From positions 62,001 through 126,000 of the forward strand of contig JAIVFI010000029.1 in assembly GCA_025558095.1 (NCBI GenBank): DNA of 64,000 bases. The letters run 5' to 3'. The DNA comes from Hyaloraphidium curvatum SAG 235-1. Taxonomy: Eukaryota > Fungi > Monoblepharomycota. The notes under the pieces were generated by a model, which did not search any database, had not been told where the DNA came from, and saw nothing but the letters and a program-made list of their open reading frames with translations. This document shows, in pieces, positions 1 to 64,000 of this stretch (its first letter is position 1; each line of letters opens with the position of its first letter). The position numbers and the translations under genes are program-made.

Positions 1-17
1 TCTGCCTAGCAGCAGTG

Positions 18-1544
18 TCAAGTAGAACTCAGCCTGCACGCGAGATCCAGCGTGACGTAAACCCCCGTCGCCCGCAGGATGGTCCACAAGCCCGCCGCAA
101 CGGTGAAGCCAGCCACCACCACCCCCCGCACGGTCCCGAAGGTCACCGGCACGCCAAAGAACCCCGACTTGAACGCACTCAGATCGACGAACGACAGCAA
201 GAGATCCCGGTGTGCCTTGACGGCCGCAAGCAGCCGGGGCCGGTCCGGGGGCACCTTTGCGGCGAGGTAGGACAGCGACTGCGCCGCAGACCGATACTGC
301 GCCGCCACGCGCTCCGGTTGGAGGTTCTTGTAGGCGTTGCCGACGGCTTGGACGCCGAGCACCCACATCGTGACGACCAAGTTGCCGAGGTAAAAGGCGG
401 GGAAGCAGGAGCCGACACCGATGTTGATGACCGCTCCGAGCACTTGGAAAAAGCAAACCGTGGCGACGATGCGGCGGGTGATCAAGCCGGCTTTGTTGAA
501 ATTGCGCCAATCCGCCAGCATGCGCCCGTGCAGTCCGACGTACGGTTCGGCTTCCAAAACTGCGAGAGACGCGTCATCCGAGGGACCGCAATCCAGAGCG
601 CGGGAAAGCCGTTGGTGAAGGCCCTGGAGACTGAGCGCAACAGCCCGATGGCGCAAGCGGAGTTCGATCACGAGAATGCCGGCATACCCCGAAGAGGGGA
701 AGAAGGAAGCGGTGAAAATGAAGGGAACCCAGATGCAGATGCATAGAGCGCACATCACAGTAGACCACGGGGTGCTCCACACGGATCGCGCAAACGTAAC
801 TGCGGGCCCGTAGAACGCGGCCACCCCAAAGGCAACGTGTGTGAGCAGCCCGTGAATGACGGTGTAAACAACCATAAAGGTTCTGGCGCGCAAGAGGGCG
901 TGGCCCAGGCAGTCCGAGCGGCTGCACGGGCACAAATCGTCCGAATCGTCGTGGAAAAGGAACGACTCCGCGTCCGCGTTTCCGTGGGCCTCGAGGTCGG
1001 CCGCCGCTCGTCGCTCGTCCGTGCACAGCTGGAGGTATCGCGCGGCCAGCGCTAGCCAATTACTGTCCACGAGGGGATTCCGACGATCGGCAGGCTTGCC
1101 GGCAGCTCCGGTGTCCTTGGTGGGGCGCAGCCGCCGCCCGTAGAGGCCGAAGCCGAAGATTGCAAGGAACCAAGCCGCTTGAAGCAAAACCAACGCAACC
1201 AGGGCTGCGACCAGGTTGCTGATCCCAAAGACGTCGACCCCGAAGACCCAAGTCAGGGCGAAAAGCGCAAAAAGCGCGATGTCCCCGGTGACACGCGCCC
1301 ACGGCGACCTGTGGATTCGCCGGGCGGCACCCTCCCAGACTATAAGCGTTCCCATCGGTTTCACGTTGTCGAGCTCCTCACAGAGGGCACTCGCAGTGAG
1401 TGGGCGAGCCGCACGACCTGCCGCGGCTGCAGCGACGGCGTCCGCGGGCCAGAGCCAGGCAGGCACGTCGGGCGGCGGCCCCAAAACTGGTGCTGGAAAC
1501 AGGGCGAGCTGGAGGGCTGGCGACAGCCACAGCTGCGCGTCCAT
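18..1544 (-). CDS. Multi-pass membrane protein, gustatory-receptor-like/DUF3537-like family (paralog 1)
   Basis: Intronless 508-aa ORF with about 7 hydrophobic segments, a Cys motif (HDDSDDLCPCSRSDC) and C-terminus FFGVPVTFGTVRGVVVAGFTVAAGLWTILR. Both features are shared with the genes at 49.4 kb and 54.9 kb. Confidence 0.7.
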   Translation of the reverse strand: MDAQLWLSPALQLALFPAPVLGPPPDVPAWLWPADAVAAAAAGRAARPLTASALCEELDNVKPMGTLIVWEGAARRIHRSPWARVTGDIALFALFALTWVFGVDVFGISNLVAALVALVLLQAAWFLAIFGFGLYGRRLRPTKDTGAAGKPADRRNPLVDSNWLALAARYLQLCTDERRAAADLEAHGNADAESFLFHDDSDDLCPCSRSDCLGHALLRARTFMVVYTVIHGLLTHVAFGVAAFYGPAVTFARSVWSTPWSTVMCALCICIWVPFIFTASFFPSSGYAGILVIELRLRHRAVALSLQGLHQRLSRALDCGPSDDASLAVLEAEPYVGLHGRMLADWRNFNKAGLITRRIVATVCFFQVLGAVINIGVGSCFPAFYLGNLVVTMWVLGVQAVGNAYKNLQPERVAAQYRSAAQSLSYLAAKVPPDRPRLLAAVKAHRDLLLSFVDLSAFKSGFFGVPVTFGTVRGVVVAGFTVAAGLWTILRATGVYVTLDLACRLSST

Positions 1545-2198
1545 GGTTGTGGAGGTGCGCGGGACAGCTTCTCGACGGAAATCGTCCGTCTGCTAACCCG
1601 AGCTCGACGAGGGTTCGCTCGCTTCACTCGCGCCGGGGAGACCCGTACGGCCGGAGGGGCCGCTAAGGCAGTGGCGTCCTGTCCGGCAGAGGAATGATGG
1701 CCGTAGAAGGTTAGCCCTTCTTCAGCGGCGTAGAACCGGGCTAACCGTTTCGCCCCGCCCCCCCTCTCCGCCCACCCCCCTCACGGCGTCGTCAATCATG
1801 GCCAACAACAACGACAACCGCAATGCCCAACTGGTTGGCCTCCCGTTCGCGTGATCTTGTCCGGGGCTTGGTCTTCGGGGTCGCCGCCGCCACCGTCGGG
1901 CTGCCGAGGCACATCGGTACGTCCCGCTCCCCACTCCTGCAAAGTGCCGTCTTTGGGCCCTCGTCGGCCCGGCCCAGTCTGCCGTTGGGATGCACTGTTT
2001 CAGCGCACGCAGACGGGAGCGGCCGCAGGACCTCATGATCGCCAAAACAGGGCTGCCAATAGCTTATGAACAGTTTCAAGGAGGCCTGTACTCAGCAGCT
2101 CGGTGGACATCTAACCTCTCCCCTCTTCCCCGAATTTAATGTCTACGGCGTGATGTGTTTGGGGGCGCTCAGCGCCTGTGATAGAGATCTGATCGCCA

Positions 2199-2594
2199 AA
2201 CTCCGTCACCAACGAGCGCCTCTTCGTCGACGTCTCCATCACGCACCCAAAAAGGTCGATCCCCGAGTGCGGCACAATGCCGCTCCACGCCGCCCGGGAA
2301 GCCCGCCACCGGAAGGTGACGAAGTACCAGGATGGATGGTCGGACCCACGCGCCTTGTTCAGGCCATCATGGAGAGCTACGGAGCTTTCACCGAGGACGC
2401 CGAGCGCCTCATCATTTCTACTCTCCCGGGGCTACACAACCCTCCGCCACATCAAGAAGATCGCGTACACCAAGTACGCCGACGAGGACGATATCGATGG
2501 CCTGCGCGCACTCTTTACTTGTCGTGCCCGCGAACGCCTTTCGGTGGGATGCATGAAGGGCAACTCGGCCACCTATACAGCTTTTAGGGAGTAA
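2199..2594 (+). mobile_element. Degenerate 3' fragment of an RLE-type (CRE-like) non-LTR retrotransposon
   Basis: Translation across frameshifts gives RLFVDVSITHP...PLHAAREARHRKVTKY...FRP/IMESYGAFTEDAERLI...RERLSVGCMKGNS*, the typical restriction-like endonuclease C-terminus (DVxxxxP, AAxxxxxxKxxKY, FxPxxxExxG, RLSxxxxxGN). No RT domain is visible upstream. Confidence 0.7.
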
Positions 2595-2819
2595 GGATAA
2601 AGATTTCCGGTGGCCGCCGATGCCACCTAATGTACTGTAGACGTTCACGCCCATTAGATCCGTCAGACCTTCAAACAATGCAAGGCGTTCCGCGGCAGTC
2701 GCACTGACGATCGAATCTGCTGTACTGCACCAAGTGCGCTCTCGAGAATGTACAAAGGCATCGCTGCTCTAGCTGGGAATCCTGCGCGCCCGCCGGCCCG
2801 TCCAACCCCCGCGACCGCT

Positions 2820-5800
2820 TCACCGGTACATGGTCCTCGGCCTCGTCGACCCGGGCTCGTTGCCCATGGGCAGCACGGCCGACTTGAGCGGCACCACGAT
2901 GTCCCCGATCCGCTGCCCGCCCTCCTCGAGCTCCTGCTGCATCTTGACCCACTTCTGCACCGCGAGGGCGCCGATCGACGCCGTGCGCTCGACGGGGAGG
3001 TCCCAGTCCTTGATGAGCATCCGCCGGCGCTCGCGCTCCCAGTCGGACCACTTCTTGTGGACGACCACGTTGGTATCGAAGTGCTTGCCGTCCGACGCGT
3101 GCCCGTCCTTGCTCTGCTTCTCGCCCGCGACCATGCGGGTCTGGCCCCACGAAAAGTCGTCAAAGTGCTGCGGATGGGGCGTCAGCGGATCGTTCGAGAG
3201 GCAGTGCCATGCGGGAAACCCACCCAGAACGCGTAGGCGGGCAGCACAAAGTTCCAGATGGGCAGCGCGATGAGGTACAGCATCATCCAGTAGACGTAGA
3301 CGACGCGCTTGGCCTGGAGCAGGATGAGGAACGCCGGCAGACCCAGGATGGCGAAAAGGAGGAGCAGCGGGATGATTTCGATCTGGCCGCCCGTCAGGCC
3401 CGAGTAAATGGAGGCGCCGATGAGCACGCTGCGCGGAACGTCGGGCGGTCAGCACATGGCGAAGTCAGATCCAAATATCAACACCCACCCCGTGAAAGTG
3501 ATGGCCGCCGGCAGCACCACCGTCCCCACGAGCTCCATGAACACCACGAACTGCATCGAGAAGCAGAAGGTCCCGCAGAGCTCCCTGACGAGCACCAGCT
3601 CCATCTGCCCGAGTCGTCAGCGTCGTCGCCCATCCGCCATCCGCCACACGAGGAACCCACCAGGTTGTGCACGGTACTGTTGATCCACCTGCGCCTCTGC
3701 GACAGCAGGACCTTGAACCTGTCCGGCACCGTGGTCTTGCAGTACGCCTTGGGCACGAAGATGAGCTTGCGCTTGGGGAACGTCTTGAGCATCTGCGCCC
3801 CCAACATCCGTCAGCCCGTCGCACCGCCCTCACGCACGCAGCCGGTACCCACCAGCGTGGTCAGGAACCGGTCCTCGCCCAGCAGCAGCAGGTTTTTCTC
3901 GTGCAGCGTGTCCACCTGGCTCTGCGAGTACTCGGCCAGGATGTCGGGGTTGCACACCACGGGCACCCAGAGCCCGTCGCCCTTGGGCACCTTGATCCGC
4001 CACATGCAGAAGCAGCCGGGGAGGCAGGTCACGCCGCCGAACATGCTCTCGAAGGCCTTGGTCAGGTGGTGCGAGATGTAGTACTCGAACACTGGCGGGC
4101 AGGGCGGTCAGCTTGCCGTCGCGCGGCCGCCCCGGCGACAACGTACCCTGGATGCGGGTCACCCAGCTCTCGGCCTTGTTCCCGATCCTCGTCTCCCCGC
4201 ACAGCCCGATGATCCCGTGGTCCCTCCCCATCACGGCCACCATCCGCGACAGCGCGTCAGGAGCGACCTTGGTGTCGGCGTCCACCATGAGCACGATCTC
4301 GAACCGGTCGGGCGGCACGCCGGTGATGTACCGCATCTTGTTGAAGATGTCGAACTCGAGCGGGCTCATGCGGTCGTCGAAGGTGGCCTTCTGGAAGAAG
4401 GACATGAGGATCACCTGCGAGTCGCGCTTGCCCCTGTTGCCGGGCTTGGGGCCCTTCTGCTCCTCGGGGGTGCCGCACTTGACCACCAGGATCGTGGGCA
4501 CGCGGTGCGACCCGGCGACGTAGTGCCCGGCGTAGACCTGCGCCATGTTGTGCTTCTTGCTGCCGTCGGCGATGGCCAGGTACGACTGCGGCGGCGGCGG
4601 GTTGGGCAGGTGCGGGTCCAGCTCGAGCATGTCGATGAGGATCTGCGGCGTCGACTTTTCGTTGCCCGAGCCGGTGATGATGCCGTCCGAGACGATGAAG
4701 AGCATCTTGTACTGGTCGTCGTACGTCGTCTTGGCAAGCGAATCCAGCGTCGTGCGGCACGAGTCCTCGCCCTCGGAGTAGGTCGTCACCAGCAGCACGG
4801 TGTAGATCTCGCCGAACTCGCGGTACTCCTGCGAGAGCATGAAGGTCTCGTCGGGCTGCAGCGGCTCGTACTGCTCCTCCTTGGCCATGAGCACGATGTC
4901 GTGGTGCTTCTCGCGGATCGAGGCCGTCGAGTCCACCGAGGCGATCGACATGCGCGACATGCGCTTCTGCGCGGCCGTCTGCGGCGGCGGCGCGCCGTAG
5001 GCGTACTGCTGGCCCTCCGCTCCCGGGGGCATCGCAGCGGCGGCGTCGAGCATCTCGGACGAGATCGAGGCCATGCTGTTGCGCCGGGACTGGTTGCGCG
5101 AGGGGATCGGGGAGTTCTGCGTCGACGTGCCGAACTTGACCGCCGCCGAGCGCTGCGTCAGGTAGTCCTCCGCGGCCCTGTACTTGTCCGTCTCCTTCTT
5201 GCGGCAGCAGTTCCAGCAGCTCCGCTGCTTCTTGCGCTTCTCCATCTCCTCGAGGTGCGCCTTGTCCTGGATCTGGCCCAGGTTCCACGAGATGAGCCAG
5301 TCGAACGCGAGCGCCATGAAGAACCTGCGGCGGCGCGGAGCATCAGCGACCGGCCCGCACGCTGCGGACCCCAAAGGCGACGAACCTGACGAGCACGACG
5401 CCCAGGATGACGACGAGCGACACGTTGAGCACCACGTCGGTCGCGATGCACCCCACCGTGTCCGACTGCACGAACCCGACCGTGTACAGGTCCGACAGGC
5501 ACTCAGCAATCTCCCTCCCGTTGTCCCTGCCCGCGAACGTGATGGTCGCATCGCTCCCGAGGTTGGCCAGGATCACCGAGTGGGCCCAGTCCCCGAGGAA
5601 CTTCTGCCCCTTGGCCAGGTACGTGCGCATGTTGAGCACGCGGCCGTTGTACACCATGAGCGGGCGCACGACGTTGGCCCACTCGTACGAGATCCACCCC
5701 GTGCGGAGGGTCGCAAGGACGCGCTGGGACTCCTCGAACTTGTGGCAGTAGCGCGCCGAGGGCGGGAGGAAGAACTCGGATGCGGTGCAGGTGACGGTGA

Positions 5801-6994
5801 TGGGCAGCACGGCGACGGAGGAGCAGGTCGAGTTGGCCTTGGGGAAGAGGTTGGAGATGTCCTGGCCCGTGGCGTTGCCGATGGCCCAGACGGTCGAGTT
5901 GCCGAGGGCGGCGAAGCCGGGCATGGCCACGTGGGTGTCGATGAAGGGGCCGTAGTTGTAGACGTTGCCGTGGATGATGTAGCGGTGGTCGCCGTCGGTG
6001 GCGACGTTGAACTTGGAGTCGTAGGCGCCGCCCTTGTCGGCGCGGTTGCAGGCGACCTTGACGAAGCCGAAGGTGAGGAAGCCGAGGGCGCAGCACAGGA
6101 TGAGGATGATGGAGACCAGGCCGATCTTTTCCCGCCACGCGTTCTGCATCCGCGGGTCGTGCATCTTGCCGATCTTGGAGAGGCACACGGCGGGGCAGCA
6201 GATGGTGATGGAGCGGTAGTAGCACGTCCACGGCTTGCACTCGCAGCGGCAGCGCTTCTTGCCGTCGTACGACGGCGACTCCGCGTGCTCGCCGGCGGCG
6301 CCGCGGAGCAGGTAGCGCGGGTGCGGGCGGCGGTCGACGCGCGAGTGGCGGCGGCGCAGGGCGGCGCCGGAGCCCGAGTTCTGCGACGAGCCCGAGACGG
6401 GGGTCTTTTCGGTGCCGCCGCTCGAGGGCGTGCCGTCGATCTGCAGCGCGGGCAGCGACTGGCCGGGCAGCAGGTCTGTGGTGTTGTAGGTGGCGGGCGA
6501 GGTGACCGACATGAGGGCCTGCTCGATGTTGGCCGAGGTGATTTTCTGCATCGGGTTGGGCGTGACGGCCGACCGGAGGGCTAACATGTGCAGGGTAAGT
6601 ATAAATCTGCAGCAGTCCCTGCGAAGAACGCACCGGCAGCGCCGTCCTTTGTCATTGTTGCGGCGCCGCGGCCGGCGTCAACAATGCCCATGGCCTGCGC
6701 GGCTGCGGCCACCCGCGCCTCGGCCTCCTCCTGCGACAGCAGCGAGTCCGAGCGCGGCAGCGGCGTGCCCTGGTCGTCGAGCGACACGGCGGCCATGGAG
6801 TGGCTCAGCGAGGCCTGGCGCGGCGGCGGGGCGAAGCCGACGGGCTGGCGCGCGTCGGCCATCTGCGGGCGGCGGGCGCGGAGCGTCTGCTCGTCGGCGG
6901 GTTCGCCGTCGACGGCCGAGGTTTGCCGCGACAGATTCGGGTGCGGGTTGACGGTGTTGGCGTTGTACGCCGCGGGCGCGGCGGGGTCCGCCAT
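2820..6994 (-). CDS. Chitin synthase (division 2, class IV/Chs3-like, cytochrome-b5-like region), multi-exon
   Basis: Exon translations carry [36 protein letters not shown] and [12 protein letters not shown]. Approximate introns: 6581-6633, 5325-5385, 4093-4146, 3803-3852, 3606-3660, 3444-3489, 3175-3224. Confidence 0.93.
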
Positions 6995-7514
6995 GGTCCC
7001 CGCGGAGTGCGGCGGTGTTTGGGGCGCGCGTCCCGGGCGGGTCGGCGGCGGCCTGCTCGGGCCTGCTGCCGCCGGAGGGGCGCCGCGCTGCTGCGGGGGC
7101 GTGCGGGGCGGGATCCGCTTCGGGCGCGTTGTTTGCGGCTCGAGCGCCGGAGCGGTTGGGCGGACGCCGCGCGGACAACACTCGCCCAGCCCCACTCGCA
7201 CGGGATACAAACGAACAAACACACGCCACAACCCCCGACCGGCTGTGCCCGGTCCGCCGCGTGCTCCGAAACTCAGCCGGAGAATTATTGGGCCGGATGC
7301 GCCGTCTCGAGCGGGGATGTTTGGCTTGCTCGGCTCCGACGCCCCGCAGAAGTTGACAGCCCGCTGCGGACCGCCTGGCCATTCATTCACCGGCAGCAGG
7401 GTGGAGAGGACACTTGTACTCGATTGCATACACACGCAACGACAACTTCCAAGCTTGCTTGGCCTCCGTCCCCCCAGTCTTTCGCCCCCAGCTCGTCCCG
7501 CCCCCCGCTCCTCT

Positions 7515-8660
7515 TCACAGCTTGGCCAGCCCGCTGCTCCCCATCCCAGCACCGGGCACCGGGTCCCCCCACTGCGTGTCGAACAGCGCCTGCAGCGGCG
7601 CCTCGCGGGAGCCCCAGCCGCGGTTGAGCAGGTCGCCGTCGGTGAAGTGCTCGACCGTGAAGCCGTGGGGCGAGTTCCAGTAGTCGAACACCTTGACACA
7701 CGACATGGTCAGCGGGGACCATCTCCCGAGGGCGCAAAACGACGTACCTGCGAGCCGAGGACGTGCCTCCCCACGCCCCAGGTGTGCTCGGCCTTCCTGG
7801 CGAGCAGGTGCGCGCTGCCGGCCATCAAGTCGTCCAGGTCCACCACCTCGAACGCGGCGTGGTTGAAGTGCGGCTTCTTGCCCGGCGGCGTGTTGACGAG
7901 GAAGAACGTGTGGTGCTGCGCCGAACGGGCACCCGTCAGCACCGCCGTCGCGCACCTCGTCCGGCGAACCCACGTCCGTCGGCTCGTCCCCCCTATCGCA
8001 CCGCATGAACGCCCCCACCACCCCCTTCCCCCCCGGCCCCTGCACCTCGTCGCTCGTGATCAGCCCGAAGTGGTCCTTGTACCACCTCTCGCTCCCCCCG
8101 AACGACGCCACGTCAAGCACCACGTGCCCCAGCCTCACGACCCTCGAGCGGCCCGCGGGCACGCGCTTGGTCGCGTTCGTGCGGCGGTACCCGGCGCCGG
8201 CGGCCTCGTTCAGCGGCTCGCGGGTGGGCACGGGTGCCGCGCCCCACGGCCCCCCCGCGAGGAGCTCCACGAGGTTCCCGTCCGGATCTGCACCCCCGTG
8301 CCGGTCAGCACGCCTCCCCTCCCCGGCAACGGCAGCAGACCCACCCCTAATCCTCACAACCTCCGCCCCCGCCCACGCCCCGCCCATCCCCTCCACCTTC
8401 CCCCCGACCCTGCCCGCGAACACCTTCAGCTCCTCCCCGCTCCCGACCCGCAGCCCGACCCCCCCGAACCCCAGCGGCCCCTGCTCCAGCACCACGACGA
8501 CGGGCTCGTTGCCCAGCCCCCGGAAGTGCCCCGGGTGCCCGTTGATTTCGTCCAGCCCGAAGTCGCGGAAGAAGGCCGACTCCAGGGCCAGGTCGGGCAC
8601 GCGGAAGCGGACGAAGGCGACGTCGCGGATGCGGACGTGCGGGGCGGGGGCGGTGTACAT
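7515..8660 (-). CDS. VOC/glyoxalase-family extradiol dioxygenase-like protein, multi-exon
   Basis: RLGHVVL, HHTFFL, HAAFEV and HTWGVGRHVLGSQ|VFDYWNSPHGFTVEHFTDGD across exons. Ends ...LAKL*. Confidence 0.85.
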   Translation of the reverse strand: MYTAPAPHVRIRDVAFVRFRVPDLALESAFFRDFGLDEINGHPGHFRGLGNEPVVVVLEQGPLGFGGVGLRVGSGEELKVFAGRVGGKVEGMGGAWAGAEVVRIRGGSAAVAGEGRRADRHGGADPDGNLVELLAGGPWGAAPVPTREPLNEAAGAGYRRTNATKRVPAGRSRVVRLGHVVLDVASFGGSERWYKDHFGLITSDEVQGPGGKGVVGAFMRCDRGDEPTDVGSPDEVRDGGADGCPFGAAPHVLPRQHAAGQEAALQPRRVRGGGPGRLDGRQRAPARQEGRAHLGRGEARPRLAGTSFCALGRWSPLTMSCVKVFDYWNSPHGFTVEHFTDGDLLNRGWGSREAPLQALFDTQWGDPVPGAGMGSSGLAKL

Positions 8661-9008
8661 CGCGGCGGCGTTGGAGGCGATGTGGAGGGTGGAGGAGGGG
8701 GAGACAGGGCGGGGTTATGTGAGCGGCGGGTGGGGGCGAGGCGTGCGGGGGCGGTGCATTCTCGCGATCGGAACGGGCGGGGCAAATGCGGGAGGACCGG
8801 GTAGTCCCGGCCACAAGGTGGGGCGGAGGATGGAGAGGATGGAGCAGAGATTGCTGGAAGTGGAAAGATGGATTGGATCGGAGGTCCTATACGGCCCCGC
8901 GCGAAGGGAAAGAACCGTCTATGCCGTTGGAGGCGCTACACATCCCCGGTCCCGTCCGCCTTCCTCGCAGTCCCGCGTCCAATCGGTCCGCCCGAAGCTC
9001 GTGGCAAG

Positions 9009-10451
9009 CTGTGGGACAACCGGCATCGGGAGATCCGAGTGAGATCAGCGATCCGCTCGGTCCGGACGTCGTCCCACCTTTGCCCGTCCTGCAGCGCCGG
9101 CGCCATGTTCGTGAATTGAAAAAGGCCGGAGAGGTCGGATCTGTGAGGATACAACGGATTTACGCGGGGTTGCCATTTGTAACCCCATAGCGTCCAGCAT
9201 CCCCACCTTTCGATCACCGACCTGGGTCCGTCCGAAATCAATCCCACTGCATCTGTGAGCCAACCAAGGCGACGATATGACGCTCTTCCGGCGCATCTCG
9301 ACGTCCGCTGCCCCACCTGCAAGAAGATGTCCACGCTCAAGGGGGGAATCCGGCGCCGTCCGAGGGTCCGTGCATGCGGCCGTCCGTCGGAAAGGAATCT
9401 GTGGGAACAGTGGATAGATCGATGCTTGGATTTCTCCCCGCGTCGATCACAGCCGCGATCCCACCTGCACGGGAATGCGCGACGAAAGCGAGGCGTCGAT
9501 GTCCCCAACGTCCAGCCAGAGCCGGCCGGTCCGGATCGTCCGAAGCAATCCTGCAGGCTGTAGGGTTCGACGAGGCAGCCAGGTGAGCGTCTGTCCCGCT
9601 CCTCGCACCTGCCGTCGCCCCCACCTTATGGCGCGCTCGCGGCGACGCCGCCACCTCGTGGGCGTCCGAAGTGGTCGATCGACTCTTCGTGCTGGCGTGC
9701 ATCTGTGAGGATCGAAGAGCGCACTCGGGCCGGATGCCAAGAGATTGGCTCCAACTGTCCGCGATCCCCACCTTCCGAACAAGCCGGGGAAACCGTCCAA
9801 TGACGGATCGGCACCTGTGGGACGACCGACCGAGCTCATGGACGCTTTCCAAACGCATCCTTGCGGTCGGCTGCCCCACCTGCAGGCTCCATCCGCCGTA
9901 CGAGCGCAGCAGCTCCATCCGCCGCACGAGCACAATCAAACGCGCCGCCGAAGTATTCTCGGGGCCGACGATGCGGAGGGGAGTCTGTGGCAGCCCACGG
10001 TCCGAGGAATGGTTGGCTCTCTTGCGGGACCAATCCCCGTCCGGGGCGGTCCACCTGGCTCTGTGCACGAACGAGCCGACGTCGAAACCAATGAAAGACG
10101 CGAGAACATATTTGGAAAGCCTGTAGGGCACAACAAGCATGGAGGATGATTCTCGGATTCATCTCCTGACAGGTCGCTCTCCCACCGTGCCGCGAAGTAT
10201 CGGTTCGTCCAAAAAGCGCAGCTGGTACGCTCGTCTAGTCTTGTAGTAACGAGAACGGAATACGCGGTGAGACGAATGCGCGGCTGCCGCAGATCCGGTC
10301 GTTCCCACCGCTCGAGGACAAGCCACCCTCGGAAGCCCGATCTTCACGAGTCCCCGCGCAGGTAGTCCCTCTTGGACGCAGCCTGTGGAGATTCCCATGC
10401 AGACGTCGAAGTGAGCACCTGTGTGCGCCCTTCGATGGTCCGTCTCCCCAC
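9009..10451 (-). ncRNA. Array A: 11 hairpin-forming short GT-AG units (mirtron-like candidate)
   Basis: Minus-strand units at 10383-10451, 10240-10308, 10121-10185, 9985-10054, 9815-9879, 9703-9771, 9558-9624, 9399-9464, 9253-9316, 9141-9206 and 9009-9077. All are 64-70 nt, begin GTGG and end ACAG (one ACAAG), with complementary termini and inner stems. Confidence 0.6.
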
Positions 10452-10747
10452 CTTCTCCGCTGTCTCCTCCGCCCTCTCCCACGCCTCCTCCTTCCCCTCC
10501 AGGTCCTCCCCTCCCTGGGCCGCCGTCCACGACGCGCTCGACGGGTTCAGGGCGCTCCCGGGTCCGAGGGTGGCGTTTTGGACGGGCAGCAACTTGCAGA
10601 GGCCGGGAAGTGCGAGAAGCCTAGCGGGCGGCGTCGGCGGCGGGCGGGCCGGCGTCCGAGGGGGGCAGCCCGTGAGAGGAAGGGAAGGCAATGGAATGCC
10701 GAGGAAAGTTGATGGCTTGCAGGGAACGAGCAAGGAGGCGCGGACAT
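10344..10747 (-). pseudogene. Leader small-protein gene of array A (frameshifted copy)
   Basis: Reconstructed as MSRLLARSLQAINFPR...PLGFSHFPASASCCPSKTPPSDPG...PSSASWTAAQGGEDLEGKEEAWERAEETAEK|AASKRDYLRGDS*, which requires about three 1-nt indels. Homologous to 16974-17389. Confidence 0.55.
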
Positions 10748-10957
10748 CGCGGGAAGTGAATGACGTGGCGGACGCGCCGACTCCCTTTGCGTGCGATTCT
10801 TCGGTCCCCTCGTCAACCGGCCCCACAATTCATCGCCAGACGGTGCTAGAAGAGCTCAACTGGACGTCGAGCCCAACAGGAGGTACGACCTTCAATTGCT
10901 CTACCAATAGCACTGAACAAAGTGAAGTCAAAGGCAAATTCCCACCGCAACGATGCG

Positions 10958-11947
10958 TCACGCCCACACCTGCCGCCCGCGTTGCACAGGCGATCCATCC
11001 AAATCGCCCATCTGCTCCTCGCACCGCGACCCTGGCCTCCGCTGCGCCAGGAGCAGCGCCCCCGTCGCCTCGTCGTACGTCACCCTCGCCCCCGACGGCG
11101 ACCTGCGCCTGACGCGTTCCGGCGATCGGAAAAAAGGATGACGCAGCGCCTCGGCAGCGCTAGTCCTCCTGCCGGGGTCGGCCTCCAGCATGCGCGCGAC
11201 CAGGTCTCGCAGCGCCTCGGGCACGGGCGCGCCCGCGGGGAACGCCCAGTCGGCCGCGAGGATGCGCCTGTACACGTCCGCGAGGCACCGCGAGTCCTCG
11301 AACGGCGTTTTGCCGCACGTAAGCTCGTAGGCGATGCAGCCGGCGGCGAACACGTCCACTGTGGGCCCGTACCCGTCGCCGCGGAGAATCTCGGGGGCGA
11401 GGTAGAAGGGCGTGCCGACGAAGGTGCGCAGGAGGGGGTCGCCGGGCGCGGTGGGGCCCGAGGCAAAGTCAAAGTCGCCCAGCGCGACCGAGGAAGGGTC
11501 GTCGAGGCGGCGCAGCAAGACGTTTCCTGGCTTCACGTCGCGGTGCGCGATGCCGTGCGAGTGTAGGTGCGCCAGGCCGGACAGTACGCCGCGCAGCACC
11601 TCGCGGATGTCGCTCATGGGCAGCAACCCCCAGCGCCGCGCGACGAGACCGGCGAGGTCGCCCTCTGCCTGCTCCATCGACACGTAAAATGCGTCCGCCG
11701 TTTGGAACACCTCGAACACGCGCACCACGTGCGGGTGCGGCACCGCGGCCACCGCAACATGGCGCGCGGGGAACGACGGGTCGGCCGTCGCCCGCGGCAC
11801 GGACTTGAGCGCGACGCGGCGCGGGGGGTCGAGGCACAGCGCCGCCCGCACGCGGCCGTTGGCGCCGCTGCCTAGGTGCGCGACGACGCGGTGCGCTCGC
11901 CGACGCGCTCGGCCGTGGGCCTCCAACGCGGCGTCGGAGGAGTACAT
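10958..11947 (-). CDS. Ser/Thr protein kinase (CAMK-like)
   Basis: LGSGANGRV, VALK, HRDVKPGN, DFD (in place of DFG), GTPFYLAPE, DVFAAG. Start ATG chosen at 11947. Confidence 0.88.
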   Translation of the reverse strand: MYSSDAALEAHGRARRRAHRVVAHLGSGANGRVRAALCLDPPRRVALKSVPRATADPSFPARHVAVAAVPHPHVVRVFEVFQTADAFYVSMEQAEGDLAGLVARRWGLLPMSDIREVLRGVLSGLAHLHSHGIAHRDVKPGNVLLRRLDDPSSVALGDFDFASGPTAPGDPLLRTFVGTPFYLAPEILRGDGYGPTVDVFAAGCIAYELTCGKTPFEDSRCLADVYRRILAADWAFPAGAPVPEALRDLVARMLEADPGRRTSAAEALRHPFFRSPERVRRRSPSGARVTYDEATGALLLAQRRPGSRCEEQMGDLDGSPVQRGRQVWA

Positions 11948-12625
11948 TGTAGGCGGTGGGTGGTTCAAGGCTGGAAAGCGGGAAACGTCTCCCGCGGGCT
12001 CGGTTGGGATGTCCCCGAGAATGGCTGTGTCACTACAGGCTAAACTGCCCTGTTTCCCCGCCCCGGTTTCCTCGACCGGGAGCCCCAACGGCACAGATTC
12101 CGCCCACACTGCGCTTCCGGATATGTATGCCGGTGTGATGCCTGCAGGCTGGGTGCGCGGAGGCAGTGAACGGAAAAACGAGACTCCGAGAGTGTAGCCT
12201 AAATGCGGGCCTTGACGCAATGGTTCCCGTGCCCCGACGCAGAACAACGAATCCCGCGGACGGGCAGTGAACCGCCGCCCTGGCGTGACCAGCTTGTTCG
12301 CTTGTCGGTCGCGCGGCTCGAATTGCGGTCCGACGCTGCGGCCCGCCGGGGTCGAGGTCACGGACGCCGAAAAGGTCCGGACCCCCGCTGCGCCTCGTCG
12401 TGGCCGATCGGCAACCGTGCGCCCGGCAGCTGGCGAACGGCATCGGGAGTGGGCGGAACAGGCGCTGCAGGCGGATTCGCTCCCCCAAGCGTGCCTCCCG
12501 TGGCCCGGTCCGCCGGAGATGAGCCTCACACAAGGTACCACGTCGGCCACCATGTTTGAATCACGCACTTCCGATCCAGAGATTGCGGAATCATCGTGTG
12601 CACAAGAATGGAGATGAATGCCTGC

Positions 12626-13663
12626 TCATCCTACTCCAGGCCTCACTCGTCCCCGATGCCCGTGGAGCTTGCACGACAGCTCCCACAGCTCCTTCGCCGG
12701 CTCCTCGTCGTACGCGTACGGCTTGAACCCGCTCGGCCACGGCCCCGGGTTCTCGGGATCGAACTGCAGCGCCACCCTCTCGTCCTCGAGGTACAGCCCC
12801 CCCAGCCCCTCGAGCTCCTTTGCCGTCGCGGCCCACACGCTCGTCGCGGCGCCCTGCGCGAACGACTTGATCACCGCTTGCGCGCTCTCGGCCTTCAGGC
12901 CCTCCTTGAGCTGCTCGGGCAGGTTGTCCGCCAACGGCGTGAGCACGGTGCCCGGGCTGACCGCGAACGCGCGGATGCCCTGGCCCTTGTACCGCCGGTC
13001 GATCTCGTTGGCGAGGTACAGCGTGGCCACCTTGGACTGGCCGTACGCCTCGATCGGGGGGCGGTCCGTGGGCTTCGGGTCCGTGATGCAGGCCAGATCA
13101 AGGGGGGCGTTGTGGTGCCCGAGGCTGGAGAGGGCGACGACTCGGGAGGCGGAGCCGGGGGAGGAGGAGGCCGCGAGCAGGGGCCGCAGGAGATGGAAAA
13201 GAAGGAAATGGCCCAGGTAGTTGACCTGGAAGTGGATCTCGAGGCCATTGCTTGTGGTGGAGAACTCCTTGGCCATGATCCCGGCGTTCAAGACCGCGAC
13301 GTGGATCTTGTCGCAGGCGGCGGCGATCTCCTTGGCGGCCGCGCGGACCGAGTCGTTGTCGGCCAGGTCCATGTCGACGAACACGGCGTCCTTGGCGGCC
13401 TCGCTGAGCGCCTTGGCTCCGTCCCGTTTCGAGTGCACCCCCGCGACGACGATTTTCGCGCCCGTCGCGGCCAGCGCCTTGGTGGTCTCGGCACCGATCC
13501 CCGACGTCGCGCCGGTGACGAGCACCGTCCTGCCGGCCCACTTGTCCGCCAGGCCCTGGTCCTCCACAACCTGCAGGGCCGTGGGCCGCGCGTCGCCGGC
13601 ACCCGAGGGCGACGCGTGGGCGGCCGCGTAGGGCGCGATGTCGGGCAGCGGCGGGACGGGCAT
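12626..13663 (-). CDS. Short-chain dehydrogenase/reductase (retinol-DH/WWOX-like)
   Basis: VTGATSGIG, LNAG, VNYLGHF, YGQSK; intronless. Confidence 0.92.
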   Translation of the reverse strand: MPVPPLPDIAPYAAAHASPSGAGDARPTALQVVEDQGLADKWAGRTVLVTGATSGIGAETTKALAATGAKIVVAGVHSKRDGAKALSEAAKDAVFVDMDLADNDSVRAAAKEIAAACDKIHVAVLNAGIMAKEFSTTSNGLEIHFQVNYLGHFLLFHLLRPLLAASSSPGSASRVVALSSLGHHNAPLDLACITDPKPTDRPPIEAYGQSKVATLYLANEIDRRYKGQGIRAFAVSPGTVLTPLADNLPEQLKEGLKAESAQAVIKSFAQGAATSVWAATAKELEGLGGLYLEDERVALQFDPENPGPWPSGFKPYAYDEEPAKELWELSCKLHGHRGRVRPGVG

Positions 13664-14256
13664 TGCGTTCGACTGGAGGATGCGTTTTATCTTTCGGCGG
13701 TTGATTCGAGACGCGATGGCGCGGCTGTCTCCCGCTGGGTTGTTGGGGGGGCGGAATGCATTCCGCCAGTCCGCCCGATTCCGCCCGCCCCAGCGGTATC
13801 GATCCTGCCAAGACGCTCTCGAGGCGCGCACCGCGCCTGCTGCAAACATGATTCTTTGCTCTTAGTGTTGGATCGGGCAGCTATTGAGATGAAGACAGCG
13901 TTGAAGACCCCATGGAAATCCGCAGTCCTTACCGGATCCGATCTGGATGGGTTCGGGCAAGCCCAGCCCCCCCGGCAGTCCAAAGCGGCAAAACGGATCA
14001 TCTACTGTCTAGATGAATCGACTTCCATGGAATTCAAGCTTCTCAGACTTGCTGAGGAGTTCGGAGGCTGGAGGCGGGGAAACTTCGAGTGCGGCGGAGC
14101 GGACAGCCTAAACGAGTGCACTGTACTCCCCCTCCCGTGCCCGGCCAACGGGTGCCGCGGCTGCCTCGGCCGCACTTGCCGCACTTTTGCCCTCCCCCGC
14201 GCCGTCGGCGGGTGCCCACACTAGCGCCCCCCACGCCCGCCGGAACACCTCCCGCA

Positions 14257-15888
14257 ATGGCATTCTCGGTGTCGGCCACCGAGCTCCTCCTGCTCGTGAT
14301 TGCCATCGTGGTCACCCGGCGCTTCGTCGACCACGCCTACAAGGTGCTCTACTCGCCCGTCGCCAAGATCCCCGGCCCGCAGCTCCCGCGCTGGGCGCCC
14401 TTCCTGTTCTTCCTGCCCAACGCGCTGCGCGGCAAGGCCTTCGACGCCTCGTACCGCCTGCACGAGAAATACGGGCCCGTGGTCGCCGCCGCGATAGACC
14501 GCGTCTCGGTGGCCGACCCGGCGCTGGCCCACATGGTGCTCAAGACGCTGGACCTGCCCAAGTCCAAGGTGTACAACCTGCTCCGGCGGCGGGACCAGCC
14601 CGACAACATCTTTTCGACGCTCGACAAAGCTTTCCACAAGCGCGAGCGGCGGCTCATCGGGCCGGCCTTCGCCAACCAGATCGTCAACTCCCTGGAGCCG
14701 CTCATGCTCGAGGTTGTCTCGCACCTCTTTTCCAAGATCGACCAGACCATGGCCGCCGAGGGCCGCTTCGACTTTGGCCGCGGGATCCAGAACCTCGCGC
14801 AGGACGTGATCGGCGAGACCGCCTTCGGGCAGTCCTTCAACATGGTCGAGCGCGGCACGCACCCGCTCCACGAGAGCCGCCGCGTGCTGTTCCTCTTCAC
14901 CGCCGTCCGCCGGATCCTCTACATCCTCGTGGGCTGGATCCCCTACCTCCACCTGGACGAGCGGATCATGGACATGTTCCCGCAGCTGCGGCGCGCGGCC
15001 AAGGTCAACGAGGACTTTGTCTCGGGCGTGATCCGCGACCGCAAGGCCCTCCTGGAGGAGCACGCCCGCGGCGGCTCGAAGGCCGAGTTCGGCAGGCACG
15101 ACATCCTCAACGTCCTCCTGACCCACTCGGACCCCGACACGGGGGAACGGCTCACGGACGCGCAGGTGGCCACCAACGTCGGCATCATCCTCATCGCCGG
15201 GGCCGAGACCACCGCCAACAGCCTGACCTGGGCGGTCTACTTCCTCCTGAAGAACCCGCGCGCCCTCGGCGCGCTCCGCGCCGAGCTGGACGCCGCCTTC
15301 CCCGACGCCTCCACCCGCGGCCCGCTGGGGTTCGACCCCCTCCCGCACGAGACGCTGAGGAAGCTGCCCTACCTCGACGCCAGCATCAAGGAGGCCCTCC
15401 GGATCATGCCCGTAGCGGGCGTCGGCCTCCCCCGCGAGGCGGACCGCGACCTCGACCTGGGGGGGTACCTCATTCCAAAGGGGACGATGATCGGGGTGGC
15501 GGTGTTTGCGCTGCACCGCTCGCCGAAGCTGTGGCAGCGTGCGGGGGAGTTTTGGCCCGAGAGGTTCCTCGGCGAGGAGGAGGAGGAGAAGGGCGACGGG
15601 CCCAAGAGGTACAACAAGGAGGCGTTCGTGCCGTTTTCGCTGGGGACGAGGAATTGTGTGGGGATGAACTTCGCGTGGATGGAGGTGCGTCGGTCCGCCG
15701 AGGCACGGGGTGGTCAACGTTCCTTATCCCCGTCCCCGCAGATGAAGGTCGTGCTGGCGCACCTGGTGCGGTACTACGACCTCGGTTTGGTGCCGGGTCA
15801 GCAGGACAAGGAGGCGGAGGCGGTGTCGTACATCACGCTGCAGCCGCGGAGCGGGAGCCTGCTGATCACGGCCGAGCGGAGGGCTTGA
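14257..15888 (+). CDS. Cytochrome P450
   Basis: N-terminal TM anchor, IPGP, AGAETT, EALR, PERF and heme motif FSLGTRNCVG. In-frame 57-nt intron at 15685-15741. Confidence 0.95.
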   Translation: MAFSVSATELLLLVIAIVVTRRFVDHAYKVLYSPVAKIPGPQLPRWAPFLFFLPNALRGKAFDASYRLHEKYGPVVAAAIDRVSVADPALAHMVLKTLDLPKSKVYNLLRRRDQPDNIFSTLDKAFHKRERRLIGPAFANQIVNSLEPLMLEVVSHLFSKIDQTMAAEGRFDFGRGIQNLAQDVIGETAFGQSFNMVERGTHPLHESRRVLFLFTAVRRILYILVGWIPYLHLDERIMDMFPQLRRAAKVNEDFVSGVIRDRKALLEEHARGGSKAEFGRHDILNVLLTHSDPDTGERLTDAQVATNVGIILIAGAETTANSLTWAVYFLLKNPRALGALRAELDAAFPDASTRGPLGFDPLPHETLRKLPYLDASIKEALRIMPVAGVGLPREADRDLDLGGYLIPKGTMIGVAVFALHRSPKLWQRAGEFWPERFLGEEEEEKGDGPKRYNKEAFVPFSLGTRNCVGMNFAWMEVRRSAEARGGQRSLSPSPQMKVVLAHLVRYYDLGLVPGQQDKEAEAVSYITLQPRSGSLLITAERRA

Positions 15889-16027
15889 GCTTAGCGTGCG
15901 GGGCTGCAGGCCGTCGCGACGAGTTCGGCGGTGGAAGGAACGTACTTGCCGTTTGGAAGTGGATTGAGCTATTGAGGTGTTGGCCTCCGCAGGTCGGAAT
16001 TGATTCTAGTTGATGAAAGACAGAGAG

Positions 16028-16881
16028 TCACATCTTTGGCGCCTTCTCGACGAACGACACCTCCACCGCCCCCAACCTCCCCACCTCTGCCCTCGCCCCG
16101 AACCCGCCCTTTACGTCCGGCGGCGCGAACCACGGCACGATCGCCGACCCGGTCGACAGCACGTCCCCCTTCCTCAGCTCGATCCCGAACCCCGCGAGCG
16201 TCCTCGCCAGCGCGGCGACGTTGTTGAGCGGGTTCCCGGCTATGCGGGAGGAGTTGCCCTCGGCGACCGTTTTGCCGTCCACGGCTAGGGAGGCGGGGAG
16301 GTCCGCGATGTGCGGCAGGATGTCGGCGGCGGGGACCTCCGGGCCGATGACGAGCGAGTGGAACAGCACGCCGTCCGCGACCAAAAGAGGGAGGTGCAAA
16401 CGGGTGTAGCGGTTGTCGATGACCTCGAAGGCGGCGGCGACGGTGCCGATGTATTTGGCCGAGTCGGCGGCGGTGAGCGTCCGGGCAGCGGAGAGGGGGA
16501 TGGTCTCGCCCAGGCGGACGAGCACTTCGACCTGCACGTGCCCAGAGGACGGGAAATCAGCAGAAGCGGATGTGATTCGGGGAAACGCACCTCCAGGCCC
16601 AGCTTGTTGAACGAGCCCCTGTCTAGCTGGCCGCCGCTCCCGTGGACCTGCTTCGTGTGAACCGCGCCCCCGTGCGCGCTGCCATCTCCCACGGGCGGCG
16701 GCAAGACCGCGATTTTCCAGCCCACGCGGGGGCCCAGTTGCGGTTCGCGCGCCTTTGAGACCTCGAGCGCCGCGGGGTACGCGTCGGCCGCGTTCGTCGG
16801 GACGAGCTCGGCGGGCGGGGCGACGAGCACCGGCAGGCCGGCGGCGTGCGCCGAGAGGATGTACTCCGCGAGAGGGAGCAT
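16028..16881 (-). CDS. FAH-superfamily hydratase/decarboxylase, 2-keto-4-pentenoate hydratase (MhpD)-like
   Basis: GWKIA, LE|VEVLVRLG, AFEVIDNRY, LVADG, GNP, GDVLSTGS. Intron at 16532-16590 keeps the frame. Confidence 0.85.
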
Positions 16882-16973
16882 CGTTGGAATCCGGGTTGTC
16901 GGGGCCGAGGGGAGGCAGACGCGGGAGGCAATAAGGGACTCGGCCTTCCGCGCCACGTCATTCGTTGCCTTCG

Positions 16974-17389
16974 ATGTCGCGCCTCCTTGCCCGCTCCCTC
17001 CCCGCCATCAAGCTCCCTCGCCTCTCCCTTGCCTCCTCTTTCTCCTCCCGCCCTCCTGCCGCGGACGCTGAGGCCCCGCCCGCCGACGACACCGTCCCGA
17101 AGCACCCCCTCGGCTTTTCGCACTTCCCCGCCTCGGCGCGGTGCTGCCCGCCCAAATCCCCTTCGTCGGACCCCGGCACCGCGGCATTTCCGTCGAGCCC
17201 GTCGTGGACTGCGCCCAAGGGAGGAGAACGGGTGGAGGGGAAGGAGGAGGCGTGGTAGAGGGCGGAGGAGGGCAAGGAGAAGGTGGGACGCGGAGCGGAG
17301 CGATGGACGGAGCGGAAAGATGTTCATTGCCTTGCCACTGGGTCGCACAGGCTGCGGGGAGGAGGGACTACCTGCGCGGGGACTCGTGA
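16974..17389 (+). CDS. Leader small-protein gene of array B (about 115 aa, one in-frame TAG)
   Basis: MSRLLARSLPAIKLPR...HPLGFSHFPASARCCPPKSPSSDPG...EGKEEAW*RAEEGKEK|AAGRRDYLRGDS* if 17283-17350 is spliced. Many synonymous third-position differences versus copy A. Confidence 0.55.
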
Positions 17390-18600
17390 AGATCGGTCGT
17401 CGGGGTCCGCGCAAAACTTGCGCTTCGCAGGTGGGAATTCAGATCCGCGGCAGCTGCTCCGGGTTGGACTGCCCCTGATGTGCCTCCTCACAGGTTGTCC
17501 GGGCCGGACCAGCTCTGCGGCGGCCGTGGGGACGGATACCTTGATCGGATCTTCGAGGTGGGTGAGCGACGCGTTGGAGGATGGCTTACTGAGCTGTTCC
17601 TGATGTTTGCTGCGTCCTACAGTCTTTTTGATTAGCGCCCTGCTGGCGGCCGGCTTTCCCGCCGACGAGTCTGGGCGCAGAGCCAGGTGACTGGGATCCC
17701 GGCCGGCGGCGAGAGTGGTCAAAGCGCGAGAGCCAACAACAACGCACTTCCGTCGTCCCACAGCTTCCCTCCGCAACTCTCTCCCGAAGGAACCTTCAGC
17801 AGGGCGCGTCATATTCCACGCACGTTGAAACCGAACTTGCAGGTGGGGCAACGGACGGCAAGGACGAGCTTATTTGGAAACGTCGATTGGCCAATGCCCG
17901 CTTCCCCACAGGTGCCGATCCGCAAGCCGGATCGAGATCGGACGGATTCCTGCTAGCGGATGCTTCGTGCCGTTCGGACCGTGGGGATTGCAGGGTGCCG
18001 CGATGTGATCTTCTTCACATCAACGTGCGATCATGCGGTCCCCACAGATTCGCTCCAGCCCCAGCGAGTCCTCGGGCGTATCCATCGGCCGTGCGGCACC
18101 GGCAGCGATGCATCGTTCTTGTTCAGGTGGAACCGCGGCGCCAAGCGATGCGGCTGCAAAGCTGATCATTGCTTCGTCGTGAGCTCCACAGATGCCTCTC
18201 GGGAGGGACGAGCCGCGCCTTGTGGACAGCGGCGCGTTCGAATCACGCACGGACGTCCTGAAGGTGAGGAAGCGGACGTCGAGATGCGCTCCTACATTTC
18301 ATTGCGCCCACGGTCTCACAGGTGTCGCGCGCGAAGGTCATCGCGGGATGGGCTTTCTTCGCCGGTGCTCGAGTACTTTGGAAGGTGGGGATCACGAGTG
18401 CTGCGGGGTTGCTTTCGAGCATCTCCAGAACGAATGCGAGGTAGACTGGTTTTCCCCACAGATCCCAGCTTTCTCGAACCTATGGACACGGGCGTTCGCG
18501 GCTTCATGTAGACGGGCGGAGCGTACGCACGAAGGTGGGACGGCGACCGGCCCCGAGCGGATCCCGGATCTCACTCGTTGTGTATTCGCGTCTCCCACAG
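17283..18600 (+). ncRNA. Array B: 10 hairpin-forming short GT-AG units (mirtron-like candidate)
   Basis: Units at 17283-17350, 17431-17493, 17558-17622, 17687-17763, 17843-17911, 17981-18047, 18127-18191, 18264-18321, 18385-18461 and 18535-18600. Nine of ten are preceded by AG, all end ACAG, termini are complementary, and spacers are 63-80 nt. Confidence 0.6.
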
Positions 18601-18885
18601 CTTGCGCGAGCTTCTGGCGGCAGACGCGGACGCGGGACCGAAGATGGCTGGGCGGGGACGGGATTGGGACGTGTGATGCCTCCGAAGCATAGACGATCCT
18701 CAGTCGGGCCCGCACATGAGCAACTGCCATTTCCAAATCAATTCTAGCATATCTCCATCCGACTCTGACATGCTTTTCACTGTCTTCCAATCCAACTCGA
18801 AGTCGGACGGGAGGCTGTACATGAGACCGCAGTAGTTCACAACACTATAATGCTGATCCAACCCTGGCCCTCCTCCTGCGGCCCT

Positions 18886-19737
18886 TCACAGCCTCCCGCG
18901 AAGCCGTCCCCCGACGATCGAGTCCCTGAACGCCGCCAAGGCGTCGGCCAGGTCCCCGGGATCCCCATCCGTCTGCACCATGTGCCCCTTGCCCTTCAGC
19001 CACACCGTCTCCACCCCGTACGCCGCCGCGGTGCGCTCGACGGCAGGGGCCGACACCATGTTGTCGCAATCACCGCCGACCACGAGCACGGGGCAGGGCA
19101 CCTTGGAGGGTTCTGGCATCACCGTGTTCATCTGCTTGGCGGCGAACGAAGATTCCTCCCCCACGGCGGCCTGATGCTCCCTGATGGTCTCCTCTGGCGT
19201 GTCGGGGCTGAAGAGCAGCCAGCGGCACGCCCTGGGGTCCTCGTACAGCACGCTGAAGCGGTTGTACCACATGGCCTTGAGGAATGCCCAGGGCTGGTTC
19301 CAGATCATCCGCGGGCCCTCGGAGCGCATGCCGCCGACCGGGGACGACGCCAGGAGGACGATTCCGGGGAGGGCGAATCGGCCCGAGGCCGCGAGGAGCT
19401 GGGTGATGAGGCCGCCCATGCTGTGGCCCACGAGGATCGGCAGCGGGCCGGCTGCAGCGATCGCATCGAGGGCGCGTCCGACGTCGTCGCAGAAGTCGAA
19501 TATGGAGGCCTCCTGCAGCTCCGCGTGGCCTCCGCTCCCGCCGTGGCCGCGCAAAGAGACCGCTGCGGTGCCGATGCCCCTTTCGGCGAGCGCGCGCATC
19601 AGTTGGAGGTACGTGGCCGCGCGGCAGGAAGAGCCGTGGACGAGCAGGAACGCGGGCGGCGCGGGGCCCATCGAGAGCAGCTCTAGGGGAGGCGCGCCGC
19701 CGGACGCGTGGAGCATCGCCGTGCGGGCGTCGCTCAT
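18886..19737 (-). CDS. Alpha/beta hydrolase
   Basis: LLVHG, SLRGHG, nucleophile elbow GHSMGG, GGDCDNMV, GHM; intronless. Confidence 0.88.
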   Translation of the reverse strand: MSDARTAMLHASGGAPPLELLSMGPAPPAFLLVHGSSCRAATYLQLMRALAERGIGTAAVSLRGHGGSGGHAELQEASIFDFCDDVGRALDAIAAAGPLPILVGHSMGGLITQLLAASGRFALPGIVLLASSPVGGMRSEGPRMIWNQPWAFLKAMWYNRFSVLYEDPRACRWLLFSPDTPEETIREHQAAVGEESSFAAKQMNTVMPEPSKVPCPVLVVGGDCDNMVSAPAVERTAAAYGVETVWLKGKGHMVQTDGDPGDLADALAAFRDSIVGGRLRGRL

Positions 19738-20037
19738 CGGAGGCAGCTCGGTGGGACCGTTTGGGGAACAGCGCCTAAACGACGCACACGGCGAGGGTGG
19801 TGGCCTGCCCGCCGGCGCTAGCGCATTGAAATAACAAGACCGCGTGTGACGCCTCCGGCGGCATAGAGATCCGTTAACTGGGCCGGTGCACGAGTCCATT
19901 GCGAACTGCAACCCGGAGTCGTTCTATCCAACTCTCCATCCTTTCCTCCTTCTAATCCAACCGAAGAAGTGCAGCAGGGAAAGGCTGTGCTCGCGAAAAC
20001 CCCGCAACAACTCGCCGTCTCCCACTTGGTTCAAGCG

Positions 20038-20500
20038 ATGCCCACGACGGCCGACCGCGTTGCGGCCGCGTGCCTTGTCGGCGGTGCCGCGCTCGGGATG
20101 ACGGGCGCGCTGGCGGTCCGCGACGAGCGCGTGCAGGTCGAAGTTCTCGCGCGCCGGCGACGATCTGCTCGCCGCGGCGTTCGCCGCCGCGTCTGTCGGC
20201 AGCGCCGTGATGATGTCGGGCGGCCAGGGCGGCCTCGAGTACCGCGTGCCGTCGTTCGCCGCCGCCGCCAACCTCAACACGTTCGCGCTGGCGACCGTGG
20301 CGGCAGCTGGCGGCAGCGCGTTCAGCATGCCCTTTCGCGCGGCCTGCGGCGCCGCGGCGGCGCTCTTTGGCGCCACGGCCGCGAGGATGTACTTTGCCGG
20401 CGAACGCATCCTGGCCACGGCGGCGCCCCTGCCGGCCGCAGCGTACGCCTTCTTTTCCATCAGTCTCGTTGGCATTGCCGCCACCGTGGCATCCAAGTGA
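20038..20500 (+). CDS. Small hydrophobic hypothetical membrane protein (splice model uncertain)
   Basis: Ala/Gly-rich hydrophobic segments in two frames (MPTTADRVAAACLVGGAALG...; ...AFFSISLVGIAATVASK*), probably joined by an intron. Confidence 0.35.
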
Positions 20501-20943
20501 TTGCGGGGGGTTCATGGGCGGAGCATCCCGCGTCTTCAGGTACGCCTTCGTCTTTCCTATGATGAGTCGTGCGTATTCATTCAATCGCGATGCCATGGCA
20601 GCACCCAAGCAAGCACTTGGATCAGATAGCTCGGAGCAGGTCGCCGACAGTTCGCGCGCGAAGAACACAATGATAGCTTGCTCAGCGCCTGTGATAGAGA
20701 TCTGATAGCTTGTTCAGAGCAACAGATTCCTTCTTCTCCCTTGACCGTCTGACCGTCTGACCGAAATGCATTATGAGCGATGGCTCCATCATCTCCTTCC
20801 TTCTCATTGTTGGTCCAGCGAATTTGAGGTTGTGAAGAGACTGGATGGGCAGGAATATCCGCCCTCTAGAACCCAGAACCCCAACGACGTCACCACATCA
20901 CCGCCGCCCTTCCAACCAGCCAGTGAACGCGTCGGGCCGCAAC

Positions 20944-22594
20944 ATGGGAGTCGCAATCGACTGGGACCGCTTCGCGCCGGCGCGCGCGATGATGGGCGGA
21001 CTGGTGCGCTCGCAGTTCCCCCGCCACTGTCCCCCCTTCCTGAAGCTGGCCGCCCCGTCAGGTCATGGCTGCGGCGACACAGGTGGTCATGTTCACGCTG
21101 GGCAAGGTTGCGGGCATCACGGGCATATTCCGCAACGCGATCCGCGGGATGCTCGGGTGGCAGACCTCCTTTGTTGCGGGGCTGCTGCTCGCGGGCGTGT
21201 GGACGGCCGCCGCCACGCTGGCGCTGGAGCAGGGCGAGGGCGGCGCCGCAAGGGCGACCATGTCGCGCTTCTACGGCGAGACGAAGCCCGACTCGGTGGT
21301 CCCCACCAAGCTGTTCACCGTCGCTGTGGCAACGATCATGGGCTACGGCGCGACGCGGGCAAACGGCTGCACGACGGGCCACGGGGTGGGTGCTATGCGT
21401 GCATTGGAATGTTTCTCGACTTACTGAGCCCGCATTGCCCAGGTTTGTGGCCTCGGACGCGCCTCGCCGCGTTCGCTGGTCGCCGTTGGGACCTTCATGG
21501 GCTCCGCAATGGTCGCCTCCTCTTTCGTGCGCTTCCTGAAGACCTACCACGCGAAGAACGGCTCTGCAGGATTGGTTGGCTCGCTCGCCGGCCTCGTCTA
21601 CCACCGTGCCGGCGACGACCCATTCTGGACGCTCCGCGGCTCCCAGACTCCTCCTTCAGCGGTGCATTCTTCCTTCCCCTCTCCATGTTCGTCGCCTACA
21701 TCGCCCTCCTCCTCTATTACATCCAGTTCCGGAGCACGAACCTGTACGACATTTTCCCGTTTCTGCGGCCGATCCGGAGCCTGCTGGGCCGCGGGGACCA
21801 CGGGAAGGACAAGGCGGGCGTCAACATCGGGGTCTTTGGGCTGGCTGCCGGGGCCGGGGCCAAGGCCAACGGGAAGCCCGCGTCCGCACCTGTCCCGTCG
21901 GGCAACCTCAACACCTCGGCCGAGTACGCCTCGCTCCTGAACCAGCACCTCGTCACGATCTGCACCGGTTTCATGTAGGTCTTCTTCCTTGCCGATCTCC
22001 CGATCGCGGCACCTCGACCCTCATTGATTTCCCCGCAGGTTCGGCTATGGCCTCGTCTTTTCCGGCATGGGCGACACCGAGCGCGTCCAGGCCTTCCTGG
22101 ACCCCCTCGGCTTCGGCGGCAAATGGGACATCACCCTCATGTTCGGTGCGCATCTCCCCCCCCGGATCCCGCGCTCCTCTGACCTACCCTTGCCGTAGTC
22201 ATGGGGTCCTCGGTCATGACCAACCTCCTCGCATACCACGCCCTCCGCGACTCCAACCTGGACGTGCAGATCCTGCACACCCCCGAGGGCAGGCCGATCC
22301 CGCTCAAGGAGGTGGTCCAGTGGGGACCGGTCGGCGGGAACATGAACATCAACAGGGATCTGGTGCTCGGGAGCGTGATGTTCGGGCTCGGGTGGGGGGC
22401 GCTGGGCGTGGCGGGTTCCTCTGTTGTTCCGGGCAGCCCGGAGAGGCTGATCAGGCAATGCGCAGTGTCCGGGCCCGGGGATCGTATCGTTCGCGACGGC
22501 GCAGTACCCGACGACGCTGGCGGTTCCTTTCATCGGGCTGGGTGCGCTGCTGAGGACGTTCGTGGCGAGGCAGAACGGACAGAACGACGTATGA
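20944..22594 (+). CDS. YeeE/YedE (thiosulfate/sulfur transport) family protein with two fused domains, multi-exon
   Basis: GKVAGITGI, GYGATRANGCTTGHG|VCGLGRASPRSLVA, FGYGLVFSGM, WDITLMF, GSVMFGLGWGALG|VCPGPG. Confidence 0.8.
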
Positions 22595-22840
22595 TGGCAC
22601 GGTGCGGTGTACATAGTGCGAGCGCGGGAGAGTGCGACTGGCGAACGCGTTTGCGATGTAGCATTTCATGGATCTGTCTGCGATAGCTCGGCTAGCTCCC
22701 ATCTCGATCACGGTGCCGCCACCTCACTGAGGCAACTCACTGGGGCGGACTTTTCTACTGGCCGTGGATCATCTTCATTCGCCCTCGCGGCCTTTCCTTT
22801 TCCCATCGCGTCGATCTCGCGGCGGTCGGCAGTGTGCCGC

Positions 22841-23054
22841 CCAAAAGCTCGTGCCTGCCGCTGTCACCTCAGCACGGTAGAAGCCACGGTCCATCCCGAC
22901 GCGGATCCCCGTACCTCCTTCCACGAAACCCAGGGAACCTTGGCGGCGGCCAAAAGCTCGTGCCTGCCGCTGTCACCTCAGCACGGTAGAAGCCACGGTC
23001 CATCCCGACGCGGATCCCCGTACCTCCTTCCACGAAACCCAGGGAACCTTGGCG
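22841..23054. repeat. Perfect tandem duplication, 2 x 105 bp (period 109)
   Basis: ccaaaagctcgtgcctgccg...gggaaccttggcg occurs at 22841-22945 and 22950-23054. Confidence 0.92.
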
Positions 23055-23449
23055 TCGGGCAACCTGCTCCTCTTCCTCCTCCATTTCTAACGACTCGGCA
23101 TTCTCTCTTTCCTTCCCGTTGTTCACGTTGGCCGCACCGTCACCCTGTGACCCCTTCGACTTTACGACAACCACTGCGGCCGCCCTCGCCGCTGATATAT
23201 AGGTGCGTTCCTCTTTGCGGTCTGCTCGTAGCCCGGCCGCCGCCGATGTTCGCGGATCCCGTTTCTCTGCCCGCATACAACTTAACGACTTTCTAAGGAA
23301 TTGACGGAATGGCCTCACACGCGCCTTAACGTGATCGAAACCTAGTGGCATCGAGTTACTCATGTGGTACGACGCCGGCGGATAAGCCAGACCAGACCAG
23401 ATCCCGGCGGCGCGTCAAAGCTCGTGTTTGTCTCCCCGCCAGCAAGAAC

Positions 23450-24914
23450 ATGGAATCGGTCCGCCAGTCGTTCAATTCCGCCATTTCCGCGGCATCTGCA
23501 ACGTTATCGTCCGCTCTGTCGGGCGACCCGCGCGCGCTTGCGGCAGTGGGGGCGGCGGCGGTGCTCGCAGTCGGAGCTCGCCGTTTGCTCAGCTCCCCGA
23601 GACAACAGCCCAACGGAGGACGCGGAGGCGACGTTGCGCTCGTGTCGCCGACTGGCAAGGCCTGCGTCGTCACGGGGTGCGACACGGGATTCGGCTACCT
23701 CACTGCCGTCGAACTCGCTCGGCTCGGTTTCACTGTCTTTGCCGCACTTTTCAACCCGGGCGCCTCGCTGCCGAAGCTGGAGGCAGAGCTCGATGCCCTG
23801 CGGGCGGATCGTAACAAGCGGAACATCACGGGCGTCGTGTTTGAGGGAAACTCGGGGAGCCCGCTCGGAAAGATCATCGGGCTCCCGCTCGACGTCACGA
23901 AGGACGAGTCCGTCAAGGCCTTCTACGATGCCGTGGTTTCCCATCCCGAGTTTGCCGCCTGCTCGGGCTCTCCGGGCCTCTATGCGCTCATCAACGTGGG
24001 CTCTTCTGCTTCCCGCGGGCCTTGCTGCACTAGAACAGTACGACCTCCAGAACGCGGGGATCAACGCCGGTTACCTCATTGAGATGTCGACCATCGAGCA
24101 CCTCCAGCGCAACATGGACGTGAACTACCTCGGGGCCTTTCGGGTGCTGAAGGCATTCATGCCCAACCTCCGGCGGTATGCCCTCGATCACGCCAAGGAC
24201 CCGGCGATTGCCAAGCCGAGGATGGTCAACATCACCTCCGGCGCCGGGATCATGGTCACCTCTCCGCTCGGAGCTTGTTTGTTGCTCTGCTGCTCGAACG
24301 TCGCGCGGAGCTTACCCTCCTGCCTCCACCAGATTCGGCTTCCAAACACGCCCTCGAGGCCGTCGTTGACGCGCTCCGCCAGGAGCTCATGCACCATCAA
24401 ATCCCCCTCCACCTGAACCTCATCGAGCCCACCATCGCCATGACCCCGATCGTAACCGCGGACTTGTCGTCCCAGTTCGACCACTACATGGACGAGGCCG
24501 GCGTCTCGGACGAGGTCATGGAGGCCTACGGCGGGCGAGAATACCAGAGGGCGCAGTGGTGCCTGTCGGCCGTGCACATCAGCGCCAAGAAGGAGATCGG
24601 CGCGGTCGAGCCCGAGGTCATCGTCAAGGGCATCGTCGAGGAGGCCGCGCGGGCGTCGGGGATGCGGTACAGGAGGCCGGTCCCGGCGTTTATGGGCCGC
24701 ATCCGTGAGTTCCGCCGGGTTCGTTTCCACGGCCCGAAAGCTGATAAACCTTGCAGTTTGGATGTACCAGAACCTGCCGGAGGGGATGATGGACGCGCTG
24801 CTGGTGGCCGGACAGAAACGGTCGATCGGCGAGAAGCTTGCCGAGATGGAGGCGCAGAAGGCGTCGGCGGTGCGGATGCCGGAGACTGCGGAGAAGGTTC
24901 TCGTGCCCGCATGA
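23450..24914 (+). CDS. SDR, 17-beta-HSD/RDH (SDR9C)-like, membrane-anchored, multi-exon
   Basis: VTGCDTGFG, LDVT, IN|NAGI, VNYLG, and YSASK formed across a splice junction. Approximate introns: 23996-24050, 24278-24331, 24706-24755. Confidence 0.88.
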
Positions 24915-24954
24915 GCTGTCTATTGAGAAGAAAGAGGTAGAGAATGGTAGACAG

Positions 24955-27637
24955 TCAGAATGAGATGTTACTGCACAATGACCAGCCTTGCTCCGTGAGG
25001 CAGATCCCTCGTCCGATCTTCAAGCGCGGGGGGCACGAAACCCAGCGAAACAATCAGCATCAGATATGTGACGACGAGAATCGCGCCCTCTGCAAGTGGG
25101 GAAGGTCAGATCCCGAAGTCATCCTGTCTTCGACGCCAAGACGCACTGAAGTACGAGCTCCGACCCTCGACAAAGACGTACGAAACCAGCATGACGCTGA
25201 GAAAGATTGAAAAGGCGTCCCAAAGGGGGAAGACCAATGACAGTCCGCCTTCCCCGGGCGGCCTTCCGGCGCGATAGTCCAAAATGGCCTGGACGAGGCG
25301 ACAGATTCAAACCCCGTTATTCGGCGCCGAACAGCAAAAACATACCGACGCCGCAACGATGAGCGGTATCTGCAGCAGCGCGACCTGCGCGGTGTACTGG
25401 TTGGCGATCTCCATCGCGAGCTGCATGCGGCCCGCAAGCGCAAAAGCCACCGAGTTGAAGACCTCCGTGATGCTGGGCACGATGGCGAAGAGGGTCTGGA
25501 AGGAGTCAGTGTGGGCCAGTTACGCTCCGTGAGCGCGTACCAGGCCTAGCATCTTCTGGTCCAACCAGGGCATCCCGCCGCTCTCCACGATGGCGCCGAC
25601 ATTGTCCACCAGTACCTCCGCGACGAGCGCAAACACGACCGTTGCGGCAAGAAGCACGCCGACGGCGCGGGCGGTCCCCCACCCTGGGCCGTGGTGGCCC
25701 TGGTCCGACACTGCTGAGTCCGTGGAGGGAGGCCCAGGGTCGGGGAGGGGAGGAGGGGTGGTGTCGATCATAGGAGGCCGCCGACGGGGATCGCCGACGA
25801 TGAGAGGACTATCCGGCGGGCGGGGCCGGAGATGTTTGGGCTGGAAAGCAGGAGAAACAAAGTTGGGTCTCGGCGAGGAGCGAGGGCTTCCGGATCGAGG
25901 CGCCGAGGTGGACGGCTTCTTCGCGGCCTTCTTCTTGGCCGCGCCCTTCTTCGTGCCCTTCTTGTAGATGTGATTCTGATGCGTGAAGAGCGTGTAGGCA
26001 AGGCCGACGCCGTACGTGAGTACGAGCGCAAAGGAGCAAAAGTAGGCAAGCGGTCGCGTCCGTCCCGCGAGCAACGGGCTCGATGCCCCCGTCGCCTGCT
26101 TCATCCAACAGCCGCGCATCTCGCAAGGCGAGCTTCCTGGCGCGGAGGGATCGGAAGGAGAACCAGCGGAGCACGAGGCGCAATACACATCCCACGGAGC
26201 AAACGTGTTGTGAAAGAGCGTCGGTATGAAGACGCCGATAACGGCGGTGATGAGCAGCGTCACGGTGACTCCTGTCGCGCGCACATTGAATGCCAAGCTC
26301 CTCTTTCGGAGCCCTCCGGCGAGCATCGCGAGACCTGGCAAACAGAGCATGCCGAAAAGGAATGAGCCGACAAGACTGCCCTCCACCAGCTTCCGCTTAT
26401 CCCCCTGGCGGATCATGACGAGGTATATGAGAATCTCGACTATCGAACCGAACGTCGCGTTCAGGATGGCGCCGAGGGCGAGGTTGCCGGTCTGCGAGGT
26501 GATCGACGAGACGCTTGCGCCGATGAAGTAGCCGCAGGGAACGACCGAGCAGAGCGCGAGACCAAACATCACGGACTCCGGCACGGAAGGAACAAACGAA
26601 AGCACAAGAGTAAGGAGGGGCAGGAGGATCGAGTTCACGACAATCACGTTGACTCCCGAGACGGTGTACTTGACGTAGCGGAACCCGAAGCTCCTGCGAA
26701 CGGAGAGGACAATGTCTTCTGACTGCGGTCCGAGGGAAGATGATGTTGCCGTCCTGACGAAGATCACGGTGTCCGACAGGCGGTTGGTCTCCGAGCTGGA
26801 GGCCGTCTGGTAGCCTGGCGCACGCACCTGGACGTCGTCGGGATTTCGCCACAGCTCCAACGTCAAATAGTAGAGGAACCGTGCCATGGGGATCGGCAGC
26901 ACCAGAAGCCAGCACAGACCCGCTGCCAGGGCAACAAACGGGAAAACCACCAAGGAAAGCAGAGCTCGGAATCCAGCTACATCGCTGGGAGGAAAATCGG
27001 CGTTGCCCGGGCCAAGAAGCGGCGAATCAACAGCCACCGTTGGGCTCCGCCCTTCCAGAGTCGCACCGGCGGTCCGACGAAGCCGTACGAGGTAAAGACC
27101 GAACGGAGAAAGCACGTAGCCCGCCATGCTCTTTAAAAGTGCCGCGCGTTCCACGCTCCGGCCACCAAACATGGACAGCATCGATCCGGCAACGAGGAAA
27201 ACGAGCGCGAGAGGCCAGCCAAGCGTGAGGCTCCACAGCAAGTTCGGAAAGCTGGTCTTCAGAGGCCGCGCGTCGTCCGCAGTCGCCGGCGGCTCGGCGT
27301 GCACATCTTCTTCTGCCTCATAGTCAATCGTACGCCGCTTTGGATAGAGCGCTGGCTTCCAGATTGCGATGCCGAAGGGGTGCTCCTCATTCAGAGCTTC
27401 CTGCCGCTCTTCGACCGTCATGTCCGGCAGCTCGGCGGCAAGCAGAGGCGATGCCTCGGCGTCCGGATCCTCATCGGCAACTCCGAGCCCGTTCTCTCCA
27501 TGTTCGATAATGTCAGCGTCGTCGAGGTCCTCCCGCGTCGGTTCATCGTCATCCGGACCCCAATCGCCCTCGACAGCGGGCTCATGGCGGAGCAAAGACG
27601 TCGCAGACGGCGGCAAACCAACCGATGAGGAGGGCAT
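24955..27637 (-). CDS. Vacuolar cation/H+ exchanger (CaCA family, Vnx1-like with YccF-like N-terminal part)
   Basis: HPFGIAIWKPALYPK, NLLWSLTLGW, GAILNATFGSIVE, GSLVGS, TLFAIVPSITE, QVALLQIP, EGRSSYF|KG. 3' exons lie beyond the ORF-track stop. Confidence 0.88.
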
Positions 27638-27739
27638 TGCGTTAACGACGGCGCCCGCCCGCCGCGAGAAATTCCCTTTGCGCCCCGCGTCCCATTTCGT
27701 TTCAACGCTTCGACGCGCCCCGCCGCCAAAATGGACCAG

Positions 27740-28953
27740 ATGGCTCTCGAAAATGGCGTTCCGGATTCTGAACCTCACGCGCTTGCGGGAAGCGACGCGT
27801 CTCCGACCCGGCCCGCGGTCAAGCGCGTGAAAGTCGAAACGAAGGACAAAGTGGTCACTGTATTTCTCGTGGACCAGGAAGCGGCTCTCAACCTGACGGT
27901 CATTGGCGGTTACAAGACGGCCATAACATCCACATCCGCTCCTCTGGGCTCCGCGAAGGCCGAATCTCCAACAGGCACCGGCATGACGCCCGAAACCGCA
28001 GCAATGGTCGACGAGGGCAACAAGCCTCGTACTCGGCGCAAGTACAGTGACAATGGCCACTATAAGACTCGTCGGGGGCAAAACCGCAGTTCAGGAGGCG
28101 CCATGCAAGCGGTAACGGCCCAGCCGGTGGAGATGCCCTCGTCGCCACGCACGCTAGTTGAGGACGGGATCTCGTGCCGGCAAAGGCCGAGAACGAACCT
28201 GCTCACAATCGGTCCGTGCATCTTGATACTCCTGAAGACTCGGACAGCGATCTCTCTGAGCACTCTTGGCCCTCGGACGACGATGAATCCTCGCGACGTG
28301 TTTCGCGTGCTATGAAGCCCGATCCTGCCAAGTGGTTGGGCAAGGCACACGTGTACAACCGCTTGACGATAAGCCAGGCTATTGCTGGTAACAATGGTCA
28401 CCAGCAAAGGACCTTGATCAAGGTCAAGGTAAGCAATCCCAGTGCTCCTTCTTCCCCGCATCTGACGGGCTCCCAAACAGTGGCACCCGAAAGAAAAGAG
28501 CAAGATAATGGCCATGTGCATCAAACCTGAGTGGAATCCGACTTGCGGCAACATGTTGTGCGAGGATGAAAGCTGTGTGGGCAAATGCACCGATCCCGAC
28601 AAGAGCGAGCGGTTCTGGAGCGAAATGAAGGTAGTCTTTCTTATCACCTCCGCCCAGCGGAACGAGAAGCTGCGCGAGGCTTTTCGCGGTGGACGTGCGG
28701 TGCCCATTTTTGCTTTCGGTTCACCAACGGGTGGGAATATCTTGGTCATTACACCTACGATTACGAGGAAGAGCCGGAGGCGAAGGATGCGAAGGACATG
28801 TTCCGCACCGACACTGACGGTTATGCTGTGGACTTTCACGGAACGCCGATCTGGAAAAGGTCGAAGTCCGTGTCGTACTACACGAAGAAACAGTGGTGTG
28901 CGGTCAAATTCCGCTTCGTCGAGTTCAAAGACCCGGTGCTGAAGCGCAGGTAG
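27740..28953 (+). CDS. Hypothetical protein, DUF6697/SRA-like C-terminal region, multi-exon
   Basis: Low-complexity N-terminus followed by ...VPIF/CFRFTNGWEYLGHYTY...VKFRFVEFKD. An apparent -1 indel lies in the T-run near 28707-28711. Family call is tentative. Confidence 0.4.
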
Positions 28954-29110
28954 ACGGTTTCAATGATACCTAGTTAGGAGTGGAGAGGGGGGAGAGCGGC
29001 AATAGAGCATAAGCCTTGAATACCCTGAGTGTTCACCAATATCGCGTCGCGGGCCGCAAACACGCATGCTTCCCACTCGTCTGGCCCCAGCTTAGAGCGC
29101 ATCGAACGCG

Positions 29111-29908
29111 ATGGGAAAGCCGCGATCGAGGGCATTCCTCTTTGACATGGACGGCGTGCTGTACCGCGGCGATTCCGCCATCCCCGCCGCGCTGGATTTC
29201 ATGCGCGCCATCCGAGACGTACCCCACATCTTCCTCACCAACAACTCGTCCGTGACGCCCGAAGCCGTCGCGGCCAAGCTGAAAAAGCTGGGATTCGACG
29301 GCATTCCGGCGGAGCTGATCCTTACGTCCGCGATGGCGACCGCTTCGTACCTGGCGAGGGAGACAGCGGACTTTCGGTACTTTGCCATCGGGGGACCGGG
29401 GTTGCACGCGGCGCTGGCTGCTGTAGGCAAAGAGGACCTGACAGACCCGGATTATGTTGTCGTCGGCGAGGGCCCGGGGCTGACGTACGAATCTTTGACG
29501 CTCGGGCTCGGCTTGCTCGTACGCGGCCGCGCCAAGCTCATCGGAACGAACCCCGACGCCAACGTGGACGGGACAGTCAATGGGAAACCGGCAGTTCTTC
29601 CCGGTGGCGGCGCTTTGGTAGCCCCTTTTGCCGCCGGCTCGGGCAAGGAGCCCATCTTCATTGGGAAACCTGCGCCGTCGCTCTACCTTGAGGCCCTCCG
29701 CAGGCTGGACGCGGTTCGTCCAGAGGACGCGATAATGGTCGGAGACCGGCCAGACACGGACATTAAGGGCGCCGCCGAGCTCGGGATTCGGACCGTCCTC
29801 GTCCGCACGGGTCGTTTCGGCCCCGGGGAGCCGTACCCGAAAGGGCTTCCGAAGCCGGACTATGACATCGCGTCGCTGGCCGAGCTTCCACTGGATAATC
29901 TGCTGTAG
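29111..29908 (+). CDS. HAD-IIA hydrolase (NagD-like)
   Basis: FDMDGVLY, LTNNS, TNPD, GKP, MVGDRPDTDIKGA; intronless. Confidence 0.93.
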   Translation: MGKPRSRAFLFDMDGVLYRGDSAIPAALDFMRAIRDVPHIFLTNNSSVTPEAVAAKLKKLGFDGIPAELILTSAMATASYLARETADFRYFAIGGPGLHAALAAVGKEDLTDPDYVVVGEGPGLTYESLTLGLGLLVRGRAKLIGTNPDANVDGTVNGKPAVLPGGGALVAPFAAGSGKEPIFIGKPAPSLYLEALRRLDAVRPEDAIMVGDRPDTDIKGAAELGIRTVLVRTGRFGPGEPYPKGLPKPDYDIASLAELPLDNLL

Positions 29909-29978
29909 AATTGACTCAGGATCAATACAGTCGGCTTATCCATCTCTCTGCTTCGTCTCGTCTTCGTCTCGTGGAGCT

Positions 29979-32663
29979 CTAGATCTTGGCCTTCTCCTTG
30001 CCGCCTGCGAGCACCGTGTAGCTGTCCGACCACCCTCAGTCCTCGATCCAGCAACGGCACCGGTCCAACACTCACAGGAACTCCCACCCCAGCGCCGACA
30101 TGAACGCCTGCTGCGTGTTGTCCGCCGCGCCGCCGTGCCCGCCCTCGATGTTCTCGAAGTAGAGCACGCCGCCGGTCCCTTCGCCGTCGAGGAAGCCCTC
30201 GGGGTACCCGCGCTCCTTGAGCAGGCGGGCGACCATCTTGCGCGCGTGGCCGGGGTGCACGCGGTCGTCGCGCGTGGAGGTATAGAAGAGGATGGAGGGG
30301 CGGTGGGCGGGCGGAGGGACGGTGAGGTGGTAGGGAGAGAAGGTCTTGATGAAGTCCCAGTCCGAGGTATCGGGGTTGCCATATCTGGAACGGGCATCGT
30401 GAACAAAAGCTTCGACAGCAGTTGAAGCGAGACCCACTCTCCCATCCAGCTGGCGCCGGCCAGCAGCTTCGAAAACCTCTTCATGTCCAGCAGCGGCACC
30501 TGGCACACCACAGCCCCGAAATCGGCGGGATACTGCGTGTACATGTTGCCCACCAGCAGCCCGCCGTTGGACCCGCCCATGCACCCGAGGTAGCGCGGCG
30601 AGGTGATGCCCCGCTTGACGAGGTCGCGGGCGACCGAAGCGAAGTCGGCGTAGGCGATGTTGCGGTTGGCCTTGAGCGCGGCCTGGTGCCACGCCGGGCC
30701 AAATTCGCCGCCGCCGCGGATGTTGGCGACCACGTAGACGCCGCCGCGCTCGAGCCAGCCGACGCCAGTGGTGGCCTGGTAGCCGGGGGTGAGAGAGATC
30801 TCGAAGCCACCGTACTAGTCAAGCGGGTTAGCGGTCGTTCATCGTTGCCACGTCCTGCAAGGAACGTACCCCATAGAGCAGCGTGTGGTTCTTCCCGTCC
30901 AGCGCCAGCCCCTCCTTGGACACTTGGAAGTACGGGATGCTCGTTCCGTCGTGGATCGACGGCACAAAGTGCTGCTCGACCTTGAGCCCGCGGGCATCGA
31001 AGAACTCGGGCGTCCTCTTGAGCAGCTGCAGCGGGCTCTCGGCGCCGTCCTCGCCCGCGAACCGCGCGAGGTCGCCAAAGTACAGGCTCGAGGGGGTGAG
31101 GTAGCCCGAGACGATGCAAAAGACCTCGTCGGTAAAGTCCGGGTCGACCGAGGAGAGCGCGACGGTGCAGAGGTCGGGGAAGCCCGTGAGCTCCTTCCGC
31201 TTCCACTCCGTGGAGTTGCCCGAGGGAGGGGTGAGCACGTAGACCCTGTTGCGTACGTTGTCTAGCTCGTTGACGGCAACGACGGTCGCCAAGGCATCGA
31301 ACGAGGCGAGCGACTTGCGCTCCGTCGGCTCGAAGAGGACCGAGAAGGTGTTCTTGGTGACGGGGGCGGCGTCCTTGACGTAGGCATCGAAATCCGTGGC
31401 CAAGAGCGAGCCGGCCTTGTACTTTGCCCCTTCCACGGGCTCCCAGTCGCTCCGCAGTTCGAGGAAGAGCCAGCGCTTGTGCACCCGCGCCTCGGCGTCG
31501 TCCTGCTTCCTGATCTTGATCAGGTTGCCCCCTTCGTCGCGGAAGAAGGACTCGTTGGTCCAGAAGGTCACGCCGCGCTCGACAAAGTCCCGTTCGTAGC
31601 CCTCGGCCAGATCCCTGTACCCGCTCACGCTCACGTCCTCCTTCGTGCCCTCGTATACGGTCTTCGAGGCCGAAAGCGGCGTCCCGCGCTCCCATTCGCG
31701 GACGATGCGGGGGTAGCCGCTGTCCGTGAGCGAGTCGTCGACGCCGGGGAAGACGGTGCCGACAAAGACCGAGTCCTTGTTGCGCCACGACACGCGGGAC
31801 TTGGCTTCGGGCAGGACGAACCCGCCGTTGGCCTCGTCGATGAACCGCTTCTCGTGCACGTCGAACTCGCGCACCACCGTCGCGTCCGCGCCGCCCCGCG
31901 AAAGGTAGAGAAGGCAGTAGCGCGACTCGGGCTCGAGGAAGACGGAGCCCGAGTAGACCCAGTTCTCGCCTTCTTGAGCACCGAGCTCATCTATGTCCAG
32001 CACCGTTTCCCAGTCGGGCGTGTCGGTGCGGTACGAGTCGAGGAAGGTTCGGCGCCAGAGGCCGCGCTTGTTCTTTTCGTCCTTCCACAGGTTGTCTGCA
32101 AAAACGGTTGGGAATCACTACGGTGCACGACGTGTGCCAGACACGGCGAGTTACCCACAGTACCAGTCCTTGCCCGTCTTGGGGTCCTTTCCGTGCTTGG
32201 CGATCATCGGGATCTTGTCCTTCGAGTCCAGAATGGAGAGGATCCGCGCCTGCAGGCCCGGAAACGCGGGCGACGTCTTTTCCATGAGCGACTTGGACAC
32301 TGAATTGCGCTCCGAGGCAAAGGCGAGGGCCTTTTCGCCCGTCACGTCCTCGAGCCACGTCCACGGGTCCTCGGGGTCGGTCGGGGGGGCGGAGGCGGCG
32401 TCCGCGGTGGGCTTCGTGTCGGCGGGCATGGCTGAGAAGCGGCGCGCGGGAGGAGGTGCGAAGGCGCGGGTCGAGAGGGTCCGGAAGGGGCGATGCGCGG
32501 TCGCGAGGGACGCGTCGCAGAAAGGCGGGTCGGCTCGAAAGGCGGCGGGACGCGGAGCCGGAAAGCGGGCCGCGGGAGGAAAGTCGAAATTGAAAGAGGA
32601 TAATGCGGCAGCGCTTTCGGCTCGGAGGACGGTTGTGACCCTCCGGGCGAGAAGCGGGAGCAT
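29979..32663 (-). CDS. Prolyl oligopeptidase (S9A), multi-exon
   Basis: DPWTWLED, LSRGGADA, TDSGYPR, NIRGGGEFG, catalytic GGSNGG, DDRVHPGHARKM, EGGHG. Last intron at 30022-30075 gives ...KAKI*. Alternative start at 32429. Confidence 0.92.
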
Positions 32664-33252
32664 TCGCAGTGCGTGTGATCTCGATTGATCTGTCGTGGAG
32701 TCCAGGCAAGAAACCGGAAAGACAGATGGAAAGCATCCCAAATGAAAAGGATTCATACCAGCAGGACAGACCTGTGCTTGTCTTGCTGTGGATGTTGGGC
32801 GTTTCTCTCACTCGCCGTTCAGATCTTCGCTCAGGACATTGGTAGCAGGTCCAAATAGACAACATCCATCATATCTACAGGTGATGAAGGTAATGGATAG
32901 CTTCAGGAGGTGGTTTCGACCTAGTTATTCAGGCGGATGAGGCGTCAAACATGGTGGTTGCGCGATCGCTCGACGGGCACCGCGTCGCCAAACCGAGCCG
33001 GCGCGCCCCAAAGCGAATCCCATCGGCATCTGCCTCGTCCGAATTCATCGGCACTCCAACGGCCAGCCGCACACCTTCGAGCCCGGCTCGAAGGATGGGG
33101 ACTCTGGTCCCCGCCGATCCGGCTGATTTCCGGCCGGCGCCCCAACACCTGGCATCTCCGAGTTGCCACACCTCCCCACCCCGGCACCGCACGCCATTCG
33201 GAGCCGCGTGCCGCACTTTCACGCCCCGCATCGCACCCCGTTCGCGGCCACG

Positions 33253-34827
33253 ATGGCGTCCGCTGCGCCGGCCAAGACCTTCTCCCTGATCCCGCCCCCG
33301 GTGACCAAGTTCCTTTCGCGGAACTTGCCGCCCAAGACCCTCCAGTATTTCTCCATCCTGCTGCTCCTCCGCACGCTGCTGGGCCGCGCCAAGATCCGCC
33401 GGCGGTCCGAGGACCTCGCCTACATCCTCTTTTTCGAGCCGGCGGTGCTCACGCTCATGCACGCCGGCGGGCGGAGCCGCTGGCCCTTCAGCACCAAGTG
33501 TGGGTTCCCTTTTCCGGCCTCGTTCCAATCCGGTGGCGCTGACCTCGCCGCAGACCGCGTGTTCCTCGACAGGGGCGTGTGGCCCGCCGGCGTGTCGCCG
33601 CGGTACGAGAAGCTGCACGGGTGCGAGCAGTTCCACCCCGGCACGGACGCCTGCGCCGCCAGCATGGTGCGGGACGCGCCCATCACGATGAGGAACCTCG
33701 TCAAGTGGGTGCGCGGCCGTGCGGCAGCGATTGACCGTGCTGATTGGCGGTTGATCGCAGGATGTACCTGAGGTTCTACCTCATCCAGTTCGCCGTCACC
33801 TACGTGATCCAGGTCGGTGCGAGAGCGCCAAGCACATCATCCTTTGCTGATCGTCGGCCGCCATTCCCAGGTCCTCACCTTCTTCATCTCCGAGTCGCGC
33901 AACCACTGGGCGCACTACCTCCGCGACATCCGCAAGGCCCGCGAGCGCGAGGCCGAGCTCGCCCGCATCCGCGCGCTGGAAAAGAAGGCTGCCACCGCGG
34001 TGGGCGCCGAGGAGGAGCCCGAGCACGACGACGAGGAGGAGGAGGAGGAGGAGGAGGAGGAGGAGGAGGAGAAGCCCGTGCGGAGGATTGACTCGGCCGT
34101 CGACGTCGCCGCCCTGGGCAGCTTCAGGTCCATGACGGGGCTCAGGTCGACGCACCGCGGGCGGGACCGGTTCGTGCGCCCGCAAAGCCCCGGCATCGAG
34201 ACGCCGCCCGTCAAGCCGATGACCGCCGCCGACGGCAAGCCCGCCGACGGCCCTTCGGACGCGCCCGCCGACGCCGGCGTGCACCTCGCCGCGCCCGTCC
34301 CGCGCAAGGCCTCCCGCTCGATCTCGGCCTCGCGCAACCGCCGCGCGTCGGTGGCACCGCCGCCGACGGTGCCCATCAACCTCGCCACGCTGCAGAACTT
34401 CATCGTCGGCGTCACCTTCGACCACGTGCCCAACCAGCTCTTCCGCTACGGCGAGGCCGTCGTCCGCTCGACCGCCTTTTTGTGGACCAACATGATGGTC
34501 ATCCGCGGCGGGTACTGCCTCCTCGCCGCGTACGACCAGCACCGCACCGGCTCCAAGACCGCCGACATATCAAAGTACTGGCCCATCATGTACCTCATCA
34601 ACGCGGTCGGCTCGATCCCCATGGTCCTCGAGCGGCACTCGCGCGTGACCATCATCAACCGCATGATGGCCGCGTACCTGCTCGGAGACCTGCTGCCGGA
34701 CACCAAGGAGGCCGCATGGGCGGCGGCGGCGGGGAGCGTGGCGGTGGCCGCCGCGACGGGCGGGCTGGCGGGGAGGGGGATGGCGCTGGGGATCTTTGGG
34801 GCGCTGTGGAGCGCGATCGAGATGTAG
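33253..34827 (+). CDS. TMEM135/PMP52-like membrane protein, multi-exon
   Basis: CEQFHPGTDAC (C-x3-HP-x4-C) motif, hydrophobic segments, VRSTAFL, LERHSR; internal acidic low-complexity insert. Confidence 0.6.
34033..34071 (+). repeat. (GAG)13 microsatellite encoding poly-Glu
   Basis: Direct reading. Confidence 0.95.
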
Positions 34828-34996
34828 GGTGCTCAAAAGCGGAATCGGCATAGACGGTTTGGGAATAGATCGCGTCGTTTTCCTATTATGTGCACGCAGT
34901 CGGAGAGCCGCACGTCGATCACATCTCCAGAAAACCAACCAAAAGACAAGTGAGCAGAGGGTTTGTAGAGAGGAGATCCCGAAGAGGACGGCGGTT

Positions 34997-35570
34997 TCAT
35001 GTTGCTCCCCGCGGCACGCAGGACCGCTTGTGCTCCGGCCAGTGCGCCTTCGGCACTCTGCCGAGCAGTACCTTACCGACTTGCACCTCCCGCACCTCTG
35101 CATCCCGCTGCCCCTGTCGTTCGCCACCGCGGTGCACTCGGCGCAGCAGAAGCTCCCCTGCGCCAGGCCCTCCTTGCCCGCGAGCTTCCCCGCCCCCGCG
35201 GAAGCCATCTCGCGGCACGCCCCGCCGTCGCAGTGCGGGAAGAACTCGGCGACCCACGCCCCGCCCGGCCTCGCCCCGCCCCCCCGCGGCGCCTCCCGCA
35301 CGGCGAGGTGGAACGCCCCCGACGGGCGGCCGCAGCCCACGCAGAGCCAGTCCCTGCGCCCGCCCTCGGTGTCCGTGCGCAGGTGCGGGATCCGCCGCCC
35401 GCGTCGACCGCCTGCGCCTTGAACGCCGCGAGCTCGGGCACGTCGCGGAACGCCGCGTCCGCCGCCAGCGCCGCGTCCAGCGCCGCCGTCGGCAGCCGGA
35501 ACGTGCGCTCAGAGGCCGCGCGCCTGTCGGGCTCGTGGTAGATCGTGAGCATGACCCGGATGTCCTCCAT
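34997..35570 (-). CDS. MYND zinc-finger protein (two apparent -1 frameshifts)
   Basis: CAEC...MQRCGRCKSVRYCSAEC/KAHWPEHKRSC. Frame changes near 35398 and 35052. Confidence 0.7.
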
Positions 35571-35839
35571 GCCCGGCGAGGTCGCTTTTGTTGGCGGGAC
35601 GGGCGTCGCGGTCGCGGCCCCGTGAAACACTCGGAAGTGCACTCCGACAAGCGAGTCGAGCCTAGAAGATGGATGGATTCATTGACAGACCTAGCTACAC
35701 GAAACGAGGGTTACAAGATGGCTACATTCGGTATCGTCCGGGTATCCTACACGCGGCACCTGCCGCCGGATGCGATTCGTCAGAGTCCTATGCTTATGCG
35801 TTGCTCGATCACTATGCCCTCCGCCGCCCCGGTGCACGT

Positions 35840-37486
35840 TCAGCCCGCCCGGGCCTTGTTCACCCCGTACCCGAACAGCGGGAACGGATCCAGGCACCAC
35901 GGCACCCCCCCGGCCGCCGCGCACGGTTTCCCTGCCAGGCTCGGGGGCGCGGAGATGGGCGCGTGCGGGCGCAGGGAAAAGTCCTGCGCGGCGGGGCAGA
36001 GCCGCTCGGCGGCGGTGGTTGCGGTGCGGGAGCGGGAGCGCGCGTTGCGCGGGGGGGTGGGGAGCTGCAGTGAGGGGAGGTCCGAGGGGAGGGGAAGCGA
36101 GGGTTCGGGGAGGTCGATCCTCGGCGGGGGAGGCAGGGGTTCGTTGATGCGCGGGGAGGGGGGCGCCTCGGTGCGGGGGGTGAGCATGGCGAGGGCCTGC
36201 AGGTCGAGGTCGGAGCGGGAGGTGGAGAAGGAGCCGCGTGCGGTCTCGACGGGGCTGTAGGCGGTCGCCGAGCCGCGGCTGTCGCGGGAGGGGGAGCGGT
36301 GGCCGTGGCCGTGCATGTGCGGGGAGAGGAATCCCGTGGCGTGCGTGGAGGACCTGGCCGCCGCGTTCTCGTCGTCCTCCCGCGCCGTCTCGTCGCCGTC
36401 CGTGCGGCCCGCGGTGTCCTCCGAGATCTCGGATTCGGTGTCGCTGCCGGAGTCCTCCTGCACGCTCCACCACAGCCGCGGCTTCTCCGGCTCCGGGGCG
36501 GGCGCCTCGGCCCCGCGCATCCACGGGTGCCGTAGCAGCTCCGCCGCCGTCCACTCGCGGCGGGGATCCAGCACGCGCCTGCAAAAGTCCTTTGCCAGCT
36601 CGGCCTCAGCCCCCCTCTCCTCCATGTTGTAGAACACGAGCCGCCCGCACGAGTCCCATATCTCGTCGTGCAGCAGCGCCGGATCGTTCTCGGTGCGGAA
36701 CGGCCACACCCCGCAGAGCATCCCGTAGGTGCACACGCCGAGCGCCCACACGTCCAAGTGGCCGCCGGCGGAGGGGTACGGGTCCCCGCGGGCGGCGCAC
36801 CGGAGCACGCCGGGGGAGGCGTAGTGGATCGACCCCACGGGGTCGTCCAGCCCCGCGTGCGGGTCGGAGGGGTCGAAGAAGGCCGCGAGGTTGAAGTCGA
36901 TGACGGTCACGCGGCCGGTGGCCTCGTCGTAGAAGATGTTGTCGAGCTTGATGTCGCGGTGCAGCACGCCGCGGGAGTGCATGTGCGCGAGGGACTGGAG
37001 CAGCCTGCGGACGATGGGGCGCACGCGGCGCGGCTCGATGGTGCCGTTGGGCTGGGAGGAGAGGTAGGTGAAGAGCTCGACGCCGGGGACGAGCTCGAGG
37101 ATGAGGTGCGAGTGCGTGGAGGTGTGGATGACGTCTGGCGGTGCCGGAGGGTGCATGCAGGGGGGTGCAAGGGCAGGCGGAGCGGGGACGGCCGGGGTTG
37201 CGTGCGTCAGAAGGCGGTAGAAGGAGCGGGAGGGCACGCCCCGAGACCCACCGAGCAGCCTGACGATGCCGTCCGTGGGGCCCCCGTGCTGCAGCCACCG
37301 CAGCGCCTCGCCCTCGCGCTGCACGCCCAGCAGCGCGTCGTCGCCCGCGCGCACGACGCTCTTGACCGCGGCGCGGCGGCCCGTCTTTGCGTGCGCCGCC
37401 TCGAACACGGCGGCGAACGCGCCGGCGCCGAGCGGCCGCACGATCTTCCAGTCGCCGACAAAGGCGGGCATCGGGTGCGTGCCCAT
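35840..37486 (-). CDS. Ser/Thr protein kinase (CAMK-like) with Ser/Pro-rich tail
   Basis: LGAGAFAAV, AAVK, HRDIKLDN, IDFNLA, GSIHYASP, DVWALGV. Intron near 37136-37252; 3' end uncertain. Confidence 0.85.
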   Translation of the reverse strand: MGTHPMPAFVGDWKIVRPLGAGAFAAVFEAAHAKTGRRAAVKSVVRAGDDALLGVQREGEALRWLQHGGPTDGIVRLLGGSRGVPSRSFYRLLTHATPAVPAPPALAPPCMHPPAPPDVIHTSTHSHLILELVPGVELFTYLSSQPNGTIEPRRVRPIVRRLLQSLAHMHSRGVLHRDIKLDNIFYDEATGRVTVIDFNLAAFFDPSDPHAGLDDPVGSIHYASPGVLRCAARGDPYPSAGGHLDVWALGVCTYGMLCGVWPFRTENDPALLHDEIWDSCGRLVFYNMEERGAEAELAKDFCRRVLDPRREWTAAELLRHPWMRGAEAPAPEPEKPRLWWSVQEDSGSDTESEISEDTAGRTDGDETAREDDENAAARSSTHATGFLSPHMHGHGHRSPSRDSRGSATAYSPVETARGSFSTSRSDLDLQALAMLTPRTEAPPSPRINEPLPPPPRIDLPEPSLPLPSDLPSLQLPTPPRNARSRSRTATTAAERLCPAAQDFSLRPHAPISAPPSLAGKPCAAAGGVPWCLDPFPLFGYGVNKARAG

Positions 37487-38544
37487 GGCGGGCGGGGGGG
37501 GGTGCACGAGATTCGGGGCCGGTGGCGCCGCCGTTGCCGCCGCGTCCGCCTCCCCGCCGAGTCGCCGCGAGCCCCGGAGTGCGGTCCGCGGGGTCGCCAA
37601 ACACGCAGGCCTGTTTCGGTAGCGTGCCGCCGCGAGGGCAGTTTGCGTGGCGCCTGACCGCAAGGGCAGCCGGAGGGCGGTAGCCGGCGGCGTTGCGTAG
37701 GGAAAGCAGCGGACTGCGGGGCTACGCTCCACCCCCGGCCGCTCGGCGCCGGAAAACAGCGGCCGCCTCGCCCTGCTCTTTAACGAATGTATATTTTCGA
37801 TTCCCTGCGGCCGGAGGCCCGTCGGTGCGCTGGATAGGCAGATCTGTGCTCTTGTTGTGTTGTTTGGACTGTTCCGTCTCCCGCGGTTCGGGTCGGAGAA
37901 GGGCTGGTTCGCCCGGATGCGCTTGGAGAGCACTTGAATAGAGATGGTTTCATCGGTTTGGATGTCTTTTTGTCTTGTGTCGGGGCGGCGGCAGCTGGAT
38001 CGTTGAACGGGGGCCTGCCCTGACGGCAAGGAGCAGCACCAATCGCCAATCGGAGCCCCACTCCGTGCAATATGCAGCTACCAGTGGGAGCCAATCGGTG
38101 GCCGCGCGGCGGCGTGAGCTGGTTTCCGGCGTGGCCGGTCCGCGGCGGCTGGTTTGGGGGTCGGTTGCCGAGACCAGTCGCCCCGCCCTTGCCCCTTTGT
38201 TTGGATGACAACAAACACGGGGGAGTCTTCGGCGATGTATGCGGTGACAAGCAGGCGGCTTCCATTCCCTCGTCCAGATTGAAGGACGTTGGGGATCTCC
38301 GAGCTCGGCGATGGGAAGGAGGCGTGCTGGGTTTCGGTGCAGCGAATCGTGCCGGAGGGGACCTGATCTACGTGCTTGGTCCACGTTCGAGTTCGCGAAA
38401 TCCACCTGCGATGGCGATGGGTGGAGCCCGGTGTCCGGGCCCCCGTCAGGCTGACCCCGCCTGCCCGCCTCCTTTTCTCCTAGTCCCCCGTCCCCAAAGC
38501 CGCTCCGATCCCGCTGCCGCCCGCCCGAACTCCGCGCCGGCGCC

Positions 38545-39335
38545 ATGGAGAACTTCACCGTGGTCGTCCACGTGCTTCACCGCTGCGGGGACCCGAGCGT
38601 CTTCGAGCACTTTGCCGCGCTGCCCGTCGCGGCCGGCGAGCGCGCGTGCGCCTGCTAACAAGGCGCACATCGAGCTTCCGGCCATCAAGGCCATCAAGGA
38701 CGCCGTTGACGCCAACACCTGGAAGTGCTATTCCTGCGGAGTTGCCAAGGCGGTGGACGTGCCCTGTTACTCGACCAGCATCGACCTCGGCGGCCCGCGC
38801 GGCCTCGTCCTGGCGTGCCTGCCCCGCTGCGCGCGGCGGGACTGCCGCGCCATGTCGCCACGATGCTGGAGACCACGTCCCCGCGCAGCTCGCCAAGCCC
38901 GGCAACATAGTGGCGGTGGCCAGCGTGCCCGTGCGGTTCGCGCTGTGGACGCCCGAGGGCCGGGGGACCGGGGTCGAGGACCGGATCACGGTGCACGAGG
39001 ACGCGTTCGTGGACGTGGGGGCGCAGATGCTGCCCCGGCTGAGGTTCGACGGGATGGGGAAGATCAGGGAGTGGGCGTGCGTCGCGTGCGGGAGGCCGGC
39101 GGGGGCGTACTTTGCGGGCATCGCGGAACCCGGCGGCGAATCCGGGGGTGAAGCGTGGACGGCGGACGTGTTGACGCCTCAAACGACGGCGCGGGGATCT
39201 GCGAGTTGCCCGGGGGCGCGACTGCCGCGGAGGGACTCATTGCCGGTTGTTGCAACCTTTCTGGCTGAAAGAGACGCGGAACCATCTCGCACTGGCGATC
39301 GAGCTCGTTCTCGTGCTGTTTTTGTCTTTGGTTAG
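38545..39335 (+). pseudogene. Cys-rich hypothetical gene, frameshifted; related to the N-terminal part of the 35 kb MYND gene
   Basis: Segments WKCYSCG...LPRCARRDC and LPRLRFDGMGKIREWACVACGRP (compare IPHLRTDTEGGRRDWLCVGCGRP) lie in different frames. Confidence 0.45.
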
Positions 39336-39803
39336 TCTATTCGCGTTTTGCCATCGCGGTTCTGTGTCGCAGGCGACCTATTCTATGTAGGGCCGATCCA
39401 TTCGCCAACAAAGAGTGCGGGGGATCCCAGCGGTTTGCTCATTCGATCTTTTCTCCTGCTCTTCCATTTCTTTCGCCATCCGGTTGACCGGCGATGGGTC
39501 CTGTGGGGGCATCCGGTTTGGGCGAATGGCCTTGCCGCCAGCCGCTGCTTACCGCGTCCCGAATGTGGTCTTGGTCTGTTCCTCGCATCTCCCGCCCGCA
39601 ATTCCGCGGAGCAGGCTCATCTCAGCATACATGCCGTACCGTAGTCGCATTCAGACCTCATTGGGGCCGCATCTCTCGCGGAATGAGTTGGGGGATGAGG
39701 CGTAATTTCCAGGATTTCTGATGCCGCACGGCGGCGCCGCGAGGCGGTGCTCCCGCCGTCCCGCCGGCGCGCCTCCCGGCCCAAATCCCCGTCGCCCGCA
39801 GCG

Positions 39804-42800
39804 ATGCGCGCCGCACTGTGGTTGCTTCTGCTGCTCGCGCTGCCTGCGCTTCTCCTCGCGTGCTCGCCGTCGGCGGCGGCCGAGGTCGCGCCCGCTGGAG
39901 AGCCGCGCCTCGGGGAGCGGCAGCTCGCGGTCAAGAAGCGCACGACGCGGAGGGGCGCGAAGAAGACGACTGCCAAGCGGCGGCGGTCGACGTCCAGGAA
40001 GAAGGCGGTCGTGCGGCGGACCACCAAGAAGGCAAACGCCGCGGCCGCCGCCGTGCCGGTGCCCACGACGAGGAGACCGCTGGCGACCACGCAGCGGCCC
40101 GCACAGGTACGAATCTCACCCGACTCTACCCAGGCTACATCAGTTCCTGATACCGTTGCTCTACAGCCCGTGGTCAGCCCCGCGTCGCCGCCTCCCGCGC
40201 CCGTCCCGCCCCCGCCTCCTCCTCCCCCGCCCCCGGTCCCCACGACCCCGGCCGCGGTGCGCGAAGTCGCACCCACGACCTCCCGCGCCGTGGCCACGAC
40301 CCGCGTCAGGACGACCTCCAGGCGGCAGACGACCCGGCTCCCCACCCCGCCCCGCCCGAATCCCCCGCCTCCCACAGGCCTTTTCTTCTTCAAGGAGTAC
40401 GAGTATCCGTCCGGCAACCTCATCAATGGGACGGTGGGCTCTTCTGCATCCTTGTGGTGCGATGCAGTGCTGACACCTTTCTAAAGGACGACGGGGTCGC
40501 TACGCTCATGTGGAACGGCGCGAGCGTAAGAACCGGCCAGTGGCTCGTAACCTGGGGCCCCATCGACGGCCCGCAAAAGACCATCAACACCCCGTACAAC
40601 ATCATCCAGCTGCAGCCACTCGACGCCGGGGTCACCTACACCGCCGTCGTGCGCACGGTCAACGCCACGGGGCACGCCAGCATCCCCAGCGACAGCATCG
40701 AGTTCCAGAGCAATTCTTCTAGGGTGGATACGCTGAGGGCGCAGATGGGAACAACAGGGTTTTTCGACGACTTCAACTCGGTCGCGGGGCCGCCCGACGA
40801 GCGCAACTGGCGCACCTCGTACGTCTACTGCGACGACCCGGCCTACAACGCGCTCTTCATCGTGGGTCCTAGCCGATGTATGCGCTGGCAATTTCCGTGC
40901 TCACCCGGCCGTCGGTTGCTCAGAACCACCAGAAGCACGTGCACAACGTCGTCGCCACCTGGGAAATGTCCCCGCAATCGCCCGCCCTGCGCGATATCTA
41001 TGTCGACGCCATCCGGAACGACGACAAGCGCATGCTCAACGCGCTGGCGGAGAGCAAGAAGGTGTGCGACAAGGCGAGGGGGCACGTGGTGGCGAGGACG
41101 ACGCGGGTGTTTGACTTTACGGGCCGGACCGGGACGATCGTGTTCGACTTTGATGGCGCTTTCGGGAGCAACTACTGTGGGTGTTTCGTCTACTAGCGGA
41201 CATGGAGACGCTGGCTGAATTCTGTGCAGGGTTCCTGGATTTCGTCGAACCCGGTACGGGCGACCGCTTCACTTCCCTGCACCAGGCCGGCGATAAGTGA
41301 GCCTCTGCGCACCAACATGCATTCTTCTCCCCAGTTCCTCACACGTCGTTCGCAGATTCCAGTTCTTCTACGAGCCAGTGAACCGCAACGACTCGGGCGT
41401 CATCCAAAACACCCCTCGCCGGATCGGCATCACCCTGGTCCGCAACGTCCGCCGCAAGTTCGTTATGCAGGTCTCGCAGGACCGCGTCGCCGTCTTCCTG
41501 GACGGCAAGCTGCTGCTGCATTCGGACTGGGCGCTCACGGGGCGGACGCCGCTAAGGAAGACCAAGGCGTTCCTGATGTTTCGGCAGACGACGAGGGCGA
41601 CGAGGCAGGATCAGAACCTGCCGTTCCTGACGGTGCACTGGGACAACTTTGGCTTCGATGTGGGTCCCGGTTGGACGTCGTGCCAGCTCGGGCAATACCT
41701 GACCCGGACGTCCCATGTCCAGGGCATCGCGGCGCCGCCAACCGTCACGCACACTTACAACGTCACCGTGCGCTCCTCGGCCTACATCAACGTCGGCCTC
41801 GGCCGCTGGGAAAACAACAAGATGAACGTCACCATCCTGGACTCTCTCTCGGGCGCCCTTCCCCGCGCGCGCCTGCACTACGGCTACTCGGGCTCCGTCC
41901 CCAGCGACTTCAACCTGCAGCACATCTACATCAACGGGTGGAAGCTCCCCCTCATGGTCGACAGGACGATCGACGGGCAGGGCGTCTTCACCGAGTTCGA
42001 CACCAACATCCTCGCCGCCGGCACCAACAGGATCCAGTGGTGGCTGCCCCGGCAGGAGATGCGCGTGGGCAACGTGCGGCTCGAGGTGGACTTTCCGCTC
42101 GCCGCCGAGCCGGCGTACACGCAGCCTAAGGGGTGGTTCGGGACCCCGTCGGCCGAGTACGGTTTCCACGCGATTCGGGAGAAGGTCGGCTTGTCGGCGG
42201 TCGTCAGATCCGTGGGGCCGTACGGGAGTGGGCAGATGGGAGACGGGGGGCCGCCGTTCCTGTTTGGGCCGTACGATGCGCCGCAGGGCGCCAACCTCGG
42301 TTGGTTTGCTCGGACGCAGTGCTGCGGTGCAAGATGCTTACCTGCCCGCCCCCGCCCCCAGAGTTCAACTCGTCCTACACCATCTCGTACAGCATCAACT
42401 GCGGCATCCAGCTCATCTCCACGGGCCGCTGCCACGGCGCCAAGAACGTCACGCTGTACATGCGCCGCCTCAACTCGGGCGACGCGCCCACGGTGCTGGA
42501 CCAGCACGTCTTCCCCGGCCCGGACGACGGGCTCCCCGACTACGGCGTGATCTCGTGGGGCACAACTTTCAGGCTCAACACGATGACGATGATGAACGGG
42601 ACGACATACGAGCTCTGGGTCGAGGCCTTCGACGCGCTGGACACGCCGGCGATACCCGAGTACTTTGACGGCAGCCACTACACCGGGGAGTTCTTCCGTA
42701 GGTCATTGGCGCATATCTCGTTCCCTGAAGAGCTGACGATTCGACATCCAGCCATGTACATCTACCACGTCAACAAGCCCCCGCCCGAAGACCCGCCCTC

Positions 42801-43296
42801 GCCGCTGGCGGCCATCGACGCCCCCCCGACCGTCGAGCCCCCGCCTCTCGTCGGCGAAGCCGCCGCCTCGGGCGAGCTCACCTCCGTCAACAGCCCCGTC
42901 TTTTCCAACTCCACCGATCTCAACTCGACCGTGCCCTCGCGTCGCGCCCGCCGCGATCTGCATCCCGTTGGAATCGCCGCCGCCCTCGCTGCCGCCGCGG
43001 AGCTCGCCGGCTCCCCCGAGCTGCAGCCCGCCGCACGTCTCCGTGTGTCGCGCATGAGGCTGAGCCCCAACGAGGTGGACCTGATGCAGCAGCTCCACCG
43101 CGACCAAGCTTTTGTCCCGACGGCCGGTGGCCACGCGAGGGGGACACCGCGGGTGCTGCATGTGCATCCGGAGGTGAGCGCGGTGGAGGCAGCGTTCAGG
43201 AAGGAGCAGGCGGAGGACGAAGAGATGGAGAGGAGGGGGGAGATGAGCAGGAGGCAGAGGCTCACGATGATGGGAGTGGGAACCATCATGGGCTGA
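39804..43296 (+). CDS. Secreted modular protein: signal peptide, basic and Pro/Thr linker, FN3 domain, beta-rich (lectin-like) region; multi-exon
   Basis: MRAALWLLLLLALPALLLA; LMWN...W...LQPLDAGVTYTAVVRTVNATGHASIPS; FFDDFN; HWDNFGFD. Confidence 0.65.
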
Positions 43297-43432
43297 GCAA
43301 GGAGGAGTGGGCGAGATTTGTGGACGACGACTGTGACCATATGATATCTCTATGGATCTATATTTAGGCGAGCGTAATCAATATGAGAGGAGAGTTGAAA
43401 AGTGCGCGACTGTTCGCGTGGCCGTGGCTTTC

Positions 43433-44575
43433 ATGTCGGCACCGCACCGACGAGTCATGAACGCCTTGTCGTTGCCAATGGAGACGACCGAGTCTCCCGA
43501 GTCTCCCGAGCTCCTTCCCGAAATCCTCTACCGCGTCGCCGAGTTCCTTCCGCGTCGGTGGCAGCTCGAGTTCGCGCGGGCGTCGCGGGCACGCTTCGCG
43601 CTCGTGGCTCCCCTGGCCTTCTCGCGCTTCCCGACCAGCTTTGAGGACGAGCAGATAGACCGCTGGGAAGCAAATGGCTGGTTCCTCCGCCACGTCGACA
43701 TGGGCATCTCCGACGCACCGGAAGTGGAAGCGGCGCGTCGCATCCTTCGGCTTGCCCCGATGATACGTTCGGCTAGGCTCTACTTCGAAAATGAGGACGC
43801 AGAGGAGGTGGTGCTCTCGTGGATCCCTCCCTTGATTCGAGACCTCTCCATTTCGGAGAACTTCGGCATGGCAATGGAAAACTACATCAACGAGGGCGAG
43901 CCCGTCACGCGTTTCGACTTCCCGCACCTCCGATGCTTCAGATACTCTTCCCTTACCTTTGATAGTGACGGTGTTCTTGGCAAGATAACCGCCGGGAGCC
44001 CGGAGCTCGAAGATCTGCACATCGACGTTGCGCTCGGCGACGTCTTCGGTCTGTTTCGGCACCTCGGCGGTGCCGTGCTATGCAAGGTGACGCGCTGGAC
44101 CCTGTGGGACCTTTCGGCTTTCCGCCGCCTCTGCAGTTTCCCCACCTTCCGCCCCAGTCGGATCGACATGGATTCCGATTACACTTACGAACCGGAAGAG
44201 CGCGTCATCGATCGCGAAACCATGGCATCGATCGCGCACCTTCCTTCCGTGCTGGAGCTGAGCCTTGCGGAGCTGGATTCGTGGATGCTCGTCGATTCCG
44301 GTCTGCCGCAGAACCTGCAGGAGCTGGAGATCTCCGAGCTGCGCATCAACGCCTGGAGCGCCCCGAATGGAAGGAGCCGGTTGCTGGAGCTATTGAAGTT
44401 GTGGTCCCACTTGCGGGTGCGCGTGGACAATCTTCTGCTCACCGAAGGCGCATCGGAGGCCGACAGGGCCGAGGGCGAGGGCGAGGTGGAGATCTGGCAG
44501 CAGAGAATGCCAAAGCCGGCGTTCGTCGTCCGTTCTGGGAATTTCTTGGATGAAACCATGGTTGCACAGCAATAG
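43433..44575 (+). CDS. F-box-like/LRR-like hypothetical protein
   Basis: ELLPEILYRVAEFL followed by LxxLxL repeats; intronless; start uncertain. Confidence 0.6.
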   Translation: MSAPHRRVMNALSLPMETTESPESPELLPEILYRVAEFLPRRWQLEFARASRARFALVAPLAFSRFPTSFEDEQIDRWEANGWFLRHVDMGISDAPEVEAARRILRLAPMIRSARLYFENEDAEEVVLSWIPPLIRDLSISENFGMAMENYINEGEPVTRFDFPHLRCFRYSSLTFDSDGVLGKITAGSPELEDLHIDVALGDVFGLFRHLGGAVLCKVTRWTLWDLSAFRRLCSFPTFRPSRIDMDSDYTYEPEERVIDRETMASIAHLPSVLELSLAELDSWMLVDSGLPQNLQELEISELRINAWSAPNGRSRLLELLKLWSHLRVRVDNLLLTEGASEADRAEGEGEVEIWQQRMPKPAFVVRSGNFLDETMVAQQ

Positions 44576-44854
44576 ATCCACTTCGGTCAATTGTTGACCT
44601 ATAAGAAATGGATACAGTCTGCGCGCGGTGGCTTGCGTGACATGAGAGCCCTTTCTAGCAGATCTGCTACCTTCTGCTCCGGATCTCCCAATATTCAAAC
44701 CTTTAATCTCATCAAGGTTGGTTTCCGGGGGTCAGTTGCCCAGATCAGCGCCGGAACCAGTTTCTGCGCGCGGATCTCTTGGCCCTGGGATTGGAGCGCG
44801 GGCGAGCGGTCCGCGCACCCAGCGCCCCACAGCACCCCCCGGGCCCCCGCCGCC

Positions 44855-46240
44855 ATGCGGCACCCGCCGCCCAACCTGCACTTTGTGCTCGACTTCGTGA
44901 CGTACTTCGGGCCCGACTGGAAGCGGTGCCCGGCGTTCACGTCGCTGCGCACGAAGCGCAAGCGGTTCACGGTGGCGCCGCAGACCGACTGGGAGTTCGA
45001 CCTCAAGTGCTGGCCGAACGGCAACGCGTCGTCGGGGCCCGGCAAGGTGTGCGTGGCGCTCGAGACGCTCGGCGAGGTGGCGGCGGCCGACGACGACGAC
45101 GACGAGGACGACCGGCGGCGGTCGCGCAAGCTGCCGTCCCTCAACCCCAATAATGCCAAGCCGCCCGGGAAGGTCGCCGCGGTGCCCGTGGCTTTTCTCT
45201 CGACCGTCGGCGACGCGTCGTGCGGCTGGAAGCTGAAGGACTTCACCGCCGACGACACGTCCGGCTGGTACGTCGTGGCCGAGCACAACCAGATCAGCGA
45301 CGTCGCCGGCCCCGACGCCACGTGCCTGCTGCAGATCCAGGCGTGGTTCAACCCGCCGGCTACCATGACCGCCACCATCGCCCCGGAAAACAGGCTCATG
45401 ACGGTGCGCAAGCACATCTGCTCGACCGCCGTGTCCTCCCTGCTCGACGACGCCAAGTCGGCCGACCTGATATTGGTCGTGCCCGGCACGCGCGGCCAGG
45501 ACGACTTCAAGATCCACCTGCACCGCCGCGTGCTGGCCGCCAAGTCGGGCTGGTTCCGCGCGCTCCTGCGCTCGGGCGAGCTGTCCGAGCCCGCGGACCT
45601 GGACCCCGACGCGGGCGGGGAGATCGCCAAGGCGCTCAAGGAGCACCCCGACCTGCCCTCGGACGCACCCGCCAACCCCTCGGGCGCCCCGCCTGCCCCC
45701 CGCGCGGAGCTTCCCCACACCGTCGCCCGCCCGCACGCCACCTCGCTCGACCCCGCCTCGCAGAAGTACAGGCTCACCATGACCCTGCCCTCGGGCTTCA
45801 CCGCCAACCACCTCCTCGAGGTGCTCTCGTACATCTACGCGTGCTGCTACTCCCTCCCCCCCACGCTCTCCATCACCTTCCTCATCTCCCTCCTCGACCT
45901 CGGCCACGCGCTCGACGTGCGCGGGCTGACGGACGTGGTCAAGTGGTACTTTGCCACGGTGATGGAGCACGGCCTGGTCAACGTGCACAACGTGTACCCG
46001 CTCTTCCTGTGCGCCAAGCGGCACGGGCTGGTCAAGCTGTCGGAAAAGTGCGCGCGGTTCATGGAGCAGAAGGACCGGGACGGCTGGGGCGAGGACGAGA
46101 TGGACTCGCTGGTCGAGGTGCTCACGGGGGCAATGAGCATCGACAAGGAGGGGGAGAAGAAGGTCAAGATCGAGGAGGGGGCGGACATGGAGGAGTTTGT
46201 GGGGCTGTCGAGGTCGCTGCGCGACAAGCTGGCGGTGTGA
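44855..46240 (+). CDS. MATH-like plus BTB/POZ domain protein
   Basis: WEFDLKCWPNG, SADLILVV, IHLHRRVLAAKSGWFRALL, LSYIY, LSEKCARFM. Confidence 0.8.
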   Translation: MRHPPPNLHFVLDFVTYFGPDWKRCPAFTSLRTKRKRFTVAPQTDWEFDLKCWPNGNASSGPGKVCVALETLGEVAAADDDDDEDDRRRSRKLPSLNPNNAKPPGKVAAVPVAFLSTVGDASCGWKLKDFTADDTSGWYVVAEHNQISDVAGPDATCLLQIQAWFNPPATMTATIAPENRLMTVRKHICSTAVSSLLDDAKSADLILVVPGTRGQDDFKIHLHRRVLAAKSGWFRALLRSGELSEPADLDPDAGGEIAKALKEHPDLPSDAPANPSGAPPAPRAELPHTVARPHATSLDPASQKYRLTMTLPSGFTANHLLEVLSYIYACCYSLPPTLSITFLISLLDLGHALDVRGLTDVVKWYFATVMEHGLVNVHNVYPLFLCAKRHGLVKLSEKCARFMEQKDRDGWGEDEMDSLVEVLTGAMSIDKEGEKKVKIEEGADMEEFVGLSRSLRDKLAV

Positions 46241-46901
46241 GGGGCGGATGGGGCGGCGGCCGGCGGCCGGCGGCCGGCGGAAAAGGACTCTTCGGGCGCG
46301 GGGCCGGCAGGCCCGCGGCGCGTGACCTTGTTGCGAACTGTACATGATCCAAAACCAGTAGACCTTCTTCACGTGTAAACCAATCGGTCTTCGTTTCGAT
46401 CGGAGAATGCCCGGATAATCAAGTCGGACTCGTGAACAGCAAGATGTTGTTACTCCCGGAGTTCACGGGCCCATGAACTGTTTCCCTGCCCGTACTGACG
46501 GCCACGGTCTAGCCCATATCGGAACGGTCTAGACCCATATCGGAAGCCTCGGCGAATCCTAGAAGCCGGGGCATTCCTCTGTGTCGGGCCACGAGCCTTG
46601 ATCGGGCGATGTGGAACCGCCGCAGCGCGATGGATGGTTACGGATTGTCCTGGCTTCCTAGCAGGCTGCTTTGTTGATGGAGCACGACGTGGAGCAGGAG
46701 CGGCCACCCGACCCGGCAATGCTGCAATCGACCGCTCGCGCAGGCGATGCGTGCACGTCCTGCCTTTGCAACCCTCATTACCACTGCAATATCAGCACGT
46801 TGGATCGGTCGGATTGGATTGCCCGATCCTTCGGGTCGGGATGCGGGGTCGTCGAGATTGTGGGGCATTGCATCACCGGCCAACGCGCCTTCCGCGGACC
46901 G

Positions 46902-49108
46902 ATGGGCGACCGGGCGGCGGTCGGGGCGTGCCTGGGCTGCACGCGGCGCAAACGGCGGTGCGAACGGCGGGCGCGGGACGGGGGCGCGTGCCGGCGGTGC
47001 AAGAAGAACGGGGTTCCCTGCGAGCCGGTGCCGCCCGGCGGGCCGTCGCGGCGCGAACGCGAGAGGCAGCAGCGGCAGGAGCGGCTGAGAGACGGCGGCG
47101 GCAGCGAGGACGACGATGGCGGCGAGGGCACGGGGAGCGGCAGCAGGGGAGGCTCGTCGGGCGCGTTGTCGTCGGGCGGTGCCGCGACCACAGGCCGTGC
47201 TCCAGGATCCGCGGGCGGCTCCGATGCGGCCCCGCCGGCCATTTCCCAGAGCTACGGACAGTATTCCACGATCGGGCACCCGGATTCGGGGCAGGCGGGA
47301 GGCATGCCGGGGTTGCCGGCGTGGCAACCAGTCCGGGCGGTCGGGCGCCCGGTTCTGGCCGGGCCCGTGGCGCCCATGATCGGGGGCAGCGAGCTGCTTT
47401 TTGCCGCCATCGACACATTCTGGCAGACCTGCAACGTCACCCGCCCGTTCGTTCACCGGTTCACATTTGAGGGCGCCTTTTTGGGCGCATCTGCTGCTTC
47501 TTCGGTCTATGGGAAACACAGACCGATGGCTCTCCTATTCGCCATGGCAGCATTCGGCGCGATCGCCCTGGACAGCCCCGGTTTCGATCGGCAGATGAAG
47601 CTTGCCGCCTCCAAGGCCTTTGCCCTGCGCGCGCGGGACATCCTCCTCGCGGGCTTCTTTGGCCGCGACGGCTCCCGCACGGTCACCGAACTTGAGGCCG
47701 CGCAGGCTACCCTGCTCTTGCACATCATTCTGGTCGTGGAGCTCGAGCCCGACAGCAGCAGGGGATTGTTCGAGCGCAGTTTGTCGCTCGTTGTCTCGCT
47801 GTACCGGGGCCTGCTGGACTCTGGCGCGGCTGCCGCCCCGCCGAACCACGAATCGTGGATCAGGACTGAGATGATCATCCGCCTCCTGATCATTGCAACG
47901 GGCACGGATGCGGGCCTGGCGCTCTTTTCGAAGCGACACAGATACGTACCGGACTCGGCGTTCGGCGGGCGGCTCCTTCTCCCCGCCCACGATACCCTCT
48001 TCCTCCTGCCTTCGGAAACCGCGTTGCACGTGCTCCAGCGCGCGCGCGCCCACGAAACCCAGCCGGACGTCGCCGACCTGGCGGCCTCGATCGACATGGC
48101 CAACGTCAAGCTGGCCCGGACCTCCCCTGAGTCGGCACGGCAGATGGTGCGCGAGTGCGTCGCGCCTATCTTCGATGGCCGCGGCAGCCTGCTCGGCACA
48201 CACTTCCTCGCGCTCTACGTGTTCGACGCCCGCAAGCGCATGCACACCTTTGCCAAGACCCGCGAGATCGACCCGCGGACCGTCGCCTTCCAGCCCCCCG
48301 AGCTGGACTCGCCCAACGAGGCCGAGTACCGTCTCCGCGCATCGGCCGTGGAAGCCCTGGCCGACGAGCTCCCCCGCGCCCTGCCCGCCGAGCTTTCCGC
48401 GGCGATGGCCGCCGGCGACCCGGCGCCGCTGCTCGCCGCCGCGGACATGTACTTCCCCGACCGCACGCACGCGCTCAGCTTCCTCGACTCGTACGCCGTC
48501 GTCCTCGGGCTGTGCATCGGGAGCCACCTCATCAGCCCTCCCGGCGCCCCAACTCCCCCGCTCACCCAGCGCGAGGCATCCTTCCTGTGCAGCAACCCCG
48601 CCTTCCTCTCCACCGTCTCCCTCGCATCCTCCACCGCCCGCCTCATGCACGCCATGCGCCGCGCGGACCCGCAGCTGAGAGTTTCCGCGGAGACGGTGGT
48701 GCTGACGGCCACCTTTGTCGCGGGCGTGCAGATCGCCGCGGCGAGGGTGTTCGCGGCGGCGGGGGTGCCCGCGGCGGCGGGGTGGGCGGGGGAGGCGCTG
48801 CGGACGGCGGATTGGATGGTTGCGTACGAGGCGACGAGGTTCAGGAACGCGGGTGGGTCGCCTTCCCGTCGCCTCGCGGCCGCTCGGCTTGCTGACGCGG
48901 TTCCGCTCCGTTTGCAGCGCAAACCTTCGCGCCGCAGTTCAAGCTCGCCGTGCAGGCGGCGCTCGCCGCCGTGCCGCCCCCCATGCACGTTCACGCGGCG
49001 GTGTCGGAGGGGCTGGGGTCGGGGGCGATGGGGGACGCGGTGTTTGCGGGGGAGAGGGCGCTGGCGGACATGCTTTCCGTGACGATGGAGGCCAGCCCCG
49101 CGGGGTGA
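46902..49108 (+). CDS. Zn(II)2Cys6 fungal transcription factor
   Basis: ACLGCTRRKRRCERR...ACRRCKKNGVPC plus a Fungal_trans-like region (PFVHRFTF, LEAAQA). Last intron near 48853-48917. Confidence 0.85.
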
Positions 49109-49439
49109 GGGACGGGTGGAGGCGGGGTATGGGATGGGGGCTATGGGGAGGGTGGTACTGCTCATCTATTGAGCCAGAGTGGGCATGTGTGGGAAGCTGC
49201 ATTAGGAGACTGTGTGGATGCGAGAGAGGCTTTGGGCATCGGCCGCATTGCTCCACGCCTCGATCGACTTCGAGGCCTTTCGGCGTCGTTTCCTCTCCTT
49301 AGCCTCGGCAGAGCACGTGCTGGTCCTGCCGGACCTCACCTGTCCGGGCCGCGGCGATCGCGGAATCGCGGACCCGAAAGCGTGGAACCCCATCCGATCA
49401 GAAGCGTGGAACCCCTTCAAAATCGCACACTTCCCGCGG

Positions 49440-50994
49440 ATGGACCCGCACGCCGCAGACGCCCCACAACTTGAGGTTCCGATGAAGCCGTTCGAGCTTT
49501 CCGGACGAGAGCTCCTCGCGCTCTTCCCCGCCGCGCCGGAGCGCCAGTTCGGGCTCGAAGCGGACAACACTGTTGACGATGCTCTCGCGGAACGCGCTCG
49601 CGAGGCAGAGCCCCTTACCGCCACCGCCTTTCGTGCCGCCATCCCGCCGCGTTCGCACCTGCGCGGCGTGCTGGCCTTCGAGCTGCGCAACGCCAAAGTC
49701 TTCGGATATGCAAATGCCCTTGGTCTCCGTCGCCTTCATGACGGCCCTCGCGCTTCTGGCAGCGGACTACGTATTTGGAAGCGGCAGGTTCTCGAAGAGG
49801 AACCTCGTCGCAGCGACGGTTGCCCAGGCCATACACGCCGCCGTCGTCATCTCGTTGCCCGTCCTGCAGCACGGCAAAAGCCTACGGGCCGCATTTGAGG
49901 GCAAGGCCACCGTGGGCAAGAAATCTTGGGAGGACCACAAGGAGCTGCCCGGCAAGGAGCGGACGTTCGACGGCCACTACTTTGCCGGCCTGGCGAGGTG
50001 GAACATGCTCGTGGAATCCGAGGGTGCACCAGCGGGCGATGACACTGAGAAGAGGGCCACAATGGACACGAAACAATCCCGCCTGATCGCACACCTGCCT
50101 GCGGATCCGTTCTGTCCATGCCCGGACTGCACTGACAAGGATATTGCGTTTGTTTTGTGGCGGGGTATGCCGATTTCCATTCTGTTCGGGGTTGGCGACC
50201 TCCTCGTCACAATCGCCTTCGCTTGGACGGCTATCGTCACTCTGGGAGCTTTCACCTGGAACACAGGCTGGTCCCTGTTCCTCGCCATTCTCTTCGTGGT
50301 CAGCTGCGCCCTCTACTACCCGATGGTCGAGCTCAGAAGGGCCCAGTTGTTCCTTGGTCGCTTTCAGCAGCTTGCGCACAGGGTCAGGCACAGGGCCGTG
50401 TACCTGGTCCTCTCGGACTTCCTCGCACGCTGCCGTGCCGGCGCCCTAGCGCCGCAGCAGGACCCCCCGGAAGCGGAGGAACCATATGCCCGGCTGCACG
50501 CAGACCTAATTCGTGCTTGGACTTCCCAGCACGCGGACCTTTCCAACATGTGGTTCCTGCTTATTTTGTTGGGCACCGCGACCCTGGCCGGCATCGTTAC
50601 CGCGGCCGTGGGCGGTTGCATCGCGGCCTGGATTCCTCTCCTCTTTGGGGTTTACAGCATGTGGCTCATCACCGCGATGCTGCTCGTTTCCGCGGGCAAC
50701 GCGCAGATCAGCGACGTCGCGAAGCTGTACGCGGAAGCAAGGATGGCTCTGAGGCGGATGATCGTATCGGGGCGGTACCGCGCCTCCGAGAGCGAGCTGC
50801 AGAAGCACGAAGCGCAGCTGGCGCTCTTCGGGGAGCTCGACCATGTAAGAGGGAGGTGGATGGGGTTCACCGTGGACTACGGGACCACCAGGGCCCTAGC
50901 CATCGCCGCGTTCACGGTCGCGCTGGGGTTGTGGACGCTGCTGCGCGGGGCGGGGATCTCGTTCGTCATGGATAACGTGTGTCCGGGGCCCTAG
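49440..50994 (+). CDS. Gustatory-receptor-like membrane protein (paralog 2), +1 frameshift near 49713
   Basis: Closely similar to 54945-56501. One extra A in gca-a-atg splits ELRNAKVFGYA/MPLVSVAF. Confidence 0.75.
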
Positions 50995-51245
50995 GGCGCG
51001 GAGCGACTCGGCGAAGAGTCGTTGTGCATCGCAAAGCAGGGCAAAAGCGTGACAGGCCCAAATCGGGAGAAGCATGGATTGTCCTCTTTGGACGAAAGGG
51101 AGAAGAGGACGACAATAGGGAACACGTCAGTTTCCCGAGGCAGCTGGTAGAAACCGCTCGACGCAGGACGACGCGGGGTGCAGAGCCGGACCGATCTCAC
51201 TGATCCCGATCGGGCACGTGGATCCCGCGCCGTGTCCCCCACGCC

Positions 51246-52693
51246 ATGGCCCTCCTCTTCGCGCAGCTCGGCGACCCGCAGCTCGGCCTCGGCGCCGACG
51301 GCCTCGCGCGGGACCGCGAGCGGTTCGCGTGGGCGCTCCGCGACGCGCGGGAGAGGGGATGCGCGTTCGCGGTCGCGGTCGGCGATTTGACCAACGACGC
51401 GAAGCCGGAGCAGGTCGAGGCGTACAGGGCGGTCGCGGAGGAGGCGCTGGGCGTCGACGCGGAGGGCAGGCTGGGGATGGACGTGTACAATGTGGCCGGT
51501 GGGCAATCGGTCGACGCGTCGACGCGTTGCTGCTGCGAGGAGCCTAATTCCTTCTCTGCCAACTCGCAAACTGCTGCTGATTCCGGCATGGCGGGTCGGA
51601 TCTGCAGGCAACCATGATATGCAGAGCTCAATGGGCCTCGCCAACTTCATCTCCAGCTACCTCGCGCCCCCCTTCCCCCCGTTCCCGGAGTCGCACTTTT
51701 GCTTCTCGCCCCCCGGGACCGACTCGCTCTTCCTCGTCCTCAACACCGTCGTCCTGACCTCCTCGGTGCCGGACCTCCAGGATGCCCGGCGTAAACACTG
51801 GGAATGGCTCCGCACCACCTTGCCTGCGGCCAAGGGGAAGACGGTCGTCGTATGCGGTCACCACCCCTTGTTCTGCCTCGACGAGGGCGAATCGGACACC
51901 AACGAGGCTCCGGTGTCGGACAAGCTGAGGGGGTTCATTCGGGGGTTCGCTGGGTTCCAAGGGGAGGAGGATGCGGTGGATAGGGCGGCGATGGATGTAG
52001 GTTGCCTGGGGATGGCAAGCTTCGGGAGCTCACTGGTTCGGCGCCAGATGCAAATGATCACCGTGCCGACCAAGGAGCGGTCGGAGTTGATTGAACTGGT
52101 GGGCACGACATGAACACATCGGCTCATCTGGACGTGATCCTGACGTTGGTGTAGTTCAAGGCGGCCGGCGTCAAGCACTACCTTGTGAGCCGTGTCGCGC
52201 TTTGCGAGGCCCATCCCGTCGCTGACGCTGCTTCCTTCCAGTTCGGTCACACACACACGCGATTCGAAGTGCCGGCTTCGTGAGCACCAAGAAAGGGCGT
52301 CGTCGTTCTCTTCTTGATTCGTTCTCCTCTTTCCAGCGACGGCTCCTTCGTCCAGTACAGCGCGAGCGGGACGAGCATGGTACTCCCCCCTTCCCTCTCC
52401 CCAGATAGCGTTGCCCTCACCTTCCCCTCCCGTCGCAGTCCCTCGACTTCCCCCAGCACCGCCTCAACTACCGCCTCTGGACCGGGCACCCCCCTTCCAT
52501 CCCCGGCGATCCATGGCGCCTCGAGAGCGAGCTCGTCTACTTACCCGAGGACATGTGCCCGCCGACGATCCCGAACGAACAGATCGAGAAGATGGGGGCG
52601 AGGCCAGTGCCGTCGGACGGGAGGAAGGTGAAGCCGGGGAGGGAGTTTTTGACGAGGATAGAGGAGAGGAGGAGGGAGATACTGGGGAGCTAG
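51246..52693 (+). CDS. Calcineurin-like metallophosphoesterase (CPPED1-like), multi-exon
   Basis: QLGDPQLG, VGDLTN, VA|GNHD, CGHHP, FGHTH. Confidence 0.8.
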
Positions 52694-52790
52694 CGGAAGA
52701 TCCCGATCGCTGTTGGATTCTGTTCCCATTTCGCCACATAGAGCACATGAAAGCCAAAGCACAAGGTCACTCCGGGCGCAGTAGTCGCCT

Positions 52791-54312
52791 TCACGCCTCT
52801 GCCCTCCTGCCGACCCTCGCATCCCGCCTCCTTCTGAACCTCCTCAGCGCCTCCTCCCCAACCAACTTCTCCTCCCACTCCTTCCCCCTTTTGGCCAAGT
52901 CCACCAGCAGCGCCGCGAAATCGAACGCCAGGTTCGCCGCGGTGATCTGCGTCACCTCCCCCGGCCCGTCGTACGCGGGCGACACCTCGACGAGGTCCGC
53001 GGCGACGATGGGAAGGCCGCGGAGGAGACGGACGAGGTCCTGGACCTCGCGGGTGAGAAGGCCGCCGGGCTCTGGCGTGCCCGTCGCGGGGGCTTCGCCC
53101 GGGTTCTGCAAACGAGGCAAGGCGATAAGCGTATCAATCCGAGAAGGCACGAAATACCCACGATCACGTCGATGTCCAAGCTCAGGTAGATCGGCGTGTC
53201 CTCGCCCACGATCTCCCTGATCTTGGCGGCCGCGGCCTCGGTGCCGTTCTTCCAGATCTCGTACCAGGTCAGGATGTGCCAGCCGTACGATTCGTCCTCG
53301 CGTATGTCCTTTTCGTCGACCCCCCTTCGCGACCTCGCCTCAGCCCCGCCTTACTCGCACGGAAGCCGGAGAAACGCACCAGTATCTCGTCCTGATCCCC
53401 ACGTGCACGTTCTTCCCGTGTGCCGTCAGCCCCTCCTTGTGCGCGTGGTAGAACATGCTCCCGTGGTACCACCGCTCCCCCTCGGGCGCGCTCGCGGGCG
53501 GGGCCCAGCTGTCGATGTGGCTGTCGAAGTGAATCACGGCGACGGGGCGGCCGTAGGCTTCGCGGAGGGCGCGGAGGACGGCTGCGAAATGACGGCGGTG
53601 AGCGGGTTGGAGCAGAGGAAGCAGGGCGGCGGAGGCCTACGGAGGGTGATGGCGTGGTCGCCGCCGAGGACGACGATCTTGGGGATCGTGATGAGCGAGG
53701 GTGTTGCGGCGTGCCTGTGGATCAGGCTCCTGTATCCCCTCGTCATCTGGTCTGCAAGCCGGCGGTATCATATCAGTCTCCGACCGACACCCACGCGCGT
53801 TCCGCCCAACCAAACGCGATCGGCGTCGAGTAGGGCGACACGGGGATGTCCCCGCAGTCCACGATCCTGAGCCCCTCCCTGAACGGGTTGAATCCCCACG
53901 CGACGTCGTACGCGTTGACCTCCTGGATCCGCCTGCTGCCCTGGCGGATCCCGTTGGGCCCGAACCTCGCCCCGGGCCGGTAACTGACCGCAATATCATA
54001 CGGAATGCCTATGACAGCGATGTCGTAAAGGGCGAGGTGCCCGTCGCGGAGGCAGTTTTCCAAGGGGAGATGGGCAAAGGTCGCGATGCCATTGTAGGTC
54101 TGGCGGCGGGGGTTGAGGATGTCGTTGTTGTCGTCCGCGGCGAGGAGGTCGTCGTCGGGAGCGTGGCCAGTGTGGGGGATTTCGGCGGCCCAGCCCGGTT
54201 CGGGGGCGGGGACGGCGACGGGTTCCTGTTCTGCGTCGCCGGCGGGACGCGCGAGGGCGGGGCCGCAGAGCGCCGCGAGACCGAGCACGGCCAGGATCGC
54301 AAGACGCGTCAT
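52791..54312 (-). CDS. Agmatinase (ureohydrolase family) with signal peptide, multi-exon
   Basis: GIPYD-x3-SYRPGARFGP, DCGD, LGGDH, IHFDSHIDSW, SLDIDV, APATGTPEPGG, DLVEVSP. Confidence 0.92.
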
Positions 54313-54944
54313 GATTAAAGCACTTGACGTGTCGATGGAGCGCTCTGGCTCTGATAGGAGCCTGTACCGGGCGGGATCGCGGAAGATTGTACGTCGTCGG
54401 GCCGTCGCGATCGGGACGATCGGACGTGGTACAGTATCTTGGCTTGTGTGGTGGTCCGGGACACGAGGGCATTTGCATAGCCTTCAGGATCGCCCGGGCG
54501 TGCTTCAGCTTGAGTCCAGCTTATCGAGATCTGCCACTGTCACGTCAAACGGCCAACAGCGCGGACGGAAGCAGTTTTCGCGACCACACCGCAACGCCTC
54601 CTCTGACGCAACCATACAGGCATGCCTTTCAAGGAGCCTTTCGTTGAGAATGGTCTCTCTTCAAGAACATGGACTGCTTCAAACATGGCGGATGTCTATC
54701 TCGAGTTTCTCGTGGGAGGCAGCACCTACCTTCTTCTGCTCGATCGGCCTGGGTTTGTCCTCAGACTCCACGGCTGAATCCGATGGACATCTTTCGCTTC
54801 TGCCGAATGGAGAGACACACAGAAGTGTAGCCTTCGGTGCGCCGCCGGAGCGCGACTTGAGATCCCGCAGCAGGACGACCTGGAGACGACCTGACTGATC
54901 CGCAGACCTTTCCTTCAAGAATACCCCACCCACGCATTCCCGCC

Positions 54945-56501
54945 ATGGACCCGCACGCCGCAAATGGCTCTCGAGACGTTCCCATGAGGCCGTTCGAGCT
55001 TTCTGGGAGGGAGCTTCTCGCGCTTTTTCCGTCCGCGCCGGAACGCCAGTTCGGCCTCGCAGGGGACACCGCCGACGGCGAAGGCGACCCCGCCCAGCGC
55101 GCTCGCGAGGCCGAGCCTTTGACCGCGACTACGTTTCTCGCCGCCATTCCGCCGCGGTCGCTTCTGCGCGGCGTGCTGGCATTCGAGTTGCGCAGCGCCG
55201 CGTTTCTGCGCTTCGTCCTGCCGTTCGTCTCCCTCGCGTTTGCAACCGCACTCGCGCTGCTCGCCGTGGACTACGTTTTTGGAGGTGCTGGGTTCGCGCC
55301 GAGGAATCTTGTCGCCGCGACGGTTGCCCAGATCATTCACGGCATCCTTGTCATATTGGTGCCGTTCGTGCAGTACGGCAAGAGCTTGCAGGTCACCTTT
55401 GCGGGCAACGCAACCCCGGGTAAAAGGTACTGGGAGGAGCGGAATGAGTTGGCGGACAGCAAGGAAAGGACTTTTGACGGCCACTTCTTCGCCGGCCTGG
55501 CAAGGTGGAACATGCTCGTGGCCTTGGATGGTCAAACGGTTGGCGACGACGCGGAGAAAGGGGCCACGAAGGGCACTGACCGATCACGGCTGATTGTACA
55601 CCTGCCTTCGGATCCGCTCTGCCCTTGCCCGGACTGTGCCGACAAGGAGGTTTCGTTGGCATTGTTGCGACGGATGCCTTTTTCCATCCTGTTTGGGTTA
55701 AGCGACCTTGTGATCCTGATTGCCTTTGCTTGGACGGCCCTCGTCACTCTGGGGTCTCACACGTGGAGCACGGGCTGGTCCCTGTTCCTCGCCATCATCC
55801 TGGTTGTCACCTCTGCCGTATACTACCCCATGGTCGAACTCAGGAGGTCCACCGTGCTCCTAGGCCGCTTCCAGAATCTTGCGCGCAGAGTCCGGCACAG
55901 GGCCGTGTATCTGGCTCTCTCGGACTTTCTTGCGCGCTGCCGCGCCGGCGCCCTCGGGGGGCCGCAGGATCCCGCGGAAGCGGAGGAACCTTACTCCCGA
56001 CTGCATGCAGACCTGGTGCGCGCGTGGGCGACACAACACGTCGATCTGTCCAACATGTGGTTCCTTATGGTCTTTTGCGGCACCGCCACCCTCGCCGGCA
56101 TCGTCAACACGGCCGTGGGCGGCTGCGTTCCCGCCTGGATCCTGCTTACCTTTTTCGGTTACGGCCAGTACTTCGTGGCCTGCATGCTCCTCGTGTCCGC
56201 GGGGAACGCCCAGATCAGCGACGTCGCGAAGCTGTACGCGGAAGCAAGGATGCAGCTGAGGCGGATGATCGTGTCGGGGCGGTACCGCGCCTCCGAGGAC
56301 GCCCTTCAGAAGCACGAAGCGCAACTCGCACTCTTCGGGGAGCTCGACCACGTGAGGGGGAGGTGGATGGGGTTCACGGTGGACTACGGGACCACCAGGG
56401 CGCTCGCGATCGCGGCATTCACGGTCGCCCTCGGGCTGTGGACGCTGCTGCGCGGTGCCGGAATCTCGTTCGTCATGGACAACGTTTGTCCGGGGGCCTA
56501 G
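54945..56501 (+). CDS. Gustatory-receptor-like membrane protein (paralog 3, intact)
   Basis: 518-aa intronless ORF with HLPSDPLCPCPDC, multiple TM segments and C-terminal WMGFTVDYGTTRALAIAAFTVALGLWTLLR. Confidence 0.8.
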   Translation: MDPHAANGSRDVPMRPFELSGRELLALFPSAPERQFGLAGDTADGEGDPAQRAREAEPLTATTFLAAIPPRSLLRGVLAFELRSAAFLRFVLPFVSLAFATALALLAVDYVFGGAGFAPRNLVAATVAQIIHGILVILVPFVQYGKSLQVTFAGNATPGKRYWEERNELADSKERTFDGHFFAGLARWNMLVALDGQTVGDDAEKGATKGTDRSRLIVHLPSDPLCPCPDCADKEVSLALLRRMPFSILFGLSDLVILIAFAWTALVTLGSHTWSTGWSLFLAIILVVTSAVYYPMVELRRSTVLLGRFQNLARRVRHRAVYLALSDFLARCRAGALGGPQDPAEAEEPYSRLHADLVRAWATQHVDLSNMWFLMVFCGTATLAGIVNTAVGGCVPAWILLTFFGYGQYFVACMLLVSAGNAQISDVAKLYAEARMQLRRMIVSGRYRASEDALQKHEAQLALFGELDHVRGRWMGFTVDYGTTRALAIAAFTVALGLWTLLRGAGISFVMDNVCPGA

Positions 56502-56588
56502 TGCAAACTTGATTCTTGTATACCGCTGCAAAGTTCATCTAAGTGTCCTCAAAGTTGCTGCAGAACCAGGCTCGTTGCTTCCGCACCC

Positions 56589-58564
56589 TCAAGCACTGCT
56601 GCCTCCACTTCCTCGCTTCCGTCCAGCGGCCTCCAGCAACCGAACGATCTCCTCCCTCTGCGCAAGAGTCGGCGGCGGGCGCTGCCCGTTCGCCCTCTCC
56701 ATCACCGCCTGCGCGTCGGACACGTGCGGAGCCTTGATCTTGTTCCGGCGGCATTCGTCGAGACGGATCCTGGCGGCATCGAGTGCGGAAGCGCTCCCGT
56801 CGCCGCTCTTTTTGAGCGGATCGGCTCCCAGCTCGAGCAGCATCTTGATCATGGGGATGTAGCCCTCCTTTGTGGCGTATCCCAGGACGGTCGGGAAGCC
56901 TCCGCCGGCGACGGCCGAGTCGGGATCCAAGCCGGCCTTCTCGATGGCGAAGCGCACGAGCGCGACATTGCCCATCTCGATCGAGACCCGGAGGTAGTCG
57001 TACTCGAGCATTCCGTCGGGCCCAATCATCCTGTGCGGAACATCGGCGAACGTCCCCAATCCGGCCTTCAGCAGCTCCGCCGCCACCTTCTCGCACTCGA
57101 GCGGGCTCCCCGCGAAGCTCCCCGCGATCATGTCCACGGGCCTCGACATGGGGCGGGGGCTCGCGTTCGGGAGCTCCGCGTCGGCACCGAGCTCGAGGAT
57201 CATCCGGACCTCGAGAGCCGCATCCCTGGGCGGCGCGTCGGCCCAGTTCCGGGGGTTCACCCAGCGCAGTCGGCATTCGAAACCCCACTGCTCGATCGCG
57301 TAGCTCAGCGGAGTGAGCCCCAAGCCCGATTCGAGGTTGGGATCGGCGCCGGCTGCCACGAGGACGCGTCCGATCCTGAGCGCGTGCTCGTAGCGCAAGG
57401 CACCCGGGCCGATCATTGAGGCCAGCACGTGCAGCGGGCGCACGAACATGTGCCGGGGGTCGTCCCTGTCGATCGCCCGCGAGACGTTGCCCTTGACAAT
57501 GCCTTCAATGACTTCCTTCATCCCGCCCACGGACGCTCCGAAGAAGTTGGCCAGGTCGGGAACCGCACCGTCTTCCGGCATGCCGATGGTCGGGTTGCGT
57601 GTCGGGCCGTTGGGATCGCACCCGATGCTGAGGCAGAACTCAATCGCGTCGGTCCCGCCGGAGCCCGCTGCCGAACCAGACTTCTTGTTGCCGAGGGTCT
57701 GCGCACCCAGCAGAGCAGCGGCGAGGAGGCTGTACGGCTGGTTCGAGTACATGGTGGGCCAGAGCTGCTCGGAGCGAACGATGAGACGAGGCAAAGGGGA
57801 AAAGTCATCAGGTCGCACCTTGGTTGGGTGAGTCGGCACTTTGGCCTCGTCCAGCAGCATCCTGGCGATCTTCACATCCCCGACGAGCATCGCAGTGTAG
57901 ATCGCGGGCGGAAACCATCCGTGGATGCCCTCGACGTTCTTGTGCTTCGGCACCTCGATCGCACACGTCGGATCTCCCCTGGCCGCGAGGTACATCCTGA
58001 GCTCCTTCACCAGGTTGGCGACCGCTTTTGGCCCCTTCTTGTCCCAGATCTGCTCCTGCCGTGCGTTGAACATGATCCTCGCGAGGTTCCATGTGGGCCG
58101 GTCGGACGCCTTGGTGGGCACGACGGTGGTGACCTTGAGGACAGGTCCGCGCAGATCCTGGAGCTCCTTGTTCGGAGGGAACCTGTTCGTGTGCGTCGGA
58201 AGCTTGTTCTCCTTGGGCTCCCCTTTCATGTTGGGAATACCCGGGACGATGATGCGCGGCTTGTCCGCGGGACGTTCCTTGCCGTAGAGCTGCCGGTGCC
58301 CCATCCCAGGCGTGCTGACACCGAACATGACGGCCACCATCAAATCGTCCATGCCGAAAGAGTTCTTCGTCGGGTCCAGAGGCATCGGAGCCGCGACACC
58401 CGCGCCAATCTTCTCGTTGACGAAGCCCGGCGGCGCCTCGCGGCAGACCTTCTTGTGGCCGGCGTTCCAGTAGGCCTAAAGCACGCCTGGCCGCAGAAGC
58501 TGACGGAACGGCAGCGGGAGCAGCGCTGCGTCGCGGCGGCGCCGCAGTTGGCGCAGGCGGCCAT
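56589..58564 (-). CDS. N-terminal MYND finger plus ankyrin-repeat protein (apparent -1 frameshift near 58478)
   Basis: MAACANCG...RCSRCRSVSFCGQACF/KAYWNAGHKKVC then joins the 598-aa ORF. Ankyrin motifs PLHVLA, GADPN, TPLSYA, LLELGADP. Confidence 0.8.
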
Positions 58565-58875
58565 CGTTCGAAGGGCTGTTTGGTCTTCGGCGGGCTCCTC
58601 TGCAGCGGACTGACATGTCAATGAGCAATGATAGATGAGGTCGCGATGACGACGGAGGCGCTCTCACCCAAATCTGGCGGGAAACGATGGCGGATGAGGA
58701 AGTTTGTTTCGCGGGGACCGCTGATTCATCAACCAAACAGACCACGCGAGAGACGAAGAGAACTGTGCTGCAAAAGAAATCACACTTCCTTTGCTACGCA
58801 CTGGAATGCTCGGAAAGCGCGTCGTTGCCCTCGTCTATCGCAATCTGCTGCCCAACCACGAGCAAACACTCCCAC

Positions 58876-61179
58876 TCACAGCTTCGACTTACCCGACGCC
58901 GCCGCAACCTCCACGATCGGCGGCAGCGGCCCCACCACCTTCCCCACGACCTCCATGACCGCCAGCACCTTCTCCTCCTCCAGCCTCCTCCCCACGATCT
59001 GCACCCCCACCGGCGCGTTTGCCATCCGCGAGCCCGCGGGGCCCCATTCGCCCGCGTACATGCGCGCCACGGCGTCGTCGATCCTGTTGGCGGTGTTCTT
59101 GGCGTAGTCGGCGGCGGGCGCGTCGCGGACGGGGTCGACGCGGGTGACGGGGACGATGCCGGCGGACCAGTCTTCAAAAGCGTAAGCACCCCGAATGTAA
59201 GCACCCCGAATGACCTTCGCGTCGCAGCCAGATGGGACCCACCCATCACGTTCCACGTCGTCGTGTAGACCAGCCCCAGGATCAGGTCCTTCATCCACCC
59301 CTTGACGGTCGCCGGGAACGGCGCGGGCGGGCAGATGATGGCGTCCATCCTCCCGCCCATCTGGGCGTTGTACCACGCCAGCCAGCGCCCGAGCAGGAGG
59401 TCGCGCTGGTACATGAGGTCAAAGTACTCGGGGGCCGTCATTCCGGTCTTGGTGCTGGACAGGATCTCGGGCATCAGGTTGTCCGAGGTGAAGGTGCTGA
59501 GGAGCTGCCGGGAGGTCAGGCGATGCGCCGCGCCGGCCGCGGTGGGTCCCCACCGCTGCGACGAACTTGCGGCCGCGGTTGCCCAGCCGCACGAGGTCAA
59601 TCGTGCTCTTGATCGAGGCCTCGACGGGCTCGCCGCTCTTGGCGAGCTGCCGCTTGATGTCCACGTAGTCCCCCGCGCTGCAACCGCCTCAGCCCGCCGC
59701 CCTCCCGCGCCCGAAACGCGGAGCACCCACAAGATCAGCCCCGCAAACATCTTCATCACCTCCCTCACGCTCGGCGCTCGGATCTCCTCGACCTCGTGAC
59801 CCGCCGCGCGGAGCTTCTCCACCGTCTCGAGCACCGCGCGGCGGCACGGCGGGGTGACGCGGATGCCGGTGTCGGTGTCGACGAAGTACCCCAGCCTGAG
59901 CTTGGCGGGGGTGGGGTAGGCACGCATGGGCAGGGGGACCGTGAACGCTGTCCCGCACGGGGACGGTCAGCTTCCGAGATACCGCCCGGGGCACGGCGGC
60001 GACGCCCACGATCGTCCCTGTTCGCCGCCCCCTCCCCCTCCGTCCCCACCACCGCCCTCATCCACAGTCTGAGCCCCTCGACCGAGTGCCCCATGGGCCC
60101 AAACACCCCCGGCACGCCGTGCTGCCCCATGTCGACGTTGGGCGCGCCGGTGGCCGGCACGCGGAGCGAGGAGGGCTTGAGCCCGAAGATGCCGTTGAAG
60201 TGGGAGGGGACACGGATGGAGCCGCCGACTGCGAGGGGGGTGGTCAAGGGATGGGGGGCAAAAGAGGGGGGTGAGGCGTACCGTCGGAGCCGCAGCCGAG
60301 CGGGGAGCCGCGGAGGGCGAGCAGCGCGCCTTCGCCGCCGCTTGAGCCACCGCAAGTCAGGGTGGTGTTGTTGGGGTTCGCGGTCCAGCCAAAGACGGGG
60401 TTGTCGGACTCGTAGCTGCGGCAGTGAGGCGAGTCAGCGAGGGATCAGATAATGGAGGAGAATACCCAGACGTCATCATGGATTGCTGGTAGGAAGGCGC
60501 CACGTTAGCCAGCTCTCCGGCACAGATGTTGCCGGACGCTTACTGGCACGTTGGTCTTGCACATGATCACGGCGCCGTGCTCCCGCAGCCTCTTGACGAC
60601 CGCGCCGTCCTCCGCGGCCGGGTTCTCGGCCCAGGCCACGAAGCCCGTGGTGGTGTCGACGCCCTTGACGTCGAAGTGATCCTTGACGGACACGGGGAGC
60701 CCGTGGAGCAGCCCGCGGGACCTGCCGGTGCGCGCGAATTCCTCGTCGATCTTGGGGGGAGACAGTCCCCGTCAGTTCCGCCAACCAAGGGGACTCCGGG
60801 CAGGCCCACGCACCTTCCTGGCGTCCTCGATGGCCTCCTCGAACATGATCTCGCTCAGGCAGTTGGTCAGCTGGTGCGCCAGCGCGGACCGCTTGCAGAA
60901 GGCGCGCGTGGCCTCTTCGGATTTCAGCTTCCCCGAGCTCAGGAGCTTGACCAGCTCGGGCGCGTCGAGCTCCGTGATCTCGAGCTCACGGGCCGACAGG
61001 GCGGCGCGGACGGCGGCGGGAGCGCCCGAGGGCGAGGAGCGGGCCTTGGCGATGGCCTCGGCGGGCAGCCGCCATTCCGCCGGGATGAGGGCTTCCTGCC
61101 GCGCTGGGGGGCCGTCAGGCGCGGCTCCGGGCGGGGGGACGGAGATATACCCTTCTTGGCATTCGCGATGCGTCGCCAT
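58876..61179 (-). CDS. Amidase-signature enzyme (fatty-acid amide hydrolase/acetamidase-like), multi-exon
   Basis: AHQLTNCLSE, LHGLPVSVKD, KTNVP, GGSSGGEG, GSD|VGGSIRVPS, GLKPS, PVGVQIVG. Ends GKSKL*. Confidence 0.92.
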
Positions 61180-61325
61180 TTCGGTTCCCAGAACATCCTG
61201 GCGAGCGGGAATCGGGTGGGAGTGTGGGCGGCGATTTCCCGATCACCCGATCAACAATCCCTTTGGGGCAACGCAACGAGGCCACGAGGTCGTTTGAGGG
61301 ACGTGTCCTCGCCAGAATCGCAGCG

Positions 61326-62414
61326 ATGGCGGACGTCCAGGAATCCGATTTTTCGCTCGCCTCGGACCTGTGCGCCAACAAGCGCGCGTACTACGCGCTC
61401 CTCGGCGCGGCCAACGCGGCGGACCTCGGGTTCGGGTGCGACGCGGCCAGCGGCCTCGCGTGGATCCACGCGTCGTGGCTGCTCGGGTTCTACAACCAAT
61501 GTGTCGCGCCGATGCGCGCGCCCGCAGGCTGCACGGCGGCGGACGCGGCAGGGGCGCTGGACACCATGGAGCGCGACCTCGCGCGGTTCGGCCGGCCCGC
61601 GCTGCTCATGCTTCCGTCCTCGAGCACGGCGGCCGGCGGGCCGTGGGACGGCTGCGATCCCGTGCTCCGCGCGGCGCTGGTGAAAAAGGGCTTCCTGCTC
61701 GTCCGCGGCGCCGACGGCGGCGTCTTCTCCATGGCCGCCGACCTGGCCTCCCTGGACGAGGCCGACCTCCGCCGCCGCATCGCCGACACCGAAGCCCGCC
61801 TGGACGTCGAGATCCTCGAGCTCGCCCGCCCAGGCGCCGCCGGCGACGGCCAGCCGACCCCCGAGGCCGTCATGGCCACCATGGTCCGCGGCTTCGGCTT
61901 CCCGAAATCCACGGCGCCCTACTTTGCCCGCACCCTGGGCTCGGCGCCGTGCGGCCCGCAGGGGCCGCTGAGGAACTACGTCGTGCTCAGGAAGGGGGAC
62001 CGCGCCTCGCCGCTGGGCTTCGTGAGCATCTTTGTGGAAGGCGGGACGGCGGGCATGTACAACCTCGCCGTGCCAAAGGAGTCCCGCGGCGGGCTGGGCG
62101 GACTGCTCACGCTGCGGTGCCTGCTGGACGCCAAGGCTTCCGGCTACAAGCACCTGCTGCTTCAACCGAGCCCCAAGGCCGTCGCGCTCTACAAGAAGAA
62201 CGGGTTCAGGGTGACCTCGGGGGGAGGCGAGGTGTGGCTGTACGGGAGCTGGAGGATGGGATGGTTCCCGTTCGCGCTGTTTTGGGCCGTGAGGGTCGGG
62301 TTCGCCGTGTGGGGGGTGGTGAAGGGGCCTGTTGGGCTGATCAGGAGGACGGTCGCGTGGGTGGGAAGGTTCTTCGGTTTGGGCAGCTCGGAAGGCAACG
62401 CCAAGGGCGCATAA
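61326..62414 (+). CDS. GNAT-family acetyltransferase
   Basis: C-terminal AGMYNLAVPKESRGGLG...LLLQPSPKAVALYKKNGF followed by a hydrophobic tail. Confidence 0.75.
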   Translation: MADVQESDFSLASDLCANKRAYYALLGAANAADLGFGCDAASGLAWIHASWLLGFYNQCVAPMRAPAGCTAADAAGALDTMERDLARFGRPALLMLPSSSTAAGGPWDGCDPVLRAALVKKGFLLVRGADGGVFSMAADLASLDEADLRRRIADTEARLDVEILELARPGAAGDGQPTPEAVMATMVRGFGFPKSTAPYFARTLGSAPCGPQGPLRNYVVLRKGDRASPLGFVSIFVEGGTAGMYNLAVPKESRGGLGGLLTLRCLLDAKASGYKHLLLQPSPKAVALYKKNGFRVTSGGGEVWLYGSWRMGWFPFALFWAVRVGFAVWGVVKGPVGLIRRTVAWVGRFFGLGSSEGNAKGA

Positions 62415-62810
62415 CTATTGTTTCATAGGCCTCTCTTGTACGTACGTGCGTTCCGGAATAACCGCGACGGCTCCGGACCGCAGCGCTCCCGGCATCGGCG
62501 ACCGCCTGGCCGGCATCCCACTTCCCCCGCCCAAGTCCCCGCGATGCCAGAGTTGCCGATTTGCTGAGGCAGGCGGCGGCCAAGAAGAAGCAAAGCGGGT
62601 GATTAGCTCTGCTGTCGAGGCGGAGACTCGTAGAGGGCCGAAGATCAGCGTGCCCGAGCTGGCGGCGAAGGAGCTGCATGAAGGTGACCACTGTGCTCAA
62701 TGCAATGAAATACAACACGATTATGGCCGGACGTTGGCAAATATGTGGTCGGAACCTGCCTGCCTACTTTAGACCCGAGCGGAGTTTCACCGCACGCCGC
62801 ACTCCACGAA

Positions 62811-64000
62811 ATGCCCTCCCGGCCGCGATTCGGCGCGATTCGGCCCGCAGGCTGGTTGCATGCCCGCATGCGCCACGATCTGGACGGTTTCGTGGGGCAC
62901 CTGGACGCGCTGGCGCCGGACATCCTGTCCGCGGACGAGATCTATGGCCGCGACCGCCTGACGCGTTCGACAAGCGGAAAAGACCTCGGCGCACTTGGTG
63001 ACGGCGAGAACGACGCGCAGTTTCTGTGGTGGAACAGCGAGAGCCAGTCCAACTGGCGCGATGGCTGGCTGCGTCACGTCTTGCTGGTCGGGAGCCCCGG
63101 GGAACGCGAGTCGGCCGGCACGTACGTCCGCCGCATGCTCGCCACCGCCGACGCCGGCGGGTACATCGGCATCTCGTGTCCCGACGTGCGATTTCCTCGA
63201 TCGGGGGAAAACGGCGAATTTTGGGCGCTGGCGACACTCGGTCGCGTGCTCCTCGCATACGCCGACGCCGGAGAGGACAAAACCCTGGCAGAAGCCGTTG
63301 TGCCCGCCCTGCGGCGCGCCCTTGCCGTGGTCATGGAGGCGTGGCCAATCGGTGGTGCCTCACCCTTCCCGGAGGACGGCTACGCCGGCGCGCTCCACGG
63401 CCTGATGCTCACGGATGTTCTCGATGCCGTGGCGGAGCGCACAGGGGACGACATGCTGCGCAGCTACGCGGCCTGGCTCTACCGTTCTTACAGCTCTGCA
63501 CCCAATTGCGAGCCCGATGCTCAGCTTCTGCGGCTCCTCGACCCCGAAATCCGCTTCGAGGGCCACGGCGTGCACACGTACGAGCACCTTCGCGCGCTTC
63601 TCGTTGCCTGGAGCGCGGAAGACGCCCCGGAGGACCTTTCCGATGGCCTGCAATCCTACCTAGCGCGCCTGGAGACTTGCCTGACCCCCGCCGGCGGACC
63701 CATCGGCGACGAATGGATCAAGGGGCGCGCCGCCGATCCCACCGAGACGGGCTACGAGCTCTGCTCGATCCAGGAGCTCCTCGACTCACTCCTCCACCTC
63801 GCTGCCGCCACCGACGACCTCCGCTGGGTCGACATTGCCGAGCTGACCCTCCTGAACGCCGGCATGGGCGCCTTCCACCCGGAACTCCCCGCAATTGCAT
63901 ACCTCTCCACCGACAACCAGGTCCGTATGACGGGGCAGCGCCCCGGCGCACCCGAGGACCCGAAGCAGACGCGGTACAGGTACTCCCCGCTTCACAGGGA
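62811..64000 (+). CDS. GH127/DUF1680-like (beta-L-arabinofuranosidase-like) glycoside hydrolase, 3'-truncated by the window edge
   Basis: Open frame MPSRPRFGAIRPAGWL...DLDGFVGHLD...WWNSESQSNWRDG...GHGVHTYEHLR...GGPIGDEWI...YELCSIQE. Absent from the ORF track because there is no stop in the window. Confidence 0.75.
   Translation, partial: MPSRPRFGAIRPAGWLHARMRHDLDGFVGHLDALAPDILSADEIYGRDRLTRSTSGKDLGALGDGENDAQFLWWNSESQSNWRDGWLRHVLLVGSPGERESAGTYVRRMLATADAGGYIGISCPDVRFPRSGENGEFWALATLGRVLLAYADAGEDKTLAEAVVPALRRALAVVMEAWPIGGASPFPEDGYAGALHGLMLTDVLDAVAERTGDDMLRSYAAWLYRSYSSAPNCEPDAQLLRLLDPEIRFEGHGVHTYEHLRALLVAWSAEDAPEDLSDGLQSYLARLETCLTPAGGPIGDEWIKGRAADPTETGYELCSIQELLDSLLHLAAATDDLRWVDIAELTLLNAGMGAFHPELPAIAYLSTDNQVRMTGQRPGAPEDPKQTRYRYSPLHR

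Follow-up and report, generated by a model that had tools for sequence, protein, structure and literature searches.

Array A of the analysed 64-kb stretch of Hyaloraphidium DNA (the window) was found to encode a multi-exon non-coding transcript of the minus strand, running from ~10770 down to ~8800. The units of the array are spliceosomal introns, and the spacers between them are exons that are ligated in RNA. These introns form a special class, which was found only in six arrays of this genome. We proposed that array A is a mirtron- or agotron-like precursor array with a putative small-RNA product and target, and a probability of about 40% was assigned to this reading. According to it, the introns rather than the exons would be the product of the array-A transcript.

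Array A comprised 11 units at 9009-10451, each 64-70 nt long and oriented for a minus-strand transcript. The spacers measured 74, 57, 66, 105, 43, 78, 93, 82, 46 and 63 nt. The original prediction had likewise counted 11 units, with lengths of 64-70 nt and spacers of 43-105 nt, and our own placement of the units arrived at the same values. On the plus strand, the units started with CTGTRRG and finished with YCCACC. The end pattern CTGTRGG-N40-70-CCCACC was matched nine times in the 64-kb window, when 0.22 matches were expected from shuffles, and 9 of 9 matches lay inside arrays A and B.

Array B, a paralogous array of 10 units in the same order, was located at 17283-18600 on the plus strand with transcription directed away from A. 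The two arrays were thus in inverted orientation, with transcription leading outward from a 6-kb block that contains four genes. They had been described as inverted paralogues, and the alignment of the reverse complement of A with B was indeed collinear and wider than the range first given: the homology reached over ~8860-10770 in A and 16960-18760 in B, i.e., ~1.9 kb, including a 320-nt leader and a tail. The spacers of A and B differed by non-multiples of 3. The number of units differed by one (11 vs. 10), in agreement with the predicted gain or loss of a unit. As to which one, the unit at 9399-9464 had been singled out as having no counterpart in B; one alignment left it unpaired, whereas another paired it with B 18127-18190. 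The surplus unit of A may be either 9399-9464 or 9558-9624, the alignments being ambiguous on this point. In a search of the 32-Mb genome for more copies, the interior of array A matched B alone, and neither the leader nor the interior had any further copy genome-wide except B.

The nature of the units was revealed by assembled RNA contigs of one public run, a kind of data from which strand, abundance and RNAs of 20-30 nt are not readable. On the minus strand, the consensus of the A units was (A/C)AG^GTGGG...CYCACAG^ (^, unit border), which is that of a GT-AG intron. The RNA contigs joined the flanking spacers for 8 of the 11 A units (units 4-11), for a twelfth intron and for unit 1 of B. The stretches 9009-9077, 9141-9206, 9253-9316, 9399-9464, 9558-9624, 9815-9879 and 9985-10054 were removed exactly in RNA, and a single contig of 519 nt carried eight consecutive joints, including 8853>8916. 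Since GT..AG joints of the minus strand lay at the unit borders, the spacers represent exons, and it is the hairpins that splicing removes. The earlier treatment of the units as free-standing hairpin repeats separated by spacers was wrong, as the RNA shows introns between exons.

Following the transcript along the minus strand, the first exon, or leader (10452-10770), was non-coding and represented the best-conserved part between A and B, being ~73% identical over ~450 nt; an RNA contig reached 10764. Unit 1 (10383-10451, AAG^GTGGGG...CTCCACAG^, -28.4 kcal/mol, z -1.8) was a candidate hairpin GT-AG intron, for which no sense-strand joint was present among the RNA-contig joints listed. Its homologue in B (17283-17350) was spliced exactly, with a depth of ~90 in a cross-mapping contig. 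Exon 2 contained a conserved block (10337-10371), whose 29-nt core at 10337-10365 was identical in A and B and occurred in the genome only at these two places by exact search; the extension of the block to ~10371, for a length of ~35 nt, was judged by eye. Unit 2 (10243-10308, GCG^GTGGGA...CTACAAG^) and unit 3 (10121-10185, ACG^GTGGGA...CCCTACAG^, z -1.5) had deviant borders and looked retained, both being contained in the unspliced contig 10055-10366 of depth 20.

The remaining units were spliced hairpin introns of the minus strand. Unit 4 (9985-10054, 70 nt, GTGGAC...GCCACAG, z -3.6) was removed by the joint 9984>10055, which read CT..AC on the plus strand and hence GT..AG on the minus strand. 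For unit 5 (9815-9879, -38.9 kcal/mol, z -4.1), the joint skipped 65 nt, and the 5' arm was 0.74 identical to B 17843-17911. In the case of unit 6 (9703-9771, z -2.9), the joint 9691>9772 skipped 80 nt, so that 9692-9771 was removed and the RNA acceptor was placed 11 nt beyond the hairpin end. Joints were also found for unit 7 (9558-9624, joint 9557>9625, z -2.0), unit 8 (9399-9464, joint 9398>9465, z -2.5), unit 9 (9253-9316, joint 9252>9317), unit 10 (9141-9206, joint 9140>9207, z -3.7) and unit 11 (9009-9077, joint 9008>9078). The first 26 nt of unit 9 were conserved with B 18264-18321, its 5' arm being 0.87 identical and its 3' arm 0.43; the first ~42 nt of unit 11 were conserved with B 18535-18600. 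The twelfth intron (8854-8915, GTTCTT...TTCCAG, joint 8853>8916), situated beyond 9009-10451, was of the ordinary type and showed no terminal pairing.

Unspliced contigs (9958-10084 and 10055-10366, depths 13-20) were observed beside the spliced forms. The leader of A was also crossed by an antisense transcript, represented by a 358-nt contig over 10342-10436 and 10502-10764 with a depth of ~5; its intron (10438-10502) was bordered by GT..AG on the plus strand and contained a long tract of pyrimidines. In the SCANR pathway of Cryptococcus, stalling of the spliceosome on transposon transcripts leads to siRNAs. Array A might be such a trigger, i.e., weak introns would hold the transcript and pass it to RNA-dependent RNA polymerase and Dicer, and small RNAs would arise from the whole transcript rather than from the hairpin arms. 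The plentiful unspliced contigs, the antisense spliced transcript, the RNAi genes of the genome and the poor branch sites of the array introns (see below) are consistent with this route. However, it leaves both the terminal helix and the conservation of the 5' arms unexplained, and no transposon similarity was found for array A, the interior of which matches only B. The stalling explanation was considered quite improbable.

The absence of a reading-frame constraint, which had been claimed from the spacer lengths, was borne out by the spliced RNA. After removal of the units, no ORF common to A and B was found, and the two leaders shared none in any frame of either strand. Coding exons were rejected, the 208-aa ORF of A being without a counterpart in B, and so was the idea of a leader protein. 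Because the spliced RNA has no ORF in common with B, it was classified as a multi-exon non-coding transcript. No Rfam family was found in the window at the gathering score, nor in 8600-18900 at E up to 1, except for a lone match to p27_CRE, which was rejected as chance-level (E 0.61). A tRNA scan found nothing.

A two-feature (two-gap) pattern gave 45 matches compared with 4 in the control, and multi-match non-coding clusters occurred only at six arrays. They made up three paralogous pairs: A/B in the window, C/D on contig C29 (468-469 kb and 489-490 kb) and E/F on contig C7 (134.7-135.2 kb and 139.2-139.5 kb). The looser pattern CCACAG-N-GGTGGG was uninformative (397 matches vs. 452 in the control). 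No interior similarity was found between units of non-paralogous arrays, and no neighbouring gene family was common to all six arrays. Three of the six were positioned directly upstream of an ORF of the same strand; a retroelement adjoined array C. The Pfam domains around the arrays were of fungal type (chitin synthase with CHS4 and Cyt-b5, protein kinase, P450, SDR and Zn2Cys6). Given this content and the GT-AG splicing of the units, prokaryotic readings (CRISPR, REP/BIME and integron attC) were rejected. Searching metagenomes with a 24-nt word from a conserved exon stretch did not recover any relative.

Hosts of snoRNAs of the GAS5/UHG kind are classically spliced non-coding genes in which every intron carries a structured element and the exons are little conserved, a layout that the arrays share, and the ends of the units, which read like inverted repeats flanked by AG...AG, could suggest that the introns were derived from introners or MITEs. 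Nevertheless, Rfam revealed neither snoRNAs of box C/D or H/ACA type nor another family in 8600-18900 at E up to 1, consistent boxes were absent, and 64-70 nt is too short for such a snoRNA together with the splice signals. Regarding introners or MITEs, near-identical copies in unrelated genes were not found in the 32-Mb genome, and there was no dispersed repeat family, given that the interior of A matched its paralogue only and no interior similarity crossed the arrays. Either reading was therefore regarded as very improbable.

Further, the array introns were compared with other introns of the genome. GTGGG proved to be the commonest splice donor here, and the conserved GTGGG 5' end that had been pointed out in the units is merely the usual donor. 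Ordinary introns had the form GTGGGT...GCTGAC...YGCAG and a length of ~60 nt; the array introns were 58-77 nt long with a median of 67. The pattern AGGTGGG-N48-66-CCCACAG gave 124 genomic matches against 3 in the control, most of which were ordinary introns that had a CTGAC branch site and were dispersed. When ordinary introns picked by pattern rather than from annotation (n = 21-26) were used as controls, the terminal helix, starting from the pairing of nt 1 with nt n-2, had a mean of 6.3 bp in the arrays and 2.5 bp in the controls, and helices of at least 5 bp were present in 40 of 45 array introns versus 3 of 21 ordinary ones. The 3' pentamer CACAG was found in 40/45 array introns and in 0/21 ordinary introns. 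In 19 of the 21 units of A and B, nt 1 paired with nt n-2, and the last AG formed a 2-nt overhang. A CTRAY branch motif was recorded in 10 of 45 array units, compared with 58% of the controls with the same termini, and a loose YTNAY in 23 of 45; the usual CTGAC branch site of this genome is mostly missing from the array introns. Since the 3' end was kept in units with interiors at background identity, and ordinary introns do without CACAG, the terminal helix and the non-standard 3' end appear to be selected.

Each of the 11 A units folded into a hairpin without branches, in which 15-20 of the nt 6-27 were paired. When the interiors were shuffled with the ends fixed, the mean z was -1.57 over 45 units, with 84% of them below 0 (Wilcoxon p 4e-9). 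The mean z values of individual arrays were -2.43 (A), -1.59 (B), -1.49 (C), -1.51 (D), -0.56 (E) and -0.18 (F). Ordinary introns with the same ends had a mean z of -0.91 (p 0.03), and the energy per nucleotide of the array units was no different from theirs. The persistence of pairing claimed in the original prediction was recovered in A, where all units were hairpins with a mean z of -2.4, but not throughout B: 5 of the 10 B units, as well as most E and F units, folded no better than shuffled sequences. For 36 of 45 units, the fold of the sense strand was more stable than that of the antisense strand (p 2e-5), a bias indicating G-U pairs in RNA. Judged from these predicted folds, the structure beyond the unit ends was real but modest. 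The predicted constraint at the RNA level was supported all the same, as the terminal helix was kept while the interiors diverged, and the sense strand folded better.

Clear conservation between A and B was recorded in 3 of the 10 syntenic unit pairs (A5/B5, A9/B8 and A11/B10), and in the 5' arm only. The 3' arms were 0.41 identical against a background of 0.40, and most unit interiors of A and B were at background identity; spacer starts were 0.56 identical against a background of 0.39. Hence the formula of conserved hairpins and free spacers stood in part. It holds for the 5' arms of the three pairs, which had served as its examples, but not for the 3' arms; likewise, the spacers do vary in length, but one of their blocks is the same in both arrays over at least 29 nt, and the spacer starts are above background. 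Among 45 units, 12 of 990 pairs of 5' arms exceeded the 99.9% level of a shuffled null, 12 of 12 being within paralogous arrays, when no pair of 3' arms did so. Thus, the asymmetry between the arms is repeated in all three array pairs. The neighbouring units C5, C6 and C7, as well as D6 and D7, were clear tandem duplicates, and the C/D alignment was too rearranged for unit-by-unit statistics. As for compensatory change, it was seen at 2 pairs in a subfamily of five members, and a crude count gave 9 double changes vs. 45 broken positions. The expected conservation of whole hairpins with compensatory change was thus weak; conservation concerns the terminal helix and, for part of the units, a linear 5' arm. 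Because the best-conserved 5' arms (A9/B8, A11/B10 and E1/F2) include weak hairpins, the constraint on the 5' arm seems independent of pairing.

Some of these observations would also be expected from a functionless, decaying transcribed duplication, in which exon-intron modules were duplicated in tandem and the arrays segmentally. In that case, the units would have inherited their common ends, and uneven decay or small gene-conversion tracts would have left the patchy similarity. The tandem duplicates in C and D, the occurrence of the arrays only as paralogous pairs, the background identity of most A/B interiors, the degraded borders of the retained A units 2 and 3 and the retroelement beside array C all agree with such a history. 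It accounts poorly, however, for the survival of the unusual acceptor context CYCACAG in 40 of 45 units with saturated interiors, for the 5'/3' arm asymmetry in all three array pairs and for the better folding of the sense strand. The RNAs were also expressed and accurately spliced, with a depth of ~90 for the B contig. Decay was therefore considered an unlikely explanation.

The hexamer GGACGG was found 40 times on the sense strand of the six arrays against 4.3 expected (ninefold) and 3 times on the antisense strand. Its copies concentrated between positions -50 and +20 relative to the 5' splice sites; of the 18 within introns, 17 fell in the first 20 nt. This enrichment offers a reason for the conservation of the 5' arms that is unrelated to RNAi. 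The arrays may produce a spliced non-coding RNA and no small RNA; any function would then reside in the mature product or in transcription and splicing as such, regulation of neighbouring genes and protein binding through GGACGG being examples. The helix would aid splicing where a normal branch site is missing, and the 5' arms would serve as linear elements, either enhancers or protein-binding sites. The best-conserved 5' arms not being the best hairpins, the poverty of the units in branch motifs (CTRAY 10/45), the conserved blocks in the exons and the position of 3/6 arrays just 5' of a same-strand ORF also point in this direction. However, GGACG was fairly common near ordinary 5' splice sites as well (0.39 per site vs. 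~1.0 in the arrays), and the exact register of nt 1 with nt n-2 together with the AG overhang, seen in ~90% of the units, is not readily explained by splicing. With donor and acceptor both buried, the helix would be expected to hinder rather than help the binding of U1 and U2AF, which counts against its role as a splicing aid. Such a non-coding RNA was taken as the main rival and is possible, although we lean against it.

The precursor reading was preferred because the helix should not help splicing, yet the exact register and the AG overhang correspond to the geometry of a debranched mirtron; on this ground, the introns were read as the product. As the first base pairs with the third-last base, each excised and debranched intron would be a single stem-loop with a 2-nt AG overhang at the 3' end. 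The hairpins would be passed to the RNAi machinery, where each would be either cut by Dicer, as a conventional mirtron, or bound whole by Argonaute, as an agotron, and the slowly evolving 5' arm would be the guide. Both ends were set by splicing in units 4-11 of A and in unit 1 of B, and a straight hairpin with a 2-nt 3' overhang was found, the stability of the interior being uneven. The genome contained Dicer and Argonaute genes, namely a Dicer-like gene with tandem RNase III and Dicer_dimer domains (contig C6, 221-222 kb) and three Piwi-domain loci. When the conserved arm of unit 9 was used to look for targets, 12 further matches were obtained with no more than 3 mismatches, compared with 3 for the control; 5 of the 12 were one sequence repeated at five places, and the two best loci had no gene-strand assignment. 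Points that weaken the precursor reading are the uneven hairpins, with weak ones among those of the best-conserved 5' arms, the unconserved 3' arms, the scarcity of clear compensatory changes, an energy per nucleotide no different from that of ordinary introns with the same ends, the apparent retention of units 2 and 3, the lack of a listed sense-strand joint for unit 1 and the GGACGG copies near the 5' splice sites.

More broadly, the arrays were tentatively put forward as candidate natural polycistronic arrays of splicing-released precursors of the mirtron or agotron kind, 10-12 per non-coding host. This proposal includes an early-branching fungus, a dedicated intron class and guides that would all start with GUGGG. 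When hairpin small RNAs of fungi were re-analysed, loci situated fully inside introns were very rare, their status as mirtrons was unproven and more evidence was needed (PMC9757828); the arrays bear on the question whether fungi make splicing-dependent small RNAs. Among the papers listed for Hyaloraphidium, no title or abstract dealt with its small RNAs. If the proposal is true, the arrays would be the first natural cluster of mirtrons and would provide the first fungal pathway of the mirtron type; splicing could replace Drosha as the processing step of a small-RNA cluster, and a splicing-dependent small-RNA route would be pushed deep into the fungal tree. Even without a small RNA, the arrays constitute a separate class of introns, in which the two ends are obligatorily joined in a helix and a canonical branch motif is lacking, yet splicing is accurate. 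They are thereby a natural test case for the recognition of short introns.

Mirtrons are known as isolated introns of coding genes in animals and, in a few cases, plants. A conventional mirtron, as described in Drosophila, C. elegans and mammals, is an intron hairpin that has its ends defined by splicing and is debranched (PMC3431481). The array introns resemble conventional mirtrons in being short, in their splice-set ends, straight hairpin, 5' G paired near the 3' end and AG overhang, and in the presence of Dicer and Argonaute genes in the genome; their size of 58-77 nt is similar to that of fly mirtrons. In contrast to those mirtrons, which are single and scattered in coding genes, 10-12 units follow one another in non-coding hosts of a fungus, a kingdom for which mirtrons are not established (PMC9757828); the 5' arm alone is conserved and several hairpins are weak. 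The arrays are known from the genome and RNA contigs. In the literature on clustered, tandem or polycistronic mirtrons, only an engineered construct was found, in which several mirtrons are likewise arranged serially in one transcript, though artificially (PMC8368061).

Polycistronic miRNA clusters such as mir-17~92 are also alike in carrying many structured elements in series on one non-coding primary transcript; those elements are cut out by Drosha, whereas the array units are released by splicing. The snoRNA hosts GAS5 and UHG share with the arrays the single element per intron and the poorly conserved, discarded exons, but their introns carry C/D or H/ACA RNAs, which are absent from the arrays. 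Agotrons are whole short GC-rich introns that are bound by Argonaute without Dicer and have been described as single introns of mammalian coding genes. The arrays differ from them in being fungal and serial, with a putative Argonaute binding. Their introns are nevertheless equally short, GC-rich and structured, and a guide located at the 5' end would fit the conservation of the 5' arm alone, independent of hairpin quality.

Array A, the series of 11 hairpin GT-AG intron units, undergoes alternative splicing within units 5 and 6 (9815-9879 and 9703-9771, respectively). An acceptor at 9692, located 11 nt beyond the end of the hairpin, was used in unit 6. In unit 5, a low-depth joint 9825>9880 removed only 54 nt, and its ends were non-canonical.

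The first exon of array A (the leader, 10452-10770, minus strand) also appears to be crossed by RNA of the opposite orientation. A GT..AG joint, corresponding to a plus-strand intron at 10438-10502, was found in an RNA contig covering 10342-10764, and a long pyrimidine tract preceded the AG. The joint together with this tract points to a spliced antisense RNA over the leader. In array B, the inverted paralogue of array A, the site matching the acceptor carried AC in place of AG.

The homology between arrays A and B stopped at a common GAATGACGTGGCG, found at 10757-10769 and at about 16960-16975, which includes TGACGT, a CRE-like core. Since it was located near the end of the RNA contig, GAATGACGTGGCG may be a promoter element. 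Array B started back-to-back with a minus-strand gene of the FAA-hydrolase family (16028-16957). Both arrays were transcribed outward, away from a 6-kb block (10958-16957) of a protein kinase, a short-chain dehydrogenase, a cytochrome P450 and this FAA-hydrolase-family gene.

The motif GGACGG (also CGGACG and ACGGAC) was counted in 8854-10452 (minus strand), 17283-18700 (plus strand) and L031, L032 and L033, the stretches holding the arrays outside the window. The sense strand of all six arrays contained 40 copies versus 4.3 expected, and the antisense strand just 3. The density was highest from -50 to +20 nt around the 5' splice sites, and the motif may act as an enhancer of splicing or as a binding site for a protein.

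Array C was flanked by a retroelement fragment with reverse transcriptase and RNase H, and a Zn2Cys6-domain ORF in the array's orientation began immediately downstream of it; these neighbours occupy L031 4362-5000 (plus) and L031 1-1479 (minus).

Similar introns were also found outside the arrays. A near-identical stretch, CACAGCAATCATGATCTGCCCTTGCACATCAAGCGCC..., with a GTGGG...CCACAG intron occurred in at least five places of the genome (C1:394919, C7:688987, C28:407258, C34:393683 and C43:232482) and probably represents an intron-bearing transposable element. A dispersed single intron, L002 (C1:1317594-1317664, plus strand), had the same ends as the array introns and a near-perfect inner hairpin (TGTCAGACA...TGTCTGACA, z -4.0), and is possibly a stand-alone hairpin intron.

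Follow-up and report, generated by a model that had tools for sequence, protein, structure and literature searches.

Behind a short, broken reading frame in the fungus Hyaloraphidium curvatum lies an array of ten introns (array A) that is real, spliced and structurally selected and whose function is putative; with it, the genome contains at least six arrays of this kind. The introns, and not the exons, look like the product of the host gene. On balance, and with a probability of roughly 55%, we favor a model in which the host transcript releases its hairpin introns into the Argonaute pathway in a mirtron- or agotron-like manner. The stretch of DNA that we analyzed, here called the window, is 64,000 nucleotides long (C29:62001-126000) and belongs to a GC-rich eukaryotic assembly of 31.9 Mb in 55 contigs.

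Array A consists of spliced introns in a non-coding host

All ten units named in a preliminary description of the window were found where it had placed them (Table 1). They measure 58-77 nt, and their starts are on average 139 nt apart, which agrees with the periodicity of about 140 nt given there. The donor context that it assigned to almost all units, AG/GTG(G/A)G (the slash marks the splice site), holds in general but not at unit 17981, which has no AG upstream. Its view that the array is not a tandem repeat is borne out, as only short boundary motifs recur, and we therefore rejected the tandem repeat reading. A search for a tRNA or Rfam family identity of array A likewise gave no tRNA and no significant Rfam match.

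Evidence for splicing comes from Logan contigs of X1, the sole public run covering the region, aligned to positions 14200-19900 (5701 letters). These contigs skip each of the ten units at its exact GT..AG ends and at the predicted length, with junctions 2-10 in a single 704-nt contig and junction 1 in a second, and no retained form of an array A intron is listed among them. The introns of two coding genes that flank the array are also skipped in these contigs, so that the run, whose RNA nature is otherwise guessed, behaves as RNA. Thus, the units are genuine spliceosomal introns, and every junction predicted beforehand is used. X1 also contains a contig of the paralogous array B in which the first intron end is unspliced, matched at window positions 17362-17396; it may represent intron retention, pre-mRNA or DNA carry-over.

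The exons of the host appear to have lost any coding role. All ten introns sit 3' of the stop codon of the leader reading frame, which ends at an early stop in array A and is frameshifted in array B, and a third-position mismatch bias survives between the two leaders (32/98 vs 36/197, p=0.008). The leader peptide found no homologue among proteins of similar length and no match in Pfam, and a long hairpin in the leader (z -2.6 in A, -0.1 in B) is not common to both. In the spliced body of array A, all frames contain two to three stops each, and GC3 is 0.61-0.66, compared with about 0.9 in neighboring real genes. The long conserved reading frame that would have marked the locus as an ordinary intron-rich protein-coding gene was looked for in the spliced spacers and is absent, and that interpretation was rejected because the joined exons have neither a reading frame nor codon bias. 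The 34-nt block that stands out as identical amid these decayed exons is either an RNA element or a trace of gene conversion. Spliced gene models were searched exon by exon. For the convergent alpha/beta hydrolase gene, the best matches are about 50% identical and bacterial where named, so that, judged from sequence, acquisition by horizontal transfer is possible.

Table 1. Array A, its paralogues and neighboring genes. Positions are those of the window unless a contig (C29, C7) is named; z, folding z-score.
Feature	Position	Strand	Remarks
Cytochrome P450 gene	14257..15888	+	flanks array A; its ordinary intron is a splicing control
FAA-hydrolase-family gene	16028..16880	-	divergent from array A; its intron is a splicing control
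Leader, 94-aa ORF ending at early TAG	16974..17258	+	covered by RNA contig; decayed coding remnant common to array B
Hairpin intron A1	17283..17350	+	68 nt; spliced (RNA contigs); z -3.5
Hairpin intron A2, weak fold	17431..17493	+	63 nt; spliced (RNA contigs); z -0.6
Hairpin intron A3	17558..17622	+	65 nt; spliced (RNA contigs); z -3.9
Intron A4, weakest fold, terminal stem 3 bp	17687..17763	+	77 nt; spliced (RNA contigs); z +0.7
Hairpin intron A5	17843..17911	+	69 nt; spliced (RNA contigs); z -1.1; 5' arm 76% identical to B5
Hairpin intron A6, terminal stem 10 bp	17981..18047	+	67 nt; spliced (RNA contigs); z -5.2
Hairpin intron A7	18127..18191	+	65 nt; spliced (RNA contigs); z -4.6
Hairpin intron A8	18264..18321	+	58 nt; spliced (RNA contigs); 19 nt of 5' arm identical in paralogue B9
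Hairpin intron A9	18385..18461	+	77 nt; spliced (RNA contigs); z -2.7
Hairpin intron A10	18535..18600	+	66 nt; spliced (RNA contigs); upper stem common to B11
Spliced host exons, 63-80 nt each, non-coding	17351..18650	+	704-nt contig; limits are not mapped transcript ends
Exonic block of 34 nt across old stop codon, same sequence in arrays A and B	17362..17395 and 10373-10340	A + / B -	array A/B alignment
Alpha/beta hydrolase gene, intronless	18886..19737	-	convergent with array A
Paralogous array B, 11 GT-AG hairpin units (10451-10383 ... 9077-9009)	9009..10451	-	same leader at ~10790-10452; splicing predicted
Four further arrays (C-F)	C29:468-470k, C29:489-490k, C7:134.7-135.2k, C7:138.9-139.5k		genome motif scan

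At least six arrays share the same design

A genome scan for similar clusters, proposed in the preliminary description, found at least six arrays with 47 units in total and 3-11 units per array. The arrays form at least three separate groups (A/B, C/D and E/F), and a DNA search with array A returns array B alone. Paralogous units occur within and between arrays (C6-C8, D7-D8, A1-A7), which points to growth by duplication, and the highest inner identity between units is 68%, with no families of near-identical copies. Array units are longer and more uniform than ordinary introns (67.9±3.9 vs 60.5±8.4 nt, with p=0.001 for the difference in variance). They also seldom carry T at position +6 (7/47 vs 46/68 comparison introns) or a strong branch motif (9/47 vs 78/124, in a comparison set partly chosen by branch motif).

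Arrays C and D further contain hairpins that end in CCACAG and have no GT donor or a GC donor (L004:5235-5169, L004:4126-4056 and L005:~5976-5907, minus strand). A seventh apparent array (L007) was discarded as the coding gene of a Zn-dehydrogenase. The metagenome contigs searched for arrays in other species do not contain the exact leader motif, and a script-based screen of 80 out of the more than 119 loci of a tandem-unit scan gave no convincing array; the two scan loci that we examined closely are tandem repeats.

Array units are predicted to pair end to end

As a folding control we used 75 predicted ordinary introns drawn from about 0.3 Mb, partly chosen around motif matches and not RNA-verified. 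Their mean z is +0.14, compared with -2.43 for array A (p=1e-4) and -2.7 for all 47 array units. The predicted probability that G1 pairs with nucleotide -3 is 0.95 in array A and 0.10 in ordinary introns, and when the ends are held fixed the inner fold of array A is still better (-1.11 vs +0.27, p=0.004). The earlier expectation that these introns fold more strongly than shuffled sequence and ordinary introns is therefore confirmed for the array as a whole. Strength is uneven within it, and three units are weak (17431, 17687 and 17843, at z -0.6, +0.7 and -1.1).

With 60/125 predicted coding introns starting with GTGGG, more than with any other donor in this genome, some of the terminal pairing is expected from the consensus. 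Covariation beyond that consensus is nevertheless significant across the 47 units, with pair +6:-8 formed in 28 units against 13.4 expected and pair +7:-9 in 27 against 14.3. The claim that the unit ends co-vary thus stands for the arrays taken together, and it is not significant in array A alone. The proposed geometry, an end-to-end hairpin with a 2-nt 3' overhang, is also what the predicted folds favor, as the register with that overhang gives 6.6 of 8 pairs, compared with 2.8-4.5 at other offsets. End pairing is predicted in 44 of the 47 array units and 7 of the 75 ordinary introns, a count that is inflated for arrays B-F, where an end-paired look was part of the selection of units; array A is the RNA-verified one. 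At least 16 of the first 22 nucleotides are paired in 36/47 predicted folds and at least 14 in 44/47; the stems are bulged, and the folds are branched in 9/47 units. In all ten introns of array A the hairpin ends are the splice sites in use, as in mirtrons, and the predicted folds combine the pre-miRNA-like features of a 2-nt 3' overhang, at least 13 paired bases and a length of about 60-75 nt, again with three weak units in A.

The 5' arm is conserved and the 3' arm is not

Among 18 pairs of paralogous units, five of which (from C/D) were chosen by similarity, the 5' arm (nt 6-26) is 69% identical and the 3' arm 50% (p=0.005); the corresponding values for unrelated pairs are 51% and 48%. Between arrays A and B, whose overall identity is low, the 5' arm reaches 68%, compared with 51% in the exons (p=6.5e-5) and 47% in the 3' arm, and the exons themselves are near random (47% in the control). 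For E/F, the younger pair, identity is 75% in both the 5' arm and the exons, and the 3' arm diverges fastest, at 51% (p=1.7e-6). This retention of the 5' arm, with the 3' arm at background, is the main argument from sequence that the 5' end is read as sequence, and comparison of the paralogues supports selective conservation of the 5' arms. Alternatively, the same asymmetry can be described as rapid change of the 3' arm. Nearly all 5' arms begin with GUGGG, so their 5' seeds are alike (29 distinct among 47). Fungal Argonaute guides usually begin with a 5' U, whereas the array units begin with G.

The same intron class occurs in coding genes and in relatives

The preliminary description had contrasted the array units with the introns of coding genes. 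This contrast holds on average; some coding introns, however, fold in the same way. The motif AG/GTGGG..CCCACAG has 135 matches in the genome and 3 for the control, and in 81 dispersed matches the next pair inward, +6:-8, is Watson-Crick in 40 cases, compared with 19.6 expected (hand tally). Hairpin introns cluster in certain coding genes. A Zn-dependent dehydrogenase gene (L007:4590-2760, minus strand), about 4 kb from array F, has five end-paired hairpin introns beside ordinary ones; the UFD2 gene (L012:4889-3008, minus strand) has four; and the gene of a NatA auxiliary subunit (L011:4659-5653), with 2-3, is counted here with 3. Three more lie in a gene that we take from its sequence to be HMG-CoA-reductase-like (L010:5008-4225, minus strand), of which the tested exon has no Pfam match, and one further hairpin intron lies in a coding gene of the window at 57096-57031 (minus strand).

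UFD2 was compared with its orthologues from three environmental relatives (61-65% protein identity) and one distant fungal genome. After WYTF-x-TR, the intron forms an end-paired hairpin here and in two relatives, one of which has compensatory ends (GTGAGGA/TCCTCAC), and a hairpin intron is present at FYV/D here and in one relative. Structure is kept across orthologues and sequence is not, with inner identity of only 39-48%. Both positions are also occupied in the distant fungus, where the introns are unstructured (FYV/D) or have no paired ends. Since the positions are ancestral and the fold is maintained with unrelated sequence, old introns acquired this fold and have retained it. Two introns in relatives form a hairpin from the donor followed by an unpaired 3' tail, as in 3'-tailed mirtrons (L041, after MAQ, ~1452-1537; L043, after WYTFITQ). 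Thus, there is a lineage-wide class of hairpin introns, unreported as far as the literature was searched.

Small-RNA machinery and the search for targets

Dicer, Argonaute and Dbr1, which the preliminary description had asked for, are all encoded: the genome has a Dicer with a Dicer_dimer and two RNase III domains, three Piwi-domain loci and DBR1. Three more RNase III reading frames have one domain match each (L035 and L036, contig C46, and L039, at C7:115.6k); two of the three are arranged as an inverted pair, and one is located some 19 kb away from array E. The arms showed no excess of matches to potential targets in about 0.3 Mb of sampled genome (about 1%). The 19-mer conserved between A8 and B9 has 48 matches, compared with 20 for the control, at up to 3 mismatches (raw counts). 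At C19:388768-388786 (minus strand), 18 of 19 positions match this 5'-arm sequence, which may be a chance match in coding sequence.

Discussion

In the model we favor, the host transcript would have descended from a small protein gene, now broken, with ten introns located 3' of the stop. Each lariat would be debranched by Dbr1 and would then refold into a hairpin of 58-77 nt, predicted to have its 5' end paired and to leave a 2-nt 3' overhang, AG. This hairpin would enter the Argonaute pathway either after its loop is cut by Dicer, as for mirtrons, or whole, as for agotrons. The 5' arm would be the effective strand, with its first ~22-26 nt the part read by sequence, and the spliced exons would serve as a scaffold to be discarded, as in the host genes of snoRNAs. 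The arrays probably grew by duplicating units of intron plus exon and whole loci, and they may have drawn on the older, lineage-wide class of end-paired introns that is also found in coding genes. Several observations weigh against the model: the bulged and in part branched stems with three weak folds in array A, the similar 5' seeds and their 5' G, the E/F exons that match the 5' arms in conservation, and a target search that found none in about 0.3 Mb of the genome.

More tentatively, these elements may amount to an independent small-RNA system fed by splicing, with at least 100 end-paired coding introns and dedicated polycistronic hosts that each release 3-11 distinct hairpin introns to serve as Argonaute guides. 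Such a system could be described as a Drosha-free microRNA repertoire made from whole introns, with arrays growing by duplication of units. To our knowledge, fungi lack Drosha. If the model is correct, an early-diverging fungus evolved the mirtron route on its own and expanded it into host genes, which bears on the origin of microRNA pathways. If the units are undiced, what we describe is still a lineage-wide class of introns in which the donor pairs with the 3' end of the same intron and which are spliced nonetheless.

In regard to other explanations, the hairpin may work at the level of splicing or as a whole stable intron, rather than as a guide; this is the main alternative, and we consider it fairly unlikely. 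In its splicing-level version, pairing of the donor with the 3' end and a buried branch point would define a separately regulated class, responsive to a helicase, temperature or stress; in its stable-intron version, the fold would protect from exonucleases, and arrays would mass-produce introns that titrate parts of the spliceosome, as stable introns do in yeast. The class is genome-wide, with covariation in its dispersed members and clustering in coding genes, and the array introns have lost +6 T and have weak branch motifs. There are also precedents in the stable linear introns of yeast (10.1101/426049) and the structure-dependent introns of fish (PMC4691745). Furthermore, the UFD2 orthologues keep structure and not sequence, which counts against the guide reading. 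Left unexplained, however, are conservation limited to the 5' ~26 nt and the pre-miRNA-like length, and all ten introns of array A appear removed in the contigs. It is less probable still that the fold is a passive aid to splicing and the arrays are functionless by-products of tandem unit duplication behind decaying genes. The broken coding remnant in the leader would fit this notion, as would the low overall identity of A and B and the C and D hairpins that lost their GT donor. Yet ten splice sites and most folds have survived while the exons became near random, the 5' arms exceed the exons in conservation, and the arrays belong to at least three separate groups.

Two further readings seem to us distinctly improbable. 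The geometry AG[GTGGG...CCCAC]AG would fit introner or MITE insertions, with terminal inverted repeats and an AG target-site duplication, and the structured introner-like elements of fungi (PMC3609843) and the local clustering of arrays and hairpin-rich genes on contig C7 are consistent with this idea. Against recent insertion stand the lack of near-identical copies, both in inner identity and in the DNA search that returned array B only, the position of two UFD2 hairpin introns at sites shared with a distant fungus, and the compensatory ends in relatives; signs of recent gain were sought in these two UFD2 introns and were not seen. The least probable reading is that the host resembles GAS5 and its introns encode snoRNA guides, either of the C/D or of the single-hairpin H/ACA kind. 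It is suggested by the host architecture, by unit ends of the form ACA+G and by some units with two stems around a variable internal loop. However, complementarity of the bipartite pocket, which H/ACA guides have 14-16 nt from a single-stranded ACA box, to the organism's own LSU rRNA and flanks scored 11.06 vs 11.24 in shuffled sequence, and antisense runs measured 9.1 vs 8.9 nt, where C/D guides have an element of 10-21 nt. No C box and a single D box (1/47) occur in the 47 units, the ACA is not single-stranded but part of the stem, 1 nt short of the end, and Rfam gave no significant match; with LSU rRNA and flanks as the targets covered, membership in either snoRNA class was rejected.

Among known systems, conventional mirtrons of flies, worms and mammals (PMC3431481) are close to the proposed route: they too are whole short GT-AG introns of about 60-75 nt that form an end-to-end hairpin with a 2-nt AG overhang, 3'-tailed variants occur in relatives, and Dbr1, Dicer and Argonaute are encoded. 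Mirtrons are defined by small-RNA duplex reads, and a 3'-tailed form is known (PMC3431481). Such reads are about 22 nt long, with uniform 5' ends and a 3' overhang where Dicer cuts; the units described here are candidates for this class. They differ from mirtrons in coming about ten to a dedicated non-coding host, in a fungus, and in their more bulged stems and conservation in the 5' arm. A re-analysis of fungal hairpin RNAs reported that intron-contained loci are rare and their splicing-based biogenesis unconfirmed (PMC9757828). Agotrons (PMC4869172) are likewise short, stably folded whole introns, with the 5' end read in both cases (here as a proposal), but they are mammalian, 80-100 nt long, single introns of coding genes and defined by Argonaute CLIP reads that are long, aligned at the 5' end and independent of Dicer, compared with 58-77 nt in array A. 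Agotrons are GC-rich, and the GC content of array units is not above that of ordinary introns, although a stable fold is present.

The host itself resembles the non-coding snoRNA hosts GAS5 and U22HG, which have many introns behind a short reading frame, poorly conserved exons and introns as the likely products; the difference is that the cargo here is the whole intron, without boxes or rRNA complementarity. Introner-like elements (PMC3609843) and symmetrical stwintrons (PMC8469720) are also structured spliceosomal introns with complementary ends, but in our case there are no near-identical copies, the UFD2 positions are ancestral, and structure is maintained rather than degenerating. The stable excised linear introns of yeast (10.1101/426049) share a possible function as whole excised introns, yet they are defined by a short distance from branch point to 3' splice site, not by end pairing, and are not arrayed. 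Our literature search, with most subscription journals outside its scope, found no account of such arrays.

The donor consensus may have a counterpart in the spliceosome. Two U1 snRNA candidates (C2:67851-68014 and C2:73103-73266; 63 bits, below the cut-off) are without ATACYYACCTGG, and the 5' end of U1 may have been altered to fit the dominant GTGGG donor.
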